Of a stretch of 64,000 bases of DNA, positions 1-64,000 are shown piece after piece. A model generated the notes under the pieces. The model worked only from the letters and a program-made list of their open reading frames with translations, had not been told where the DNA came from and searched no databases. The translations under genes were made by a program, and so were the position numbers. The DNA is from an uncultured Candidatus Binatia bacterium (GTDB lineage: Bacteria; Desulfobacterota; Binatia; UBA9968; CAXXLF01): NCBI GenBank assembly GCA_965218425.1, contig OZ244621.1, positions 2,880,001-2,944,000 of the forward strand. The letters are read 5' to 3'. Positions within the stretch are counted from its first letter, which is position 1; every line of letters starts with the position of its first letter.

Positions 1-1070
1 GGCAGCCTGTCTGCTTGGTCAATGAGCTTACCGAGGAGAAACCAAAGAAACGTGTCAGAGTGATGGATGAAGAGCTCGTGATTTTTCGTCTGCCCCAAGC
101 AAACGGCGACCGGCAAGTCCGTTACGGTTGTGTGGCCGAGCACTGCTCTCACAGAGGGACGTCCTTATACTACGGTTTCGTTGAAGAGGACGGAATTAGG
201 TGTCCCTACCACGGTTGGAAATACGACATCGAGGGAAAATGTATCGAACAGCCCTTCGAAAAAAACCCCCAATTCAAGCACAAGATCCGTCATCCCAGTT
301 ATCCAGTGGAGAAGATGTGCGGACTGCTCTTTGTCTATATGGGGCCCCCTGAGAAAAAGCCGCTGCTGCCGCGTTGGGATGTGTTGGTGCGGACAGATGG
401 GACGCGGTCCATTGAAGTCCACCCGGTGCTCAACTGCAATTGGCTCCAGGCCATGGAGAACTCGGTGGACACCCTTCATACTTACTATCTCCACGCCCAT
501 TCCATGAAGGTAAGGGGCCTTCGCGGAGGAGAGTATTACTACCGGCCAATAGAAGAATACGGTTGGGAGCTTTGTGAATGGGGAATCGTTAAACGCTGCA
601 GGTATGGAGGTGATAGGCCTGAGATGGAAATACGCCCTCCTTTAGTATTTCCCAATATCCTTCGGATCCCACAGGGGACTGCTCAGGCGCTGCACTGGCG
701 AGTACCGATTGACGACACCCGTACGCAAATCACGGTCATGCTGTTCGACCCTTCCAAGGATGGTCAGGTGGTGGAACAACCTGGAGATCCGCCCGTCAAC
801 CGGTTAGACTCGTTGATGACGCCGGAAGGCGAGCACCAGATGACCTCCTTCCCCAGTCAGGACAAGATGGCGTGGGAAACTCAGGGAAGTATTTTCGATC
901 GGAACGAAGAGAATCTAGGCGCATCGGATGGTGGAATCACCATGTATCGGAAGGTGCTTCGCGAGCAGATCGAGATTGTGGAGCGGGGCGGTGAACCCAT
1001 GGCCCTGGTCCGCGATCCGGAGAAAAACCAGATAATCAATTTCCCCGGCAGCAGAACCCCACTGCGTTAA
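1..1070 (+). CDS. Rieske non-heme iron aromatic oxygenase alpha subunit (phthalate 4,5-dioxygenase-like), 5' end outside window
   Basis: Rieske motif CSHRG...CPYHGW and mononuclear iron motif ENSVDTLHTYYLH. The frame stays open to the window edge ((W)QPVCLV). Confidence 0.9.
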   Translation, partial: QPVCLVNELTEEKPKKRVRVMDEELVIFRLPQANGDRQVRYGCVAEHCSHRGTSLYYGFVEEDGIRCPYHGWKYDIEGKCIEQPFEKNPQFKHKIRHPSYPVEKMCGLLFVYMGPPEKKPLLPRWDVLVRTDGTRSIEVHPVLNCNWLQAMENSVDTLHTYYLHAHSMKVRGLRGGEYYYRPIEEYGWELCEWGIVKRCRYGGDRPEMEIRPPLVFPNILRIPQGTAQALHWRVPIDDTRTQITVMLFDPSKDGQVVEQPGDPPVNRLDSLMTPEGEHQMTSFPSQDKMAWETQGSIFDRNEENLGASDGGITMYRKVLREQIEIVERGGEPMALVRDPEKNQIINFPGSRTPLR

Positions 1071-1236
1071 GAGCGCTGGATTCCCGCCGGCCCTCCAAGG
1101 TAGACGTCAGTTATCCGCTCTGCCTCGGACCGAGATCAGGTGTTTATGCAACCGATTCCTAACATTTCATCCATAATGCTCCTCCTTGCCTCGACCATCG
1201 AAGGAAAAAAGGAGTCAGCGGCCCCTGTTGGAGTTT

Positions 1237-2409
1237 TTACCTCTGAGCTCCAAGCTGACCTAGCGCTTCAGGTGAAAGTGGATCGGTGCGGTAGGTCACC
1301 GGTGGCATGGCACATTCCACGCCTTCCTGAAGGTTGGCCTCGGCAAAGCACCTCCGAACCTCTGGATCCTCGTCTTCATAGTTGATGAGCTGTCCTCCCT
1401 CGCGAACAGGAACCATAACCCTGCTGCCATCGCTATACCGAGTGCTTGCCAAGGGGTTGGAACCTCCATAGCACGCCACATGACGCGCCGGCACCTTGCC
1501 CGTGCTCATGTGCTGGTGGAACCAGCCGTCCGGGGGGCTGTAAATGCTGTTCGGGCCCCAGTGAACCTGGATGACCTTGTCTGCGTGCCCGTCCTGCCAT
1601 GGATGCAAACCAAATTCCTTGGGCCACAGGTTGACGTAGCCCTTGCCTTTAAGGCCCACGAGCACGGCGCCGGGACCGTGGAAATGGGCCTTGTGATATC
1701 TACCCACCGGCCATTCCGAAATATGGCCATAGGGGAAGCGTCCGGCCATCCGGTAGCCGGTGAGCTGCCCGCCCGCCACCTTTTGCTCATGGTCGTCGAC
1801 GACTTCCCTGTTCACGTCACTAATGAAGTTCGTATACCAGGTAGTGGTGTTGTAACGCCCACCTCGAACTCGGTTCTGCGTTTGACTAAAATATTCGTCC
1901 TGACCATTGTAGTAATCGATGAAGTCATACTTGCAGTTGAAGACGAACTCAATCTCGTTCAGGCTGTTCATGATCCTGGGCGCAGTGGTTATGGCAAAGA
2001 AAATCACAGGTTCCGGTCCACCATTGTAAAGCTGATAGTAGGCATTCTTGGGGGGAGCGAACACACTTCCCGGCCCCCACTCGAATATCTGCTTGTGCCC
2101 GTCCTCTTGCCAGATCTCGGTGGCTCCCCGGCCCTCCAGAATCAGCGTAAATTGCTCGTAAAGGTGGTGTTGGACCTCCAGTGCTTTGCCGCCGGGAATC
2201 TCGCACACGAACATACCGCGCTCGGATTGAAACGTGCTCTTCAGTTCGATGAACGTTCCCAGGCCGCCTGTGCGGGCCCAGGGGCGGCGCGGTAGCGCGG
2301 TTACGTCATCCACGCCTGTTACTTCCTTATGGATCGGTATACCTTCACCTTTCATGAATTCTTCGTAAATAAACTGTGGCTGTGTGTTACTGGTATTGGA
2401 TTGCTGCAT
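1237..2409 (-). CDS. Bicupin-domain protein
   Basis: Two cupin signatures (QHHLYEQ...GRGATEIW; YHKAHFHGPGA...WFHQHM). Paralogue of 59614..60678. Confidence 0.8.
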   Translation of the reverse strand: MQQSNTSNTQPQFIYEEFMKGEGIPIHKEVTGVDDVTALPRRPWARTGGLGTFIELKSTFQSERGMFVCEIPGGKALEVQHHLYEQFTLILEGRGATEIWQEDGHKQIFEWGPGSVFAPPKNAYYQLYNGGPEPVIFFAITTAPRIMNSLNEIEFVFNCKYDFIDYYNGQDEYFSQTQNRVRGGRYNTTTWYTNFISDVNREVVDDHEQKVAGGQLTGYRMAGRFPYGHISEWPVGRYHKAHFHGPGAVLVGLKGKGYVNLWPKEFGLHPWQDGHADKVIQVHWGPNSIYSPPDGWFHQHMSTGKVPARHVACYGGSNPLASTRYSDGSRVMVPVREGGQLINYEDEDPEVRRCFAEANLQEGVECAMPPVTYRTDPLSPEALGQLGAQR

Positions 2410-2463
2410 GGGCTTTCCTCCTTAATCAGTTCTATGGTCGATCATTGCTTCGCTATGGCTTGT

Positions 2464-3606
2464 TTATCGCCTTTGGGCTTGAGACATCGCTCTTTTGATA
2501 ACTTTTCTCGCTGGTGTCAGATCCATCCATTCCGGGCGAACTGATCTCAGGTATTTCCCTCCTAACTTACGACGGTTTTCAATGGGAACATCATCCTTTG
2601 GGATGTCGATCCTGAGGGAGTCTGCACCGGGCCTGGCCAGCAAGCGGCTCTTTTGATACGCCATCTGTCCTTCTCGCGACAAGAACCAGTTAATAAAAAC
2701 CTTCGCTGCGTTGGGATGCGGGGCTCGATTCAAAAGAACGATATTCCCCAGGATGGGAACGATGCTCGCCCCCTCTTCCAGGCCATAAGGCCTGACCGTA
2801 TCCACTGGAAGCCCCTGCGCCTTGGCCGTGCGCACGCCGTAACAAAAGAGACAAACCGAGTACTTGCCGTTGGCGAGCCAATCAAGCCGCTGCCGTCTGT
2901 CTCGGGTCACTCTAATGTTGGTTTCGCTAAAGAGACGGGTCAAATAGGAGGGCCCCAATTCCGGGTTATTGTACATAAACCGGGTCCCGTGACTGACGAT
3001 ACCCGGTATCATAGGATCCTCGACCACGAGCTCTCCTCTCCATTTGGGTTTAAGCAGGTTCCGGTAAGACGTGATCTCGCCTCGCTTTACAAGGTTAACG
3101 TTGTAATGTACGTAATCCTGCGCGGTGCCTTCAAAGCTGAAAATAAACTTGCCTTCGGAATCTACGTAACTATGCTTGCCCTCAAACCACTTTGACCGAT
3201 CCTTCACCTCCGGCAAGATCAAAGTGGGGGGGATCGGATCAAGGACTTTGGCCTGGTAAAATACCTGATACAGTGTCGTGGGACCAGTAGTAAAAAGGTC
3301 GAGAAGATATTTTCCAGCCCTCCGCTCGGTCATGACCCTTTGTGCCTCTTGAAACCACATGGACATTCTCGTGACGGTCTTGATCTGTGGGTAGGCCTTA
3401 TTAAATTGTTTCACCACGGGATTGAGGCTCGAGGATAGGTAAATGTCCAGTCGTCCCTCTTTTCGTACCGCCGCGAGAGTTCTCTCCCACTCGGCTTTCC
3501 ACGTTGGTTTTGCCTCCCCGGAGAATGCGGGTTGTGCTTTCAGAAAGAACACTCCGAGGAGAACACCGCTGGTCAATACCCCTAAGTATAGGAGGCTCCG
3601 TTCCAT
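2464..3606 (-). CDS. ABC transporter substrate-binding protein (Fe3+/polyamine/thiamine-type fold)
   Basis: Signal-peptide-like N-terminus and NRAPHPNAAKVFINWFLSREGQ motif. Confidence 0.85.
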   Translation of the reverse strand: MERSLLYLGVLTSGVLLGVFFLKAQPAFSGEAKPTWKAEWERTLAAVRKEGRLDIYLSSSLNPVVKQFNKAYPQIKTVTRMSMWFQEAQRVMTERRAGKYLLDLFTTGPTTLYQVFYQAKVLDPIPPTLILPEVKDRSKWFEGKHSYVDSEGKFIFSFEGTAQDYVHYNVNLVKRGEITSYRNLLKPKWRGELVVEDPMIPGIVSHGTRFMYNNPELGPSYLTRLFSETNIRVTRDRRQRLDWLANGKYSVCLFCYGVRTAKAQGLPVDTVRPYGLEEGASIVPILGNIVLLNRAPHPNAAKVFINWFLSREGQMAYQKSRLLARPGADSLRIDIPKDDVPIENRRKLGGKYLRSVRPEWMDLTPARKVIKRAMSQAQRR

Positions 3607-5071
3607 ATTTATTTCCTCCTTCCCGTCGCACTTATGCCGTATTCATCTGCTAGAACCGCTGTGTGGTGACCTAATCCCTCTGGATTCAGGACACAAAACG
3701 CTAGATGGGTCAATGGTAGTCACCCTTATACATTTTTCGTATTACCTTAACCGTTTCGGTATTGACGCAAGATTAGATATCAGCCCGGCCTACATGTCAA
3801 TCTCCCATGACCGTCACCACTGGAGAGGCTTGACTTCCCAGAGCGGTCTTAATAGAGGTACTTTTATTGAGGGTACGATGGACCGCAATGCAAATACATG
3901 CAGCCAGCGATTAAAAAGAGTACGGGAAAAGAGTGTCACGCCAATTTTAATTTGTTGGTTCGTCTTGGATACTGCAAAGAAGGAGAGGCACGACAATGGA
4001 AAAAATGAAAAACCCGTGGTTGAATCCAGCTAAAGTCGCAAGCCATCTGCTTCTGGCGGTGTGTTTGCTTTATGGGACTCATGCGCGCGCTGCCACGCAG
4101 GAAGAATGGGAAAAGACGGTCGCCGCGGCTGAAAAAGAGGGCCGGGTTAACGTCTATATGTGGGGGGACGTCGCGACCCTAGACGCGGGAGTGTTCCAGA
4201 AAGCCTATCCAGGAATCAAGCTGTACGGGGTGACAGGGAGAAGAGGTATTTTACACCGTGTAATTGCTGAGCGCAGAGCCGGGAAGTATATTCCAGATGT
4301 TTCGATTAACGGGGCCTCTACGAACTACAGATTCTTTTACCGGAAGGGATTCCTGGTTCCCATCAAGCCGGTTTTAGTATTGCCGGAGGTCCTGGATGAA
4401 TCCAAATGGTGGCAAGGTAAGCACCGCTATGTCGATCAAGAGAGAAGGTATGTGTTTGTTAATTTGGGCAGTGCGTCTCAGGGAGGCTTTCATTACAATA
4501 CCAACCTTGTTGACCCCAAGGAATTTAAATCGTTCTGGGACTTTCTGAATCCTAAGTGGAAAGGAAAAATCGAGGCGCAAGACTTAAGGGGAAATCCAGG
4601 ACGAGCTAGGGCACCCCTGACGTTTTTGTATCATCACCCCGATCTGGGTCCCAAATTTCTGCGGCGACTGTTTTCTGAGATGGATATTACACTTTTCAGG
4701 AACGAGCGTTTTGGGACGGACTGGTTAGTGGTTGGAAAATTTTCGATCTGTTTTGCGTGTAATACGCGTCCTGCCAGGCTCCAGGGGCTTGCAGTGGATT
4801 CGTTTGGTCGTATGAAGGAAGGGCAAGGCCTCTCTCCCGGAGGGGGTACGGTAGCTCTTATGAACAGAGCGCCGCACCCGAACGCGGCGAAGGTCTTTAT
4901 CAACTGGTTTCTCTCCCGTGAAGGGCAAAAGACCTACCAGAGCGCGGGACAGGTGCCGGGAGATTCGGGCCGTAACTCCCTCAGGGAAGATATCCCTAAA
5001 GAAGTGATCTGAGGTAGCCCAGGTTTGACGGACACCTAAAAAGGGGACAAGATCCCCGCAGGAGGTGTTCG

Positions 5072-5362
5072 ATGGGCAAGCGAAGGCGTTTCACCCAAGA
5101 GTTTAAGTTGGAAGCTGTTCGACTGCTGGAGGCGGGCGCTCGGCCAGCAGCGGAGATTGCACGGGAACTGGGAGTACCTCGCAATCGACTGTACAAGTGG
5201 CAGGAGCAAGTGACGAGGAAAGGGGCGGCTGCGTTTCCCGGCACAGGTCGAGGTAGAGACAACGATGAGGTAGCACGGTTAAGGCGAGAGCTGGAGCGGG
5301 TAACGGAACAACGAGATATATTAAAAAAGGCCGCAGCGTACTTTGCCAAGGAGCTCAAGTAA
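5072..5362 (+). CDS. IS3 transposase OrfA (HTH)
   Basis: RRRFTQEFKLEAV...RDILKKAAAYFA; A-run near the 3' end is a possible frameshift site. Confidence 0.92.
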   Translation: MGKRRRFTQEFKLEAVRLLEAGARPAAEIARELGVPRNRLYKWQEQVTRKGAAAFPGTGRGRDNDEVARLRRELERVTEQRDILKKAAAYFAKELK

Positions 5363-5403
5363 AGTACGCGTTTATACGAGCTCACAGGACAGAGTTTAGG
5401 GTA

Positions 5404-6222
5404 GTGAGGATGTGCGAGGTATTAGAGGTCAGTCGTAGTGGGTACTACGACTGGAGCGGTCGAGGGGAGTCTCGGCGTAGAGCACAGGATAAGGTTGTGA
5501 TCAAAGAGATCCGCAAGGTGCACGAGAGCTACAAGGAAGCGTACGGGGCAGTCAAGACATGGCTGACGCTGAAGGAGGCGGGGGTGACATGTGGGAAGCA
5601 TGGGGTGGCGAGGCTGAGGAGTTTAGTGGGGATAGAGACGCGTCGGGTGCAAAGGTTTCGATTGGCCTACAAGGCTCGTCACAGTGCGCCACCGGCACCG
5701 AACTTGTTGCGTCAACGCTTCGAAGCGTCAGGCCCCGAGCAGGTATGGATGGCCGATATTACCTTCATTGGTACCCGATCTGGGTGGTTATACCTGGCGG
5801 TAGTGGTGGACCTTTACTCTCGGCTGGTGGTGGGATGGTCAATGAAGCAACGTCCCACACAGGAGTTGGTCAGTGAAGCTTTACTGATGGCTATCGAACA
5901 GCGCCAGCCTATGGCGGGGCTGATTCACCATAGCGACCAAGGAATCCAATACGCTAGCAATCACTACGTTGAGTTGCTCAGACGCCATGGGGTGGTGCGC
6001 AGCATGAGCCGCAAAGGGAATTGCTACGACAATGCAGTGGTCGAGAGTTTGTTCAGCTCACTAAAGAATGAACTTGTACACCATCAGGATTATAAGACGA
6101 GGCAGGACGCTAGGTCGGATATCTTCGACTACATTGAACTGTTTTATAACCGAAGAAGAAAGCATGAGTCGTTGGGATACCACACCCCAATGGCATATGA
6201 CTCGATCAAACGTGTGGCTTAA
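5404..6222 (+). CDS. IS3 transposase OrfB (DDE integrase core)
   Basis: WMADITFI, HHSDQGIQY and GNCYDNAVVESLF motifs. Confidence 0.93.
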   Translation: MRMCEVLEVSRSGYYDWSGRGESRRRAQDKVVIKEIRKVHESYKEAYGAVKTWLTLKEAGVTCGKHGVARLRSLVGIETRRVQRFRLAYKARHSAPPAPNLLRQRFEASGPEQVWMADITFIGTRSGWLYLAVVVDLYSRLVVGWSMKQRPTQELVSEALLMAIEQRQPMAGLIHHSDQGIQYASNHYVELLRRHGVVRSMSRKGNCYDNAVVESLFSSLKNELVHHQDYKTRQDARSDIFDYIELFYNRRRKHESLGYHTPMAYDSIKRVA

Positions 6223-6465
6223 TTAACTGTCCGTGAAACCCGGGTCGCTTCAATCCGACCTCAGAGCCGCCGGGGAAAAGGGGTCTACTATATTCCTACA
6301 GACCGATGGGATTTGCTCGACGTGAGACCTATCTTCAAGATTATTAATGATGGTTTGAGGCAGGCCGGGAAGCGATAAGGATGTCGTTAAGTCAATACGG
6401 TGTCTCACTCGGTATTTGGTTCGTGTGATGGACTTTGGTTACAGACACAGGGGGTGTGAAAAAGG

Positions 6466-7350
6466 ATGGCAGATCAAAAGGAATTAGAAGGACGGGTCGT
6501 GGTTGTGACAGGAGCGGCCCGGGGAATCGGTCGTGCCAGCACCAGGGGATTCCTGGCTAGCGGCGCTATGGTGGTGGCGACAGACAAATCCTGGCAGGGG
6601 GCTGATGAGTTTCGTCACGAATTGGAGTCCACCGACAAAGCCATTGCCTTGGATATGGACGTTACCGACAAGGATCAGATTGATCAGGTATATCAGGCCG
6701 CCTTGAAACGGTTCGGCGCGTTTGATGTCGTGTTGAACAATGCCGGGCTACTCCAAATGTTTCTTTACCCCCCCACGGGAAAGAGTACTACTTTGGGCAC
6801 GTCAGATGAAGATTGGGTCAAGATGTTTGACGTAAACGTACTGGGTCCCCTGAGAGTCGTTCGTAAATTCGTTTCCCCGATGATCGAAAAAAAGAAAGGG
6901 AGCATTATCAATATTGTCAGCAGTGGAATATTAAATTTCTCCCGCGCAGGGGGATACACAGCGCTGCGTCCAAACAGCAGGGAGATGCCTTACATGGCGT
7001 CCAAGGCCGCGCTGGCAACCATGAGCTTTTATCTAGCCGATGAGATTCGGGAGCATAACGTTGCGGTCAATACCATAATCCCCGGTCACACCAGGGGGGC
7101 TTGGTTCGACGAAACGATTCGCGCTCGAGTAGCAGCGGGGTACGCACCCGGAAGAAGGCCGGTGACGCCTGAGCATTTGGTTCCCCTTATGATGTTCCTG
7201 GCGTCTCAAGATGGTAAAGGAGTCACAGGCAAGATGTATGACGCCATGGAATGGAACCTGGACCATGGCCAGGGCGGGTACGATGTATGGTGCGACAGGT
7301 CATTGCCTGAAGATATTGAGGCGGCGTTCGCCAAAAGCGGTGCGCCTTAA
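6466..7350 (+). CDS. Short-chain dehydrogenase/reductase
   Basis: TGAARGIG, NNAG and YMASK motifs. Confidence 0.92.
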   Translation: MADQKELEGRVVVVTGAARGIGRASTRGFLASGAMVVATDKSWQGADEFRHELESTDKAIALDMDVTDKDQIDQVYQAALKRFGAFDVVLNNAGLLQMFLYPPTGKSTTLGTSDEDWVKMFDVNVLGPLRVVRKFVSPMIEKKKGSIINIVSSGILNFSRAGGYTALRPNSREMPYMASKAALATMSFYLADEIREHNVAVNTIIPGHTRGAWFDETIRARVAAGYAPGRRPVTPEHLVPLMMFLASQDGKGVTGKMYDAMEWNLDHGQGGYDVWCDRSLPEDIEAAFAKSGAP

Positions 7351-7493
7351 AAGTCACGAAGTTACTTTGCGCTGATTTTACGAGAGTCTCAGCAGGGGAA
7401 GGCGTGGGGACAGGAATGCTGCCGCGCTCCTGGATACTGCATTACCGCAAGAATCGGGTGGAAACGGTAACCACTCGGTGGCAGGATGGGGAC

Positions 7494-8399
7494 ATGAATG
7501 ATTACGAACGCATTGCTCGGGTTATCCGCCGTTTGGATGAGTGCCACACTGACCAGCCTGACCTGTCGACACTGGCGGAATACGTAGGGTTGAGCCAGTT
7601 CCATTTCCACCGTTTATTCTCTGCCTGGGCGGGCGTCACCCCAAAGGATTTTCTGCAGTGCTTGACGCTATCTCATGCCAAGGAACTTCTTAGGCAGGGG
7701 AAGAGCGTGCTGGACGTCGCCCTGAATTCGGGTCTATCCGGTCCCAGTCGGTTGCATGATCTCAGTGTAAGCTTGGAGGCTGCCTCACCCGGAGAACTGA
7801 AATCGGGTGGTGAGGGGTGGACGATCACAGCTGGCTTCGCTGACAGTCCGTTCGGGCGGTGCCTGGTCGGCAACAGTCCTCGCGGCATCTGTCATCTTTC
7901 ATTTGTCGAGTCGGAAGACGGCAGTGTAGAGTGGGCTGCGCTTCAGGAAAACTGGCCACAGGCGCGGCTGCGTCGGGACGACGCTTTTGCTTCAAGCCTA
8001 TCCGATCGAATTTTCAAGCCCGCCGCCCGTGCAAAATCGCAACAGCCATTGCGGGCATTTGTTGGAGGCACGGTGTTTCAGGTGCGGGTATGGCGGGCAT
8101 TACTTCAAGTTCAGCCGGGCACACTCGTCAGCTACGGTGGATTGGCTGCGGCGCTGGACAAGCCCACTACGTCCCGCGCCGTGGGGACGGCGGTGGCGCA
8201 GAATCCGCTGGCCTACCTTATTCCCTGTCATCGCGTGATTCGTGAGACAGGCATGTTTGGCGATTATCGGTGGGGACGAGTTCGCAAACGTGCGATTGTG
8301 GCCTGGGAGAGTTCTCCGCGTTTCGCCGTTGAGACTCGCAATGGGACTGCCACAAGACTGGAGGAAACGACTAACGAGGAAATCCGGCCAGCACGTTAA
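7494..8399 (+). CDS. AraC-HTH / methylated-DNA-protein-cysteine methyltransferase (Ada-like, lacking the Zn domain)
   Basis: AraC HTH (LSQFHFHRLFSAWAGVTPK) plus active site PCHRV. ATG at 7494 preferred over GTG at 7404. Confidence 0.9.
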   Translation: MNDYERIARVIRRLDECHTDQPDLSTLAEYVGLSQFHFHRLFSAWAGVTPKDFLQCLTLSHAKELLRQGKSVLDVALNSGLSGPSRLHDLSVSLEAASPGELKSGGEGWTITAGFADSPFGRCLVGNSPRGICHLSFVESEDGSVEWAALQENWPQARLRRDDAFASSLSDRIFKPAARAKSQQPLRAFVGGTVFQVRVWRALLQVQPGTLVSYGGLAAALDKPTTSRAVGTAVAQNPLAYLIPCHRVIRETGMFGDYRWGRVRKRAIVAWESSPRFAVETRNGTATRLEETTNEEIRPAR

Positions 8400-8595
8400 A
8401 AAAGATTGTCTGGACTAGAATGTCTACCCTCGGAATCGGCGGAAAGCATAACGGGGGGACCGTATGCTTCATTTAAGATTCTTATATTACCGCCGAGGGA
8501 AGTCATGGCAAGAGTATGTACTGATGTATACTGTGCCCGGCAATTCCCCGGTGGCTTTCTATGACATGGTGTGACGAATAGATAAGGAGCAGACG

Positions 8596-9726
8596 ATGGC
8601 TACTCATCTAAAAAGTTTTTTAAGGGTCATGCGGGTTGACCATGTGGGGAGCCTCCGGCGCCCGGCACGATTGCGAGAGGTTTTTGCAAGATACGGAATG
8701 GGGCAGGCGACGGATCAGGAGCTAAGGCAGGCGCAGGACGACGCAATCCAAGAGGTGGTCGCGAAACAGGAAGCGCATGGGCTTCCTGTCGTGAACGACG
8801 GGGAATTCCGCCGCCTCAGTTTTCAGGACAGCTTCACCAGCTCGGTAAACGAGTTTACAGCGGCGAAGAATACGGCACGGGTATCCTTGGGAGATTCTGT
8901 GCAGGTTGAATCTTCCACGGAATCTCCCGGCATGTTCTTGCGGGGCCCCGTGTCTGAACGTCTTTCGCTCATCCGAAACCTTCCGCTGAATGAGTATCTA
9001 TTCACTCGAAGTGTTGCCAACAGACCGGTCAAAGTGACAGTGTTAAGTCCTGATCGCATCTCCCAACGATTTGATTATGAAAAGTCGTATTCGGTGTATT
9101 CCGGGATGGAAGAGTTTCTGGCCGATGTCGTTGCAATCGAACGGCGCATGATCGCCGAATTGGTAGAGGCCGGGTGTCCGTACGTTCAAATCGATGCGCC
9201 CGGTTATACGGCTTATACGGATCCCCGCTTGTTACAACAGATGCGGGCTCGTGGTGAGGACCCGCTGACAAACCTGGAGCATTCCATAAACGCGGACAAC
9301 GCCATCATAGAAGGTTTTCCCGATACTACGTTTGGCATCCACATTTGTCGGGGCAACCGACCTGGCGGGGAGCGTCGGCAGGGCGGATACGATGCCATCG
9401 CGGAGCGGTTGTTCAATAGACTCAACCATAATCGAATTCTATTGGAGTATGACAGTGAACGAGCGGGAGGTTTTGAGCCGCTCCGTCTGATTCCCAAGGA
9501 AAAAGTGGTGGTGCTGGGGCTAATAACCACCAAGGAGGCTCGAATTGAGGCTGCCGATGAACTCAGGCACCGAATCGATGAGGCCTGCCGCTTTCTCTCA
9601 ATCGAGCAGCTAGCGATCAGTCCCCAATGTGGATTTGGCGGTCTTTCCAATAAAGTCATGAGCGAAGATGAGCAGTGGCAAAAGATCGATGTGATGATGG
9701 AGACAGCCACAAAGGTTTGGACTTAA
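8596..9726 (+). CDS. Cobalamin-independent methionine synthase II family protein (single barrel, MetE C-terminal-like)
   Basis: DHVGSL, DGEFRR, HICRGN, LEYD and SPQCGF zinc-ligand motifs; RBS AAGGAG. Confidence 0.88.
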   Translation: MATHLKSFLRVMRVDHVGSLRRPARLREVFARYGMGQATDQELRQAQDDAIQEVVAKQEAHGLPVVNDGEFRRLSFQDSFTSSVNEFTAAKNTARVSLGDSVQVESSTESPGMFLRGPVSERLSLIRNLPLNEYLFTRSVANRPVKVTVLSPDRISQRFDYEKSYSVYSGMEEFLADVVAIERRMIAELVEAGCPYVQIDAPGYTAYTDPRLLQQMRARGEDPLTNLEHSINADNAIIEGFPDTTFGIHICRGNRPGGERRQGGYDAIAERLFNRLNHNRILLEYDSERAGGFEPLRLIPKEKVVVLGLITTKEARIEAADELRHRIDEACRFLSIEQLAISPQCGFGGLSNKVMSEDEQWQKIDVMMETATKVWT

Positions 9727-9923
9727 TGGCGTCCGGGAATAAGGTTCGTGGCCGCGCCGTTCGCCCTATGTGCCCTAATTCCCGTGACGATTTCTTCCAA
9801 AGGCAGGACAATCGCCGCTGTCTTGTGAAATAATTTCCGGGCACTATACTTACCCACAAGATTAAGCGATCAGGCTTGATACAGTTCCTCTTGAATTGAC
9901 CGGGACTTTGAAGAACTAAAACG

Positions 9924-10907
9924 ATGCTCGTAGTCTCTGCACCAACCCACCATGAATATTTACCCGCTTCGGTCACTGACCTGAAAAATCCGCAAACCGA
10001 TATCCCTCGAATTGCAAAGAACCAAAAGCTGCTGAAAGAGATCGAGGCGGCGGTTAAAAAGATGCCGACGACACACCAACTAGTCCAGGGGGATGCCCGA
10101 GATTTGTCGTTTATAGAGGAGAAGTCCGTTCACCTGGTGGTCACGTCTCCACCGTACTGGGTCTTGAAGAAATACCGTGACCATAAGGATCAGCTCGGTG
10201 ATCTAAAGGATTATGACATGTTTCTCCACGAATTAGACAGGGTCTGGGAACATTGTTTCCGGGTCTTGGTGCCTGGCGGCCGATTAATTTGTGTGGTCGG
10301 CGACGTTTGCCTGTCGCGAAGAAAAAATGACGGCAGACATACCGTCGTTCCCCTTCACTCCTCGATTCAAGAGCACTGTAGAAAGATCGGCTATGACAAT
10401 CTGGCACCGATTATCTGGTACAAAATAGCCAATGCGGTGTTTGAAGCCTCTGGAAACGGAGGAGGGTTTCTAGGAAAGCCCTACGAGCCCAACGCGGTTA
10501 TCAAGAACGACATCGAATTTATCCTGATGGAACGAAAGCCGGGCGGCTATCGGAAGCCTACCGTAGCCACGAGGGTGCTTTCGGTTATCTCGGTCGAAAA
10601 CCACAAGCAGTGGTTTCAATCGATTTGGTCCGGTCTAACCGGCGCCTCGACTCGCGATCACCCGGCTCCGTATCCCGAAGAATTGGCAGAGCGCTTAGTC
10701 AGAATGTTTTCCTTCGTAGGGGATACTGTCCTCGATCCTTTTATGGGAACCGGGACCACAACGGTGGCCGCGGCAAAGTGGGGGCGGAACTCAATCAGCC
10801 TCGAGATCGACCCTCACTATTTTGAATCTGCGGAGAAAAGGATCAGGCGTTCGACGGGCTCTCTGTTCTCTAAGGCCAAAGTCACCACTGACATGAAACC
10901 AAAATAG
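9924..10907 (+). CDS. Site-specific DNA methyltransferase (N4-C/N6-A, beta class)
   Basis: TSPPY precedes DPFMGTGTT; HPAPYP motif. Confidence 0.92.
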   Translation: MLVVSAPTHHEYLPASVTDLKNPQTDIPRIAKNQKLLKEIEAAVKKMPTTHQLVQGDARDLSFIEEKSVHLVVTSPPYWVLKKYRDHKDQLGDLKDYDMFLHELDRVWEHCFRVLVPGGRLICVVGDVCLSRRKNDGRHTVVPLHSSIQEHCRKIGYDNLAPIIWYKIANAVFEASGNGGGFLGKPYEPNAVIKNDIEFILMERKPGGYRKPTVATRVLSVISVENHKQWFQSIWSGLTGASTRDHPAPYPEELAERLVRMFSFVGDTVLDPFMGTGTTTVAAAKWGRNSISLEIDPHYFESAEKRIRRSTGSLFSKAKVTTDMKPK

Positions 10908-10910
10908 GTG

Positions 10911-11636
10911 ATGGATCACGAGGATAGAGTCAAGAAAGCGGTTCGATATTTCTGGAGGATTAGAACTCAACAGCTCAAAAAACAAGGTTCAGTCAGCGGG
11001 AGGAAAGATACCGGCAATCGAAGCGCCGTCACCGGCGGCAAGCATCTCGATGGGTTCATAAATCTATTCGCGGAACTGCTTTCGGAAGCCGGCTTGCCTG
11101 ATTCCACGATTCATACCACTTCCACCACGCTCCCTGGCTACTTCAGGCCGACAAAGAACTGGGACCTCGTAGCCGTCGTAGACGGTCAATTACTAGCGTC
11201 CATTGAATTCAAAGCGCACGTTGGCCCGTCGTTTGGCAACAATTTCAACAACCGGGTTGAAGAGGCGCTCGGCAATTCTACGGATCTTCTGACCGCATAC
11301 CGGGAGGGTAAATTCAAACCATCCCAAAAGCCATGGCTCGGATGGTTTATGGTGTTGGAAGAAACCTCAAAGTCAATCTCGCCGGTTAGGGCCGACGAAC
11401 CTTATTTCGAAGTCTTTCCGGAGTTCAAGAATTCGTCCTACTCGCGACGCTATGAGCTTTTCTGCGAGCGATTACTGCGGGAACGACTGTATGACGGTGT
11501 ATGCCTGATCCTTTCCGACAAAAAGAGCGGTTTGAGGGGCCATTTTACCGAGCCAAACCCGGAACTTAGCTTCACCACCTTTGCAACCTCCTTGAGCGCC
11601 CATGCAATGGTGTATGCAAACTTACGCAATAAATAA
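10911..11636 (+). CDS. Type II restriction endonuclease, PaeR7I/XhoI-like family
   Basis: RSAVTGGKHLDGF, LPGYFRPTKNWD, EFK and SFGNNFNNRVEEALG motifs; adjacent to the methyltransferase. Confidence 0.85.
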   Translation: MDHEDRVKKAVRYFWRIRTQQLKKQGSVSGRKDTGNRSAVTGGKHLDGFINLFAELLSEAGLPDSTIHTTSTTLPGYFRPTKNWDLVAVVDGQLLASIEFKAHVGPSFGNNFNNRVEEALGNSTDLLTAYREGKFKPSQKPWLGWFMVLEETSKSISPVRADEPYFEVFPEFKNSSYSRRYELFCERLLRERLYDGVCLILSDKKSGLRGHFTEPNPELSFTTFATSLSAHAMVYANLRNK

Positions 11637-11797
11637 AAAGCGGAACCCGTAGATTCATCACATAGGGGCATCGGGATTGGACGGCGGCACGCTAATGCGG
11701 ATTTTGACAGGCTAAAGTAAACGTAAAGTATAGTCGACCGTACTAGTCCATATTGAACATGCAAGAAGTCCAGTGAAGGTTTTCGGCATAACTGAAT

Positions 11798-12862
11798 TTG
11801 AATACCCCGGCGCATTGGAGGTGGATCGTATTAAAATCCCTGTCGCAAGAATTTGAACGGTTTGGAAAGGAGGAGTGTTATAAGTCTTGTCCCTTCTATG
11901 CGCGCCTCTCATTGGGGATTGCAGATGATCCAGAGTTACTCGCGTTGGCGGCGCATGCCCGAAAAGGCGAGAGGGCGCCCAATCTGTTCCTTGCCGCCGT
12001 GCATTTTCTGATTCTCAAGGGGGCTCAACACCCACTTTAGATATTCTACAAGAGTACTGCTCAACCTACCGACTGGGCTGAAGACCCATACCCCAATTTT
12101 CGCTTGTTTTGCCTTGAGCATATCGATCAGATCCGAACTCTGATTTCAACCCGTTCAGTCCAGACCAACGAGGTTGGGCGGTCCGTGTTGCTGCTGCCGG
12201 CATTTGTTCTGGTGTTACGTCTAGTACAGCTCCGATCGCTTCATCTCCTGGAAATCGGTGCCAGTGCCGGCTTGAACCTTCTTTGGGACCGCTACGGGTA
12301 CAACTACGGAGATGGCCCGCGATGCGGAGACGTGAACTCACCTGTCCAGATAACGTGTTCCTTGCGGGGAAAGTTGCGACCACCTCTTCTGAAATCGTTC
12401 CCAGAAATAGGGCTTCGCCTGGGAGTGGATCTCAACCCCGTTGACGTTCACGATCCTGACGCAACCCTTTGGCTTCGCGCCTTGGTCTGGCCGGGGGATA
12501 AAAGAAGGGCCGAGCTGCTGCAACAGGCCATCGAAGTGGCAAAGCAAGATCCTCCCTCACTCATGGCCGGAGATGGGGCAGAGCTTCTAGCCAGCATGCT
12601 GGAGCGTGTACCGAAAGACGGAGCCTTGTGTATCTTTCGCATGTTCACCAACCTCTCGCCAAAGGGTCGGGAGCAGTTTTCCTCTCTAATCGCTCACCAC
12701 GGATCCGAGCGGGATCTTTTTCTGGTTTCTACCTCGGGGAAGGGAAGCCACGCGGATCAGTCGGCAATTGAGCTGGTTTCGTACATCGACGGCGTCAGGT
12801 CAGAAAAGCTTCTGGCAAATTGCGAAAACCACGGCCAGTGGATCGAGTGGCTGGTCGAGTGA
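11798..12862 (+). pseudogene. DUF2332-family protein split by an in-frame TAG (12038-12040)
   Basis: PNLFLAAVHFL...HPL*IFYKS...VQTNEVGRS...LLEIGASAGLNL; both ORF pieces lie in one frame. Start uncertain. Confidence 0.8.
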
Positions 12863-12964
12863 TAGTCAAGATTGTTCTCTCTGTTCAACCCTTCAGTCCA
12901 TAGATGTTTTCAAGTTCGGATCTGAAAGTCCGGCAGTGCTCGCAGCACATTGCGAAAAGGCTGG

Positions 12965-14092
12965 TGAACTGGATCAAACACATGTGAGACAGATTTAAAC
13001 TACAAGGGAGGGGTCTCGTAACAACTAAATGAGTCCTCCATGACCTTGTTCGCACTGAACCGGCAATTCAACTGGGCTTGCCGTCATCTCAACACAAATC
13101 TCTCCCCCAATGAGCGCCATCGACTTAGAGCCCTCCTTTTGTGCCAGCACACCAAAGACGTAAAGCTCACCCGCCGCACTTTTGACCTGAGCCGACCTAC
13201 TCTTTACCGCTGGCTCCATCGCTTTGATCCCAACAACCTCGGCCCCCTACGAGAGCGTTCCCGTAAACCTCACCGGTTCACACGGCCCCAATGGCCCCTG
13301 GCCCTCAAGCAGGCAATACTACGCTTAACAGAGCAATATCCCCGCTGGGGTAAGAACAAACTCCTCGTGCTACTTCAAAACGAAGGCTTTGAGGTCTCTG
13401 CCCCTACTGTGGGCCGTATTCTCAACTCTGTTAGGCAGCGCGGACAGCTCTTGGAGCCCAAGTTCACTAACATCTCTGCCAAAAGACGGCGCAAGCCAAG
13501 GCCCTACGCTATCGGTAAACCCAAAGACTATCAGCCCCTTTACCCTGGCGACCTGGTTCAGATCGACACCCTCGACATCGGTCCCGTGCCAGGCGTGATC
13601 CTCAAACAGTTCACTGCCCGCGATGTGGTCTCGCGCTGGGACGTACTCGAAGTTCATCGTCAAGCTAGCGCTTCCCTAGCCGCCTCGTTCATCCATACCA
13701 TCAAGGCTCGTATGCCCCTTGGCATCCGGGCCTTGCAGGTCCATGGGGGCTCAGAATTGTTCTGTGATTTTGAGACCCGCTGCCAACAACATGGCATCCG
13801 GTTGTTCGTCGTGGCGCCTAAAAGCCCTAAGCTCAATGGCGCTGTGCAACGGGCTAACCGTACTCACACCGAGGAGTTCTATGAGGTCCAACAGTGTGCT
13901 TGGACCGTTGAGGCTCTTAACCAACAACTGCTCGAATGGGAACGGACCTACAATACGGTACGGCCCCACCAGGCACTTAATGACTTAACTCCCTTGCAAT
14001 ATCTCCAAGACCGAGGCATCGTAGCCCGATACATTCGGTTGACACTTCAGGCATGCAGGAATAAACTAACCGCCAAACCACGAATTTCTTAA
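12965..14092 (+). mobile_element. Degenerate IS481-family element
   Basis: HTH plus integrase core (VQIDT, PKSPKLNG, YNTVRPHQAL) with catalytic positions altered (QVHGGSE, VQRAN). Left IR-like TGAACTGGATCAAACACATGTGAGACA at 12965; no right IR seen. Confidence 0.8.
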
Positions 14093-14298
14093 AATCGATT
14101 TTATGATGAAAGGCTTGAGCGACTCATCAGGAAGGCATGAAAGCCCGGGTCAGCTCAGCTCAGCCCTGCCCCCCAATATAATTACAATATTGGATTCGGC
14201 GCTGGTCTCCAAGAGGCTAGCCGTAATTTGGCTGCGAGAACAGCTTATTACAACGGGAGTCATATTGGTATTCAAGCAAATTGAGTCAATAGTGAAGA

Positions 14299-15261
14299 AT
14301 GGCAATTAACCTCGACAAGCCGACGCAATGGAAGACTGATATTGCACAATCGGTGGACATGTATAACGACTGGTTCATGAAATTTGCGCCCCAGGCGTTT
14401 CGTACGACGCGAGTTCGGACGACGATTGATGTTGAATCAACCCTTGGCTCGACTGGTAACATGGCTAACATTCGCCCAATCATCATGCGGCAGCGTCCGG
14501 AAATCCTGCCGACTCTCCGCATGTCCACTTGTCCGCCCCTCGCTGTGGATCGCCTTGTTGGTCTCGCAGATGTTCCAACTAACTTGGTAAAGAGCATGGA
14601 AGTTGAGAAGAAGCTCCCACCGCGCATGGATCATTCAGACATCGACAGAAATTTAAATAAGATCGCTAGAATCATTCGGAAAATGGTGGATCCCGACATC
14701 TTTACTTGGATCGGACGGAATAAATAGGCGACCAAGACCGAAATTCACCGCGCTGCGACTATCGTTGCAGACCGCCTCTGCGGAGCCGTTGCAAACCCTA
14801 TCATTCGTAACGCACAGGAGAAGCGACAGCTCGCCGCGATCAAGAAATGGCTCGAAGCGCGCCGCTACAAGCAGCTAACTGCTGGCGATGGTACGCGATT
14901 TGATGCTATGAGGCCTGGCACCTTTTCCTTCCGCACGAACGTACCTGTTAAACTCGAAGGCGGCGTTCGGAGCGTAAACATTCCTATTGACGCGGTTATA
15001 ATGCCGAAGACCGTTAAGAAAGGGGCGTTCCCAATCTTCTTCGAGGCGAAATCGGCTGGGGACTTCACAAATACCAACAAGCGCCGTAAAGAAGAAGCCA
15101 TGAAGATGGCGCAGCTTCGCTCAACGTATGGAACGAAAGTGCAATTTAATCTTTTCCTCTGCGGCTACTTCGACAGTGGTTATCTCGGTTATGAAGCTGC
15201 GGAAGGCATCGATTGGGTGTGGGAACACCGCATCGATGACCTCGCCCTGTTTGGAATTTAA
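14299..15261 (+). pseudogene. XamI-like type II restriction endonuclease with in-frame TAG (14725-14727)
   Basis: Frame continues after TAG (ATKTEIHRAATIVADRLCGAVANPIIRNAQEKRQL) to EAKSAGDFTNTNKRRKEEA and the stop at 15261. Confidence 0.82.
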
Positions 15262-15263
15262 CA

Positions 15264-16865
15264 ATGGGTAATACGATCGACACCCTCGAAAAGCACCGCC
15301 TGGCACTTCAGGCCGAACTCGATGCCGGAAAGACGCAGGCCGAGAGAAACCGGCTCGGCCAGTTCGCTACGCCAACTGCTCTCGCTGTCGATATCCTTAA
15401 CTACGCGGCAACCATCCTTCCAAAAGGGGAGAGGGTGCGCTTTCTCGATCCCGCCATCGGGACGGGAGTCTTCTATTCGGCCCTTCGGAAGGTACTCCCG
15501 AAACAGAGGATTGCCGAAAGCTTCGGGTTCGAGATTGATTCCCATTACCAAAAACCCGCCTCGCAGCTTTGGGAGAAGTCTGGTCTTGCGATGAAGCTCG
15601 CTGACTTCTCGCACGAGGAGCCGTCTCCCCGTTTCAATCTCATCGTTTGTAATCCACCCTACGTGCGGCACCACCACTTGCAGAGTGGAGACAAGTCTCG
15701 TCTGCAACTTCGCATCTACAACGCAAACGGCATGAAATTCAGCGGGCTTGCCGGGCTCTATTGTTACTTTCTCGTCCTCTCGCGAGCCTGGATGGCTGAC
15801 AGCGGTATCGCCGGATGGCTTATACCAAGTGAATTCATGGACGTGAATTACGGCCAGGCCTTAAAGCGATTTCTTCTTGACAAGGTGACGCTCCTTCATA
15901 TTCACCGCTTCGATCCCAGCGATGTGCAGTTTGCAGACGCCCTTGTCTCATCGGCCGTCGTCTGGTTCAGGAACTCCCCGCCACCAAAAGATCACAAGGT
16001 GACGTTCACTTTCGGCGGCACGCTTCTTGACCCGAAGCTCTCACGCGAAGTCCCCGCGAAGGCTCTCTACCACGAGCTGAAATGGACTCGGTTCCCCGCT
16101 GCGGACATCCGTAGCACGGATGCCATCCCGACACTTGCGGACTTCTTCCAAATCAAGCGTGGCATTGCAACCGGAGATAACAAATACTTTATCCTCACCG
16201 CGGAAGCGATCCAATCACTCGGCCTTCCATCCAAACTTTTGCATCCCATACTTCCTAGCCCGCGCCATTTGCCAGACGATGAAATAATGGCTGACAAAAA
16301 CGGGCTGCCTCTGATCAAACATCAGCTTTTCCTTCTTGACACGCAGCTTTCCGAAGACGAGATCAAAAAACACTTTCCCCCCCTATTCGCATATCTCCAA
16401 GACGGTAAGTCCCGTCGTATACATGAACGCTATCTCTGCCGACATCGCAGCCCTTGGTACGCGCAGGAGAATCGCCCACCTGCCCCTCTCGTTTGTACCT
16501 ACCTCGGCCGTGGTGACGTGAAGACCGGCCGAACTTTTCGTTTTATTCTTAATCACTCGAATGCCACTGTTGCGAATGTCTATCTCGCCATGTATCCAAG
16601 GCCGAGCCTCGCGCGAGCAATAGAACGCAATTCCACACTGATCCGCCGGGTCTGGGAGCTGCTTAACCAAATCACGCCTGATCAGCTTCTTGGTGAAGGT
16701 CGTGTATATGGCGGTGGTCTTCACAAGCTCGAACCCAGCGAACTGGCAAAGGTGAACGCCACAACTATTGCCAAGTTGATCCCGGACTTCAAACTATCGC
16801 CATCCAGTAAACAGCTCGGCTTATTCTGGGGTAACGAAGAGTTGCCCGTTAACAAATCTTTATAG
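15264..16865 (+). CDS. N6-adenine DNA methyltransferase (gamma class), partner of the XamI-like endonuclease
   Basis: LGQFATP, FLDPAIGTG, NPPY and GRVYGGGLHKLEP motifs. Confidence 0.9.
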   Translation: MGNTIDTLEKHRLALQAELDAGKTQAERNRLGQFATPTALAVDILNYAATILPKGERVRFLDPAIGTGVFYSALRKVLPKQRIAESFGFEIDSHYQKPASQLWEKSGLAMKLADFSHEEPSPRFNLIVCNPPYVRHHHLQSGDKSRLQLRIYNANGMKFSGLAGLYCYFLVLSRAWMADSGIAGWLIPSEFMDVNYGQALKRFLLDKVTLLHIHRFDPSDVQFADALVSSAVVWFRNSPPPKDHKVTFTFGGTLLDPKLSREVPAKALYHELKWTRFPAADIRSTDAIPTLADFFQIKRGIATGDNKYFILTAEAIQSLGLPSKLLHPILPSPRHLPDDEIMADKNGLPLIKHQLFLLDTQLSEDEIKKHFPPLFAYLQDGKSRRIHERYLCRHRSPWYAQENRPPAPLVCTYLGRGDVKTGRTFRFILNHSNATVANVYLAMYPRPSLARAIERNSTLIRRVWELLNQITPDQLLGEGRVYGGGLHKLEPSELAKVNATTIAKLIPDFKLSPSSKQLGLFWGNEELPVNKSL

Positions 16866-17148
16866 CAACTGCGGGTGCTCCCGCGCCGCTAAAGGCGGAT
16901 ATTTGGCAGCCAATTTCTAAAATTGTTGTCGTCAGATAACTCTACAAACTCTGCTTCGAAAATTCGAAAAAAGAATGTCTTTCCACAGTCTATCGATATG
17001 CGACTAGGTATCCTAAAAAAACCACTTGCTTCTTGCTAATGTTTTAACCTAAACGATTATTTTTAATCATGTCTTTCTGCGCAATTCCCGTTATCGTGAC
17101 GTGAGCGTTCCCATGAGTGTGAGCCGTTAACCTCCAAACATCACGCCC

Positions 17149-17196
17149 TTGACATTAAAAACAGGGCAGTCTAATTGTCGACAGGCCTGTAGACAA
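17149..17196 (+). promoter_or_regulatory. Sigma70-like -35 and palindromic GntR-type operator
   Basis: TTGACA at 17149, then near-perfect palindrome TTGTCGACAG-GC-CTGTAGACAA (17175-17196) just upstream of the GntR gene. Confidence 0.65.
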
Positions 17197-17207
17197 CAGG
17201 AATTCTA

Positions 17208-17942
17208 GTGGGACAACGAAAAACAAGTCAAAATTCCAGCGGCACGCTGGTTCAACGGACCCTCGATGCTCTAATGAGCGAGATCATGAGTGGTCGGCTG
17301 AGACCCAACCAGAGGATCAGCGAGATCGCCACGGCAAAGAAGCTGGGTATCAGTCGATCCCCTGTACGAGAAGCGCTGCGCATCCTGGAGAGGGACGGTC
17401 TGGTTACCTATGAACCCGGTCGGGGTGTCACGGTTACCGACATTACACCGGAAGATGCTGACGAACTCTATCTTATCCACGGTCACCTGCTTGGTCTGGC
17501 GATGCGATTGGCGTGTCAGAAGATGACGGCCGGCGACATTAGCAAGATTGCTGGCCTGGTGAAGTCACTCGGGTCCGCAGTGGACAGTCAGGATCGACAA
17601 CGCTTCGTGGATCTACGGGCACGCCTCGAGCAGACCATTGCGGAGAAGGCTCTATCCCCCCGGCTTGCACGTCTCCTGTCTGTAATGGGTCATCCCAGCG
17701 CTCGTTACCGCGCGCTGCACGTCAATGTGCCGGGCTATATGGACGACGTCGTTAAATGCTACGAGGGGATTGCAAAGGCGTTTCACGATAGGGACGCAGA
17801 TCAAGCGGAGGAGCTCAGGTTGCGAATTGTTACTCTCGGAAGGGAGTTGTTAAGGCGGTATTTTATGACGCCGGGCGCTGCGGAGAATCTAGAAGAGCAA
17901 AGCGCAAAGGACATAGCGCAAAGCAGTCTGAGGATGAATTAA
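17208..17942 (+). CDS. GntR-family (FCD) transcriptional regulator
   Basis: LGISRSPVREALRILERDGLV winged-HTH. Confidence 0.92.
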   Translation: MGQRKTSQNSSGTLVQRTLDALMSEIMSGRLRPNQRISEIATAKKLGISRSPVREALRILERDGLVTYEPGRGVTVTDITPEDADELYLIHGHLLGLAMRLACQKMTAGDISKIAGLVKSLGSAVDSQDRQRFVDLRARLEQTIAEKALSPRLARLLSVMGHPSARYRALHVNVPGYMDDVVKCYEGIAKAFHDRDADQAEELRLRIVTLGRELLRRYFMTPGAAENLEEQSAKDIAQSSLRMN

Positions 17943-18070
17943 AGTGATAGGGTGTCGAGGGTTGGGTATAGGGAGCTGCAAATCGAAGATTGAGGGTCGA
18001 GGATAGGAGAGAGAAAGACGGCAGGCAGGAACAAAGCAAGTGCATTGCGGTAAGAGGAAAGATCAGAAAG

Positions 18071-19075
18071 ATGGCGGAGATTAATATTCAGGTTCCGGAT
18101 GTGTTTTTGACGCGGGCGTTGGTTGATGGGAGTGTCAGGGTGGAAAGGTTCCCGGTTGTGTTTAAAGGCTCGGTATTCGATCAGCGGACGTCTAGACGCC
18201 TTCGGGGGGAGGTGGAAGAGGAGTGGGCCGGGACAGAGCAGGTGCTGACGGATTACCTCGTGCGATTTGCCAAGGGGCAAGAGCCAAATCTCGTGATACT
18301 ACCCATCTTTGTTACTCGAGGAATGAACCATCGAAAGTTCGTGATGCAGCGGGGATCTCTCATGCCGAAGGACCTCGCCGGGAAAAAGGTTGGCATGGGG
18401 CGGGTTCTGGGGGCCACCAGCGTCTTCCTGCGTGGGCTTCTCGCCGATGACTACGGCGTTAGCCGTGACCAGGTGCCATGGGTGGCGGCGGAGCCCATCA
18501 CCAGCGATGGAGCTATGGGTGGCGAGTGGAAACACCTTTCGCAACGGGGTGGTGTAAGACCGCCGGAATTGATCCCTCAATTAGAAAAAGGGGAACTGGA
18601 TGCCGTGATCTATCCCGGAGGCGCAGGCGGACATTGGTTCAACTGGGCTGTTGAAGGAGGAGCAGGTAAGAGCCCCAACCCTTATGGAGACCTCGAGCAG
18701 ATGGTTAAAAATAGTTCTAATTTGTATTTTCCGGTGGGAGATGTGGAGACACAGGTCCAGTGGTTCAAGCGTTGGGAGTACTATCCCCTCTATCATTGTT
18801 TGGCCGTCCGCCGCAGGGTTGCCGAGAAAAATCCCGGTCTGTGCGCTGCGTTGGTAAGCGCCTTTAATAAAGCCGCAACTGTGGGAGTGCGTTATCTGAC
18901 CCCGGAGCAGCAAGAGCTGTTCGGTCGTGAGATAAAACTCCTGGGAGTGGATCCAAACCGAAGCGGGCTTACCCCTTTAAATGTCAAGAGCGTGGAGAAG
19001 TGTATGGATTATCTCGCAGCGGATGGATTCCTCCCGCGACGGCCCACCATGAAGGAGATTTTTCCCTTTAATTAA
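18071..19075 (+). CDS. 4,5-dihydroxyphthalate decarboxylase-like / substrate-binding-fold protein
   Basis: TRALVDGSV, LPIFVTRGMNHR, PKDLAGKKVG and RGLLADDYGV motifs. Confidence 0.7.
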   Translation: MAEINIQVPDVFLTRALVDGSVRVERFPVVFKGSVFDQRTSRRLRGEVEEEWAGTEQVLTDYLVRFAKGQEPNLVILPIFVTRGMNHRKFVMQRGSLMPKDLAGKKVGMGRVLGATSVFLRGLLADDYGVSRDQVPWVAAEPITSDGAMGGEWKHLSQRGGVRPPELIPQLEKGELDAVIYPGGAGGHWFNWAVEGGAGKSPNPYGDLEQMVKNSSNLYFPVGDVETQVQWFKRWEYYPLYHCLAVRRRVAEKNPGLCAALVSAFNKAATVGVRYLTPEQQELFGREIKLLGVDPNRSGLTPLNVKSVEKCMDYLAADGFLPRRPTMKEIFPFN

Positions 19076-19109
19076 TTCAACAATTGCGAATGAGAAGAAG
19101 GAGAGGTAA

Positions 19110-20261
19110 ATGAAAGTCTGGATTTTTGTGCGTATCGGTTATCCCAAGCGGGTCACCGGAGATTACTTGATGGCAGGGCGAAACTATGACCGCGCACTTG
19201 GCCTCGAGATCTACGACGAGGCCATGGATTTCATTCGACGGGCGGAAGAGGTGTATGGCTTCGACGGACTCTTCTTCCCGGAGCATCATGCCCGAGCGGC
19301 CAACGGTCTTTCCCCTTCGCCAAATCTTTTCGCCTCTGCGGCGGCGGTTATGACAAAAGAGATCAAAATCGGACTCATGGGAAACTGTTTACCGCTGCAT
19401 CATCCGGTTCGGCTGGGTGAAGAGCTGGCCCTGCTGGACAATCTGAGCCACGGACGGCTCGTGGTGGGGCTCACCCGTGGAGGTGATTTTTGGGCCTTTC
19501 ATATTCCAGCGTCCGAGTCCCGGGAGCGTTTCGAGGAGGGTTGGGAGATCATCCAGAAGGGGTGGCAGGCGGAGGAGCCATTCGAGCACCATGGTAAGTA
19601 CTGGGACCTGGAGTACATCGCCTTCTTGCCAAGGCCTCTGCAGCAGCCCGTCCCGGAAACGTGGATCCCGTCCATCAGCGCGGAAAGCATCGAGTGGGCT
19701 GCAAAGAACCGCGTGAGGCTGGCGGCTTCATGGTCGCCCACGGAGCAGATTCAAGAGAGTTTTGAGTATTATCGCCGTTACGCCAAGGAAAACTGCGGTT
19801 GGGAACCCGGACTGGATCATTGCGTGGTATCGCGGGATGTATACGTGGCCGAGACCAATGCGAGGGCTCGTGAAGAGGCGGAGGCACAGCTCAAAGTGGG
19901 GCCGGCTGAGGAATTCGGCGGGTCGCCGGCCAAGTACGGCCGGAGTGTGGAGGATAAGTATTTCAGTGAACGAGCCACTTCTTACAAAAAAGGCCAGCAC
20001 GTGGGTGTGATGGAAATCAAAGGCTGGTCCTATGAAGACCTGCAGGCTTCAGGGATCGCCATTTCCGGCGATCCTGATTACGTCACCGAGCAGATCCTCC
20101 ACCAGGCAAAAACACTCGGGATGAACAAAATCATGTTGCGGCCGGTCTTTGGTAGACTCCGATTGAATCAGGTGCAAAAAAGCATGGAGCTTTTGGCGAA
20201 GGAAGTAATGCCTAACTTGAAAAAGGAAGCCCCTGCCAGGGCGGCCGGGGCTTCTTCATAA
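19110..20261 (+). CDS. Luciferase-like (LLM) flavin-dependent oxidoreductase
   Basis: EHH, SPSPNL and HPVRLGEELALLDNLSHGRL motifs. Confidence 0.92.
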   Translation: MKVWIFVRIGYPKRVTGDYLMAGRNYDRALGLEIYDEAMDFIRRAEEVYGFDGLFFPEHHARAANGLSPSPNLFASAAAVMTKEIKIGLMGNCLPLHHPVRLGEELALLDNLSHGRLVVGLTRGGDFWAFHIPASESRERFEEGWEIIQKGWQAEEPFEHHGKYWDLEYIAFLPRPLQQPVPETWIPSISAESIEWAAKNRVRLAASWSPTEQIQESFEYYRRYAKENCGWEPGLDHCVVSRDVYVAETNARAREEAEAQLKVGPAEEFGGSPAKYGRSVEDKYFSERATSYKKGQHVGVMEIKGWSYEDLQASGIAISGDPDYVTEQILHQAKTLGMNKIMLRPVFGRLRLNQVQKSMELLAKEVMPNLKKEAPARAAGASS

Positions 20262-20278
20262 AATAATTAGGAGGTCCC

Positions 20279-21319
20279 ATGAAACGGAAACGACGGTCCT
20301 TTTGGTTGTCCGTTAGTTGGTTGGCGCTTGCGTTGCTTTTCATGACCGTATGGCATGGGCTAGCTCCCGCGAGTGAAAGTTTCTACAAAGGGAAAACGAT
20401 CACTGCCCTTGTGGGTTATTCCCCCGGTAGTGTAATCGATCTGTTTGCGCGGGTAGTTGCGCGTCACATCTCTAGGTATATCCCTGGTGAGCCGAGCGTC
20501 ATAGTGCAAAACATGCCGGGAGCGGCGAGTCTGGTCGCTGCCAATTTTCTTTATAACAGATCAAAACCCGATGGCCTTACCTATGTCGTTTTAGGTACAA
20601 ACATACCCATAAGGCCTTTGGTTGACCCTCAGGGGATAGCTTACGACCCAACGAAGTTTACCCCCATAGGTAGTGTTTCCAAGGCCCGGCAGATTTTAAT
20701 CATTCGGAAAGATCGACCGTGGAAAACAATAGACGATCTGAAAAAGACGAAAAAACCGGCTCACTTCGGAGCTTCTGGAGTTGGGAGCGGACCCTATGTA
20801 ATTCCCAGGCTAACCGCGGAGGTGCTGGGTCTGAACATCAAGATGGTCGCCGGGTACAGTGGAGGTGCTGCTGTCGATATGGCACTGGAGTCTGGCGAGG
20901 TAGATGGACGATCTACTACGGTGGAGCTCTTATTGTCCCGGAGCCGCCGGTTCCTCGATGACGATTTAATCATTCCTCTCGTTATGGTGGCGCAGGAGAG
21001 GCATAGCACTTTCCCTGACGTTCCCACGCTCTACGAGCTTGCGCCTGAGAAGAAGGAGCTTCTCGATCTAGTCCTGGGCCCCAGCCTGTTTTTCTTTGGT
21101 TTCCACACCCTTCCTCCGGCAGTACCGGACGATCGGGTGAAGACGTTGAGGACGGCCTTCCGATCACTCTTTCAGGATCAGAAGTTCACTAAAGAAGTAA
21201 CAAAGTTTGCGATTGTGGCCCCTACTTTCGGGGAGGAGCTCGAAGCGATAATCAAAAAGATCGCCGCAATCCCGCCAGATCAGCAGAAACGGCTTAGAAG
21301 GATTTGGGGTAAAAAATAA
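20279..21319 (+). CDS. Tripartite tricarboxylate transporter substrate-binding protein (Bug/TctC family)
   Basis: Signal peptide, VQNMPGA, KPDGLT and PDVPTL motifs. Confidence 0.88.
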   Translation: MKRKRRSFWLSVSWLALALLFMTVWHGLAPASESFYKGKTITALVGYSPGSVIDLFARVVARHISRYIPGEPSVIVQNMPGAASLVAANFLYNRSKPDGLTYVVLGTNIPIRPLVDPQGIAYDPTKFTPIGSVSKARQILIIRKDRPWKTIDDLKKTKKPAHFGASGVGSGPYVIPRLTAEVLGLNIKMVAGYSGGAAVDMALESGEVDGRSTTVELLLSRSRRFLDDDLIIPLVMVAQERHSTFPDVPTLYELAPEKKELLDLVLGPSLFFFGFHTLPPAVPDDRVKTLRTAFRSLFQDQKFTKEVTKFAIVAPTFGEELEAIIKKIAAIPPDQQKRLRRIWGKK

Positions 21320-21416
21320 TGGGCCGAAAAATCTGTGAGGCGAGCCGTTGTTGAAAGGTCGTCAGGGCCGAGAGGTTGCTTTGATTTGGTGTTGATTTAC
21401 GACTAGGAGGTGAACC

Positions 21417-22796
21417 ATGGCATTTGATTCCTTGCGCGAGTTTGTTTCGTCTCTCGAACGAATGGGAGAGCTTAAACGTATCAAGGCGGAAGTAGATCCG
21501 GTCCACGAACTGGGGGGCATCTCCTATGTGTCGTTACTCCGAAAAGAACCTGCGCTCATGTTTGAAAACATCAAAGGGCACAAAACCCCTGTGCTGACGA
21601 ATGTCCTGTCCACGGACAAAAAGGTTGCCGTCGCTTTGGGAGTGGAAGGCGACATGAAGGAAGTGTTCAAGAAATTCCTTTCCGGTTTCAATGAAACGGT
21701 TCAGCCCGTGGAGGTCAAGGGGGGGCCATGTAAGGAGATCGTTCACAAGGGAGACGAGGTCAATCTTGAGGAGTTCCCCACGCCGGTCTGGCACGAGAAG
21801 GACATTGGACCCTATATCGGAACCTTCCATGGTTGCATCTCGAAAGATCACGAGACCGGCGATCTCAACATGGGTATGTATCGGCTGTTGATAAAGGATA
21901 AAGATACACTTTACATGTCCATGCATAGGGATGGAATGAAACATTTTCGCGGTTGGGAAGCCCACAATAAGAATATGCCGATGTCCATCGCCATCGGCAT
22001 GGAACCTACTCTCTGCATCGCGTCCATGAACCCCATAAGCTCCGGCCTGGCCCGGCACGCCGAGTTTGCTTTTGCCGGAGGGCTCAGACAGAAACCCGTA
22101 GAGCTGACCCAATGTGAGACCATCGACATGCCTGTCCCCGCCCATTCAGAGATTGTGATTGAAGGCGAAGTGCAGGCGGGAGTCCGGGTGTTGGAGGGCC
22201 CCCATGGGGAGTCCCACGGCTTCTACGGGACCGAAGAGGAAGGATGCGTCATCAAGGTGAAGTGCATCACCCATCGGAAAGACCCCATCGCACAGGGGCT
22301 CATTTGCAACTACATGGAGGATGGTGGAAAGCGAATCACCCGCTCTGCAGTTCTCTGGGGTAAATTGAAGAGTCTAGGTACGCCCGGCGTGGTGGACGTG
22401 AGGTTCCCGGATCCCGGCTGCGGTAGGGAGATATGTATCGTCGCCGCCGATGTCACCGAACCGGGCCATGCCAATCAAATTATCGATACGGTTTGGGGCG
22501 TCAGCACCATCATTCCGAATTGGGTTATCGTCGTGGATGCGGACGCGGACCTGGACGATTGGAACGATATCTGGTGGAGGTTGTACACCATGGCGCTGCC
22601 CCACAGGGATATCTGGATCACGCCTCCGCGCCAGAAGGGCGGCCACCAGCCCATGGTCAAGCAGGGCTTTACCTCACGGATCGGCATCGACGCCACGTCA
22701 AAGTTCAAAGAAGTTGAATTTCCGGAAAAGAATATAGTGAGCCGGGAGCTGACCCAGAAGGTCCTGAAGCGATGGAAAGAGTTGGGGCTTGAATAA
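21417..22796 (+). CDS. UbiD-family (de)carboxylase 1
   Basis: NMGMYR, EIVIEG, EGPHGESHGFY and IGIDAT motifs. Confidence 0.92.
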   Translation: MAFDSLREFVSSLERMGELKRIKAEVDPVHELGGISYVSLLRKEPALMFENIKGHKTPVLTNVLSTDKKVAVALGVEGDMKEVFKKFLSGFNETVQPVEVKGGPCKEIVHKGDEVNLEEFPTPVWHEKDIGPYIGTFHGCISKDHETGDLNMGMYRLLIKDKDTLYMSMHRDGMKHFRGWEAHNKNMPMSIAIGMEPTLCIASMNPISSGLARHAEFAFAGGLRQKPVELTQCETIDMPVPAHSEIVIEGEVQAGVRVLEGPHGESHGFYGTEEEGCVIKVKCITHRKDPIAQGLICNYMEDGGKRITRSAVLWGKLKSLGTPGVVDVRFPDPGCGREICIVAADVTEPGHANQIIDTVWGVSTIIPNWVIVVDADADLDDWNDIWWRLYTMALPHRDIWITPPRQKGGHQPMVKQGFTSRIGIDATSKFKEVEFPEKNIVSRELTQKVLKRWKELGLE

Positions 22797-22837
22797 GTTA
22801 TTGATTAACAACAGGCCGATGAATAGAGTCTAATCGT

Positions 22838-25078
22838 ATGGCTAAGGTTGTTGGATCGTCTTTACCCCGGGTGGAAGGTTATTCCAAAGTCACCGGCAGC
22901 TGTCTCTACGCCGCCGATTTCCAGCGTCCGGGAACCCTGTGGGGTAAAGTGCTCCACAGTCCGCTTCCCCACGCGCGGATTCTCAATGTGGATACCAGCA
23001 AAGCCCTAAGCCTTCCAGGGGTCAAAGGTGTCATTACTGCTAATGATATTTCGCCTCGATTGGTGGGGGCCACCCTAAAAGATATGCCGATCCTTGCAAA
23101 GGACCGGGTGCGTTTTGTGGGTGAGGAGATTGCAGCGGTGGCTGCGGTGGATAAGGATGTGGCGGAAGAGGCCCTAGGGCTCGTTGAAGTGGATTATGAG
23201 GAGTTGCCGACGGTTTTTGATCCCCTCGATGCCATCAAACCACAAGCCCCACTCCTGCACTCGGATTATGTTTCCTATGAGGGGCCTCACACCAAAGTTC
23301 CCCATATGCACAACGTCCAGACCCTGGTTCGTGGCGGTAAAGGAGATATGGAGCTGGGTCTTCGCGAGTCCGACCGGGTCTTCGAGAATACCTTTCGTGT
23401 TCAGATGGTGCACCAGAGCTACATTGAGCCTTATGCCTGCACTGTGGAGGTGGATGCCGAAGGTCGAGTGGCGGTCTGGGTTTGCAATCAGGCGTTCTTC
23501 AAACTGCGCAAAGTCCTGGCCCAATATCTGGGCATCGAAGAAAAGACGATTACAATCTTTCCCAGTAACATGGGAGGCTCCTTTGGCGCCAAAGACTTTC
23601 TCACCCATGTGCCGGCGGCCTATTATCTTTCCCGTATCACGGAGAAGCCCGTTAAGTTTGTGAAAAGTTACGCCGAGGAGCTTACGGCCAGCTGTCCCCG
23701 CCATCCGGCGGTAGTGAAACTTCGTACCGGCGTAAAAAAAGACGGAACCCTGTGGGCGTGGGAAGGCAAGACCTATTACAATGGCGGTGCCTATGGGGCG
23801 TTTAAGCCCAATCCCGTGGCATCCATGAGCGGCGCCTTTATGGTGGCAGGGTCCTATCGTATCCCCCATACGCGGCTAGAGGGCTACTGTGTTTATACGA
23901 ATCAGGTGCCTTGCGGTTATTTTCGTGCCCCGGGGGAGACCCAGACCCTGTTCGCGGTGGAAAGTCATATGGATATCATGGCAGAGGCGTTGGGGTTGGA
24001 TCCATTGGAATTTCGGCAGCGGAATGCACTCAGGGAAGGAGACACGAGGGCCACGGGCGAACCTCTGAGGGATCCCCATGCCGTGGACGTTCTGCGCAGA
24101 GTCAAACAGCTCTCGAAATGGAAACCGTCAAGAAGAGCGGTGAAAAGAAACGGCCATCTTCTGGGCCGGGGCATCTCCCTTGGTGACCGCCACGTGGGTC
24201 ATGGGGAGTCGAGTTTTGAATTGTATCTGGAAAAGGATGGGCGCCTTCGATCGGTGAGCGGGGTCGGCGACAACGGCGTGGGGGCCTATACCATGCACCG
24301 CCAGGTGGTTTCCGAAACACTCCAGGTGGATCCGAATCTCGTCCAAATCGAAGTGAGGGATACGTCCTCGGCTCCTTACGATCAGGGTATTATGGGGGCC
24401 CGGGGCACCCATATTGAAGGAATCGCCATTCAACAAGCGGCAAACTCCCTAATTGATAAATTATGTGAGCTTGCGGCGGCGTCCTGGGATGTGAGTCGCC
24501 AGGAGGTCGCCTGGTCTGAAGGTCGTGTGGTCCATAAACGCGATCGTAAGAAGAGATTGGCATTGAATGGTCTTGCCAGGATCCAAGAAGAACCCACTCG
24601 CGGCTTCGGTCATTACAGCGGACACAAGCCTGATGTCTATTCTTTTCAGTCGGTGGTGGCGGACGTGGAAGTTAGCGCAGAAACAGGCCAAGTTAAAGTG
24701 CAGCGTCTATACTTTGTTTACGATGCAGGTCGTATAATCAACCCCGTGATCCACCAGGGACAGATCGACGGTGGCGTCGTCCAGGGCTTGGGGTACGCCC
24801 TCTCGGAAGAGCTTCTGCTCGATGACGGCAGGGTTACCACGACGAGCATGGGCGATTATAAGATATTTACCATCCAGGACGTTCCATCGCTTACGACGTC
24901 TCTGGTCCAAGCCAAGGTGGGCCCGGGTCCCTTCGGTACAAAGTCCGTCGCTGAAGCCGGTATCAGCATCATTGCACCTGCAGTTGTTAATGCCGTGTAT
25001 AATGCCACGGGGGTGAGGATCCACGAGATTCCCATCACCGCGGAAAAGATACTCAGAGGTTTAGCCGAAAATAATTAG
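22838..25078 (+). CDS. Xanthine dehydrogenase family molybdopterin-binding subunit
   Basis: SPLPHARI, GGSFGAK, FRAPG and GQIDGGVVQGLG motifs. Confidence 0.92.
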   Translation: MAKVVGSSLPRVEGYSKVTGSCLYAADFQRPGTLWGKVLHSPLPHARILNVDTSKALSLPGVKGVITANDISPRLVGATLKDMPILAKDRVRFVGEEIAAVAAVDKDVAEEALGLVEVDYEELPTVFDPLDAIKPQAPLLHSDYVSYEGPHTKVPHMHNVQTLVRGGKGDMELGLRESDRVFENTFRVQMVHQSYIEPYACTVEVDAEGRVAVWVCNQAFFKLRKVLAQYLGIEEKTITIFPSNMGGSFGAKDFLTHVPAAYYLSRITEKPVKFVKSYAEELTASCPRHPAVVKLRTGVKKDGTLWAWEGKTYYNGGAYGAFKPNPVASMSGAFMVAGSYRIPHTRLEGYCVYTNQVPCGYFRAPGETQTLFAVESHMDIMAEALGLDPLEFRQRNALREGDTRATGEPLRDPHAVDVLRRVKQLSKWKPSRRAVKRNGHLLGRGISLGDRHVGHGESSFELYLEKDGRLRSVSGVGDNGVGAYTMHRQVVSETLQVDPNLVQIEVRDTSSAPYDQGIMGARGTHIEGIAIQQAANSLIDKLCELAAASWDVSRQEVAWSEGRVVHKRDRKKRLALNGLARIQEEPTRGFGHYSGHKPDVYSFQSVVADVEVSAETGQVKVQRLYFVYDAGRIINPVIHQGQIDGGVVQGLGYALSEELLLDDGRVTTTSMGDYKIFTIQDVPSLTTSLVQAKVGPGPFGTKSVAEAGISIIAPAVVNAVYNATGVRIHEIPITAEKILRGLAENN

Positions 25079-25358
25079 ATTTCTCGGTTGGATTTTGGAT
25101 TTGGATCACGAAATCGTGACAAAGATAACTCGCGTCCTTCGAGAGCCTTGGGACCCCGAGGGGAAGCGAGGGGCAAAGGCGCAGAGAATTAATTTTTTGT
25201 TTGTCGGGAGACGACGATTGGGCAAAAGGGATTTCCTCAGGATGTTCTGCGTCTCTGCGGTGAAGTGTCCGAATCCTTATCCGCGATAATCGGCGAAAAT
25301 CCGCGGTTAAGTTAGTCGAGAGTAACTGGTCTGAACATGCTATCGGTAAGACTCTAAT

Positions 25359-26798
25359 ATGCCGTTCACAAGCTTCAGAGAGTTCATCCAGCGGGTAGAT
25401 CAGGCCGGCGATTTGCTGAAAGTCGATGGCGCCGATAGGGAGGCGGATATCGGCGCCCTCACCGAACTCATCTCGGCAAGCTCAAAACATCCCATGCTTC
25501 TCTTCGACAAGATCAAGGGGTATCCCCAGGGATTTCGTGTGGCCGCGAAACCACTGGCTGGAGTTAAACGCATGGCAATGGCTCTGGAATTGGATCCGGA
25601 GTTAAGTCATGTGGACTTGGTCAAGGGTTGGAAAGAGCGGTTAAAGACCTTTCGACCGCTTCCCCCCAAAGAAGTCAAGGACGGCCCGGTACGGGAAAAT
25701 GTCTTTGGATCAGGGAAAATAGATCTCTCAAAGTTTCCCGCACCCAAATGGCATGATCTGGACGGTGGATTTTACATTGGCACGGGGAGTTGTGTCTTCC
25801 TTCACGACCCGGACGGTCAGTGGGTTAACATGGGGGTCTATCGCGTGGTGGTACACGATGAAGGGACTTTGGGGATTTTCATCAATCACATTCAACACGG
25901 CAGACAGATCCTGCAAAAGTACTGGGCGCAAGGAAAGAGCTGTCCTGTGGCATTGTCCTTCGGGCAGGATCCGGCGGTTTTTCTTGCGGCGGCCCAGAGA
26001 GAACCCTGGGGGGTGGAGGAACTGAGCGTGGCCGGATGGCTTAGGGGAGAGCCGGTGGAGTTTTTCAAGGGCGAGGTAACGGGACTGCCAATTCCTGCCA
26101 CGGCGGAAATCGTAGTGGAGGGTGAGATCCCGCCGTTCGACAAAGAATCGCGTTCGGAGGGACCCTTCGGTGAACGAACGGGATACTACGCCACGGGCTT
26201 GAGGAACGAACCGGTCATCAAGGTCAAGTCTCTCATGCATAGAAACGATCCCATCATTTTCGGCGAGCCTCCGCTGAGACCCGTGCCCGGCATGGATCAC
26301 TTCGGCATCCCGCTGCCTGCGGCCGGTGTTTGGTCCGCGTTGGAGTATGCCGGTGTTCAGGACGTCAAGGGGGTCTGGCAGCATGGACCCTTTGCCACGG
26401 TGATTGCCATCAAGCAGCGTTATGAGGGGCATGCCAGGCAGGCGGCTTCAATCGCCTTGGGGGTCAGGGCCACCCTCGCCATGTGTCGATTCGTTATCGT
26501 GGTTGATGAAGATATCGATCCCGCCAATCTGAGCGACGTCTTTTGGGCGGTGACCAGTCGATGTGATCCCGCCGTTCAGAGTGAGGTCCTAAAAGATTTT
26601 CCCACCAGCGATATCAATCCAAGGGTCCCTCCCGATGAAAGAGGGCAAGGTCGCTTTGTCTCATCCAGGATGATCATAGACGCCTGCAGACCGTTTCGAT
26701 GGCTGGACAAGTTCCCCGTCTCGAATGTTATGAGCGCCGAGAGAAAAAAAGAAATGACCAGGAAGTGGCAACCCATTCTCAAGAAACTTGAAAAGTAG
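25359..26798 (+). CDS. UbiD-family (de)carboxylase 2
   Basis: NMGVYR, EGPFGERTGYY, VVDEDIDP and IIDACRP motifs. Confidence 0.92.
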   Translation: MPFTSFREFIQRVDQAGDLLKVDGADREADIGALTELISASSKHPMLLFDKIKGYPQGFRVAAKPLAGVKRMAMALELDPELSHVDLVKGWKERLKTFRPLPPKEVKDGPVRENVFGSGKIDLSKFPAPKWHDLDGGFYIGTGSCVFLHDPDGQWVNMGVYRVVVHDEGTLGIFINHIQHGRQILQKYWAQGKSCPVALSFGQDPAVFLAAAQREPWGVEELSVAGWLRGEPVEFFKGEVTGLPIPATAEIVVEGEIPPFDKESRSEGPFGERTGYYATGLRNEPVIKVKSLMHRNDPIIFGEPPLRPVPGMDHFGIPLPAAGVWSALEYAGVQDVKGVWQHGPFATVIAIKQRYEGHARQAASIALGVRATLAMCRFVIVVDEDIDPANLSDVFWAVTSRCDPAVQSEVLKDFPTSDINPRVPPDERGQGRFVSSRMIIDACRPFRWLDKFPVSNVMSAERKKEMTRKWQPILKKLEK

Positions 26799-26808
26799 TC
26801 GAGTCGTC

Positions 26809-27855
26809 ATGGCTGTTCTCAAACCTGAAAAACGGGACCAGATGTTCATGGAGTCGGTCCAATTTGCCAAACAGGAGGCGGAACAACGGCAAAAGGCCCC
26901 TGTTATTGTCAAGGCGGCTGAGATCGAGGCCCAGTTCAAAACCCATCCCCACGTCTATCTGGTGGATCCGCGTCTGGGTTTTCATAATCGGACCTTTCGG
27001 TTCTGGATCAACCGTATACCTGCCGGTGAAGAGGAGGGTATGGGGTGGAAAACCCTGGGTCACCGCCACACGGTGGAGGCGGTGATACACGTTCTCCAGG
27101 GAAATGGACACAGCATCATCGACGGGATTCGTTACGATTGGGAAGAAGGGGACTTTATCTCGGTTCCTATGTTTGCCTGGCATCGCCATCTCAATACCGG
27201 TGGCAAGGATTTCGTTTACGTAGCAGCCACAACAGGGCCCCTCTCGTTATCCTTGGGGCTGGCGGTCTATGAAGACGAGCGTTACCCGGAGTACTGGGTC
27301 TTTGGCGGTAAAGGGGAGCAGTCCATGCAGTCGCTGATCCCCGGAGCAGGCGAGGGAAACCGGATCCGCATGAAAACGGAATCCCACCGCCCTGCTAAAA
27401 ACGTTACCGATGGGCTCTACGAAGAACACCTGCTCTTTGCCAGCCGTGAAGAAAAGAAGCGGAAGACGGGCCGGGTATTGAAAAAAGGCCGGGACATTCA
27501 GTTCGAAATGACTCCCATGGGAAAGTTGGCCTACGTCATTGACCCAAAAACGAATTTTTTCATGCGGGTCCTGGGAACCTTAATGGCGGAGATCTCGCCG
27601 GGGAAGTGCTCCGGTGCACACCAGCATATATATGAGGAGGTCAATTACGTTCTGTCCGGGAGCGGTTACAGCATCATTGAAGACAAGCGTTACGATTGGG
27701 GTAAGGGGGACGTCCTCTGTCTACCGGTTTTCAGCTGGCATCAGCACTTCAATACTGGAGCAGATCCAGCCCGCTTCCTCGTACATCACAATCGTCCCCT
27801 CATGGAGAACCTTGGCTTTATGTACGTCCAGCAAGGCGAGGAGACAAATGAATAA
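26809..27855 (+). CDS. Bicupin protein (gentisate 1,2-dioxygenase-like fold)
   Basis: GHRHTVEA...WHRH and AHQHIYEE...WHQH motifs. Confidence 0.8.
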   Translation: MAVLKPEKRDQMFMESVQFAKQEAEQRQKAPVIVKAAEIEAQFKTHPHVYLVDPRLGFHNRTFRFWINRIPAGEEEGMGWKTLGHRHTVEAVIHVLQGNGHSIIDGIRYDWEEGDFISVPMFAWHRHLNTGGKDFVYVAATTGPLSLSLGLAVYEDERYPEYWVFGGKGEQSMQSLIPGAGEGNRIRMKTESHRPAKNVTDGLYEEHLLFASREEKKRKTGRVLKKGRDIQFEMTPMGKLAYVIDPKTNFFMRVLGTLMAEISPGKCSGAHQHIYEEVNYVLSGSGYSIIEDKRYDWGKGDVLCLPVFSWHQHFNTGADPARFLVHHNRPLMENLGFMYVQQGEETNE

Positions 27856-27897
27856 TCGGTTCGACCGATGTTTCACCAACCGTGACCGGAAATTGGC

Positions 27898-28740
27898 ATG
27901 GGTAACGAAATCTCAAACATGGAGCGCTTGAAGCAGCTCGTCGACCGCCCGGAGGAGGCCATTGACCTTGCCGAGGCGGCCCTGCTGATTGCCCAAGGTG
28001 AGTATCCCCAACTGGATATCGGCGCCTATCTTGAGAGACTCGACCACCTGGCCGGGAAGGTGCGCGCAAGGCTTTCGCCAGGCGCACCTCCAGAAAAGAT
28101 CGTTGCCGCCATGAACCAACGCTTGTTTGAGGAAGAAGGGTTCGCGGGCAACACCGGGCGATATTACGATCCTCGCAACAGCTTTCTTAACGATGTGCTG
28201 GACCGCAGGATAGGTATCCCCATTTCTCTTTCCATCGTGTATATGGAGGTGGGCCGACGCCTCGGGCTATCTCTCGAGGGCGTGTCATTCCCAGGTCATT
28301 TCCTGGTCAAGCTGGAGCTGGAAAACGGCGAAGTGGTACTGGACCCCTATTCCGGAGGTGCCAGCTTGAGCGAGCGAGAATTGGGTAAACGCTTGCGCCG
28401 GTTCCATGGCGACCTATCAGGAGTGTCCATCGATCGGTTTCTCACCGGTGCAAGTAAGAAAGAGATTTTGGTCCGCATGCTGCGTAATTTGAAGGCTATC
28501 TATTTGCATCGGGAAGATTTTGCGAGAGCACTATCAGAGGTCCAGCGAATACTCCTCATTATGCCCGATCTCGCGGAAGAGTTGCGTGACAGAGGGCTAT
28601 TATACGAACGTCTGGAATGTGCGCAATCGGCGCTTCAGGATTACCGACGGTATCTTGAGCTTGAACCGAACGCGCGCGACGTTCGGGTGATTCGTAGTCG
28701 CATCATCAATATCGAGAAGACGTCGACGGCCCTTCATTAG
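27898..28740 (+). CDS. SirB1/YchA-like transglutaminase-fold TPR protein
   Basis: YYDPRNSFLNDVLDRRIGIPISLS, FPGHFLV and C-terminal TPR-like ELRDRGLLY. Confidence 0.9.
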   Translation: MGNEISNMERLKQLVDRPEEAIDLAEAALLIAQGEYPQLDIGAYLERLDHLAGKVRARLSPGAPPEKIVAAMNQRLFEEEGFAGNTGRYYDPRNSFLNDVLDRRIGIPISLSIVYMEVGRRLGLSLEGVSFPGHFLVKLELENGEVVLDPYSGGASLSERELGKRLRRFHGDLSGVSIDRFLTGASKKEILVRMLRNLKAIYLHREDFARALSEVQRILLIMPDLAEELRDRGLLYERLECAQSALQDYRRYLELEPNARDVRVIRSRIINIEKTSTALH

Positions 28741-28778
28741 CCCCGGTAACAATCCGGCCGAGGCACCTTTTTTCTTCG

Positions 28779-30533
28779 CTACCCTGTGTACTCCCGGTAC
28801 AAATCCTCGATTTTCTCCTTTACCCGACCGATTTTCTTGGCCAGTTCGTTCAACTGAGCCAGATTGTTGCGGTTCGCTTCGATAGCGAGTTGCTCGTTGT
28901 ATTTCTTCAACGTGTCTTCGCTTTTTATGATCTGGGCTTCGAGCTTTGCGATTCTGGCGTTTTCCCTGCGTTGCGCTTTTTCACGTTCTTTTCTCTCGTG
29001 GTAATTATTCCGCGACGTTGGCGTCTTGCGTGCGCCGCTGGTTTCGGCTTCGTCCTCCCATCCGATCTTTTCTAAAAACTCGTCATAGCTTGAATTGAAG
29101 ACATCGACTTTGCCGCGGTGAAAGACGATCAGTTTAGCGGCTAGGGCCCGAAGAATCCGTTCGTTATGGGTGACAATCAACAAGGCCCCGGGAAAGTCTT
29201 GCAGGCTCTCAATCAATGCCTCGATGGATTCCATGTCAAGGTGGTTGTTGGGTTCGTCCAATAAAAGCAGGTTTGAAGGATGAGCGAGGATCTTGGCCAA
29301 GAGAGTTCGACTTCTTTCGCCGCCGGACAACACGGACACTTTCTTTAAGGCCAAATCGCCGCCGAACATCATCGTGCCGCATAGGTTTCGAACCTGCGTA
29401 CGTGTCAATGCAGGATTGGTTCTCTCGATTTCTTGTTCGATGGTTAACTCTGGATTGAGCCTTTGAATATTGGTTTGGCCGAAGTATCCCAGTTTCACGC
29501 CCGAATGAGTCTTGATCTCGCCCTCAAGCGGTTTGAGTCCGCCGGACAGGACGTTTAACAAAGTCGATTTGCCTTTACCGTTTTTGCCGATCACCCCGAA
29601 TCGGTCGTGTGCGTTGATGGTTAGATTCATGTGCCGAAACAAAACATCGTCGGAGGTGTAGCCAAATGAAATATTACGCGCATCCAGTAGTGTTTTGGCC
29701 GCAAAGGCAGCGTGCCTAAACTCAAAATTCAAAGACTCAATATCCGCGAGCCCATCGAGTTTGAGGATTTTCTCCAGTATTTTGATGCGTGACTGAACCA
29801 TTTTGGCTTTTGAAGCCTGGGCTCTAAACCGATTGATAAAGGCTTCAGCGTGGGCCCGTTTTTTCTCTTCGTGGGCGCGGGTCTTTTCGTGTATCTCGTC
29901 TTCGAGGACGATTTGAGCATAGGCCTGGGCGGTGCCGCCTTCGAATTTGCGGATTTTCTGGCGATGGATAACCGCGGTGTGCGTGGTGACGCTGTCCATA
30001 AAGTCACGATCATGGGAGATCAAAATAAGCTCGCCTTTAAAATTGACCAGAAACCTTGCGATCCAACGAACCGATGTGATGTCGAGGTAGTTTGTCGGTT
30101 CATCAAGCAAGAGCAGATTGGGGTCGGAGAGTAGAAGCTTTGCAAGGTTAATGCGAATTTGAAAGCCGCCGGAAAACTCATGAGGCGCCCTTTCAAGATC
30201 GGCGTGGGAAAATCCCAGACCGAATAAGATGGCTTCAGCCTTATAAATGAAGTGGGATTCTTCTTCCGGCAGTCCTCGAGCCGCTTCCTCCAAAATCGTG
30301 GGCCGGGTAAAGTGTAAGTGCTGCTCGAGATGGCCGATGCGATAGTTCCGCGGGATGGTGATCTCGCCGGAGTCGGGCTCTTCTTGTCTCAGAATGAGTT
30401 TAAATAGGGTGGATTTGCCGTGGCCGTTGCGTCCTACGAGGCCCAGGCGATCACCCGCATTCATCTGTAGCGTGACGTCGGCGAAAAGCTCACGGGCAAA
30501 ATAGGACTTGGAAAGTTGTTTGATCTTAATCAC
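28779..30533 (-). CDS. ABC-F family ATPase
   Basis: Two ABC domains (GRNGHGKST, GKNGKGKST, LLLLDEP twice), no TM segments, coiled-coil tail. Confidence 0.93.
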   Translation of the reverse strand: MIKIKQLSKSYFARELFADVTLQMNAGDRLGLVGRNGHGKSTLFKLILRQEEPDSGEITIPRNYRIGHLEQHLHFTRPTILEEAARGLPEEESHFIYKAEAILFGLGFSHADLERAPHEFSGGFQIRINLAKLLLSDPNLLLLDEPTNYLDITSVRWIARFLVNFKGELILISHDRDFMDSVTTHTAVIHRQKIRKFEGGTAQAYAQIVLEDEIHEKTRAHEEKKRAHAEAFINRFRAQASKAKMVQSRIKILEKILKLDGLADIESLNFEFRHAAFAAKTLLDARNISFGYTSDDVLFRHMNLTINAHDRFGVIGKNGKGKSTLLNVLSGGLKPLEGEIKTHSGVKLGYFGQTNIQRLNPELTIEQEIERTNPALTRTQVRNLCGTMMFGGDLALKKVSVLSGGERSRTLLAKILAHPSNLLLLDEPNNHLDMESIEALIESLQDFPGALLIVTHNERILRALAAKLIVFHRGKVDVFNSSYDEFLEKIGWEDEAETSGARKTPTSRNNYHERKEREKAQRRENARIAKLEAQIIKSEDTLKKYNEQLAIEANRNNLAQLNELAKKIGRVKEKIEDLYREYTG

Positions 30534-31089
30534 GACAGGTTGGTCCGCTAGAAGATCGAGTCACGTTAATCAAGTGCGCGGTTCGGAAAATCAATTATTG
30601 TTGTTTAGATCGAGCGCGGTGCCAGAAGGACAAATGAGCGTCTAACCACTGATAGTGGTTAACCTCATAGTCTTCATCGAACGGGGATTTATCATGGCCC
30701 GGGCGCGCACGCTGGCAATCACAATCAGAGTGCGATTTTATCATTCTTTTGACAGAATTTCGACTCGCGGCATAGCCATCGAGGATTTGGCATGAGTGGC
30801 CGCTCTGCCCATTGACGTCCCGGGGCAACAAACGCAAAGCCGTTGAATCGCATCCCTGAACGATTGACAACCCTTTCCCCTGTGATATTGGTCTCTAAGT
30901 TTCAAACCCATTGAGTCCTGAGGGTTTGTCTGGACCGAGGTAAGGGGGAGATGTTATATCCATCAAGAGCTGCGGCTAGCTAATCAGCAAACACTAACTC
31001 GGCCGCTAACTAACTGGCAACTGAGATGTCGGGTGACGATTTATGTTCCCCTTGACATGATCTCTGGTGAGAGATAGAGGCATGAACTG

Positions 31090-32205
31090 ATGTATCATGG
31101 AGTCAAAGTCTTGGACGTTCACAGTCACGTCCATGACATCTCGATGACCGACCGGAGTCTACAGCCGCGGCTTGCTACCCCGTTTTGGAGCTCTCTCGCG
31201 GGCTTGCCTGGCCTCGGCGCTTCCAAGCCGCTTCCAAGTCCCATTGGTCCTGGCAAGCATTCCCAGCAACCCGGGAACAGAGACGAAGACTTCAATGCCG
31301 TGGTGGCCGCTCTTGCCAAGTACATGGACGCCCGCAACATCGATACTCAGATCCTAAGCCCTCACCCACTCCAGATTCACGGCTGGATGGAGGATGAAGT
31401 TCTCTTTAAAAGTTGGATGAGCTACTCCAACGACTTGGTCTTCAAGTTAGTCCAGGCTCAACCTGCTCGTTTTGTTGGAGCCTGTCACCTTCCACAGCGC
31501 GCGGATGCCAAGGATACCACTCATTGTCTAGAGGAACTAGAGCGCTGCGTGCACGAGTACGGGTTTGTCGCCACCTACGTTTCGCCGGACATCACCGGCA
31601 AGGGTGACACGCCCACGATGAATATGCCGTACTGGCACCCTCTCTACGGAAAATGTCAGGAGCTCAACATCCCTATCATTGTGCATGGCACGGATAAACT
31701 TGACCCTCGTTATCGCACCATGAACGTCAGCCGGTACTTTGAGTTCAACTTCATACCTCCACAGTCAATGGCGTGCGCGACCCTGCGGGTCAATGACCAG
31801 TTCGAACACTTTCCCGGGCTAAAGATTATTATCTGCCACTGTGGCGGCTTTATCGATCGCCTCGGAGAGGGCCACCCTTACCGTGCTAAAATTAAAGACA
31901 ATTCCAACAACCTGTTCTACGACACCGCTGCCTATGACTTGGATTTCCTTTCTCTGGCTATTAAGCAGCGCGGCGCCTCCCAGTTTGCCTTTGGCACGGA
32001 AGCTCCCGGTTCGGGGACGGAGATGCGTCCTGGCACGAAATACACGGCGGATGACCTTGTGCCCATGTTCGAGAGTCATCCAACTCTCAACTTCCTGAGT
32101 GAAGAGGACAAGCTGGACATCCTGCACAATACTCCTGCCAAGCTCGCTCCCGGACTGGCCGACGCGGCCACGCAAAACGCCAAGGCCAAAGTTAAAGCGT
32201 ACTAG
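31090..32205 (+). CDS. Amidohydrolase_2-family protein (LigJ/ACMSD-like)
   Basis: DVHSH, IIVHG, CHCGG, YDT and FGTE motifs. Confidence 0.88.
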   Translation: MYHGVKVLDVHSHVHDISMTDRSLQPRLATPFWSSLAGLPGLGASKPLPSPIGPGKHSQQPGNRDEDFNAVVAALAKYMDARNIDTQILSPHPLQIHGWMEDEVLFKSWMSYSNDLVFKLVQAQPARFVGACHLPQRADAKDTTHCLEELERCVHEYGFVATYVSPDITGKGDTPTMNMPYWHPLYGKCQELNIPIIVHGTDKLDPRYRTMNVSRYFEFNFIPPQSMACATLRVNDQFEHFPGLKIIICHCGGFIDRLGEGHPYRAKIKDNSNNLFYDTAAYDLDFLSLAIKQRGASQFAFGTEAPGSGTEMRPGTKYTADDLVPMFESHPTLNFLSEEDKLDILHNTPAKLAPGLADAATQNAKAKVKAY

Positions 32206-32538
32206 AGCACCGGCAGGCTGACCATGAAGCCGCCGCACCAGGGAAAAAGCGGTACAGTAAAGGCGGACAAAACATGATATGAGCCCTTCCGTTGATGGTT
32301 CTCAAGGTCCTCCGTTCCATTGCGTCTCTGGGGTGGATAATCGTGCCAGAGGCTTGACAAGGGCTGGGCATCGGTCGCAGAAAGGCCACTTTCAAAAAAT
32401 TCAGTATGATTTACGTGGATGGCGGGAGCTTAAGCCAGCCATTTGAGTGATTAAAGACGCTTTGGGAGAGCGGGGAAGAGATAAATAACTAAGGGTTTAC
32501 ATCTCCGCCGATCGAAATAAGCAGAGGAGGATAGAGCT

Positions 32539-32667
32539 ATGGTGAAAAGACAACTTCGTCCTCGCAGCGCAGACCACTTCCAGCATCATCTTGCTCGCCA
32601 GCCGGGAGACTGTCACATTGTCCATTCTGGCACCCGAATCCATGGCGGGCACCAACGCAAACTATGA
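32539..32667 (+). CDS. Putative 42-aa His-rich small protein
   Basis: Strong RBS GAGGAGG before ATG; MVKRQLRPRSADHFQHHLARQPGDCHIVHSGTRIHGGHQRKL. Confidence 0.35.
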   Translation: MVKRQLRPRSADHFQHHLARQPGDCHIVHSGTRIHGGHQRKL

Positions 32668-33027
32668 ACAGGCCGGCATCGTGAGTCTCTTCATCGTCTC
32701 GCTTACGGTGGTTGTTGCCCTCATTGCCCGCACGCTCGGCTTGAAGGTTGGACTGCATCATCAATGAATAGCAGGCCGTCTTTAATCCTTAAAAGCGGAT
32801 TCCCATCGTTTCGGACCTTGCTAGTTTCAGCTTCCCGTCGGAGAATATCCAGAAGCTGCCGTGGGTCGAACCGGGACAGCAGGGGGCCATGGTCGCCGAA
32901 ATTTAAAGTTTCATTGAGCAGTTTCGTGAGCGTCTCTTGGTGCGTTGGAGAAATCAACTCAACGAACCGGTGACGCGCGCGTGGCAACTGAACCGAGTGA
33001 TTAGTATCGAGCGAGAGGACCCTATAA

Positions 33028-33264
33028 ATGAAAGTTATCGAGCGTCCATTAACCGTCGAGCAGGACTCAATCCCCGGATACCTGGCTCAACCTGAGCGGT
33101 TGGAGCCTGGGCCAGCTCTATTGCTTGTCCATCAGAACACCGGGGTCACCGATTACATAAAGATTGAAGCTCTGAAGTTTGCTAAGCTCGGTTACACTAC
33201 CGTTGTCCCGAATCTTTACGAGCTCCTGGGTCGCCCCGGCGCGACTCACATTCACACGGTGTAG
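33028..33264 (+). pseudogene. Dienelactone hydrolase family protein, N-terminal fragment
   Basis: GYLAQPE..PGPALLLVHQ..GV...AKLGY.TVVPNLY; the stop lies inside the abutting element end. Confidence 0.8.
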
Positions 33265-33268
33265 GGCG

Positions 33269-33314
33269 GCGGGATGCGGGATGAAGCGGGATGAACTGGG
33301 ATGATGCGGGATGG
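33269..33314. repeat. Five tandem GGGATG-core repeats at the element terminus
   Basis: GCGGGAT GCGGGATGAA GCGGGATGAA CTGGGATGAT GCGGGATGG; mostly 10-bp period. Confidence 0.85.
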
Positions 33315-33503
33315 AACCCTTGTTTTACAGGGGTTTTTGACGACCGCCATTCCGTGGGGTCCGGGACGGGAAATAACCGGAAGTCCTGTCCGGAGCTGTG
33401 GATAACCGGCCTTTAAGGGGCGTTTTCCCGACGTTTCAGGGGTCCGGAATCGACCGGAAATTCAGAGCGCTTTCCGGAGCCCGATTTCGAGCAAAAATTT
33501 TTT

Positions 33504-34334
33504 TTATCGCCGGGGGGGATTCATGACCCTGTCTATCAAAGCTCCCAGTTCCGAGTCTCCGCTATTCAAGACCTCGTCGGCGTGAGGAACGTCGCGAGTG
33601 ATCTCCTCAATCGCACCGAGCTGTCCGACGTTGTGAGCGAATCCGGGATCGATGCCGACCGGCACGGATAGGGTCTGGCCGGTACGGGGATTGAACCATA
33701 GACGTTCCTGGAGTGATCCGGGGGGAGGGCCGTCGGATGGGGAAAAATCGAAGTCTGTCAGGTCGTCGTCGCTGAGCTGCTGCACGGTGCAGCGGCAGCG
33801 CCAGCCGTTGGGGGGGTAGTGTGAGGACCACCACGGGTCGTCCACCTGCAGAATCGTGCCGTGCCAGGCACGGTGTTGCGGCCGGGTCCGGGAATCCAGG
33901 ACTGCGACGTAGCGCAGCCAGGGCCGGTCGTTTTTTACCCGCTCGATGCGCTCCCACCTCCCGCGCGCGTACGAGGTCCGGAGGTTGGTGTCGAAGATGG
34001 TCTTCAGACGGCTCGGGGATCCTAGCTGGACGATCCGGGTCCGGCCGGTGCGAGGGTCGAGCTGCACCTGCCGGCCCCACCAACCTTTATCTTTGAGTAC
34101 GGGCTCCAGACGATCCTGAAATTGCTGAAATGTCTCGCCGTCGGCGATGGCGGCGTCTACGGCCCCGCGGATGTCTTCGAGCAGATCGGTCCTCATGGCC
34201 TTGGCGACGGTGAAGCTTCTCAGGTGCGCGGCGGCGTCGGTGTCGCGCCAGTCGAAAGCGACGTGGTAGCCTTTGGCGCGGAACGTTCGGATCGCCTCGG
34301 TGGGCGAGACATTGAGAATTTCAGGGACGGGCAT
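33504..34334 (-). CDS. Phage Mu gpF (gp30)-like head morphogenesis protein
   Basis: FTVAKA, RLKTIFDTNLRTSY, DSRTRPQH and YPPNGWRCRC motifs. Confidence 0.92.
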   Translation of the reverse strand: MPVPEILNVSPTEAIRTFRAKGYHVAFDWRDTDAAAHLRSFTVAKAMRTDLLEDIRGAVDAAIADGETFQQFQDRLEPVLKDKGWWGRQVQLDPRTGRTRIVQLGSPSRLKTIFDTNLRTSYARGRWERIERVKNDRPWLRYVAVLDSRTRPQHRAWHGTILQVDDPWWSSHYPPNGWRCRCTVQQLSDDDLTDFDFSPSDGPPPGSLQERLWFNPRTGQTLSVPVGIDPGFAHNVGQLGAIEEITRDVPHADEVLNSGDSELGALIDRVMNPPRR

Positions 34335-34556
34335 CGTCGTATTCCGCTGCGGCCTCGATGATCTTTTTGAAACTAGAAATTTGCCTAGAGTTTAGAGCCC
34401 AGCTTATTGGCTGGTTGTCTTCTAGGTCGATCAGAGACAAGAGGATTTTTGCACAATTCCTAGAATTGCAATTTTTAAGCCGCCCAACGTGCCCGTTGTC
34501 TGAACGAATCGGGTAAGTGGGGATTTTGGATCGGGCATCTGGTCCAGTTAAAGGTC

Positions 34557-35824
34557 TTACCTGATACCGTCAGATCTCAGTCTGGCAATCAGGTAGGCCT
34601 GATCCTTGTCGCCCTTGAGGCTGTTGCACGCGCCGCATAGCAGTTGCAGGTTGTCGAAGTGATCGCTTCCGCCCTTGCTTTGGGGCACGACGTGATCCAC
34701 GGTCATGTTGCGGAACGGGAACATTATCCGGCATCCGAAACAATGGCCCTCCTGCTTGCCGTAAAGGGTGTGCCTGTGGGTCTTGTAATCGGGAACCTCG
34801 CCTTGATCCGTGCGCCGGGGAACGTCCGTTCGGTGGTGAACGTCGTAGAAAAGCCCCATCTCTTTCCGTAGCCGCAGCTTGACCAGGTCCGCCGCCTTCG
34901 GGACAGGTCGATGCCCACCCACTGGCGTTTGAGTTTCTCGGCAGCCACGCAGGCCGTGGCGCATCCGGCGAAGGGGTCGAGGACAATATCGCCTTCGTTG
35001 GAGCTGGCTTTGATGATGCGATCCAGTAGTGCCAGGGGTTTCTGGGTGGGGTAGCCTATGCGTTCTTTTGATGATGATGAGATGCTAGAGATAGGCCATA
35101 CGTCCGACATCGCTTTCCCTTCAGCCATGATGTCGGATAGTTTCTTCAGCTTACTCTTACTCCTTCCTCTTCCACCCGGCATCCAGACAACTTCGTTACC
35201 ATCATTGTCCAAGTGGATTTTTTGTTTTCGAGTTTTAATGATCTCATCTCGTGTCCATGGTGTTTTCGGCATACTGAAGTTGCATCCTGCGGTTTTCGCA
35301 TAGAACAAGATCACGTCGTGTTTACGATTAAAGAAGCGGGGCAAGTCCATCAATCGGAACGAATAATCCCACACAATTTCATTCCTGAAGTTATTCGTTC
35401 CGAACACCGCATCCATAAGCAATTTCAAGTAATGGCTTGCCGTGGGGTCACAATGCAGGTAGATACTCCCCGTCTCCTTCAACAACCGCCGCATTTCCAG
35501 GAGCCGCACGGCCATCATGATGAGGTAGGACTTCATGCCCTTGCCGTGGGAGTGCTTGGCCGCGTCGATGATAGAGTAAAGGGCCGGTTCCCGGTCGGCA
35601 ATCTCCCCGTGCCACGCTTCGTCCACGTCGCTCAGGGTCCAGGTGTCCTTGAAGGCGGCGCCGGCGGCCTCGGAGCCGATAGGGGCGGCGTAATTCTTGT
35701 TGGAATTGAAAGGCGGGTCCAGGTAGATGAGGTCAACGCTCTCGGAGTTCAGGCCCCGCATGATGTCGAGGTTGTCCCCGGTCCACAGAGTGCGGTTGGT
35801 CCAGTTTGGGTTGCCCCTAGACAT
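34557..35824 (-). pseudogene. DNA methyltransferase fused to a C-terminal HNH domain, frameshifted near 34900
   Basis: DPPF, YPTQKP and DPFAGCAT; WVGIDLS continues as PKAADLVKLRL in another frame, leading to CFGC...DHVVPQSKGGSDHFDNLQLLCGACN. Confidence 0.85.
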
Positions 35825-35872
35825 CGGCGGCTATACATATCAGGAGGCATCCGGAGAAGTCAATTCCCTTTT

Positions 35873-36997
35873 TTAATCCTCCTCCAACCCGGCGTTGCTG
35901 GATAGTGAAGCGGTGAAGCCGAGGCGGCGAAGGGTCTCGATCAACTTCGAGTCGTCGAGGCCGGCGATGAGGTCCGGCAGCCGGGCGCGGAAAGTCTGCA
36001 AGCTCTCGCCGGGCCTGAGGGAGGTGCGGGCGGCGGCCAGGATGGGCTCGATAAGCGGCTCCATGATGGGCTCCCAGCGATCTCCGTCAAGCGAGCGATC
36101 GACGGCTCGCTGTATCGCGTCGCGCCGGTCCGCCTCGGCCTGGGCCCACGCGCGGGCCTGCGCGGGGGGCATGCCGGGAGGGGGCTCGGAGCGGCCGCCT
36201 ATCACGTCGTCGCCCTCATCGGGTTCAGTGAAGCCGAGGCGCTCGCGGACCTCGATCGTTTTCACTTTCAAACCCTGCGGCAAAAGCTTGGACAGGGCCT
36301 CGGCCATCATCGCGGGGTCGTACTGCTCCTCGCGGCCGATCCGGATCATGGGCCACTTGTCGCGCATGCCGCGGTTGAGGAAAACGAGAGGGCGGACGAT
36401 GTCGCGGTTCAGCGTGGCCGCAAGCTGGCGCGCGTCGGAGCGCTCGATATCGTCCTTGACGCCCTCGTGTACGGTGCCGAGCGCGTAGGACCCGCTGCCC
36501 TCCTGGCCGGCGTCGGTGGTGAGCGTCTGGCCGAGAACCGCCTTGGAGATCTGCATGTCGAAGTAAAGAAGCAGGTCGTGGTAAAGCTTGGACTGAGGGC
36601 CGGTCCCCTTGGACTCGATAAACTCGATCATCATCCCCTCCGGGATGATCGCGGCGTCGTCGCCGGCGACGTTGCGCACGGCGCGGAGCAGCACGGCGCG
36701 GTCCTCTTTGGACGAGCCCTTGTCGTACTTTCCGAGGCGGATGGGGTGGCTGTAAGCCTCTATAAAACGAAGCCAGTCCTTTATGCCGTAGTGTTTGAAC
36801 AGCCAGGCCCACGCGGCCGCGCGGGCGAGGCCGCCGCGTATGGACAGGCCGGACTTGGCGTGATGCCGGTGTACCACAAACTTTCCCGGCTCGAGGTCCG
36901 TCCATTGCAAAGTGTCGTCGCGGCGCTGGAGCCTCATGCTCGATTCCCAGTCGTAGCGGAACCACGCGGGCAGGCGGTATTCGAGGTGCGCCTTGAA
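35873..36997 (-). pseudogene. Mu gp29-like portal protein (DUF935), 5'-truncated
   Basis: RLGKY, ISKAVLGQTLTT and GSYALGTVH motifs; the N-terminal part and a start codon are missing. Confidence 0.85.
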
Positions 36998-37307
36998 GGG
37001 CTGTTTAAGGGATTTATTGGGCGCGATGACTCTACGGGGAAGGAAAGAATTTAAAGATCACACCCATGGATAGAAAAAATAACAAGAGGCTCATCATTAA
37101 GGTGAAGTCCCCCAAAAAAATCAACCCTCGCCACCTCGAAGACTTCAACTTATATGTTGTCAAGGGATAAATGCCTAACGGAATGTTATCCAAATCGATC
37201 ACGCAAGACGAAGGAGGGCCGGCCCGTTGGCCTGGCCGGCGGTGTTCCGGGATTTTCTTCGCTTCTCGGCGGCCGCTCCTCAAAAGCAGATAACTGTCAT
37301 TTGAACG

Positions 37308-38435
37308 CTATCTCCTCTTTCGAGCCGCTTTACCCGCGTCGGCTCTCGCTTTGGCGACGAGTTTCTTAAGGCCGCTCACGTCCCTGTATCGGAACAGGTT
37401 GGCAATCATATACTTCCCCCCCGGTTTGGCGACGGTAAAGGGATCGGTGATCATGTCCTTGGGAATATCCATCCGCATGGAGTTGCGGTCCGCATTCTTC
37501 TGCCATGCAATTTGCCCCTCCTTGGATATCATCCAGTTTGCGAAAACAGTGGCTGCGTTGGGATGAGGAGCGCGATTTACAACGGCGAGTTGACCCCATC
37601 CCCCGGACATATACGCCTCGGAGGTGGGTGCCCGATAGATGTCAACGGGCAAGCCCTGTTTTTTGGCGGTCGCTACCTCAGTGCCCCGGGCTGCAATGTA
37701 GAGCTCGTATCTTCCTCTGGCGACCCAGTCGATCATCTGCACGATGTCTCTCCCTATGGTGATGTCCTGCTCGCCGAACAATCGCTTGATAAATTTTGGC
37801 CCCAGGTTCTTGTTGTAGTAGATGCCCTTCCAGGTGGCCAGCTGGCCCCGCGTCGTCGGATCGTAGGACACCATCTTGCCGCGCCATTGGGGATTGAGAA
37901 GGTCCTTGAAGCTCTTAAGCTTTCCCGGCTTGTGCTTCTTGGTGTTATAGAGTGCGATGGTGGAGGTGACGGTCCCTTCCATAAGAAAGAGGGACTTATT
38001 GGGAACCGCGTAATGATGTTGCTTTCTGAACCAGGCCGACTGGTCCGCGGCTTGCGGTAAGATCAACAGGGGTGGAAGGGGGTCAAAGTAACCCTTTTCT
38101 GCCAAGATGCCGCCAGTTCCGGCGCCTCCAACAAAAATGTCCGCGATAAATTTTTCCGCCCGGCGTTCGGCGCCGAGCCGATTGGCGTGCTGGCTTCCCG
38201 AACCGGGAACGTAGACCATTTTGATTTTGGGATAGACGCTTTTAAATGTCTCAATGGCGTTGATGTACTGGTTTCCCGGGGGGCCATAGACCCTGATACC
38301 CCCCTCTTTTCGTGCCGCCGCCAGGGTCTTTTCCCAGTCGGCCTTCCAATCCGCTTGTGCCGGTTCATAAAAAGTCATCACAAGAAGACTCAAAAACAAT
38401 GAAAACGTGAAGAAAAGTCTTAGACGATAAACCAT
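37308..38435 (-). CDS. ABC transporter substrate-binding protein (paralogue of 2464..3606)
   Basis: Signal peptide, WEKTLAAARKEG and NRAPHPNAATVFANW motifs. Confidence 0.87.
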   Translation of the reverse strand: MVYRLRLFFTFSLFLSLLVMTFYEPAQADWKADWEKTLAAARKEGGIRVYGPPGNQYINAIETFKSVYPKIKMVYVPGSGSQHANRLGAERRAEKFIADIFVGGAGTGGILAEKGYFDPLPPLLILPQAADQSAWFRKQHHYAVPNKSLFLMEGTVTSTIALYNTKKHKPGKLKSFKDLLNPQWRGKMVSYDPTTRGQLATWKGIYYNKNLGPKFIKRLFGEQDITIGRDIVQMIDWVARGRYELYIAARGTEVATAKKQGLPVDIYRAPTSEAYMSGGWGQLAVVNRAPHPNAATVFANWMISKEGQIAWQKNADRNSMRMDIPKDMITDPFTVAKPGGKYMIANLFRYRDVSGLKKLVAKARADAGKAARKRR

Positions 38436-39064
38436 TTTTATTGCCTCCTATTGATGGCGAGATTATGGATAACCACGGCAGTCTAATGAGAATGGGCGCC
38501 GCTGTCAAATCGCAGAATACTGACCATGCCTCTGGAGCTCCCAATCATTCAGCGCCACCAAGGATAATGGCGCGGCCAGTCCAAACAGATTGTTACGCTC
38601 TGGCCGGTAGAACGACCCAATTCAATGCTCCCGGAAAGAGATCACCCCCGCAATCTTGACTGCCACAATTGCGTCTAGGCCAATCAACATCGAGTCAACC
38701 GGGGCCCAGAGCATCTCCCGGCCCAACGAAAAACGACGTTAGAGAATTGTCTTCCGGACGGTTTTAGAAAGGGTGTGGATGATGAGGGCAAACGCCCCTG
38801 GAGCGCTGAAAGAACCGTCTCTTATGTGGTGAGTAGGGTCGAGAGGGCAATAGGTTGGGCATCAACCGCATAGCACGCGCTCCCTGAGGCGGCAATCCTA
38901 GATCGTTCAAGGGACGGTGTCCGTGGTTCCTCAAATGGTACGGTAAATGCCCTTTGTTCGATATAACCATGGCTGTGACTTCCAGTTGACACATACCCGG
39001 CGTCTTGATAGGAGAATTGGACTCAGGGGACCCTTCAGGTCCTTTTATTTAGAAGGGAGAATTT

Positions 39065-40618
39065 ATGGCATTTTTACGAACAATATCTTTGTTTTTGGGG
39101 CTCTTCATGTTTACCGGGTCCCTATGGGGAGCGGATACTCCCAAACAGGGGGGCAGTTTGGTGTTCGGCATACGGAAAGACCTTTCTTCCCTTAATCCTT
39201 TTTGGAGGACTCAGTCCACGGATTCCTATGTAAGGCAGCTCATTTTCGAAGGTCTGCTGGATTTTGACCTTAAAGGGAAACCGGTCCCGGCCCTGGCGGA
39301 GTCCTGGAAGATCTCCTCGGACGGGTTGACATACACCTTCAAGCTGCGCAGCGGCGTCAAATTCCACAACGGCAAAGAGATGACCGCTCAGGACGTCAAG
39401 TGGAGCGCGGATTACGCCCTGGATCCTAAGAATGCGGCCACGGGACTTTCGCTACTCAGAAACGTCAAGTCCGTTAAGGCCAAGGATAAGCTCACCATAG
39501 AGTTTACTTTAAAGGAGCGCGAGCCGATCTTTCTTTCCACTCTGGCATCCATTCGCCCATTTACAGTGGTGCCGGAGGGGTCGGTGCCCACAGGGGAGCG
39601 GAAGATCAAGGGTTTCCCTCCGGGTACGGGTCCCTTTATATTCAAGGAATATGAAAGGGCCCGACAGTTGGTGGTGGTACGGAACAAAAACTACTGGCAG
39701 AAAGGTCTGCCTTACCTCGATGCAGTGGTCATGAAACCTGTGCGGGATACCCAGGTCCGATTCACCTCGCTAAGGGCCGGTGATCTGGACCTCATTGAAA
39801 GGGCGCCCTATGCCTTTGTGCGAAAATTGCTCAACGGCGAGTATCCCAAACTCGGAGTCGCAGAGGCGAAATACTCAGGCTTTCGCCGCCTTATCTTCGA
39901 GGTGACCAAACCGCCTTTCGATAATATGAAGGTTCGTCAAGCGGTATATCACGCACTGGATATGAACGAACTGATTACGGCGGCCTATTGGGGTTTCGGA
40001 GAGCCGGCCACCGTGTGGGCGGTCCCTACCTCAAGCCCCTGGCACAACGGGCTGCCGGGAGTCAAGCGCGATGTGGCCAAGGCGAAGGCCCTGCTGAAAG
40101 AGTCCGGTGCGGGTTCAGATGTCGTGGTTAAGATCGACGCTCGGAGAGGAGAGGAGGATGTGGTGCAGGTGCTTCAACGCCAACTGGCCAGTGCCGGGTT
40201 CAAGGTAGAACTGGAGTTTCTGACCGGGGGCAAGATGTCGCGGAAGAGGCGCTCCGGGAATTTCAAGGTGGCGTTTAGCGGAGCAGAGCCCGTGAAGGAC
40301 CCTGCGGATGCCTATCCCTTCCGGTTCTCGTGCCTGGAGGGGAAGAGAGAGAAGCGCATCCTGAATTACTCCGGCTACTGCAATCCGAAGTTTGACGAGC
40401 TGGTGGCGGAGGCGGGGAGGATCACGGACCAGAAGAAGCGCTTTGAGCTCTACGATAAGGCCATTCGTATTCTTCATGCCGATCTTCCGGAGATCCCATT
40501 GGTCTTTGTGCCAAGGTATTTCGCATTCAACAAGAAGGTCAGGGGATTCACCACCGATGATGGGGCTCGCTTCAATCTGACCACCGGCGGGCTATCGCGG
40601 ACGTGGATAGCAAAATAG
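39065..40618 (+). CDS. Peptide/nickel-type ABC substrate-binding protein (family 5)
   Basis: PALAESWKISSDGLTYTFKLRSGVKFHNG and GTGPF motifs. Confidence 0.93.
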   Translation: MAFLRTISLFLGLFMFTGSLWGADTPKQGGSLVFGIRKDLSSLNPFWRTQSTDSYVRQLIFEGLLDFDLKGKPVPALAESWKISSDGLTYTFKLRSGVKFHNGKEMTAQDVKWSADYALDPKNAATGLSLLRNVKSVKAKDKLTIEFTLKEREPIFLSTLASIRPFTVVPEGSVPTGERKIKGFPPGTGPFIFKEYERARQLVVVRNKNYWQKGLPYLDAVVMKPVRDTQVRFTSLRAGDLDLIERAPYAFVRKLLNGEYPKLGVAEAKYSGFRRLIFEVTKPPFDNMKVRQAVYHALDMNELITAAYWGFGEPATVWAVPTSSPWHNGLPGVKRDVAKAKALLKESGAGSDVVVKIDARRGEEDVVQVLQRQLASAGFKVELEFLTGGKMSRKRRSGNFKVAFSGAEPVKDPADAYPFRFSCLEGKREKRILNYSGYCNPKFDELVAEAGRITDQKKRFELYDKAIRILHADLPEIPLVFVPRYFAFNKKVRGFTTDDGARFNLTTGGLSRTWIAK

Positions 40619-40655
40619 AGCGTGAGCGAGAGAAAAAAATGAAGAAGAGGATCGC

Positions 40656-41609
40656 TTGAGCAAATATGTTCTGAAGCGTCTTCTCCAACTGGTCCCGGTC
40701 CTCTTCTTTGTTTCCATCTTTGTTTTTCTGATCATCCATCTCATCCCCGGCGATCCGGTGGAGGTCATGCTGGGTGAGGACGACGCCGTCGCCAGTCAAG
40801 AGTTGTACGACGCCCTGAAGAAACGTCTTGGTCTGGATGCCCCTATCCATATCCAGTACCTGCGCTGGATGGGGAATATCCTACGGGGAAATATGGGGCA
40901 GTCCATGCAGACAGGGGAGCCGGTCTGGGACATGGTCAAGGCCCGCTATCCCGCTACGATTTACCTGGCATTGAGCGCCTTTTTCGTGGGGATCCTGATC
41001 TCGATCCCAGCCGGCGCCCTAGCCGCAGTTAAACAAAACACCCCAGTGGACTACTCGGCCATGGGGTTTGCCCTGTTCGGCATTTCGGTGCCCAATTTCT
41101 GGCTGGCCCTTCTGCTCATTCTCGGGTTGAGTCTGTACGTGCGGGTATTTCCCACCATGGGGTACGTGGACCCGAGCGTTCACTTTGGTCTCTTTCTCTG
41201 GCACCTCATTCTCCCCTCCATTGTGTTGGGCACCGCCATGGCCTCCAGTATCACACGGTTCGTCAGGGCCGAAATGTTAGAACAGCTGCGGTTGGATTAC
41301 GTGCGTACGGCGAAAGCCAAAGGGCTGCCTCCACATACGATTGTCTCCCATCATGTCCTGAAAAATTCTCTGGTGGCAGCCACCACCGTCATCGGGTTGG
41401 AAGTGGGTCGGCTCTTTGGCGGGTCCACCATTGTGGAAACGGTTTTTTCCTGGCCCGGGGTGGCCCTCTTGGTGTTGGAGTCTGTCTATGCCCGGGACTA
41501 TCCTCTCCTCCAGGGATCCGTCCTATTCCTTGCGGTCACCTATGTCTTTGTAAACCTGTTCGTGGATATCATTTACAAGTGGTTAGATCCGAGAATTCAA
41601 CTGGGGTAG
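40656..41609 (+). CDS. Opp/Dpp-type ABC permease (B subunit)
   Basis: PGDPV, DYVRTAKAKGL and ETVFSWPG motifs. Confidence 0.93.
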   Translation: MSKYVLKRLLQLVPVLFFVSIFVFLIIHLIPGDPVEVMLGEDDAVASQELYDALKKRLGLDAPIHIQYLRWMGNILRGNMGQSMQTGEPVWDMVKARYPATIYLALSAFFVGILISIPAGALAAVKQNTPVDYSAMGFALFGISVPNFWLALLLILGLSLYVRVFPTMGYVDPSVHFGLFLWHLILPSIVLGTAMASSITRFVRAEMLEQLRLDYVRTAKAKGLPPHTIVSHHVLKNSLVAATTVIGLEVGRLFGGSTIVETVFSWPGVALLVLESVYARDYPLLQGSVLFLAVTYVFVNLFVDIIYKWLDPRIQLG

Positions 41610-41610
41610 C

Positions 41611-42516
41611 ATGGCCAATACAACGGGTCATATGGTGAATCCCGCCACCTCATCGGTAACCTTTCAAAAGTTGGCCGAACATATCGTGGGCGGTCTACGG
41701 ATGATTTTACGCAACCGCCTTTCCGCCCTAGGGCTTCTTTTGATCGTGCTGGTGGTGTTTGCGGCTCTCGGGGCGGATCTCATTATCACCCAGGACCCTT
41801 ATCAGATGAACGTGATCGATCGTCTGTCTGGGCCTTCGGTTCAGCACCTCTTCGGCACCGATCTCTTCGGCCGGGACATCTTTACCCGCGTTGTCCTGGG
41901 AACCCGCATCGCCATGCAGGTGGCCGTGGGCGCCGTTCTCCTGGCCGTTATTATCGGAGTTCCTTTAGGAGCCTTCTCCGGTTATGTGGGTGGACGGGTG
42001 GATACCCTTATTATGCGTTTCATCGACGCGGTCCTCGCCTTTCCCGGGCGATTGCTGGCCATCGCCTTGGTGGCTGCTCTGGGCGCTAACTTTTTGACTC
42101 TGTGGCTGGCCATCGGCATCACCTCCATCCCAGGCTACGCCCGGGTGGTTCGAGGGGTGGTCCTTTCACAAAAAGAGAAAGAATACGTCGAGGCCGCCCG
42201 CATGACGGGCGAGTCCGAGTTGAGGATCCTTTTCTTTCAGATCATTCCCAACTGCATCGGTCCCATCCTGGTTTTGGTGACTCTTGATTGCGCCCATGCC
42301 ATTACCACGGAGTCCTCTCTTAGTTTTCTCGGGCTGGGATTTGCTCCTCCCTCTCCCAGTTGGGGCCTCATGCTCAACGAGGCACGGGGTTACATGGAGC
42401 TTGGCCCCCACGTTGCCATCTTTCCAGGTCTGGCCATCTCCTTGACCATATTGGGCTTCAACCTGCTGGGCGATGGCCTGCGGGATGTTTTTGATCCCCG
42501 TCAGTACGATAGATAA
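41611..42516 (+). CDS. Opp/Dpp-type ABC permease (C subunit)
   Basis: GTDLFGRD, EYVEAAR and FNLLGDGLRD motifs. Confidence 0.93.
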   Translation: MANTTGHMVNPATSSVTFQKLAEHIVGGLRMILRNRLSALGLLLIVLVVFAALGADLIITQDPYQMNVIDRLSGPSVQHLFGTDLFGRDIFTRVVLGTRIAMQVAVGAVLLAVIIGVPLGAFSGYVGGRVDTLIMRFIDAVLAFPGRLLAIALVAALGANFLTLWLAIGITSIPGYARVVRGVVLSQKEKEYVEAARMTGESELRILFFQIIPNCIGPILVLVTLDCAHAITTESSLSFLGLGFAPPSPSWGLMLNEARGYMELGPHVAIFPGLAISLTILGFNLLGDGLRDVFDPRQYDR

Positions 42517-42622
42517 TAGGCTACCTCATTGACGCTTTCCGAGTGGATGGTGTCGCTTGCACCCGTGTCCTGAATATTAATATAACAGGCATGGGTATTT
42601 GGATTTTGATAAGGAGACAGCA

Positions 42623-44059
42623 ATGGCATTAGAGGATCTAAGAACATGGCTGAGCAGCGTTGATGGCATGGGGAAGCTCAAGGTGGTTGACGGCGCCGAT
42701 CCCCACCTCGAACTCGGTATCCTGGCGGAGGTGAACTGTAAGCGCAGGGGCCCCACCCTGGTGTTCGACAATATCAAAGGCCACTCAAAAGGATTCAGAA
42801 TCGTCACCGGTGCTATTCTAGATGCCCAGAGGCTGGGACTCACCCTGGGTTTGCGCGATATTCATACGGATCAGGACCTGGTGTCGCAACTGGAGGGTAG
42901 AGTCATCCAATGGGAGAGGCGTGCCAGTGAATTTCCGGCCAACGAAGTCTCGGACGGAGCTGTCCTCGAAAATCGAGCCTATGGGAACGACGTAAACCTG
43001 CTCAAATTTCCCATTCCCAAGTGGCACGAGGATGATGGAGGGAGGTACCTCGGTACGGGCTGTATTGTCATTACCCAGGACCCCGATACCGGCGTGGTGA
43101 ACCTGGGAACCTACCGCTTGATGGTGCATGACGAGAAGACGCTGGCGTTACATATCTCCTCCGCTCATCATGGCGCGTTGAACATAAAAAAGTATCACGC
43201 CCGAGGGGAAGCGGCGCCCGTGGCCGTGTCCTTCGGGCATCATCCTTTGTTTCTCGTGCTGGGGGGGATGAGCGTACCCTACAGCATGTCCGAATACGGG
43301 TTCGTAGGGGCCATCGCCGGAAAATCGGTGCCCGTGGTGCCTGGTGAAATCACCGGGCTACCCCTTCCTGCCGAGAGTGAGTTTGCCATTGAAGGACTCT
43401 GCCCTCCCGATGAATTAAAGGAGGAGGGGCCCTACGGGGAATACACCGGCTATTACGCTTCCGGGATGGGAAAGGAGCCCGTGATTCATGTGAAAGCCCT
43501 CTACCATCGCAATGATCCCATTATCCTCGGCGCCATGCCGGCCCGTCCACCCCACGACTATTCCTATTTCATGTCGGCCATGAAGTCCGCCAACGTCAAG
43601 GATTCTCTGAATAAAGACGGAATCACCGACATCAAAGGGGTCTGGTACCACGAGGTATCGGGGATCAATTTCTTCGTCGTGGTTTCCATCCGCCAACGGT
43701 ACCCGGGTCATGCGCGGCAGGCCGGCTTTATGGCATCCCAGTGCCGCGCAGGGGGAACCTCAATGGGAAGGTACGTCGTTGTGGTGGACGAAGATATCGA
43801 TCCGAGCGATCTGGACCAGGTGGTCTGGGCCATCAGCACCCGTTCCAATCCGGAAAAAGATATCGATATCATCCGCAACACTTATACGGGCCCGCTGGAC
43901 CCCGTTTATCCCAAGAGCGCCAAGATAGCCTTTGGCTCTAGGGCCGTGATTGACGCCTGCCGGCCCTTTGATTGGATCAAGGAATTTCCCAAAGTGGTCC
44001 AATCCAGTGATGAAGAAAGGGACAGGGTCTTGAAAAAGTGGAAGGGGCTTTTTGATTGA
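42623..44059 (+). CDS. UbiD-family (de)carboxylase 3
   Basis: NLGTYR, EGPYGEYTGYY and VVDEDIDP motifs; RBS AAGGAG. Confidence 0.92.
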   Translation: MALEDLRTWLSSVDGMGKLKVVDGADPHLELGILAEVNCKRRGPTLVFDNIKGHSKGFRIVTGAILDAQRLGLTLGLRDIHTDQDLVSQLEGRVIQWERRASEFPANEVSDGAVLENRAYGNDVNLLKFPIPKWHEDDGGRYLGTGCIVITQDPDTGVVNLGTYRLMVHDEKTLALHISSAHHGALNIKKYHARGEAAPVAVSFGHHPLFLVLGGMSVPYSMSEYGFVGAIAGKSVPVVPGEITGLPLPAESEFAIEGLCPPDELKEEGPYGEYTGYYASGMGKEPVIHVKALYHRNDPIILGAMPARPPHDYSYFMSAMKSANVKDSLNKDGITDIKGVWYHEVSGINFFVVVSIRQRYPGHARQAGFMASQCRAGGTSMGRYVVVVDEDIDPSDLDQVVWAISTRSNPEKDIDIIRNTYTGPLDPVYPKSAKIAFGSRAVIDACRPFDWIKEFPKVVQSSDEERDRVLKKWKGLFD

Positions 44060-44089
44060 GAAGCCAAGTTTGTTAAGGGGGTAGATTAA

Positions 44090-44818
44090 ATGGCCATACC
44101 ACCGGAGGAGCTGGTTCGGGAGTTGATGGATCAACGGCAGGATTATCGCGCTGTGCGACCCACGCGCCTGTTGATTGAGGGTGGAAAGCTCACCAGGGAT
44201 CAAATCAAGCTCTGGGTAAAACAGCTCTATTACTATCGAGTGAACGTGCCACGAAAAGAACTGTACATATTAGCCAACTGCCCCATCAGAGAGGTGAGGA
44301 TGGAGCGCATGAAGAAATACATCGAGGAGGAGGACAGCCGGGTGATGGGAGGGACCGTGGGCGCCCACGCGGAGCTGTGGGTGAAGCTCGCGGAAGGTCT
44401 GGGTATCCCAAGGGAGGAGCTGGAAGATTTCCGGGATCTCAGCCAACCTTACAAAGTGGTGTGTGACTCGTGGGTGAATTATGCCCGGGATCATAGCTGG
44501 CTGGAGGGCCTGTCTACGAGCTTTGACGAGGATACGGGCACCGGTAAAACCGGCCATGGGATGAAGATGGCCGAGGCCATGAGAAAGTATTACGGTGTCC
44601 CCGATTGGGGCCTGGCGCATTTCACGCTTCATTCCGAGATGGATGTTGAACATGGATCAGACACCCGCGATCTAATAAAAAAATATGCCATAACCGATGA
44701 GCAGCAGGAGGGCGTGCGCAAGGCGGTTCAATTCAAAAGGAGTTTCACCCTACTGGAAGATCACTGCATGCGGATCGCTTGTGGAATTGATCCCGGGTTG
44801 TACGCCGAATTGGATTGA
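44090..44818 (+). CDS. Heme-oxygenase-like iron-containing redox enzyme (TenA/PqqC/CADD superfamily)
   Basis: WVKQLYYY, EEED...HAELW and HFTLHSEMDVEHG motifs. Confidence 0.8.
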   Translation: MAIPPEELVRELMDQRQDYRAVRPTRLLIEGGKLTRDQIKLWVKQLYYYRVNVPRKELYILANCPIREVRMERMKKYIEEEDSRVMGGTVGAHAELWVKLAEGLGIPREELEDFRDLSQPYKVVCDSWVNYARDHSWLEGLSTSFDEDTGTGKTGHGMKMAEAMRKYYGVPDWGLAHFTLHSEMDVEHGSDTRDLIKKYAITDEQQEGVRKAVQFKRSFTLLEDHCMRIACGIDPGLYAELD

Positions 44819-44877
44819 GCGGTGTTAAGAATTCCGGTCGCTGACAGAAGCCAAGCTTTGGGTTCCAAGGAGGAGCT

Positions 44878-45236
44878 ATGGCGAATCGCTACGGGTCGGC
44901 GATCTTCTCTACACCAATAGCGCCCTCTGGACCGCCTCGAGCTACGACATTCCGCTATTGATGATCATGACCAACAATCGGACCTACTATAATGATGAGG
45001 AGCATCAGGCGAAGGTCGCCGTTGAACGGGGAAGGCCCCCGGAGAACAAAGGCATCGGAATGCGTATGGAGGCTCCGCCGGTTGACTTCGCGACGTTGGC
45101 AAAGTCTTTTTCCATTGCTAGCGAAGGGCCCATCGAGGATCCCGCAAAGATTCAGCCTGCAACCGGCCGCGCGCTGGAGGTGGTGAAAGAAGAACGCCGC
45201 CCCGCTCTGGCGGACGTCATAACTCAATCGCACTAG
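44878..45236 (+). pseudogene. Thiamine-pyrophosphate enzyme with a large internal deletion
   Basis: RBS AGGAGGAG and MANRYGS join out of frame to the C-terminal TPP motif GDLLYTNSALWTA...NNRTYYNDEEHQ. Confidence 0.8.
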
Positions 45237-45337
45237 GGGAACTTACGGGAGCCGGGTTGACCGCCATGGGAACGAAGTGATAGTTTTCGGCAGAAGCGGA
45301 AGGATCCGGTTGGAGCCAAAACGGAGGTATTATTTCC

Positions 45338-46327
45338 ATGTCCAAAGCCGAAGAACTCGCACAGTTTGATCAGGAGATACAACAGTATTCCATCCAGGGC
45401 CATTGGAAGATGGATCTTCCGAACAACATGGAGCCCCGGTCCAAGCTGCATCCCATGCTTTGGAAGGGGTCCATGATCCGTGAACAGCTCATGCGTGCCG
45501 GAGACCTCATCGGCGTGAACGAGGCGGGACGTAGGACCATTCAACTCGTCAATCCCGGAGTTCATCCGTTAAAATTTACCACCCATACGATGCAGATGTC
45601 GATTCAGTTGGTTCTGCCCGGAGAAGTGGCGACGGCACATCGTCATACCATGGCCGCCATTCGCTACGTGATTGAAGGAAAAGATACCTTCACCACGGTC
45701 AACGGCCAGCGCTTCTTGATGGAACCCGGCGATCTGATCCTTACCCCGAACTGGACCTGGCACGACCACATCAATGAATCCGACGCCCCCATGATCTGGA
45801 TCGATGGTCTTGATATTCCATTTTCCCGGGCCATGGATGTGATATTTATCGAGGAGCATGAAAAACCGCAGCAGTCTGTACAACGAGTCCTCAGGACATC
45901 AAGCGATAGCGTTGCGCCAGAGAACGGGCCTCCGTGGTATTACAAGTGGCGGGAAACCGAACAGAGCTTGAAGAAGATGGTGGATCGACCCGCAGGCGTC
46001 GACCTGGTCCAGGAGTACAAAGGTAAGAATGACGGACCCACGTTGCCTACCCTTGCATGCGGCCAGCACCTATTGCGCCAGGGTGAAGTGACCAAGACTC
46101 GCCGCCGCACTTCTACCGGCATATTTCATGTGATGCGCGGTCAGGGCAAGACGGTTGTAAATGATACCGTGCTGGAGTGGGAACGCGGGGACTTCTTCGT
46201 GGTCCCAAACTGGAGCTGGCACCACCACGAGAATCAATCGGCCAACGAGGAAGCCATCCTGTTCTTCATGTCTGATTACCCCTTGCTCGAACCCTTTGGG
46301 CTATACCGGGAAGAGTTCCAGGCTTGA
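45338..46327 (+). CDS. Gentisate 1,2-dioxygenase-like bicupin
   Basis: RRTIQLVNPG, AHRHTMAAIRYVIEG, TPNWTWHDH and WIDGLDIP motifs. Confidence 0.88.
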   Translation: MSKAEELAQFDQEIQQYSIQGHWKMDLPNNMEPRSKLHPMLWKGSMIREQLMRAGDLIGVNEAGRRTIQLVNPGVHPLKFTTHTMQMSIQLVLPGEVATAHRHTMAAIRYVIEGKDTFTTVNGQRFLMEPGDLILTPNWTWHDHINESDAPMIWIDGLDIPFSRAMDVIFIEEHEKPQQSVQRVLRTSSDSVAPENGPPWYYKWRETEQSLKKMVDRPAGVDLVQEYKGKNDGPTLPTLACGQHLLRQGEVTKTRRRTSTGIFHVMRGQGKTVVNDTVLEWERGDFFVVPNWSWHHHENQSANEEAILFFMSDYPLLEPFGLYREEFQA

Positions 46328-46716
46328 TTCAGTTCCCATCTCTCTTTGCGGGTGAGATTTCCGAACAACTGAACAACTGCGGGTAAGCTGTGGAAAACTG
46401 GGCTCTATCCTTGGAGGCCTGAGACCGGCATCGCATTTGTGCCGTCACCGAGCTAGTGAAAGGTTCAGGCGTAGAGGGTTTAGACTTGGGGCTTTGGTGT
46501 AAACCGCTTGGGGGTTCACATGAAGGGCAGTTGTCCATAGGCCCTAATTAACCGAAGTTTTCGGAAGCGTGCCAGGGAATGAATTGACATCAGCAAACTG
46601 GCGCCTATATCAGGGTCAGGTTAAGGGTGTCAAGGGAGTCTGAGACTGGGTAGTGGCTCAGTCTGAAATCTTAAGGGGCTGGAGTCGAAGAGACTAAGGT
46701 ATCAGGACTTGGTAGG

Positions 46717-46928
46717 TTAGGAATCTTCAAAAATGACAAGGGACTTTGTGGGGTCAATTATAAGTTTCTTCTTGAAAGCCCGTAAGAACTCCATGCCAAC
46801 CAAGATCAAACTTTCAGGTGGGCCAAGTACAATTGTGCCAACCTGATCCTCACTCTCCACTCTGGCAAAACCCCTAGCAGTCAATTGAGAACTCAACTTT
46901 CCATCAGCTAATGTTAAAGGCATTATTC
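46717..46928 (-). pseudogene. C-terminal fragment of a clan AA (retropepsin-like) aspartic protease
   Basis: LTLADG...LILVGMEFLRAFKKKLIIDP; 5' part cut off by the IS3 end. Confidence 0.6.
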
Positions 46929-48265
46929 TGAGGCGGTCCTGGTTTGTAGGACAGGATGGCGGAAGAAATAAGGTGTATTCCGGGTAATCGATCATGCCGC
47001 CAGGGTCCTGTTTAACACGTTTCGCTGTTCCGGTAGAGCCGGCAGAGGGGCAGTTGAGCTGGGGCGCTCAGGCTGCGTCCGCGGCAGCATTGCTTGTTCG
47101 TAGGCCTCGGCTGGGGTGGAGCCGGCCAAGGCAGAGTGTGGCCTCTCCCGATCATAAAAGGCGAACCAGCAAGAAATCAGGCGCTGAGCCTGGAAGCCGT
47201 CTGAGAGCTCGTGCAGGTAGACGGCCTCGTACTTGAGGGAGCGCCACAGGCGCTCGATGAAGATGTTGTCCATACACCGGCCTCTACCGTCCATAGAGAT
47301 GGCGACACGGGCGTCGTTGAGCACGGAGGTGAACTCCAGGCTGGTGAACTGGCTGCCCTGGTCGGTGTTGAAGATCTCGGGGCGGCTGTAGCGCTGGAGG
47401 GCTTCGGAGAGGGCCTCGACACAGAAGCGTGCGTCGAGGGTGTTGGAGAGCCTCCAGGAGAGCACGCGGCGGGTGGCCCAGTCCATGACCGCCACCAAGT
47501 ACAGGAAGCCGCGCTGGACCGGGATATAGGTGATGTCCGCGGTCCAGACGTGATTGGGCCGCTCGATGGCGACTCCCTTGAGCAGATAGGGATAAACCCG
47601 GTGCTCCGGATGCGGTCGGGTGGTCCGGGGTGCCTGGTAGATGGCCTGCAGACCCATCAGGCGCATCAGACGCCGCACCCGGTGGCGACCCACACGGACG
47701 CCTTCCCGCCACAGATGGCGGACCATCTGGCGGCTGCCGTAGAATGGGTAGCTCAGAAACAGCTCATCGATCCGGCGCATCAACCCAAGATTCTCTGCGC
47801 TCTCGCCCTTGGGCCTGTGGTACACCGAGGATCGGCTCACACGGAGCAGGTGGCATTGACGGCTCAAGCTGAGCTTGGGATGGCCGGGCTCGATCATCGC
47901 CCGGCGCTTCTCCCGGCTCACCACTTGAGCCCTTTGGCCAAAAAATCCCGCTCCACCGTCAACTCCCCGATCTTCGCGTGCAGGTTCCGGATCTCCCCCT
48001 CGTGCTCCCCACGCGACCGCTCCGCCCCCTTCGAGAAGACCTCCCTCATGCCCTCCACCGCCCGCTGCTTCCAGGTGCTCACCTGGTTCGGGTGTATCTT
48101 GTGCCGCGCCGCGATCTCCTGAATCGTCTTGTCTCCGCGCAGCGCTTCCAGCGCCACCTTCGCCTTGAAGTCCCCGCTGAACCGTCGCCGTGTGCTCATT
48201 GCGCATCCCTCCTTCAGTCGGTGGAATACACCTTAGCAACCTGTCCGTTTTTCGGGACCACCTCA
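46929..48265 (-). mobile_element. IS3-family insertion sequence (OrfA 47918..48199; OrfB ending at 46992)
   Basis: IRs TGAGGCGGTCCTGGTTTGTAGGACAGG / TGAGGTGGTCCCGAAAAACGGACAGG (rc); WTADITYI, FNTDQGSQF and DNIFIERLWRSLKYE motifs. No target duplication. Confidence 0.93.
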
Positions 48266-48266
48266 T

Positions 48267-48398
48267 CTTGACGAATTTAATTTTAGGTACAACCTAAGAA
48301 AGAGCAAGGATGGCGAACGGTCTATTTTGGCAATCAAAGAGGTAAGTGGAAAACGATTGACTTACAAACAGCCAGTTGAAAAGACCACAGACAAATGA
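48267..48398 (+). pseudogene. IS1595-family transposase C-terminal fragment
   Basis: LDEFNFRYNLRKSKDGERSILAIKEVSGKRLTYKQ matches the family tail pattern YLDEFxFRYN...GKRLTY. Confidence 0.85.
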
Positions 48399-48413
48399 TA
48401 CTTTTTTAAGTGA

Positions 48414-48488
48414 TGGGGCGCAGGGGGATCGAACCCCTAGTAAAGCAGATTCCAGGTCTGCTGCGTTTGCCAGTTACGCCAGCGCCCC
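48414..48488 (-). tRNA. Non-canonical tRNA-like gene, anticodon TGG
   Basis: Full cloverleaf: GGGGCGC/GCGCCCC-A acceptor, GCGT/ACGC D stem, GCAGA-CCTGGAA-TCTGC anticodon arm, AGGGG-TTCGATC-CCCCT T arm. No encoded CCA; C33 instead of U33. Confidence 0.8.
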
Positions 48489-48494
48489 ATAAAA

Positions 48495-48944
48495 CTAAGC
48501 AATAATCTCTTTAAGGTCATCGTCTAGACCAAAGTTGTCTGGAAATTCCCCATCATCCACTTTCTGCTGTTGTTCAAACTCAATTAAGCCATAGGTGTTG
48601 GGTGCGGTCTTTGTAAAGATTTCTCCTTTTTTTGAGTAGCTAGCAAGGGATGCTCCAACCGATGAGCGGTTGTTTCTTGTATTTTCCTTTCCTATACCTT
48701 TGAGAATATCCTTGATGTGCATCGGCCTTCCCGACTTCGTGAGACAATCTCTGGCTTTGGCCATATTGCTGCCTTCCCGTAAAGCACGGTCAGTATCCAC
48801 CGAGCCATCTCTGGGTAAAACCTTTAAGGCCTCTTGCAGACCTTGGATAAATGCTTGTAGTTCTCGTAGCTTAGCCTCAGTTTCAGCTATTTCTTGCTTT
48901 TTTATATCTATCTTTCGTTCTAATTGGATTCGGAAATTAATCAT
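48495..48944 (-). CDS. Coiled-coil plus winged-helix (HARE-HTH-like) protein with acidic tail
   Basis: N-terminal heptads; LTKSGRPMHIKDILKGIG...SLASYSKKGEIFTKTAPNTYGL. Confidence 0.7.
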   Translation of the reverse strand: MINFRIQLERKIDIKKQEIAETEAKLRELQAFIQGLQEALKVLPRDGSVDTDRALREGSNMAKARDCLTKSGRPMHIKDILKGIGKENTRNNRSSVGASLASYSKKGEIFTKTAPNTYGLIEFEQQQKVDDGEFPDNFGLDDDLKEIIA

Positions 48945-49080
48945 GGCAATTCCTCCAATATGGGAGATTTACCACATTCACCGAACCATTGTCAACATTT
49001 GATGGAAAATGCTTGCGTTGTGACAACAATATGTTATCATTGCACCTGTGAGATTTTACCAAATCTAAACTGGAGGCAAT

Positions 49081-49908
49081 GTGATGGATGTAAATGAAAT
49101 CCATAAAAAGTTAGATCAAATTAAGCACATACAGGACTTGGGGCCTGAGAGAACAGTCGAATATTGGATGGCTAGGGACCTGCAAGTAATACTTGGATAT
49201 GAAGCCTGGCAGAATTTCGAATCCGTGATTGCAAGGGCGATGCATGCTTGCGAAACCAGCGGCAAGAATCCCGACAATCACTTTAATGCTACCATTAAAG
49301 AGATAAGGGCCGGGAAGGGTGCGATAGGACGACGACAGGATTACCGACTGACAAGATACGCTTGCTACCTTGTGACTATGAATGGCGATCCTAGCCAGAA
49401 ATTACAGGTTGGTCTAGCTCAAACATATTTTGCGGTGCAGACAAGGCGGCAAGAACTCGATGACCAGCTAACCTATGAACAGAAACGACTGATTCAACGC
49501 GAACGAGTAAGAAACGCGAATAAGTATTTAAGTAATGCGGCCAAGAAAGCAGGTGTAAAAAAGTTTGGCGTATTTCAGGATGCAGGCTATCGCGGTCTCT
49601 ATCAAATGAGTTATAAAGAGATCAAGCGAACAAAGGGGATTCCAGACCAGGAAAATCTTTTGGATTGTAGTGGACGGGCTGAGCTGGCTGCGAATGAATT
49701 TCGGATTACCCAAACAGAGGAACGTCTTACCAACGAGAAAATCCAAGGGGAAATGCAAGCTACAAACACCCATCATAAAGTGGGCACAAAGGTGAGGCAA
49801 ACTATCAAAGAGCTTGGCGGAACAATGCCAGAAAAACTGGTCGCTGAGCCATCAATTAAAAGATTGACCCAAAAGAAGCAAAAACAGCTACCGCCTAAAG
49901 ATGAATAA
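49081..49908 (+). CDS. dinD: DNA damage-inducible protein D (BRO-like N-terminus)
   Basis: EYWMARDLQ, LTRYACYL, AQTYFAVQTRRQE, FQDAGYRGLY, ELAANEFRITQTEE and GGTMPE motifs. Confidence 0.9.
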   Translation: MMDVNEIHKKLDQIKHIQDLGPERTVEYWMARDLQVILGYEAWQNFESVIARAMHACETSGKNPDNHFNATIKEIRAGKGAIGRRQDYRLTRYACYLVTMNGDPSQKLQVGLAQTYFAVQTRRQELDDQLTYEQKRLIQRERVRNANKYLSNAAKKAGVKKFGVFQDAGYRGLYQMSYKEIKRTKGIPDQENLLDCSGRAELAANEFRITQTEERLTNEKIQGEMQATNTHHKVGTKVRQTIKELGGTMPEKLVAEPSIKRLTQKKQKQLPPKDE

Positions 49909-50032
49909 AAAGACCACGCCACCTGATAAAGAACTCACCGAAAAGCAATTCCTCGAAGTTTTGAAGGGTTTTCTCGAAGTCAAACCAACCAAGAGAAAGC
50001 CCAAGGCAAAAAAACCCAAATCCAAGAAATAA
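49901..50032 (+). CDS. Small basic 43-aa protein
   Basis: Overlaps the dinD stop; MNKKTTPPDKELTEKQFLEVLKGFLEVKPTKRKPKAKKPKSKK. Confidence 0.45.
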   Translation: MNKKTTPPDKELTEKQFLEVLKGFLEVKPTKRKPKAKKPKSKK

Positions 50033-50087
50033 TTATATTTCAATTACTTACCCTTTCCTGTATTGGGTTTGTGAACGGGATAAGCCA

Positions 50088-50225
50088 CAGTCTGTTAAAG
50101 GCGATAAGGACAAGGCCGTTGGCTTTAACCTAGCAGGCATCAAACAACTTCGATTTACCGATCCAGAACTGGAGTTCACCCCGGCATTGAAGCAAAACAT
50201 CGAGCGTTTCTTCAAATTGAAATAA
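50088..50225 (+). pseudogene. C-terminal fragment of the gene interrupted by the IS1595 element
   Basis: Startless open frame QSVKGDKDKAVGFNLAGIKQLRFTDPELEFTPALKQNIERFFKLK* ending just before the mrr-like gene. Confidence 0.5.
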
Positions 50226-50238
50226 AAGGACTACTTCC

Positions 50239-51294
50239 ATGGCGATCTGGTTAATCCGTGCCGGTTCCCACGGCGAATACGAGCAGAAGTTCATTCAGGA
50301 AAACCGTGTTTATGTGACTTGGGACAGACTCGATGTAGACCTCACCAAGCTCCAGCAAAAGGCCGATTTGACAGCAGCGATGACCGAGCGCTACCCGGAC
50401 AGAAAGCCCAAGACGATTCAGAATTGGGTGAGCCAAGTCTGGCCCTTCGCGCATGAAATGATGAAAGGCGATTTGGTCGTGTTGCCGCTCAAGTCGCAGC
50501 CCGCCATCCAGATTGCCGAGATTACCGGTGACTATCACTTCGAACCTTCTGGACCCGACCCATACTTTCATTGGCGACCCGTGAAGTGGATTGCAGAGGC
50601 CGTGCCGCGCGCCAATTTCGGCCAGGACTTGCTCTATACCTTCGGTGCCTTTATGGCCATCTGCCGGGTCCAACGCAACAATGCAGAGCAACGCATGGCC
50701 GCCATGCAGACGAACGGATGGAAACCTGAAACCATCCAACCCATCTACAAACCATCCAACATATCTACCAAAACCGCGGTGCCGGGCACGGAAGAACTGC
50801 CCGAAGACAGTGACCTTGAAGAACTCGCCCGCGACCAGATCGCTCAGCTCATCGCAGCGCGATTCAAGGGCCACGGACTCACGCGACTGGTCGAAGCTAT
50901 CCTCAAAATCCAGGGTTACACCACCTATCGCAGCGCGGAAGGCCCCGACGGTGGCGTGGATATTATCGCGGGTGCCGGGCCACTCGGCTTCGGGAAGCCG
51001 CGACTCTGCGTCGAAGTGAAATCAGAGAGCGGCCCTATCGACCGCCCGACGGTAGACAAACTGTTGGGCGCGGTTACTAAATTCGGAGCGGACGAAGGCT
51101 TATTCATCTCATGGAGCGGCTTCAAGGGCAACGTGCAGAAGGAACTCGCTGCCAGCTTCTTTCGTGTGCGGCTGTGGACGCAGAAAGAACTACTTGAGCA
51201 ACTATTTACCCACTACGACCACCTGGACGAAGACCTTAAGGCCGAATTGCCTTTGAAAAGAATTTGGACCGTGGCCGTGCAGGACAAAGAATAA
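50239..51294 (+). CDS. Mrr-like (type IV) restriction endonuclease
   Basis: WLIRAG N-terminal domain; Mrr_cat motif GPDGGVDIIA...VEVKS...GLFISWSGF. Confidence 0.88.
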   Translation: MAIWLIRAGSHGEYEQKFIQENRVYVTWDRLDVDLTKLQQKADLTAAMTERYPDRKPKTIQNWVSQVWPFAHEMMKGDLVVLPLKSQPAIQIAEITGDYHFEPSGPDPYFHWRPVKWIAEAVPRANFGQDLLYTFGAFMAICRVQRNNAEQRMAAMQTNGWKPETIQPIYKPSNISTKTAVPGTEELPEDSDLEELARDQIAQLIAARFKGHGLTRLVEAILKIQGYTTYRSAEGPDGGVDIIAGAGPLGFGKPRLCVEVKSESGPIDRPTVDKLLGAVTKFGADEGLFISWSGFKGNVQKELAASFFRVRLWTQKELLEQLFTHYDHLDEDLKAELPLKRIWTVAVQDKE

Positions 51295-51564
51295 CGTTGA
51301 TCTGCTCTCACGCTTCCCGTCCGCCTCAAGGGAGTTGCCATTAACCTCGCTGTGGGGAGATGGAAATAATGAGAAATCTTGGCTAAAACTGTGGATAACC
51401 GGCCCGCTGGCGGCCGGATACGATCCGTCGCCGTTCACCGCGATAGGTACAGGCACGCGGCGGTAGAGATTGTGCCCGCCCGGACGGTCCATAGCGGGCA
51501 GAGGGGTTGCGGGGTCGTCAAAGGTAAGCAGCTCCCGCACTCAGCGCCCAAAGCGTCAGATACG

Positions 51565-51670
51565 ACAAAACCCTGATAAGGTCTCCCTTCGGGGTTTCGC
51601 GTTAACTAACCACCGCCAAAGTTAGCGGTCAGATATACGGCTCCCCGAAGGGAGTTGAATTTGCAGTATA
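51565..51670 (-). promoter_or_regulatory. Candidate leader with alternative terminator/antiterminator hairpins
   Basis: Minus-strand TATACT, CTCCC-TTCG-GGGAG hairpin, 12-bp inverted repeat and competing AAACCCCGA...TCAGGGTTTTG hairpin. Confidence 0.45.
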
Positions 51671-51740
51671 ACTAGCTGAATAATAAAGAATTATTTAGCA
51701 CCTATGATTCTATGGACCCACAAGCGGACCCACGAGGGCA

Positions 51741-53294
51741 CTACTTAAGGTCCGAACTTTCGCGAAATTTCGAAATCAATTCGTCGCCCGGGTAGCAGCT
51801 ATTGATCTTTCCAGAAGATGTGTGGACTCGTAGCTGAAGCGTGTGGAGGTCGCTACCCTTGTAACGCCTTATTGAGAACCGCATAATATAGTAACATTGG
51901 ATAAGAACTTAATGTATAGTGGTGGTATGGGAAACCCACTTGGAGTGCGACGGGACTTTGAAGCATTGGAGCGGCGGTGGATGGAGGCGGGGAGGCTGTT
52001 GAAGCGAGGGCTGTCGGAGGCGGAGGTGGCGCGTTGGGTGGGAGTGCACCGCCAGTCGGTGAATCGATGGGCGCGGCAGTTGGCCGAGAGCGGCAGAGCC
52101 GGGCTCAAGCAGGCGGGGCGTGCCGGACGCAAGCCGCGACTGAGCCCGGCGGATCTGAAGAAGATCGAGGGCGGTTTGAAACGGGGACCCGAAGCGCTGG
52201 GGTACGACACGAGCCTGTGGACCGCAAGGCGAGTGGCCCACTTGATTGGGGAAGCCTGCGGAGTCACATACCATCCGGGCCATGTTTGGCGGATATTGCG
52301 GCAGTTGGGGTGGAGTTGCCAGCGGCCGACGGGACGTGCCTTGGAACGAGATGAAGAGGCGATCCGGCAGTGGAAGAAGAAGCGCTGGCCGGAGATTAAA
52401 AAAAAGCCCGAAACGAGGGGCGAACCATAGTGTTCGTGGACGAAAGCGGGCTGAGCGAGCGGCCGAATCGGTATCGTACGTGGTCGCCCCGAGGACAGAC
52501 GCCAGTGCTGCAATATCACTTCAACTGGAAGAGTCTGTCGGCCATCGCCGGAGTCACCTGGTGGCGCTTGTACTTTCGAGTGTATCCGGGAGCCATCAAG
52601 AGCCCCCAGATCATCGAATTCCTGAAGCACTTGATGCGTCATGTTTCCGGGCCGCTGCTGGTAGTGTGGGACGGACTGCCCAGCCACCGGAGCCGGTTGG
52701 TTCGGGACTTTGTTGCCGCTACCGAAGGCGCGTTGGTGCTGGAACGGTTGCCGGCCTATGCACCGGAACTGAATCCCGTCGAATACCTCTGGGGATACTG
52801 GAAGCATCATGAACTGCCCAACTTCTGTGCCAAGGACTTCGCTCAACTCAGCCACCATGCTCGTCGCGCCCTTTGCCGAATGCGCCGCAGGCCTCGTCTC
52901 GTTACCGCCTTCTGGAAACAGTCCAGCCTTTTCTGATGTCATTATATTATACGAGGATCAATAGGTAGTCAGTGAAGAGCTTGTCTTGAATAACCCATGC
53001 AACTAAGGACGTGTGCCCAGGCAGAATTTCAACTGGTGGTTCACCGTTCTTTGGCTGAAGTGGGCAGTCAAGAAAAATTTGGTGATTTCTCCCTCTGCCG
53101 ATAGACCAGTCCATTGCCCTGACGACGACGGGATATCTGCCCTCATTTAGAACTCTGATCCGCGTCCGCGATTCTTCAACGTCAACCCGAGCTTTGAGTC
53201 TTGGACGATTCCGGTAATCGGTCACGCAAGAAACCAGCTTGTTTAGGCAAGAAACCAGCCATGGAAAAAACTCGGTGAGCCCCATCCCGCCCAA
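51741..53294 (-). pseudogene. Hypothetical protein interrupted by IS630
   Basis: Removing the IS and one TA restores the frame: ...KLFTDYL-RRYKGSDLHTLQLRVHTSSGKINSCYPGDELISKFRESSDLK*. Confidence 0.7.
51870..52963 (+). mobile_element. IS630-family element (ORFs 51897..52430 and 52430..52936, frameshift at an A-run)
   Basis: IRs TATTGAGAACCGCATAATATAGTAACAT / TATTGATCCTCGTATAATATAATGACAT (rc), TA duplication; FVDESG, WDGLPSH and PAYAPELNPVE motifs. Confidence 0.93.
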
Positions 53295-53495
53295 ACTATC
53301 AGACTGGTTGTAAACGGTCCATCGTCACCAGCCCGGTCGGGCGTAGGGTTCAACCCGCCCACACGCAGTCCAACTCCAGATAACGCTGCCCCCGCGCCTC
53401 GGTGATCCCTCCCCGGCACCGCGGAGCCCGATCACCGAATACTACACCCCACCGTCGGCTCGATCGCCGCCGTGCACCCGTTACCGGCGCACACT

Positions 53496-53708
53496 TCAAC
53501 CATCGTCTACCATCAGCCCCGCCAGTGCCGCGGCTTTCGCTAGATCCATGCCGCCGCCCACCATGCTTTGAAACGCCCGCGCCCGACCGGACAGATCCGA
53601 CGCGCGGAGCTCGTGCCAATCGAGAGTCACTTCGGTTTCTAACTTTCGGGTGAGCTCGTCGGAGACAATGCGACCCAGCCGTGAGACGCAATCGAATAAA
53701 GAGCTCAA
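53496..53708 (-). pseudogene. Possible phage portal-like protein C-terminal fragment
   Basis: LGRIVSDELTRKLE...SDLSGRARAFQSMVGGGMD; recognised from memory only. Confidence 0.45.
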
Positions 53709-53858
53709 ATCTTTTGTTGACGGATAACATCTTCCGGATATTCCAGCCGTCTCCGAAATCTTCTATCCGCCCCACGCTTTAAGTGAATCCCGTGGCGCGC
53801 CCGGCCCGCCGCACCGTAACTCCTCACTCCAAACTCCCTGAAATGGGGGTCGGGCAAC

Positions 53859-54019
53859 ATGAAAAAGGGGTCAAGCTCCAGCAGGGTGGCGGTTGTAACA
53901 GCCATCAAACCTGAAAGGAGAAGACCCCCATGCCTTACGTCGGGTTAGACTGTCACAAACGATACGGCCAGGTATATGCCATCGACGAGGCGGTGGTCGG
54001 CGCGGCGGATCAAAAATAA
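53859..54019 (+). mobile_element. IS110-family left end with a truncated transposase N-terminus
   Basis: RBS GAAAGGAG, then MPYVGLDCHKRYGQVYAIDEA from 53930 (first Asp motif of the DEDD domain); stop after 29 codons. Confidence 0.7.
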
Positions 54020-54526
54020 TTGAGAATGGCCTGGAAAATTCGAGAAATTCCGGGGCGAACCGACCCGGAAATCGCCCATGCAAAGCCGCTGAAAGGGCCG
54101 TGCATCGACCGCGCTCGATGCTGGCAATACCCGAGCAGCGTGCCGACGTGCGGCAGGTTCTCGCCCGACATGACCGCTTAGTTGGCTAACGTGTAGCGGA
54201 GGTCATGGAGCCAAAGAGCGCCAAGGCTGGCGTGATCGACCGTGCGCAAGGCGCTTGGGGTGGTGCGGCCGGCGCCGTCGTGCCCGATGTTGTCAGATGC
54301 ACACTTCACGCAGTAGTTCGTTCACTGTCACTGATGAACCGGCGGCGGTCCACGGCGGTATCCCCGATGAAGGTTCGCCGCAGCTCTCCCTTGCCGCTCG
54401 CAAAGCATCACGGTATCTTGAGGGGAGCACGATGAGCACACGGAGCCGGGAACAATTGGACTTTGTCGATTCAAGTGAACATGCCGGACGCCGTCCCGGA
54501 CACGATGCGCCCGCGCAACCCATGCC

Positions 54527-57379
54527 ATGACGCCGGGTGAGTTCATCGCCAAGTGGCGGGCATCGGAACTGAAGGAGCGCTCGGCGTCACAGGAGCACTT
54601 CATCGACCTGTGCCGGCTGTTGGGCGAGCCGACGCCGGCCGAAGCCGACCCGACCGGCGAGCATTACTGCTTCGAGCGCGGCTCACGTAAGGATGGCGGC
54701 GGCGACGGCTGGGCCGACGTGTGGAAGCGGCACTGCTTCGCCTGGGAGTACAAGGGCAAGCACGCGGACCTTGACGCTGCCTTCAACCAGTTGCGGCAAT
54801 ACGCGCTTGCACTGGAGAACCCGCCGTTGCTGATTGTCTCGGACATGGTTCGGTTCCGCATCCGCACCAACTGGACCAACAGCGTCAGCCGGACCCACGA
54901 GTTCGACTTGGCCGATCTTGCGGATGCGGCCACCCGCGACAGGCTCAAGTGGGCGATGTCCGACCCCGAGCGCCTGCGCCCCGGCGAGAGCCGGCAGGCG
55001 CTGACCGAACGCGCGGCGGCGGCCTTCGCATTGCTGGCGCAGTCGTTGCGGGAGCACGGCCACGAGCCGCAGGCAGTGGCGCATTTCGTGAACCGTCTGG
55101 TGTTCTGCATGTTCGTCGAGGATGTGGGCCTGCTGCCCGGCAACATGTTCACCCGGATGCTGGAACAAGGGCGAAAGCGGCCCGGGGACTTCGCCGTCAT
55201 GGCGCGGGATCTGTTCGGGGCGATGTCCACCGGAGGCCGGATCGGGTTCGAGGCGGTGGCGTGGTTCAACGGCGGGCTGTTCGACGACGACACCGCCTTG
55301 CCGCTGGACAAGGCGGAGATCGAGACAACGCTCAAGGCGGCGGCGCTCGACTGGTCGGAGATCGATCCTTCGATCCTGGGCACGCTGTTCGAGCGCGGGC
55401 TCGACCCGGACAAGCGCTCGCAGCTTGGGGCGCACTACACCGACCGGGACAAGATCATGCGGATCATCGAGCCCGTGATCATCCGTCCCTGGCTCGCCGA
55501 ATGGGAGAAGACAAAGGCCGAGGTCGCCGCGGTCCTTGAACGGGCGGATGCGGCCAAACCGAAGGCGGCGGCGACTCGACAGCGGGGGCAGGCGGAACGG
55601 CTACTGCGTGTTTTCCTCGAACGGCTGCGGAAGTTCACCGTGCTCGACCCCGCCTGCGGCTCGGGGAACTTCCTCTATCTGTCGCTGCACGCGCTCAAGG
55701 ACCTGGAGCACCGGGTACAGTTGGAGGCCGAGGCGATGGGCCTCGAACGGGCTTTCCCGGCGGTCGGTCCGGCCAACGTCAAGGGGATCGAGGTCAATGC
55801 CTATGCGGCGGAATTGGCCCGCGTATCGGTCTGGATCGGCGATATACAATGGATGCGTCGAAACGGGTTCAACGAATCGCGCGATCCGATCCTCAAGCCG
55901 CTTGACACCATCGAATGCCGCGACGCGATCCTGACACCGGAGGCTGGCGAGCCGGAGTGGCCGGAGGCCGATGTAGTGATCGGGAACCCGCCGTTTCTCG
56001 GCGGCAAGCTCCTGATTGCCAACCTTGGCGAGGACTACGTTTCGAGCATTTTCACGGTGTATGAGGGCCGCGTGCCTGCGGAAGCCGATCTCGTCTGCTA
56101 CTGGTTCGTGAAGGCCGGTAAACATATAGGATCAAACAAGGCGAAACGGGTCGGGCTTGTAGCAACCAATTCCATTCGCGGTGGCGCTAACCGGCGGGCG
56201 CTGCAAGCCGCGACCGAGGGGCGGCGGATCTTCGAGGCATTGAGCGACGAGCCGTGGGTGATCGACGGGGCGGCAGTGCGGGTGTCGTTGATCTGCTTCT
56301 CGCACGCCGCCGCCGAATCCGTGTCCGGCGCTCGGCTCGACGACGAGTCCGTCGACGAGATCTACGCGGACCTGACGGCGCGGAGCGGCGGCACCGGCTT
56401 CGATCTGACGGGCGTCCGGCGTCTTGCGGAGAACGCCAGCGTGGCTTTCATGGGCGACACGAAGGGTGGTCCCTTCGATGTTGCGGGCGATCGGGCGCGC
56501 GGGTGGCTCCGTCTGCCGGCGAACCCGAACGGCCGGACCAACGCCGACGTTCTGAAGCCGTGGGTGAACGGTATGGACCTCACCCGGCGGCCGGCAGGGA
56601 AGTGGATCGTCGACTTTGGGTTGAAGATGTCAGTCGGCGACGGGGCGCTCTACGAAGAGCCGTTCCGGTGGGTGAAGGAACACGTCCGGTCAACATGGGA
56701 CAAGCAACGTGTAGCCGAGAGACGTGATCAGTGGTGGTTGCACCATCGGCCACGGCCGAACATGTGGGCGGCGCTCGGCAAGCTGTTGCGCTTCATCGCC
56801 ACGCCGACAGTGGCAAAGCACCGACTGTTCGCCTGGCTCGACGCCCGCATCTGTCCGGATCATCAACTGATCGTCATCGCGCGCGACGACGACACGACCT
56901 TCGGCATCCTGCACAGCCGCTTCCACGAAGCGTGGTCGCTCAGGCTCGGCACCAGCTTGGAAGATCGCCCGCGTTACACGCCGACCACTACCTTCGAGAC
57001 CTTCCCTTTCCCGGAAGGGCTGTCGCCCGACATTCCCGCCGCCGACTATGCAAACGACCCGCATGCTAGGGCCATCGCCGAGGCCGCGCGGAGGCTTGTC
57101 GAACTGCGCGACCGCTGGCTCAACCCGCCTGAATGGGTGGAATGGGTAGACGAGCCGGTCCCCGGCTATCCCATGCGTCCTGTCGCCCGCGACCAAGCGG
57201 CCGCGAAGGAACTCAAGAAACGCACCTTGACCAATCTTTACAACGCCCGTCCGCAATGGCTCACCGACGCCCACGTGAACCTCGACGCTGCCGTCGCGGC
57301 AGCCTATGGATGGGATGCCGGGATTTCAGAGGATGAAGCCCTGAAGAAACTGTTAGAATTGAACCACCAGAGAAAATGA
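54527..57379 (+). CDS. MmeI-like type IIG restriction-modification enzyme / N6-adenine methyltransferase
   Basis: N-terminal GWADVWK...EYK nuclease-like motif; GAHYT, LDPACGSGNFL, GNPPF and C-terminal LDAAVAAAYGW. Confidence 0.9.
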   Translation: MTPGEFIAKWRASELKERSASQEHFIDLCRLLGEPTPAEADPTGEHYCFERGSRKDGGGDGWADVWKRHCFAWEYKGKHADLDAAFNQLRQYALALENPPLLIVSDMVRFRIRTNWTNSVSRTHEFDLADLADAATRDRLKWAMSDPERLRPGESRQALTERAAAAFALLAQSLREHGHEPQAVAHFVNRLVFCMFVEDVGLLPGNMFTRMLEQGRKRPGDFAVMARDLFGAMSTGGRIGFEAVAWFNGGLFDDDTALPLDKAEIETTLKAAALDWSEIDPSILGTLFERGLDPDKRSQLGAHYTDRDKIMRIIEPVIIRPWLAEWEKTKAEVAAVLERADAAKPKAAATRQRGQAERLLRVFLERLRKFTVLDPACGSGNFLYLSLHALKDLEHRVQLEAEAMGLERAFPAVGPANVKGIEVNAYAAELARVSVWIGDIQWMRRNGFNESRDPILKPLDTIECRDAILTPEAGEPEWPEADVVIGNPPFLGGKLLIANLGEDYVSSIFTVYEGRVPAEADLVCYWFVKAGKHIGSNKAKRVGLVATNSIRGGANRRALQAATEGRRIFEALSDEPWVIDGAAVRVSLICFSHAAAESVSGARLDDESVDEIYADLTARSGGTGFDLTGVRRLAENASVAFMGDTKGGPFDVAGDRARGWLRLPANPNGRTNADVLKPWVNGMDLTRRPAGKWIVDFGLKMSVGDGALYEEPFRWVKEHVRSTWDKQRVAERRDQWWLHHRPRPNMWAALGKLLRFIATPTVAKHRLFAWLDARICPDHQLIVIARDDDTTFGILHSRFHEAWSLRLGTSLEDRPRYTPTTTFETFPFPEGLSPDIPAADYANDPHARAIAEAARRLVELRDRWLNPPEWVEWVDEPVPGYPMRPVARDQAAAKELKKRTLTNLYNARPQWLTDAHVNLDAAVAAAYGWDAGISEDEALKKLLELNHQRK

Positions 57380-57396
57380 CGTTCTGAGCCACCGCA

Positions 57397-58212
57397 ATGA
57401 AGAGAATTGGTTTAATTCCACTAAGTAGGTTGAATAATATCCCCGACAAAATCCGGGCACTTCATGAACTTTGCTTTTTCTTGCACGATGAGTGCGCACG
57501 TTCTCTGGTCGAATATGAAAACGCCGACGCTCAATTGGAGACGATAAAATTTCGAGACCAAGCGGAATTAACGAGATTCGAAGAACTATCCAATGATACC
57601 GATACGATTGAGGCTTTGCGTGAACTTGGATATCTTAACGCCTCCAAAAAGGTTGTTCTAAATACGATTTCTATGGCAATGATCTCTGATTGCCTGCATC
57701 ATGTGTATGAAGCACTCCGATGCTTTGAGAAACGAAAATGTGTAGTGGGATTCAATTTGTTGCGAAAACCTCTGACAGAGAGCTTGCTTTATTTGTCATG
57801 GATGCATGGAAGACGGGATGAATTTTACATCCAATTCACAAAGGGTGATCCCGAAATTCTTTCGTTAAGTAAGCTTGGGGAAAAACGCAAAGAGATTTAC
57901 TCAGAGGCGGTAAAAAATCTCGAACATCACCATTTGTTTGACCCGGATTCCATAGAATATACGATCAACAGCAGGAGAAATGAAAATGGGTTTCAAAAAT
58001 ATTTTCAGCATGCAGTTCATTTGGTAACGACGTGGAATGCTGAACTTCGAACATCCGCAGAGAACTTTAATTTTATATTCAAGAATCCACTTGATGATGA
58101 CATTTATGATTTGATTTATCAAAATTTGCCATATCTTCTATTGTTCATGTCTCATGTGATTATCGATATTTTTGATCGAATGAATAAAATGGATGCTGAC
58201 CTTGCCCCCTAA
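57397..58212 (+). pseudogene. AT-rich hypothetical protein, C-terminally truncated by IS3
   Basis: 271-codon ORF 17 bp after the IIG gene; the last codons and stop come from the IS end at 58197. Confidence 0.7.
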
Positions 58213-59464
58213 AACGAGTCCAGGTGAAATGTTAGGGATTTTGATTTTAGGAAGGAGGCAAGGATGGCAAGAAAGCGATTTACGGCCGAGCAGATTATCC
58301 TCAAGCTGCGTGAGGCGGAGGTGAGCTTGGCCCAAGGGAAGGCGGTGGGCCAGGTGTGCAAGCAGGTGGGGGTAACCGTGCAGACCTACTACCGGTGGAG
58401 GAAGGAATATGGAGGCCTGAAGATGGATCAGGCCAAGAGGCTCAAGGCCTTGGACAAGGAGAATGCGCGGTTGAAGAAGCTGGTGGCGGATCTATCGCTG
58501 GACAACCAGATCCTGAAGGAAGTGTCCTCGGGAAACTTCTAGGCCCGGCGAAGAGGAGACGAGCGGTGATATGGGCCAGAGAAAGATTGGGACCTGATCG
58601 AGTCTCCGAACGCCGGGCTTGCCAAGTGTTGGGACAGCCGCGATCGACGCAACGAAGAGTCCGAGAGATCCCGGAAGAGGAAGCAAGACTAGTGGCTCGG
58701 ATGATGGAGCTGGCCAGCGAATACGGGCGATACGGCTACCGGAGGATTACGGCCATGCTGCGTGGGGAGGGGTGGAAGGTCAACCACAAGCGAGTGGAGA
58801 GGCTCTGGAGGCAGGAAGGGCTGAAAGTCCTCAGCCGTCAGCCTAAGCGAGGGAGGCTCCGGTTGACTGATGGCTCCTGCATTCGCCTGAGACCGGCGCA
58901 TCGAAACCATGTGTGGAGTTATGACTTCGTGCACGAGCGAACCGAAGACGGTCGGGCCTTTCGGCTGTTGAGCATCGTGGATGAATACACCCGGGAGTGC
59001 TTGGCGATTGATGTGGCCAGACGGATGAATCACCGGGATGTGCTGGAACGGTTAGCGGAGCTATTCGTGGAACGGGGCGTGCCGCAGTCCCTTCGGTCCG
59101 ACAATGGCCCCGAGTTTACGGCTCAGGCTATCCGGGACTGGCTCAAGGCCATTGGTGTCAGGACACTCTACATCGAGCCTGGCAGTCCTTGGGAGAATGG
59201 CTACGTGGAGAGTTTTAACGGAAAACTCAGGGATGAGCTGCTCAACAGGGAGGTGTTTGAAACCCTGAGGGAAGCTCAGGTGCTGATCGAAAGATGGAGA
59301 AGAGAGTATAACCAGCGGCGGCCTCACAGCGCCCTGGGCTATCGTTCTCCGGCACCGGAGGCCTTTCTGCCCAGAGCGCAGGCTGGGAATTCATCCCCAT
59401 GGGCTGGACTCCAGATAATTCCGGCTCTAACTTAAAGGGTGGTACCACTCCTGGGGGCAGGTCA
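58197..59464 (+). mobile_element. IS3-family element (OrfA 58264..58542; OrfB to 59435)
   Basis: IRs TGACCTTGCCCCC / TGACCTGCCCCC (rc); GGGAAAC slippery site; WSYDFV, SDNGPEF and [17 protein letters not shown] motifs. No target duplication. Confidence 0.93.
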
Positions 59465-59613
59465 CCCTGAACAACTAGTATGCTTATTAATATGACAGGA
59501 ATTTCAAATACCCTCCCCATATCCCTATCCCGTTTCTATGTCAACGACATCACGAAAAGTCCAAAAGCGTGCAATTCCGAAAAATATTTTAGGGTTCGAG
59601 ATAAGGAGAAAGT

Positions 59614-60678
59614 ATGGCAAATACGGGTCCATCTCAAGACTTGCATGTAAACCGGCCGAAGAGCCCGTACCGCCAACGACTGGATCAGGAAGGGGTGCCG
59701 GTTCACACGGGTTACTTTATCGAAGATCTTCGTGCCCTCGATGTTAAGCCGTGGCCTCGGATGGGGGCTCTCGGAGCATACGTCCTCCTGGAAGGCACCG
59801 AAGAACGGGATGATGCCTATGTGCTGGAGATTCCTCCAGGCCAAAGTACGAAACCTGAACGACATCTTTATGAGGAGCTCATCTATGTCTTGAGCGGACA
59901 GGGGGCAACGACGGTATGGGCGGAGGGGGAGAAGAAACAGACCCTCGAGTGGCATGCCGGGACGCTTTTCAGCCCGCCCCTCAATACTTGGCATCAGCAT
60001 TTCAGCGGGAGTGGCAGCGAGCCGGCGCGGTTCGTTGCGGTTACCACGGCCCCTGTGATGATCAACCTCCTGCGCGACCCCGACTTCATATTCAACAACA
60101 ACCATGTTTTCCGGGACCGCTACGCCGGGGAGCAAAATTACTTCGACGGTGTGGGTCAATCCATCGGCACCCGATTGTGGGAGACGAACCTTGTGCCCGA
60201 CGTGGCAAGCTTTAAATTGCAGGAATATAAAGAGAGAGGCAAGGGCAATTCCTACATGAGGTTCGAGATGTCGAACAATTCAATGATAGCCCACGTGTCC
60301 GAGTTTCCCGTGGGATCCTACAAGAAGGCCCACCGCCATACCGCCGGAGCCCACGTGATCATCGTCGGCGGCCGGGGTTATTCTTTGATGTGGCCTGAGG
60401 GAACCGAGCCCAAAAAATTTGATTGGCACGAGGGAAGTGTGATTGTTCCCCCCGAACGATGGTTTCATCAGCACTTTAACACGGGAACGACGCCGGCTCG
60501 TTACCTTGCACTTCGTTGGGGAAGCGTAAAGAACCCCATCATTACTCAGAGCACCCGGGATGTGGAAAGAATCAGAAAAGAAGATCAGATTGAATACGAG
60601 GATCAAGATCCAAAAATTCAACAGCTGTTCGAGACGCAGTGCGCCAGGTTCGGAGCTCAAGTCGCCATGAGGATATAG
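59614..60678 (+). CDS. Bicupin-domain protein
   Basis: ERHLYEE...WHQHF and YKKAHRH...WFHQHFN motifs; RBS AAGGAG. Confidence 0.82.
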   Translation: MANTGPSQDLHVNRPKSPYRQRLDQEGVPVHTGYFIEDLRALDVKPWPRMGALGAYVLLEGTEERDDAYVLEIPPGQSTKPERHLYEELIYVLSGQGATTVWAEGEKKQTLEWHAGTLFSPPLNTWHQHFSGSGSEPARFVAVTTAPVMINLLRDPDFIFNNNHVFRDRYAGEQNYFDGVGQSIGTRLWETNLVPDVASFKLQEYKERGKGNSYMRFEMSNNSMIAHVSEFPVGSYKKAHRHTAGAHVIIVGGRGYSLMWPEGTEPKKFDWHEGSVIVPPERWFHQHFNTGTTPARYLALRWGSVKNPIITQSTRDVERIRKEDQIEYEDQDPKIQQLFETQCARFGAQVAMRI

Positions 60679-60744
60679 CAGCTGTCATTGTAGGACCTAC
60701 ACTGCATTCGCCAAACCGGTTAAAGCAGTGGCAAGGAACTGTTT

Positions 60745-61767
60745 ATGGCGCCAATCATCATTTTGCTTTTGCGGCCGGCCGCAGGCCAACCATCGGCTGT
60801 GGATCAGTCACTGGGTTCACGGCTTGCCGCCATGGACGGAGGATTGTCCGGCTCCCTGGTCCTTGCGGAGGATTCGTTTCGTGACGGTGATTTGAGCGAT
60901 CTGGAAAGGAGTTTGAAACGCTGGGTGGGAAAGGTGTCCGGCGTCGTGGGATCCACGGGAGTTGCTGAATCCACCAAGCTCGGTCAGCTTGCGGAGCAAC
61001 TGGATCTTCTCTGCTTTGTCGCCAACAATAATCCTACGGTGTGGGAAGGGCGGAGTCATGTTTTTCATATCGGTGTTCCCACCCCGCTAACCACGCATTC
61101 GGTTGCCGAGAATCTAGTGCGGAACCTGGGGGCCAGGAGGGTCTATCTTCTCCATGATGATACGGAGTTTCAAAGCCTCGTGGCGGCCAGGAGCGAAAAA
61201 TTTCTGAGGGAGGCGAAGGCGGAAGTCCGTTCCTTCTCCGGCGGGCAGAAGGGCTGGGCGGAGGATGTGAGATCATGGGCGCCCGATGCGCTTTACCTGA
61301 TATATTCCGATGAGGGCCTGGCGGTTCCAATGATTCGAAGTCTGCGCGCTGTCTCGAAGGATCTCCCGATTCTATTAGGGAGGTCGTTAATCCGTCAGTC
61401 TTTTCTCTCCTCACTGGGGGAATCCGCCGAGGGGCTGCTCATGGTGGATCTTTTCTCGCGGGGGTCTCCTCGCAATGAACTGGAAGAAAGGTTTGCGAGG
61501 GCTTTATCCAGCACGGGTTCTCATCTTCCAACCGCGAATCACGGGTTCGGCTGGGATGCCATGAGCCTCTGCGGACGTGCACTGGTGGAGGCCAAGGGGG
61601 GTCCGAAATCCGCGATTCGCCACCTGGAATCGGGTGTTCTGCTGGAGGGAGTTACGGGAAAGTACCGATTTAGTTCGGACAATCATAATGGGCGGGGCGA
61701 CTTCAATCCCACGACCTTGAGTCAGATACGAAATGGGCTGGTGAAATCGTACTCGATGGGAAAATGA
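60745..61767 (+). CDS. Branched-chain amino acid-type ABC substrate-binding protein
   Basis: VYLLHDDTEF, GWDAM and LEGVTGKYRFSSDNHNG motifs; no clear signal peptide, start uncertain. Confidence 0.7.
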   Translation: MAPIIILLLRPAAGQPSAVDQSLGSRLAAMDGGLSGSLVLAEDSFRDGDLSDLERSLKRWVGKVSGVVGSTGVAESTKLGQLAEQLDLLCFVANNNPTVWEGRSHVFHIGVPTPLTTHSVAENLVRNLGARRVYLLHDDTEFQSLVAARSEKFLREAKAEVRSFSGGQKGWAEDVRSWAPDALYLIYSDEGLAVPMIRSLRAVSKDLPILLGRSLIRQSFLSSLGESAEGLLMVDLFSRGSPRNELEERFARALSSTGSHLPTANHGFGWDAMSLCGRALVEAKGGPKSAIRHLESGVLLEGVTGKYRFSSDNHNGRGDFNPTTLSQIRNGLVKSYSMGK

Positions 61768-62335
61768 TCGCAATCCTACTGTGTTGGGTGTGATGCTTCG
61801 ACGCTTTACCGTTATCTCATGTGCTTTGCGCTGCAAATTTACGCTACGGTGTTTGTCATTGGAGTTGCCACTTAAAAGTGAATGTTTGTCTCTCTTTTGA
61901 CAAACGCCGTCTCCAGCTACGCCACTTGCGCCGCCGCGCCAGACGCATGGCGGGAAGCCCACGCAGCCTGCGATCGGACAAAAATCGGCCCAAAATCGGC
62001 CGTTTTTTCCGGGCCTTTTTAATCGGCAAAACGTGAAGAGACAGGTTGCAATGAGACAGAGTCGCCGTTGCCGCACAAGCATGAATATGGCGCTAATGGC
62101 GATATGGAGGGCAATGTGCCAAGCGGGAATCGAGGGAATGACGCTCCCTGGTGCATATGTATTGCCTGCCCCAGCCGTCATTGAAGGTCCTTTGGCCTTT
62201 ACCCTCATTGTAGAGGAAAGTCGGTGCCATTTTGATATTGGGAGAAGCGGCTACGGGGTGTGAGACTGACACATTAGTCACATAGCCATACCCGTGCAAG
62301 GCCAGACCGATTCGAAAGCGAGTGGGATGGTGGAA

Positions 62336-64000
62336 TCAGTGGCTATCGAATATCTTTTGGTACTCGTCTAGCCTGGACTGAATGCGTTCCATCTCGGCCC
62401 TTGTGGGATGTTCAGGATCGGCAGCCGGGGGCAGGCACCCCAGTTTCATCAAACAGGCCATGAGCAGCACCCGGGCCTTGGTGGCGGTCAGGTTGCTGCC
62501 CGCGATGGCAAGATCATCGGGGCGCTGCGGAGTGAATCCCTCCGCGTTTCCACGCCCCACTTTCACCACCGGCATACCGCACAAAGAGGCTCGCTTGAGG
62601 GCCTCCGATATGGAATTGACTGTGCTGCCGTAGGGCGCTGCGCCCTCTGCAACGAAACCAGCCAGGAGCCCTTCCCTCAGATTCCGGTCGATCAGAGCGT
62701 GAATGCCCACCTCCGTGCTGTTCGATCCACCGTCGCGATAGCGCGCGCTTTTTTCGATGGTCACCATGGGTATGGCGCTTGGGAGGATCCTGCCCCGCCC
62801 GTCTTTGATTTGGACGGAGGTTTGCTCCCAGGTGGAACCGTTTCGGCGGACTCCTGGAACCGTTTCCGGCAGGCGGTTAATGTTGAGCTCTGATGTATGG
62901 GTATGTCGCCTCACTGGTTTGAAGGTGATGGCCGTTGGGCCGTGGCCGACGGTTCCCACCACCCCTCCATGGCCTCCTGTGGCGGTATAGCCTCCGGGCC
63001 TGGCGTCTGCCTTCTGGACTTCCCGTGATGTAAATACCTGCTGGTCCATGATGACCACTGCGCCGATTTCATCTTGCCCGGCGGGGTCCGCCCAGACCCG
63101 GGAGGCGATGTAAGTGACGGAGTCAATGATGTTGCGGTCTCCATCGTTTCCCACCTGGCCGTGGGGTCGCTGTGCCGCGTTGCCCGCAATGGGAACCCGA
63201 GTATCGATTAAAAGATTGAGCCAATAGCAGGTTTCTTCCACGTTGGGGCTACCCTCGAGCCATACACCGCCATCGTATTGCCCGGACCCCATTGCTTCCT
63301 GCACCATATTGATGACCTGGGCGAGGGTCTCCATGGTGGGGGAACAACGCAAATGGCCGGGGCGGTATATAAAAAAGTCTTTGCCGAGGTTTTCCGGCGG
63401 GATATCCCCGGACCCGATATCCGTTCGCTCCGCTTGGGGCAAGCCCTTTCGATAGCCCCCAGAGGGCGCCGGCCGGTAAAAATGAAAATCTGCCATGGAG
63501 GAGAGGATACCCGCGCAGCCGGAGCCACCGACTCCCAGTCGATCAATTTCTTCTACAATGCGAGAGGCGTCGGGATAATAGGGCATTCGGCACATGGCCT
63601 CGGCGGCCTGCGGACTCGCGCAGTCGTTTTCCCATGGTGCGCCGCTGGTCTGCCGGGCCATGTAGGGCAGGGGGTAGAGTCCATCATCGGGTTGGAGGGT
63701 GACCCGGTATACGGGAGTGTCGTTGGACCCTTGACGACTCTCGTGAAAGGCGCCGCCGGCGTCCACGTACCCGTCCGGTGGACCGTAAAGCTCAGTAGAA
63801 TCACGCTCCAGGGGATGGGCGCTAAACTGTTCGATGTAAACCGTCACCGGAGCTGCCAGACGCTGGGGCCGCAGCGTGTCAAAGCGTAATGGCCTTCCAT
63901 TCCCATCCTTGCGAAGGGGTAGTCCGTATTGCTCCCTGGCCTTATTACTGGTGACCAATGGTGGACTGTTCTGTATGGTTGCCGTGGCTCCAGAGAAAAT
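62336..64000 (-). CDS. Asparaginase/glutaminase-domain protein, 5' end probably outside window
   Basis: EGSPNVEETCYWLNL, AAQRP, DGDRNI, EVQK, PVVKVGR and NLTATKARVLLMACL motifs. Confidence 0.75.
   Translation of the reverse strand: MFSGATATIQNSPPLVTSNKAREQYGLPLRKDGNGRPLRFDTLRPQRLAAPVTVYIEQFSAHPLERDSTELYGPPDGYVDAGGAFHESRQGSNDTPVYRVTLQPDDGLYPLPYMARQTSGAPWENDCASPQAAEAMCRMPYYPDASRIVEEIDRLGVGGSGCAGILSSMADFHFYRPAPSGGYRKGLPQAERTDIGSGDIPPENLGKDFFIYRPGHLRCSPTMETLAQVINMVQEAMGSGQYDGGVWLEGSPNVEETCYWLNLLIDTRVPIAGNAAQRPHGQVGNDGDRNIIDSVTYIASRVWADPAGQDEIGAVVIMDQQVFTSREVQKADARPGGYTATGGHGGVVGTVGHGPTAITFKPVRRHTHTSELNINRLPETVPGVRRNGSTWEQTSVQIKDGRGRILPSAIPMVTIEKSARYRDGGSNSTEVGIHALIDRNLREGLLAGFVAEGAAPYGSTVNSISEALKRASLCGMPVVKVGRGNAEGFTPQRPDDLAIAGSNLTATKARVLLMACLMKLGCLPPAADPEHPTRAEMERIQSRLDEYQKIFDSH

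Follow-up and report, generated by a model that had tools for sequence, protein, structure and literature searches.

A predicted leucine-type tRNA with a proline anticodon recurs as a passenger of IS1595-family insertion sequences

The window analysed in this study is a stretch of 64,000 nt (contig OZ244621.1, positions 2,880,001-2,944,000, forward strand) from an uncultured Candidatus Binatia bacterium. Between the tail of an IS1595 transposase and a terminal inverted repeat, the window contains a tRNA gene, a gene for a coiled-coil protein with a winged helix-turn-helix (wHTH), a divergent dinD gene and a small basic ORF (Table 1). All four genes lie inside the right end of the element and are thus passenger genes, which transporter members of the IS1595 family reportedly carry. 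The small basic ORF gave no family match in profile searches.

Table 1. Features of the IS1595-family element and its borders in the window
Feature	Position	Strand	Basis or remark
IS3-family element	46929..48266	-	profile match; ends judged by eye
3' tail of IS1595 transposase, 43 aa	48267..48398	+	alignment with IS1595 C-termini
tRNA gene, leucine-type body, anticodon UGG (predicted)	48414..48488	-	Rfam, ARAGORN, folding
Coiled-coil and winged-helix (HARE-HTH-like) protein, 149 aa (fold predicted)	48495..48944	-	Pfam, structure model
Divergent intergenic region	48945..49080		between the wHTH gene and dinD
dinD (DNA damage-inducible protein D, Bro-N domain)	49081..49908	+	NCBIfam equivalog
Small basic ORF, 43 aa	49901..50032	+	like ORFs at the ends of IS1595 relatives
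Right terminal inverted repeat of IS1595 element	50066..50088	-	last base 50086-50088
Orphan C-terminal ORF piece outside element	50088..50225	+	probable interrupted target gene

A preliminary description, made from the sequence alone, had recognized the transposase tail and a candidate terminal repeat, and comparison with related elements agrees with both. The 43-residue tail gave no HMM match and aligns with IS1595 C-termini, with 60% over 40 columns relative to locus L339. A CCA proline codon (48372-48374) stands in its C-terminal GKRLTYxx[X] motif; GKRLTY is typical of the C-termini of IS1595 transposases. Compared by eye with the inverted repeat that bounds the complete element L348, the right end (about 50066-50088) is identical at 17 of 22 positions. 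The IS3-family element cuts off the transposase gene, and the 5' part of this gene and the left end of IS1595 are gone; the window copy is therefore a stump. No duplication of 3-4 bp was found at the ends of the IS3 element, which is consistent with an adjacent deletion. Beyond the right end, the orphan ORF piece is probably what remains of the interrupted target gene. The IS1595 element is single-copy in the host genome. A promoter and terminator scan returned nothing above chance; the divergent intergenic region does contain a perfect -35 hexamer, uncalled by the scan, which is directed at the wHTH gene and accompanied by a weak -10.

The surroundings of the element also deserve description. 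Left of the IS3 element (46649-46928) lies what appears by eye to be a fragment of an aspartyl-protease-like gene, together with what we take to be an IS1-type end motif. A Mrr-type nuclease gene and a MmeI-type restriction-modification gene are found at 50239-51294 and 54527-57379, placing the element within a defence island, in which more remnants of IS elements are also present.

The structure model of the wHTH protein (pLDDT 87) comprises a long helix (residues 4-42) and a winged helix. It thus supports the predicted winged-helix fold, as the preliminary description had read it from the sequence. The match to Pfam HARE-HTH (PF05066) reaches 23.7 bits, below the cut-off of 25.9; a structural search with the model gave weak winged-helix matches, none at E<=0.001, and a sequence search of the PDB returned coiled-coil noise only. 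The dinD product scores above the cut-off of its NCBIfam equivalog (306.9 versus 242), in agreement with the earlier naming of this gene. The wHTH family has 1308 representatives at E<=0.001. As close homologues we considered 28 non-self loci (L001-L016, L018-L025, L070, L071, L142 and L143), among which L008 and L009 are near-copies and L023-L025 come from the unpublished genomes G087, G213 and G183. A divergent dinD faces the wHTH homologue in all 28. In none of them is the homologue followed by a leucine-body/UGG-type tRNA, three of the loci having fewer than 200 bases downstream; in L006, a host-type initiator tRNA lies 98 bases downstream. Five transposases near wHTH homologues were scanned and proved to be IS1-, IS5- and IS6-like and IS1595. 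A genome of the same genus (G214) holds the wHTH and dinD genes, at 75-82% DNA identity, in a complete IS1595 element that is flanked by an 8-bp duplication and lacks the tRNA. This G214 element also carries an aspartyl protease gene of the kind seen left of the IS3 element. No relatives of the wHTH protein were found in viral contigs, plasmids or phages. The stable unit is the wHTH gene with dinD. The idea of a mobile IS1595 cargo is supported by the G214 element. An obligate protein and tRNA unit, as the preliminary description suggested, is not supported for this protein family: the close homologues lack the cloverleaf, G214 included, and one half of what that description had named as a refutation is thereby observed. 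The tRNA itself is nevertheless linked to IS1595 elements, as shown below. At L008/L009 (1088-5806), the wHTH and dinD genes and an IS1-like transposase adjoin a retron St85-type reverse transcriptase with its effector.

Six bases separate the stop codon of the wHTH gene from base 1 of the RNA on the same strand. The tRNA cloverleaf noticed there previously is well supported: Rfam scores it as tRNA at 53.3 bits (gathering threshold 29, E 1.9e-9), ARAGORN calls it as the single tRNA of the window, with anticodon TGG, all 21 stem pairs are Watson-Crick, and its folding z-score is -3.33, with 0 of 200 shuffles as good. In bacteria, leucine identity is set by A73, A15-U48, G18G19 and A20a, and proline identity requires G72 and G15:C48 (PMC9976931). 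The window RNA has A14, A15:U48, G18G19, A20a and A73, lacks G72, and has a 7/5 acceptor/T branch, an anticodon loop CC-UGG-AA, C33, a variable region of 6 nt and no encoded CCA end. Where a canonical bacterial tRNA-Pro(UGG) has C1:G72, G15:C48, G37 and U33, it shows G1:C72, A15:U48, A37 and C33. It carries the leucine identity set and departs from the leucine class in its short variable region and its UGG anticodon, where a long arm and a leucine anticodon would be expected. A search with the pattern of its D arm returned 25 genome loci, 20 of them with leucine anticodons in tRNA arrays, and eight viral loci in arrays, five of which are called Leu. Since the RNA lacks the proline marks and bears the leucine set, and since the D-arm matches are mostly tRNA-Leu, its body is leucine-type. 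Judged from its sequence, the RNA is thus a real tRNA gene with a leucine-type body and an anticodon predicted to read proline codons, and 'tRNA-mimic', the term used previously, is right about the fold and understates the body.

The tRNA complement of the host genome is complete and includes a tRNA-Pro(UGG); its tRNA-Leu genes are all long-arm, as are almost all bacterial tRNA-Leu (PMC6614811). By blastn the window RNA gave no plasmid match and two partial matches to phage tRNA-Leu. By visual comparison, it is most closely related to the UGG tRNA at L386, a long-arm tRNA with an identical anticodon stem. An origin from a short-arm Leu(UAG) array tRNA through two loop changes was considered, and was dropped once long-arm UGG relatives had been found. 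Short-variable-arm tRNA-Leu genes that share one common D arm do occur in tRNA arrays of many phyla (L043-L066, L036, L038, L040 and L041). Other finds with the window D arm include a degenerate tRNA beside repeat-like sequence inside an apparent type I-C cas operon, labelled by eye (L051, about 2993-3068, oriented), and lone tRNAs with non-leucine anticodons near integrase-like and terminase-like genes (L062:2993-3065 and L044). A second odd ARAGORN call in the host genome (G000:C1:2865309-2865404), a tRNA-Gly TCC of 96 bases, is probably false.

We found leucine-body UGG tRNAs at 17 distinct loci, none of them from a genome marked unpublished. Fourteen lie beside an IS1595 transposase, two have an IS1595-type end only, and one has neither, being a prophage in which the tRNA lies beside a coiled-coil/wHTH gene. 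One of these loci, L166, is also a distant wHTH locus and repeats the layout of the window, with a convergent IS1595 transposase, the tRNA, a HARE-HTH gene and a small basic ORF. The first tRNA pattern was built from the window and L166 RNAs without any IS term. It matched ten viral loci, of which four without a 7-base loop were dropped; the six true tRNAs (five distinct) comprise four by IS1595 transposases and one before a prophage wHTH gene. A last viral scan gave two true tRNAs, the other two of its four matches lacking the 7-base loop. A broader pattern matched in 9 of 231 genomes; seven of these matches were already known and had gone into the pattern itself, so that they carry no independent weight, and the two new ones are both IS1595-linked. 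Altogether, nine pattern-only matches fall outside pattern construction: six with a transposase, two with an end and one with neither. These patterns were aimed at UGG, and only a set of 40 elements is free of that bias, its query being a tRNA-bearing element. This set comes from a transposase-led search of 151 genomes in the class of G1010, a genome chosen from the same phylum as the Acidobacteriota record that contains L064, with wider flanks taken for the 40 elements. It yielded six leucine-body UGG tRNAs, one leucine-body UGC tRNA (L360:4008-4093, an alanine anticodon inside a complete IS1595 element) and none with a leucine anticodon. In seven of eight tested elements (six UGG, one UGC), inverted repeats and 8-bp duplications enclose the tRNA.

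The family is coherent in structure. With the misparsed L179 left out of the identity and pairing counts, A73 and A15:U48 are present in 16 of 16 members and G72 in none, and 319 of the 336 positions in stems are paired; of the 17 that fail, 15 fall at position 13:22. At least two Watson-Crick types occur at 15 of the 21 stem pairs, in a count that takes in the L179 row. A CCA end is encoded in 7 of 16 members, C33 is present in 4 of 17, some members have degenerate T loops, and the short variable region is peculiar to the window copy among the 17. Several long-arm members were missed by ARAGORN at default settings. An HTH-like gene lies adjacent on the same strand at seven of the 17 loci by Pfam HTH signal (window included, and only that of L166 above cut-off) and at three more by eye; six loci have none. 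On this sequence evidence, the window tRNA belongs to a recurrent family of IS1595 passengers, often placed behind some coiled-coil/HTH gene. Our searches of the open-access literature brought up no report of IS1595-borne leucine-body tRNAs with proline anticodons, nor of tRNA passengers of IS1595. Antisense pairing of the tRNA with the 3' end of the transposase gene was rejected, since in seven loci the tRNA has the same orientation as the transposase gene and precedes it.

Several further tRNAs with mismatched or irregular features were recorded along the way. Two-tRNA cassettes, in which another irregular tRNA comes before the one with UGG, are present at four loci (L351:6237-6430, L354:4860-5047, L359:4800-4980 and L385:1400-1585). 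By HARE-HTH genes we noted a serine body with CAA (L137:1991-2079), an arginine-type body with GCU (L083:2454-2527) and, near an IS1-like transposase, a serine body with UGG (L028:1950-2043), all three bodies being assigned by eye. A viral scan for serine-body UGG tRNAs gave canonical Ser(GGA) and noise, with no UGG among the 80 examined of at least 114 loci. A serine-body UAU tRNA (L300:922-1014) lies 2 kb upstream of an IS1595 transposase.

Many of the transposases of tRNA-bearing elements also share a codon. CCA occupies the column after GKRLTYxx in the window, L166, L179, L180, L184 and L305, that is, in 6 of 12 tRNA-bearing transposases versus 1 of 32 tRNA-less ones. If the preceding codon is also admitted, the counts are 8 of 12 versus 1 of 32 (Fisher p 2e-5), with the codon column and the span around it picked after the data had been seen, on a quick tree and with kinship ignored in the statistics. 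Two later, out-of-sample cases, L387 with CCA and L390, a frameshifted copy, with ACC, bring the total to 9 of 14 with CCA in this GKRLxYxxL-type motif. When labels were shuffled within the subclade, 1 of 300 shuffles was as good over all columns. We treat the link between CCA and the tRNA as a genuine association that may or may not reflect recoding. In a tRNA-less IS1595 clade (L300, L339-L341, L343-L347, L355 and L356), 9 of the 12 Ser codons in this C-terminal column are TCA, which frequently recurs at an internal site; no matching odd tRNA was found within 5 kb of its members or in the five genomes searched.

We consider the stretch to be best explained as what is left of the right side of a transporter element of the IS1595 family, with two independent passengers, the wHTH/dinD pair and a missense-type tRNA, a joint reading to which we give slightly more credence than doubt. 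As for the tRNA, the evidence tips modestly toward a missense tRNA that would put leucine at proline codons. Under this missense reading, the tRNA would be co-transcribed behind the wHTH gene, trimmed and given CCA. The host leucyl-tRNA synthetase (LeuRS), blind to the anticodon, would charge it with leucine, and the prolyl-tRNA synthetase (ProRS) would ignore it; the leucylated tRNA would then compete with the host tRNA-Pro, so that CCA/CCG codons would occasionally, at a low rate, be read as leucine. The role of the adjacent HTH gene would most likely be confined to setting the amount of tRNA via its transcript. The element may benefit through its own transposase, whose C-terminal motif contains CCA, or through a general stress caused by mistranslation. 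Related allo-tRNAs mistranslate in E. coli (PMC5389517). Among the roles proposed in the preliminary description, that of a translation modifier suits this anatomy best. Against the missense reading stand the short variable region, C33 and missing encoded CCA end of the window copy. This copy may be weakened by its short arm and C33, because the LeuRS of E. coli does not charge short-arm tRNA-Leu; that of S. coelicolor does (PMC6614811), and variable-arm sequence and folding showed no correlation with leucylation (PMC9976931). UGG lies one transition from both Leu UAG and Ser UGA, and the convergence may be partly a matter of mutational ease. The recurrence in many related elements suggests a deliberate bending of the genetic code.

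A special case of the missense reading is a self-recoding switch, in which the tRNA would read the transposase's own CCA as leucine and full activity would come only with the tRNA expressed. The CCA enrichment described above, the out-of-sample L387 and the six changes that the tRNA label needs on the quick tree speak for it. Moreover, outside the subclade the motif column holds Leu in nine and Val in four of 14, and L179 and L184 have just two CCA codons among 12 and nine Pro codons, both at two shared columns. However, tRNA-less sisters have Ser at the column in 12 of 20 cases and Leu in none; leucine is therefore not needed there. L352, L354 and L359 have no Pro at the column, L348/L349 encode Leu already, L390 has ACC, and L360, with its UGC anticodon, has TCG rather than GCA. 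A leucine-body NGA tRNA is absent from all five genomes with the TCA clade, and the column was chosen post hoc with relatedness uncorrected. The window wHTH and dinD genes have no Pro at Leu columns, so their own recoding was discarded. We regard the switch as doubtful, and we are just as hesitant about its fuller form, an IS1595 lineage with its own code-bending tRNA, whose transposase proline codon would be read as leucine under the control of the HTH gene driving the tRNA.

Non-decoding roles have to be weighed as well. Transposon-linked allo-tRNA-UAU and charged G-1 tRNAs were found not to be used in translation (Mukai 2017, PMC5389517), so that a role outside decoding deserves serious consideration, though we hold it only tentatively: a tRNA-like decoy or regulator, perhaps charged, that would soak up nucleases or toxins directed at tRNA-Pro, ProRS or modification enzymes, or would signal when uncharged. 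C33 and the degenerate T loops of some members, the position of the window within a defence-rich island (Mrr, MmeI-type) and the two-tRNA polycistrons, which resemble cases in PMC5389517, some of them charged yet unused, are in line with such a decoy. Yet a decoy has no need of the leucine identity that is kept in 16 of 16 members, and a decoy of tRNA-Pro would be expected to resemble tRNA-Pro. An obligate pair of wHTH protein and tRNA, acting as RNA antitoxin or ribonucleoprotein, appears distinctly unlikely. It could appeal to the frequent coiled-coil/HTH-like neighbours and the three further HARE-HTH genes by mismatched tRNAs (L028, L137 and L083), but the RNA is missing from every close wHTH homologue, six tRNA loci lack such a gene, and the partners come from different HTH families that are common IS passengers anyway. 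Least probable of all, in our estimate, is a chance pseudogene or leftover integration site taken up by the element. The broken, single-copy state of the window element and the tRNA-free element of G214 fit this idea, which at family level is largely refuted because such tRNAs recur within elements bounded by repeats and show compensatory changes in their stems; in the window, the intact pairs and the lack of any host tRNA as source (host set complete, Leu long-arm only) also oppose it.

Natural missense tRNAs are known, their purpose having been left open (PMC11415595, PMC5389517). The allo-tRNAs of Mukai et al. (PMC5389517) are likewise natural missense tRNAs in which the body, not the anticodon, sets the amino acid, and they too are linked to mobile DNA: in Acidobacteria and in soil they occur close to genes of transposons and toxin-antitoxin systems, and some are part of polycistrons. 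By sequence, the window RNA shares this combination of a putative body-set amino acid, a non-cognate anticodon and a mobile-DNA link. However, allo-tRNAs have an 8/4 or 9/3 branch, a Sec-like D arm, G73 or U73 and Ser, Ala or His identity; the window family, in contrast, has a 7/5 branch, A73, leucine identity and UGG, and lies inside defined IS1595 ends. The terms 'UGG', 'Leu' and 'IS1595' had no matches in one supplementary file of that paper. The tRNA-ProX/ProRSx pair of Streptomyces (PMC11415595; PMC10404621) resembles the window RNA in dual identity, in a non-U base at position 33 and in serving deliberate mistranslation, a role that is putative for the window RNA, but has a proline body, puts proline at Ala/Asn/Thr codons, comes with a co-encoded synthetase and is not on an insertion sequence (PMC11415595). 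The window element has no synthetase ORF, and its arrangement is the reverse. A short variable region is shared with the type I tRNA-Leu of Streptomyces coelicolor (PMC6614811) and with mobile array tRNAs, the array tRNA-Leu having also the same D arm and A73; these tRNAs differ in their leucine anticodons, U33 and placement in arrays. Engineered tRNA-Ser(UGG) mistranslators (PMC6827378) likewise join the body for an anticodon-blind synthetase to a proline anticodon, unlike the window family as laboratory constructs in eukaryotes with serine rather than leucine; L028 is their natural counterpart. Finally, the apparent DDE transposase tail and terminal inverted repeat, the 8-bp duplications of relatives and the variable passengers resemble those of IS1595 transporter elements.

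Here, a defined family of putative missense tRNAs lies inside small, complete insertion sequences, which makes their purpose testable with a single element of 2-4 kb. If the missense reading is true, annotation pipelines miscall such genes as tRNA-Pro or overlook them, and insertion sequences would spread local ambiguity of the genetic code between phyla.

Follow-up and report, generated by a model that had tools for sequence, protein, structure and literature searches.

The only tRNA gene called by ARAGORN in the window, the whole 64-kb stretch of DNA analysed here, lies on the minus strand at 48414-48488 and is reported as tRNA-Pro(TGG). Read from 48488 to 48414, its 75 nt form a cloverleaf with a 7-bp acceptor stem, a 4-bp D stem and 5-bp anticodon and T stems, every pair being Watson-Crick and the acceptor branch being 7/5. 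The gene matches Rfam RF00005 with 53.3 bits (E 1.2e-8), and the cloverleaf is its minimum-energy fold (z -2.55), matched in stability by 4 of 200 shuffles. A preliminary description made from the letters had noted fully paired stems, a CCUGGAA anticodon loop with C33, a UGG anticodon and A37, a G1:C72 end pair, A73, a 6-nt variable region and no encoded CCA, and each of these features is confirmed, with TCA standing 3′ of A73 in place of CCA. A promoter scan returned nothing above chance. One public contig shows zero differences over 48224-50400 and possibly comes from the same source sample, and is hence not counted as independent support.

Identity elements of both proline and leucine are found in the gene. 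The proline features are the UGG anticodon (G35 and G36) and A73, and the C1:G72, G15:C48 and G37 of bacterial tRNA-Pro are absent, their places being taken by G1:C72, A15:U48 and A37. The Leu-like D region that had been pointed out earlier is part of a body that is Leu-type as a whole: compared with published determinants, the sequence has A73, A14, A15:U48, G18G19 and A20a together with G18:U55, G19:C56 and U54:A58, and it lacks the Leu anticodon (A35) and the long type II variable arm, having 6 nt only. In the available text of PMC9976931, leucine determinants in E. coli include A73, A15-U48, G18G19 and A20a, tRNA-Leu identity does not depend critically on the anticodon or on the long arm, and bacterial proline identity requires G72 and G15:C48. 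The host genome (4.46 Mb) contains leuS, and its ProRS is of the bacterial type only, with no archaeal-type ProRS found in it. Three ordinary tRNA-Pro genes, including a tRNA-Pro(UGG), make the window tRNA surplus; the five tRNA-Leu genes of the host are all long-armed, the window tRNA gene is present in a single copy, and CCA is the least used Pro codon (15%). The absence of an encoded CCA is not odd in this host, since none of the seven tRNA genes checked (chosen as ARAGORN showed no CCA) encodes it and these include the sole genes for Phe(GAA), Lys(UUU), Val(UAC), Arg(CCU) and Arg(CCG). Outside the window, ARAGORN also calls a tRNA-Gly(tcc) at G000:C1:2865309-2865404, an apparent false call with no normal D or T loop.

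The tRNA gene is convergent with the 3′ stump of an IS1595-family transposase (48266-48398, plus strand, about 43 codons; E 2e-11 by tblastn to IS1595 loci and 4.6e-11 with a family HMM), whose stop codon lies 15 nt from the tRNA 3′ end. This very short piece has no Pfam match, and a homologue search with the 45-aa stump returned nothing. At 48372-48374 (plus strand) it carries a CCA codon, cognate to UGG, at a C-terminal signature site (RLxYxx-P) that is recognized from the sequence and from the family counts given below. The preliminary description, sound on the features of the tRNA, had left both the stump and this codon match out of its account. The transposase is cut off by an insertion sequence at 46929-48265 (minus strand; HTH_Tnp_1 on 47918-48199, similar TG-starting ends) that we take to be IS3-type. 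The absence of a visible target duplication or direct repeat flanking this element points to a deletion beside it, and no N-terminal transposase piece was found adjoining it. Only the C-terminal stump stands next to the tRNA, and the transposase of the window copy is dead. The same insertion sequence cuts an ORF whose 3′ part (46717-46928, minus strand) has no Pfam match and contains what we take to be an aspartic-protease-like motif.

On the other side of the tRNA gene, a 149-aa ORF on the same strand (48495-48944, minus) ends 6 nt before it; this ORF has a weak HARE-HTH match (PF05066, E 6e-5, below cut-off) and 23 homologues besides itself. It is likely a passenger co-transcribed with the tRNA. 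It also stands upstream of the tRNA in two relatives, L403 and L483, and the viral locus L403 has dinD, the HARE-HTH ORF and the tRNA (loop CCAGGAA) in the same order, adjoining a complete transposase. The HARE-HTH gene was rejected as an obligate partner, a family tRNA being found at none of 10 other homologue loci (with one 15-bit marginal match) and an IS1595 match at none of the six loci checked. Divergent from this ORF lies a dinD passenger (DNA damage-inducible protein D; 49081-49908, plus strand; NF008573, 306.9 bits against a cut-off of 242), and next to it a 43-aa lysine-rich small ORF (49901-50032, plus strand) that has no Pfam or NCBIfam match and is a probable passenger. A tentative candidate for the right terminal inverted repeat of the IS1595 element lies at 50064-50088 (minus strand); its 8.1 bits, in a matrix built from 40 family ends, fall below the training minimum of 11.6, and it is the third best match on its strand in the window, with both its place and its direction as expected. 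No left end of the element was found in the window. Beyond the element lies a defence-like island (50239-57379). An Mrr_cat restriction endonuclease is encoded at 50239-51294, followed by a DDE_3 transposase in two ORFs (51897-52936), the end of which is repeated many times across the genome, and by a restriction-modification enzyme of the MmeI type (54527-57379).

Instead of a one-off chimera, as first proposed, the gene is one member of a recurrent family of IS1595-borne tRNAs with a Leu body and a UGG anticodon. A search pattern combining a Leu-type D arm with a YY-NGG loop, in which A73 and U48 were not required, matches 21 viral and at least 120 GTDB loci (141 listed), and stems are intact in 95 of the 141 matches listed. 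The anticodons of these 95 listed members are UGG in 86, AGG in 5, GGG in 2 and CGG in 2; A73 is present in 91 and U48 in 94, pair 1:72 is G:C or G:U in 87, and a 6-7 nt variable region occurs in 2. The missing CCA, C33 and A37, which had been regarded as oddities, lose that status among the same 95 listed members, of which 22 encode CCA, 12 have C33 and 68 have A37, the commonest state. An IS1595 transposase adjoins 45 of the 69 intact members with at least 3 kb of context, 4 of 31 non-intact pattern matches and a single one of the 120 short-arm loci of Leu type that served as controls, in each case among the matches listed; in the one control locus (L059, UGG) the tRNA is convergent with the transposase, as in the window. 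In 20 of 33 relatives examined, the tRNA is enclosed by inverted repeats with a perfect 8-bp target duplication. The named hosts of the family include Planctomycetota, Acidobacteriota, Gemmatimonadota, Pseudomonadota and others, and a genome of the host's own class (L328) contains a sister tRNA with an identical CCUGGAA loop in the same convergent layout. The window tRNA falls within the family by its Leu body, its NGG anticodon and the cognate codon at the transposase C-terminal site, and scores 72.4 bits with the family model R1, of whose training set it is a part. One locus from an unpublished genome (L231, G401) is counted in the sets of 95, 69, 45, 33 and 20 and in alignment A1 and lies outside the sets of 41 and 56 transposases described below; no conclusion depends on it alone.

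Covariation among the homologues, proposed earlier as a check, is strong in 60 rows chosen for intact stems: 333 two-sided changes are found in 1199 cells, and 0 of 500 shuffles are as high. The earlier view that the gene is not the product of random decay is supported. In a quick tree, presence of the tRNA changes 16 times, compared with 33.8 for shuffles. IS1595 elements in general appear to lack such tRNAs, since Rfam detects one ordinary tRNA-Leu in 20 host-phylum IS1595 loci and model R1 detects one family tRNA (L328) in 40 wider IS1595 loci. Copies of the window tRNA itself are absent from plasmids, exact or near copies are absent from viral contigs, and phages give two partial matches to tRNA-Leu. 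Among 401 host-phylum genomes (host included), weak partial matches occur in 7 others only, and these were rejected as copies, six lying at ordinary Leu or Ala tRNAs and one at a locus without an ARAGORN tRNA. A looser short-arm/NGG pattern gives 23 matches in viral contigs, 0 of them beside IS1595, and by eye these are chance matches except for one locus in a phage tRNA cluster. A reading of the loop shifted by one base, as Ser(GGA) or Gln(CUG), was also considered and seems less likely: positions 37 and 38 vary and U34 is kept in 86 of 95 intact members among the matches listed, but G35-G36 were fixed by the search pattern.

Some elements depart from the family pattern. Leu-body tRNAs with non-NGG loops lie in IS1595 elements at L361:5291-5374, L418:5630-5711 and L432:3034-3117, the loops being one Ser GGA, one UAA of 'stop' type (ARAGORN) and one of 8 nt, and the sequences raise the possibility that the IS1595 tRNA family may sample further anticodons. 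At L483:1767-1991 and L484:1943-2146, two short-armed sister elements both lie just upstream of a gene whose product resembles a cold-shock protein, which suggests that they share an insertion site.

Short-armed tRNA-Leu bodies are common in metagenomes, where a pattern scan returned at least 120 loci (full flanks for 80) that by eye have mostly Leu anticodons. One recurrent class has a Leu-type D arm, U1:A72, G73 and a UUGUUGG loop (GUU anticodon), often with the first anticodon-stem pair unpaired (L053, L057, L064, L067, L073, L075, L079, L088, L095 and others). Another short-armed type, a tRNA-Leu(UAA) whose anticodon stem is mispaired, lacks CCA, has the same 6-nt variable region as the window tRNA and is near-identical in many metagenome contigs (L056, L065, L076, L083, L087). 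The described type I tRNAs-Leu, namely S. coelicolor tRNA-Leu(CAA) (PMC6614811, available text) and the phage tRNAs-Leu L009 and L010, share the Leu-type D loop and short variable region of the window tRNA but carry Leu anticodons in place of UGG. According to the same available text, S. coelicolor LeuRS charges the short-armed (5-nt-loop) tRNA-Leu, and E. coli LeuRS does not (PMC6614811). For the window tRNA, the short arm is thus the weakest part of the case for leucine identity.

The anticodon of the family has a counterpart in the neighbouring transposases. Complete transposases were compared in two sets, 41 with a UGG tRNA and 56 without a tRNA within at least 2.5 kb on both sides, and 23 transposases with short flanks and 6 with other anticodons were set aside. 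At the C-terminal RLxYxx site, transposases with a UGG tRNA encode proline by CCA in 30 of 30 cases, and the tRNA-less relatives do so in 1 of 16. The UGG-linked transposases also have CCA at 27 of 28 N-terminal and 8 of 8 third sites, in a set whose GC3 is 0.74 and whose other four-fold boxes have 10% A-ending codons; at least one CCA is present in 41 of 41, and 14 of the 56 others have none at all. When loci are picked by transposase alone, a C-terminal CCA is found in 7 of 11 with the tRNA versus 1 of 56 without (p 3e-6), and of nine independent pairs (FastTree) typically seven agree and none opposes (median p 0.016, range 0.008-0.125). The tRNA-less L399, within a tRNA-rich clade, has CCG. 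Evidence on anticodon switches comes from two AGG elements. In L364 the middle site and the C-terminal site are both CCT; the transposase of L403 contains CCT four times, CCA nowhere, and CCC at the N-terminal site. The signature is kept in 5 of 5 C33 members and in the short-armed L483, L484 and L059.

The residue at these sites is less constant. In the 56 tRNA-less relatives the C-terminal site holds Pro in 16 (often CCG, CCC or CCT), Thr in 10, and Leu, Ser and Ile in 6 each. The residues aligned opposite CCA codons are 5% Leu, and the idea that CCA sites mark conserved-Leu columns was dropped on that count; since tRNA-less relatives often keep Pro and few Leu stand opposite CCA, Leu is not required at the signature site. 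CCA is depleted at core prolines (6 of 184 against 23 of 209, p 0.003), but a purge of CCA from essential prolines is not upheld against GC-matched controls (7 of 126, p 0.39). In a model of the L328 transposase (pLDDT 92.5), the N-terminal CCA proline lies inside helix 17-27 and the two other CCA prolines lie in coil, which lends Leu insertion weak support at most. In the window element, CCA encodes P250 of DinD (Pro in 14 of 15 homologues) and P135 of the HARE-HTH protein (invariant in 23 rows), which is evidence against strong misreading there.

Given the gene, its family, the link to IS1595 and the codon-anticodon match seen here, the balance tips modestly towards a reading in which host LeuRS charges the window tRNA and Leu is inserted at CCA codons, including the own-transposase CCA codons of relatives, where this would tune the transposase. 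The tRNA would be transcribed together with the upstream HARE-HTH ORF, receive CCA after processing and be leucylated by host LeuRS; leucylation is expected rather than prolylation because bacterial LeuRS ignores the anticodon and bacterial ProRS wants G72. The Leu-charged tRNA would compete at CCA with host tRNA-Pro(UGG), and this competition would produce mixed Pro/Leu transposase, whose amount or activity could be set, up or down, by the level of the element's own tRNA. In the host of the window copy, misreading would reach at most passenger and host CCA codons because the transposase of this copy is dead. In the relatives CCA is held although one transition would convert it to a Leu codon and one synonymous change would let it escape, so selection looks as if it acts on conditional or mixed reading and not on Leu or Pro as such. 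Among the three fates proposed in the preliminary description (uncharged, mischarged or a structural mimic), mischarging with recoding of Pro codons would fit these sequences best. A conflict between identity elements of a kind that would point to an inert mimic is not supported: C33, A37, an absent CCA and a short arm recur among relatives, host genes and metagenomes. For IS1595 elements of this kind more widely, we tentatively propose a private codon, with the case for it falling just short of even: a Leu-charged tRNA with a Pro anticodon would read its cognate codon at fixed transposase sites, the codon following changes of anticodon and loss of the tRNA, and transposition would come under element-encoded recoding.

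Leucine charging in the family could also be accepted with the window copy set apart as a relic that has lost its variable arm, goes uncharged by host LeuRS and survives beside a dead transposase. The truncated transposase, the lack of a left end in the window, the rarity of the short arm (2 of 95 among the matches listed), the rejection of type I tRNA-Leu by E. coli LeuRS and the use of CCA for conserved prolines of two passengers all favour such an account. We nevertheless regard it as unlikely, as no stem is broken and the D loop and U48 are intact as well, the transposases beside three short-armed relatives keep the signature CCA, and a 5-nt-loop tRNA-Leu is charged by S. coelicolor LeuRS.

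A further alternative replaces the inserted residue by ribosome kinetics, in that a poorly charged or poorly decoding tRNA (C33, A37, no m1G37) would pause, drop or frameshift at CCA and so damp transposase synthesis. The codon rather than the residue indeed seems selected, as signature sites stay Pro in tRNA-less relatives and CCA is present in every UGG-linked transposase and wholly absent from a quarter of the others, and tRNA-Pro(UGG) is reportedly frameshift-prone. However, the base after the C-terminal CCA varies (G14, A9, C4, U2 and one gap), with no conserved slippery site seen there, it would be unusual for control to act through a stall so near the end, three to ten codons ahead of the stop, and the Leu determinants are conserved. 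In addition, tRNA-ProX translates despite A33, according to the available text of PMC10404621, and the kinetic account is improbable overall. Charging with Pro, by which the tRNA would simply serve the element's use of a rarer Pro codon, agrees with G35, G36 and A73, with a G1:C72 pair that suits archaeal-type ProRS, with the low host use of CCA and with signature sites that are still Pro in relatives; it is very improbable in a host that has no archaeal-type ProRS and already has a tRNA-Pro(UGG), and in a family where, among the matches listed, 87 of the 95 members have G:C or G:U at 1:72 and U48 is retained at a position for which Pro identity calls for G15:C48. An integration-site remnant or chance hybrid of two tRNAs, to which the position at the edge of a mobile, restriction-gene-rich island might point, is largely refuted by the family data, including the 20 of 33 relatives with the tRNA inside the element, by fully paired 5′ and 3′ acceptor strands and by a genome that contains neither another copy nor a duplicated 3′ portion of the gene.

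The preferred reading, leucine charging with insertion at CCA, has parallels in several known systems. Transporter insertion sequences of the IS1595 family carry passenger genes, and the relatives found here, whose transposases match Pfam PF12762 and PF12760, likewise have a transposase and passengers between inverted repeats with an 8-bp target duplication, although a passenger tRNA matched to transposase codons was not found in the literature on such elements. In Streptomyces, the bldA tRNA gates genes with its cognate, uncommon codon TTA; bldA is cognately charged and is the only reader of its codon, whereas the host of the window tRNA has its own CCA reader, so that any gate would be competitive. 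The tRNA-ProX genes of Streptomyces and Kitasatospora (tRNA-ProA, -ProN and -ProT) are a natural case of dual identity in which anticodon and charged residue are mismatched, a non-U33 loop (A33) is active in translation and annotation by anticodon is misleading (available text of PMC10404621). Their design is opposite to that of the window tRNA, a Pro body (C1:G72) with A33/A34 and non-Pro anticodons as against a Leu body with a Pro anticodon, and they usually come with their own ProRS isoform, whereas the window tRNA is IS1595-borne and a scan of neighbouring ORFs shows no synthetase. Allo-tRNAs and polycistrons of irregular tRNAs, some of them near transposon or toxin-antitoxin genes, are likewise missense tRNAs, their synthetase charging them without regard to the anticodon, and the available text of these accounts reports no codon match with a neighbouring transposase (PMC5389517, PMC7609411). 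As described there, allo-tRNAs have an 8/4 or 9/3 acceptor branch and a long variable arm and are mostly Ser or Ala types, unlike the 7/5, short-armed, Leu-type window tRNA; the supplements of PMC5389517 list irregular tRNAs and may include members of the present family. The window tRNA lacks the structural hallmarks of both tRNA-ProX and allo-tRNAs but probably works like both.

A full-text literature search, with most subscription journals outside its reach, found no paper on IS-borne tRNAs that join a Leu body to a Pro anticodon, and none on such a tRNA matched to the codons of its transposase. The novelty would lie in a dual-identity tRNA of a known kind for which the sequences suggest an identifiable target. 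To our knowledge, few families of natural tRNAs that mistranslate deliberately have been described, mostly with no established purpose. In the present family the sequence itself shows the likely target, as in many phyla the cognate codon is retained at fixed positions of the transposase that the element encodes. Annotations of tRNA-Pro(TGG) beside IS1595 transposases are probably mislabelled, and the family points to a mobile source of Pro-to-Leu noise in the proteome. If the private-codon reading is true, these elements would represent a way of regulating mobile elements for which the literature search found no precedent.
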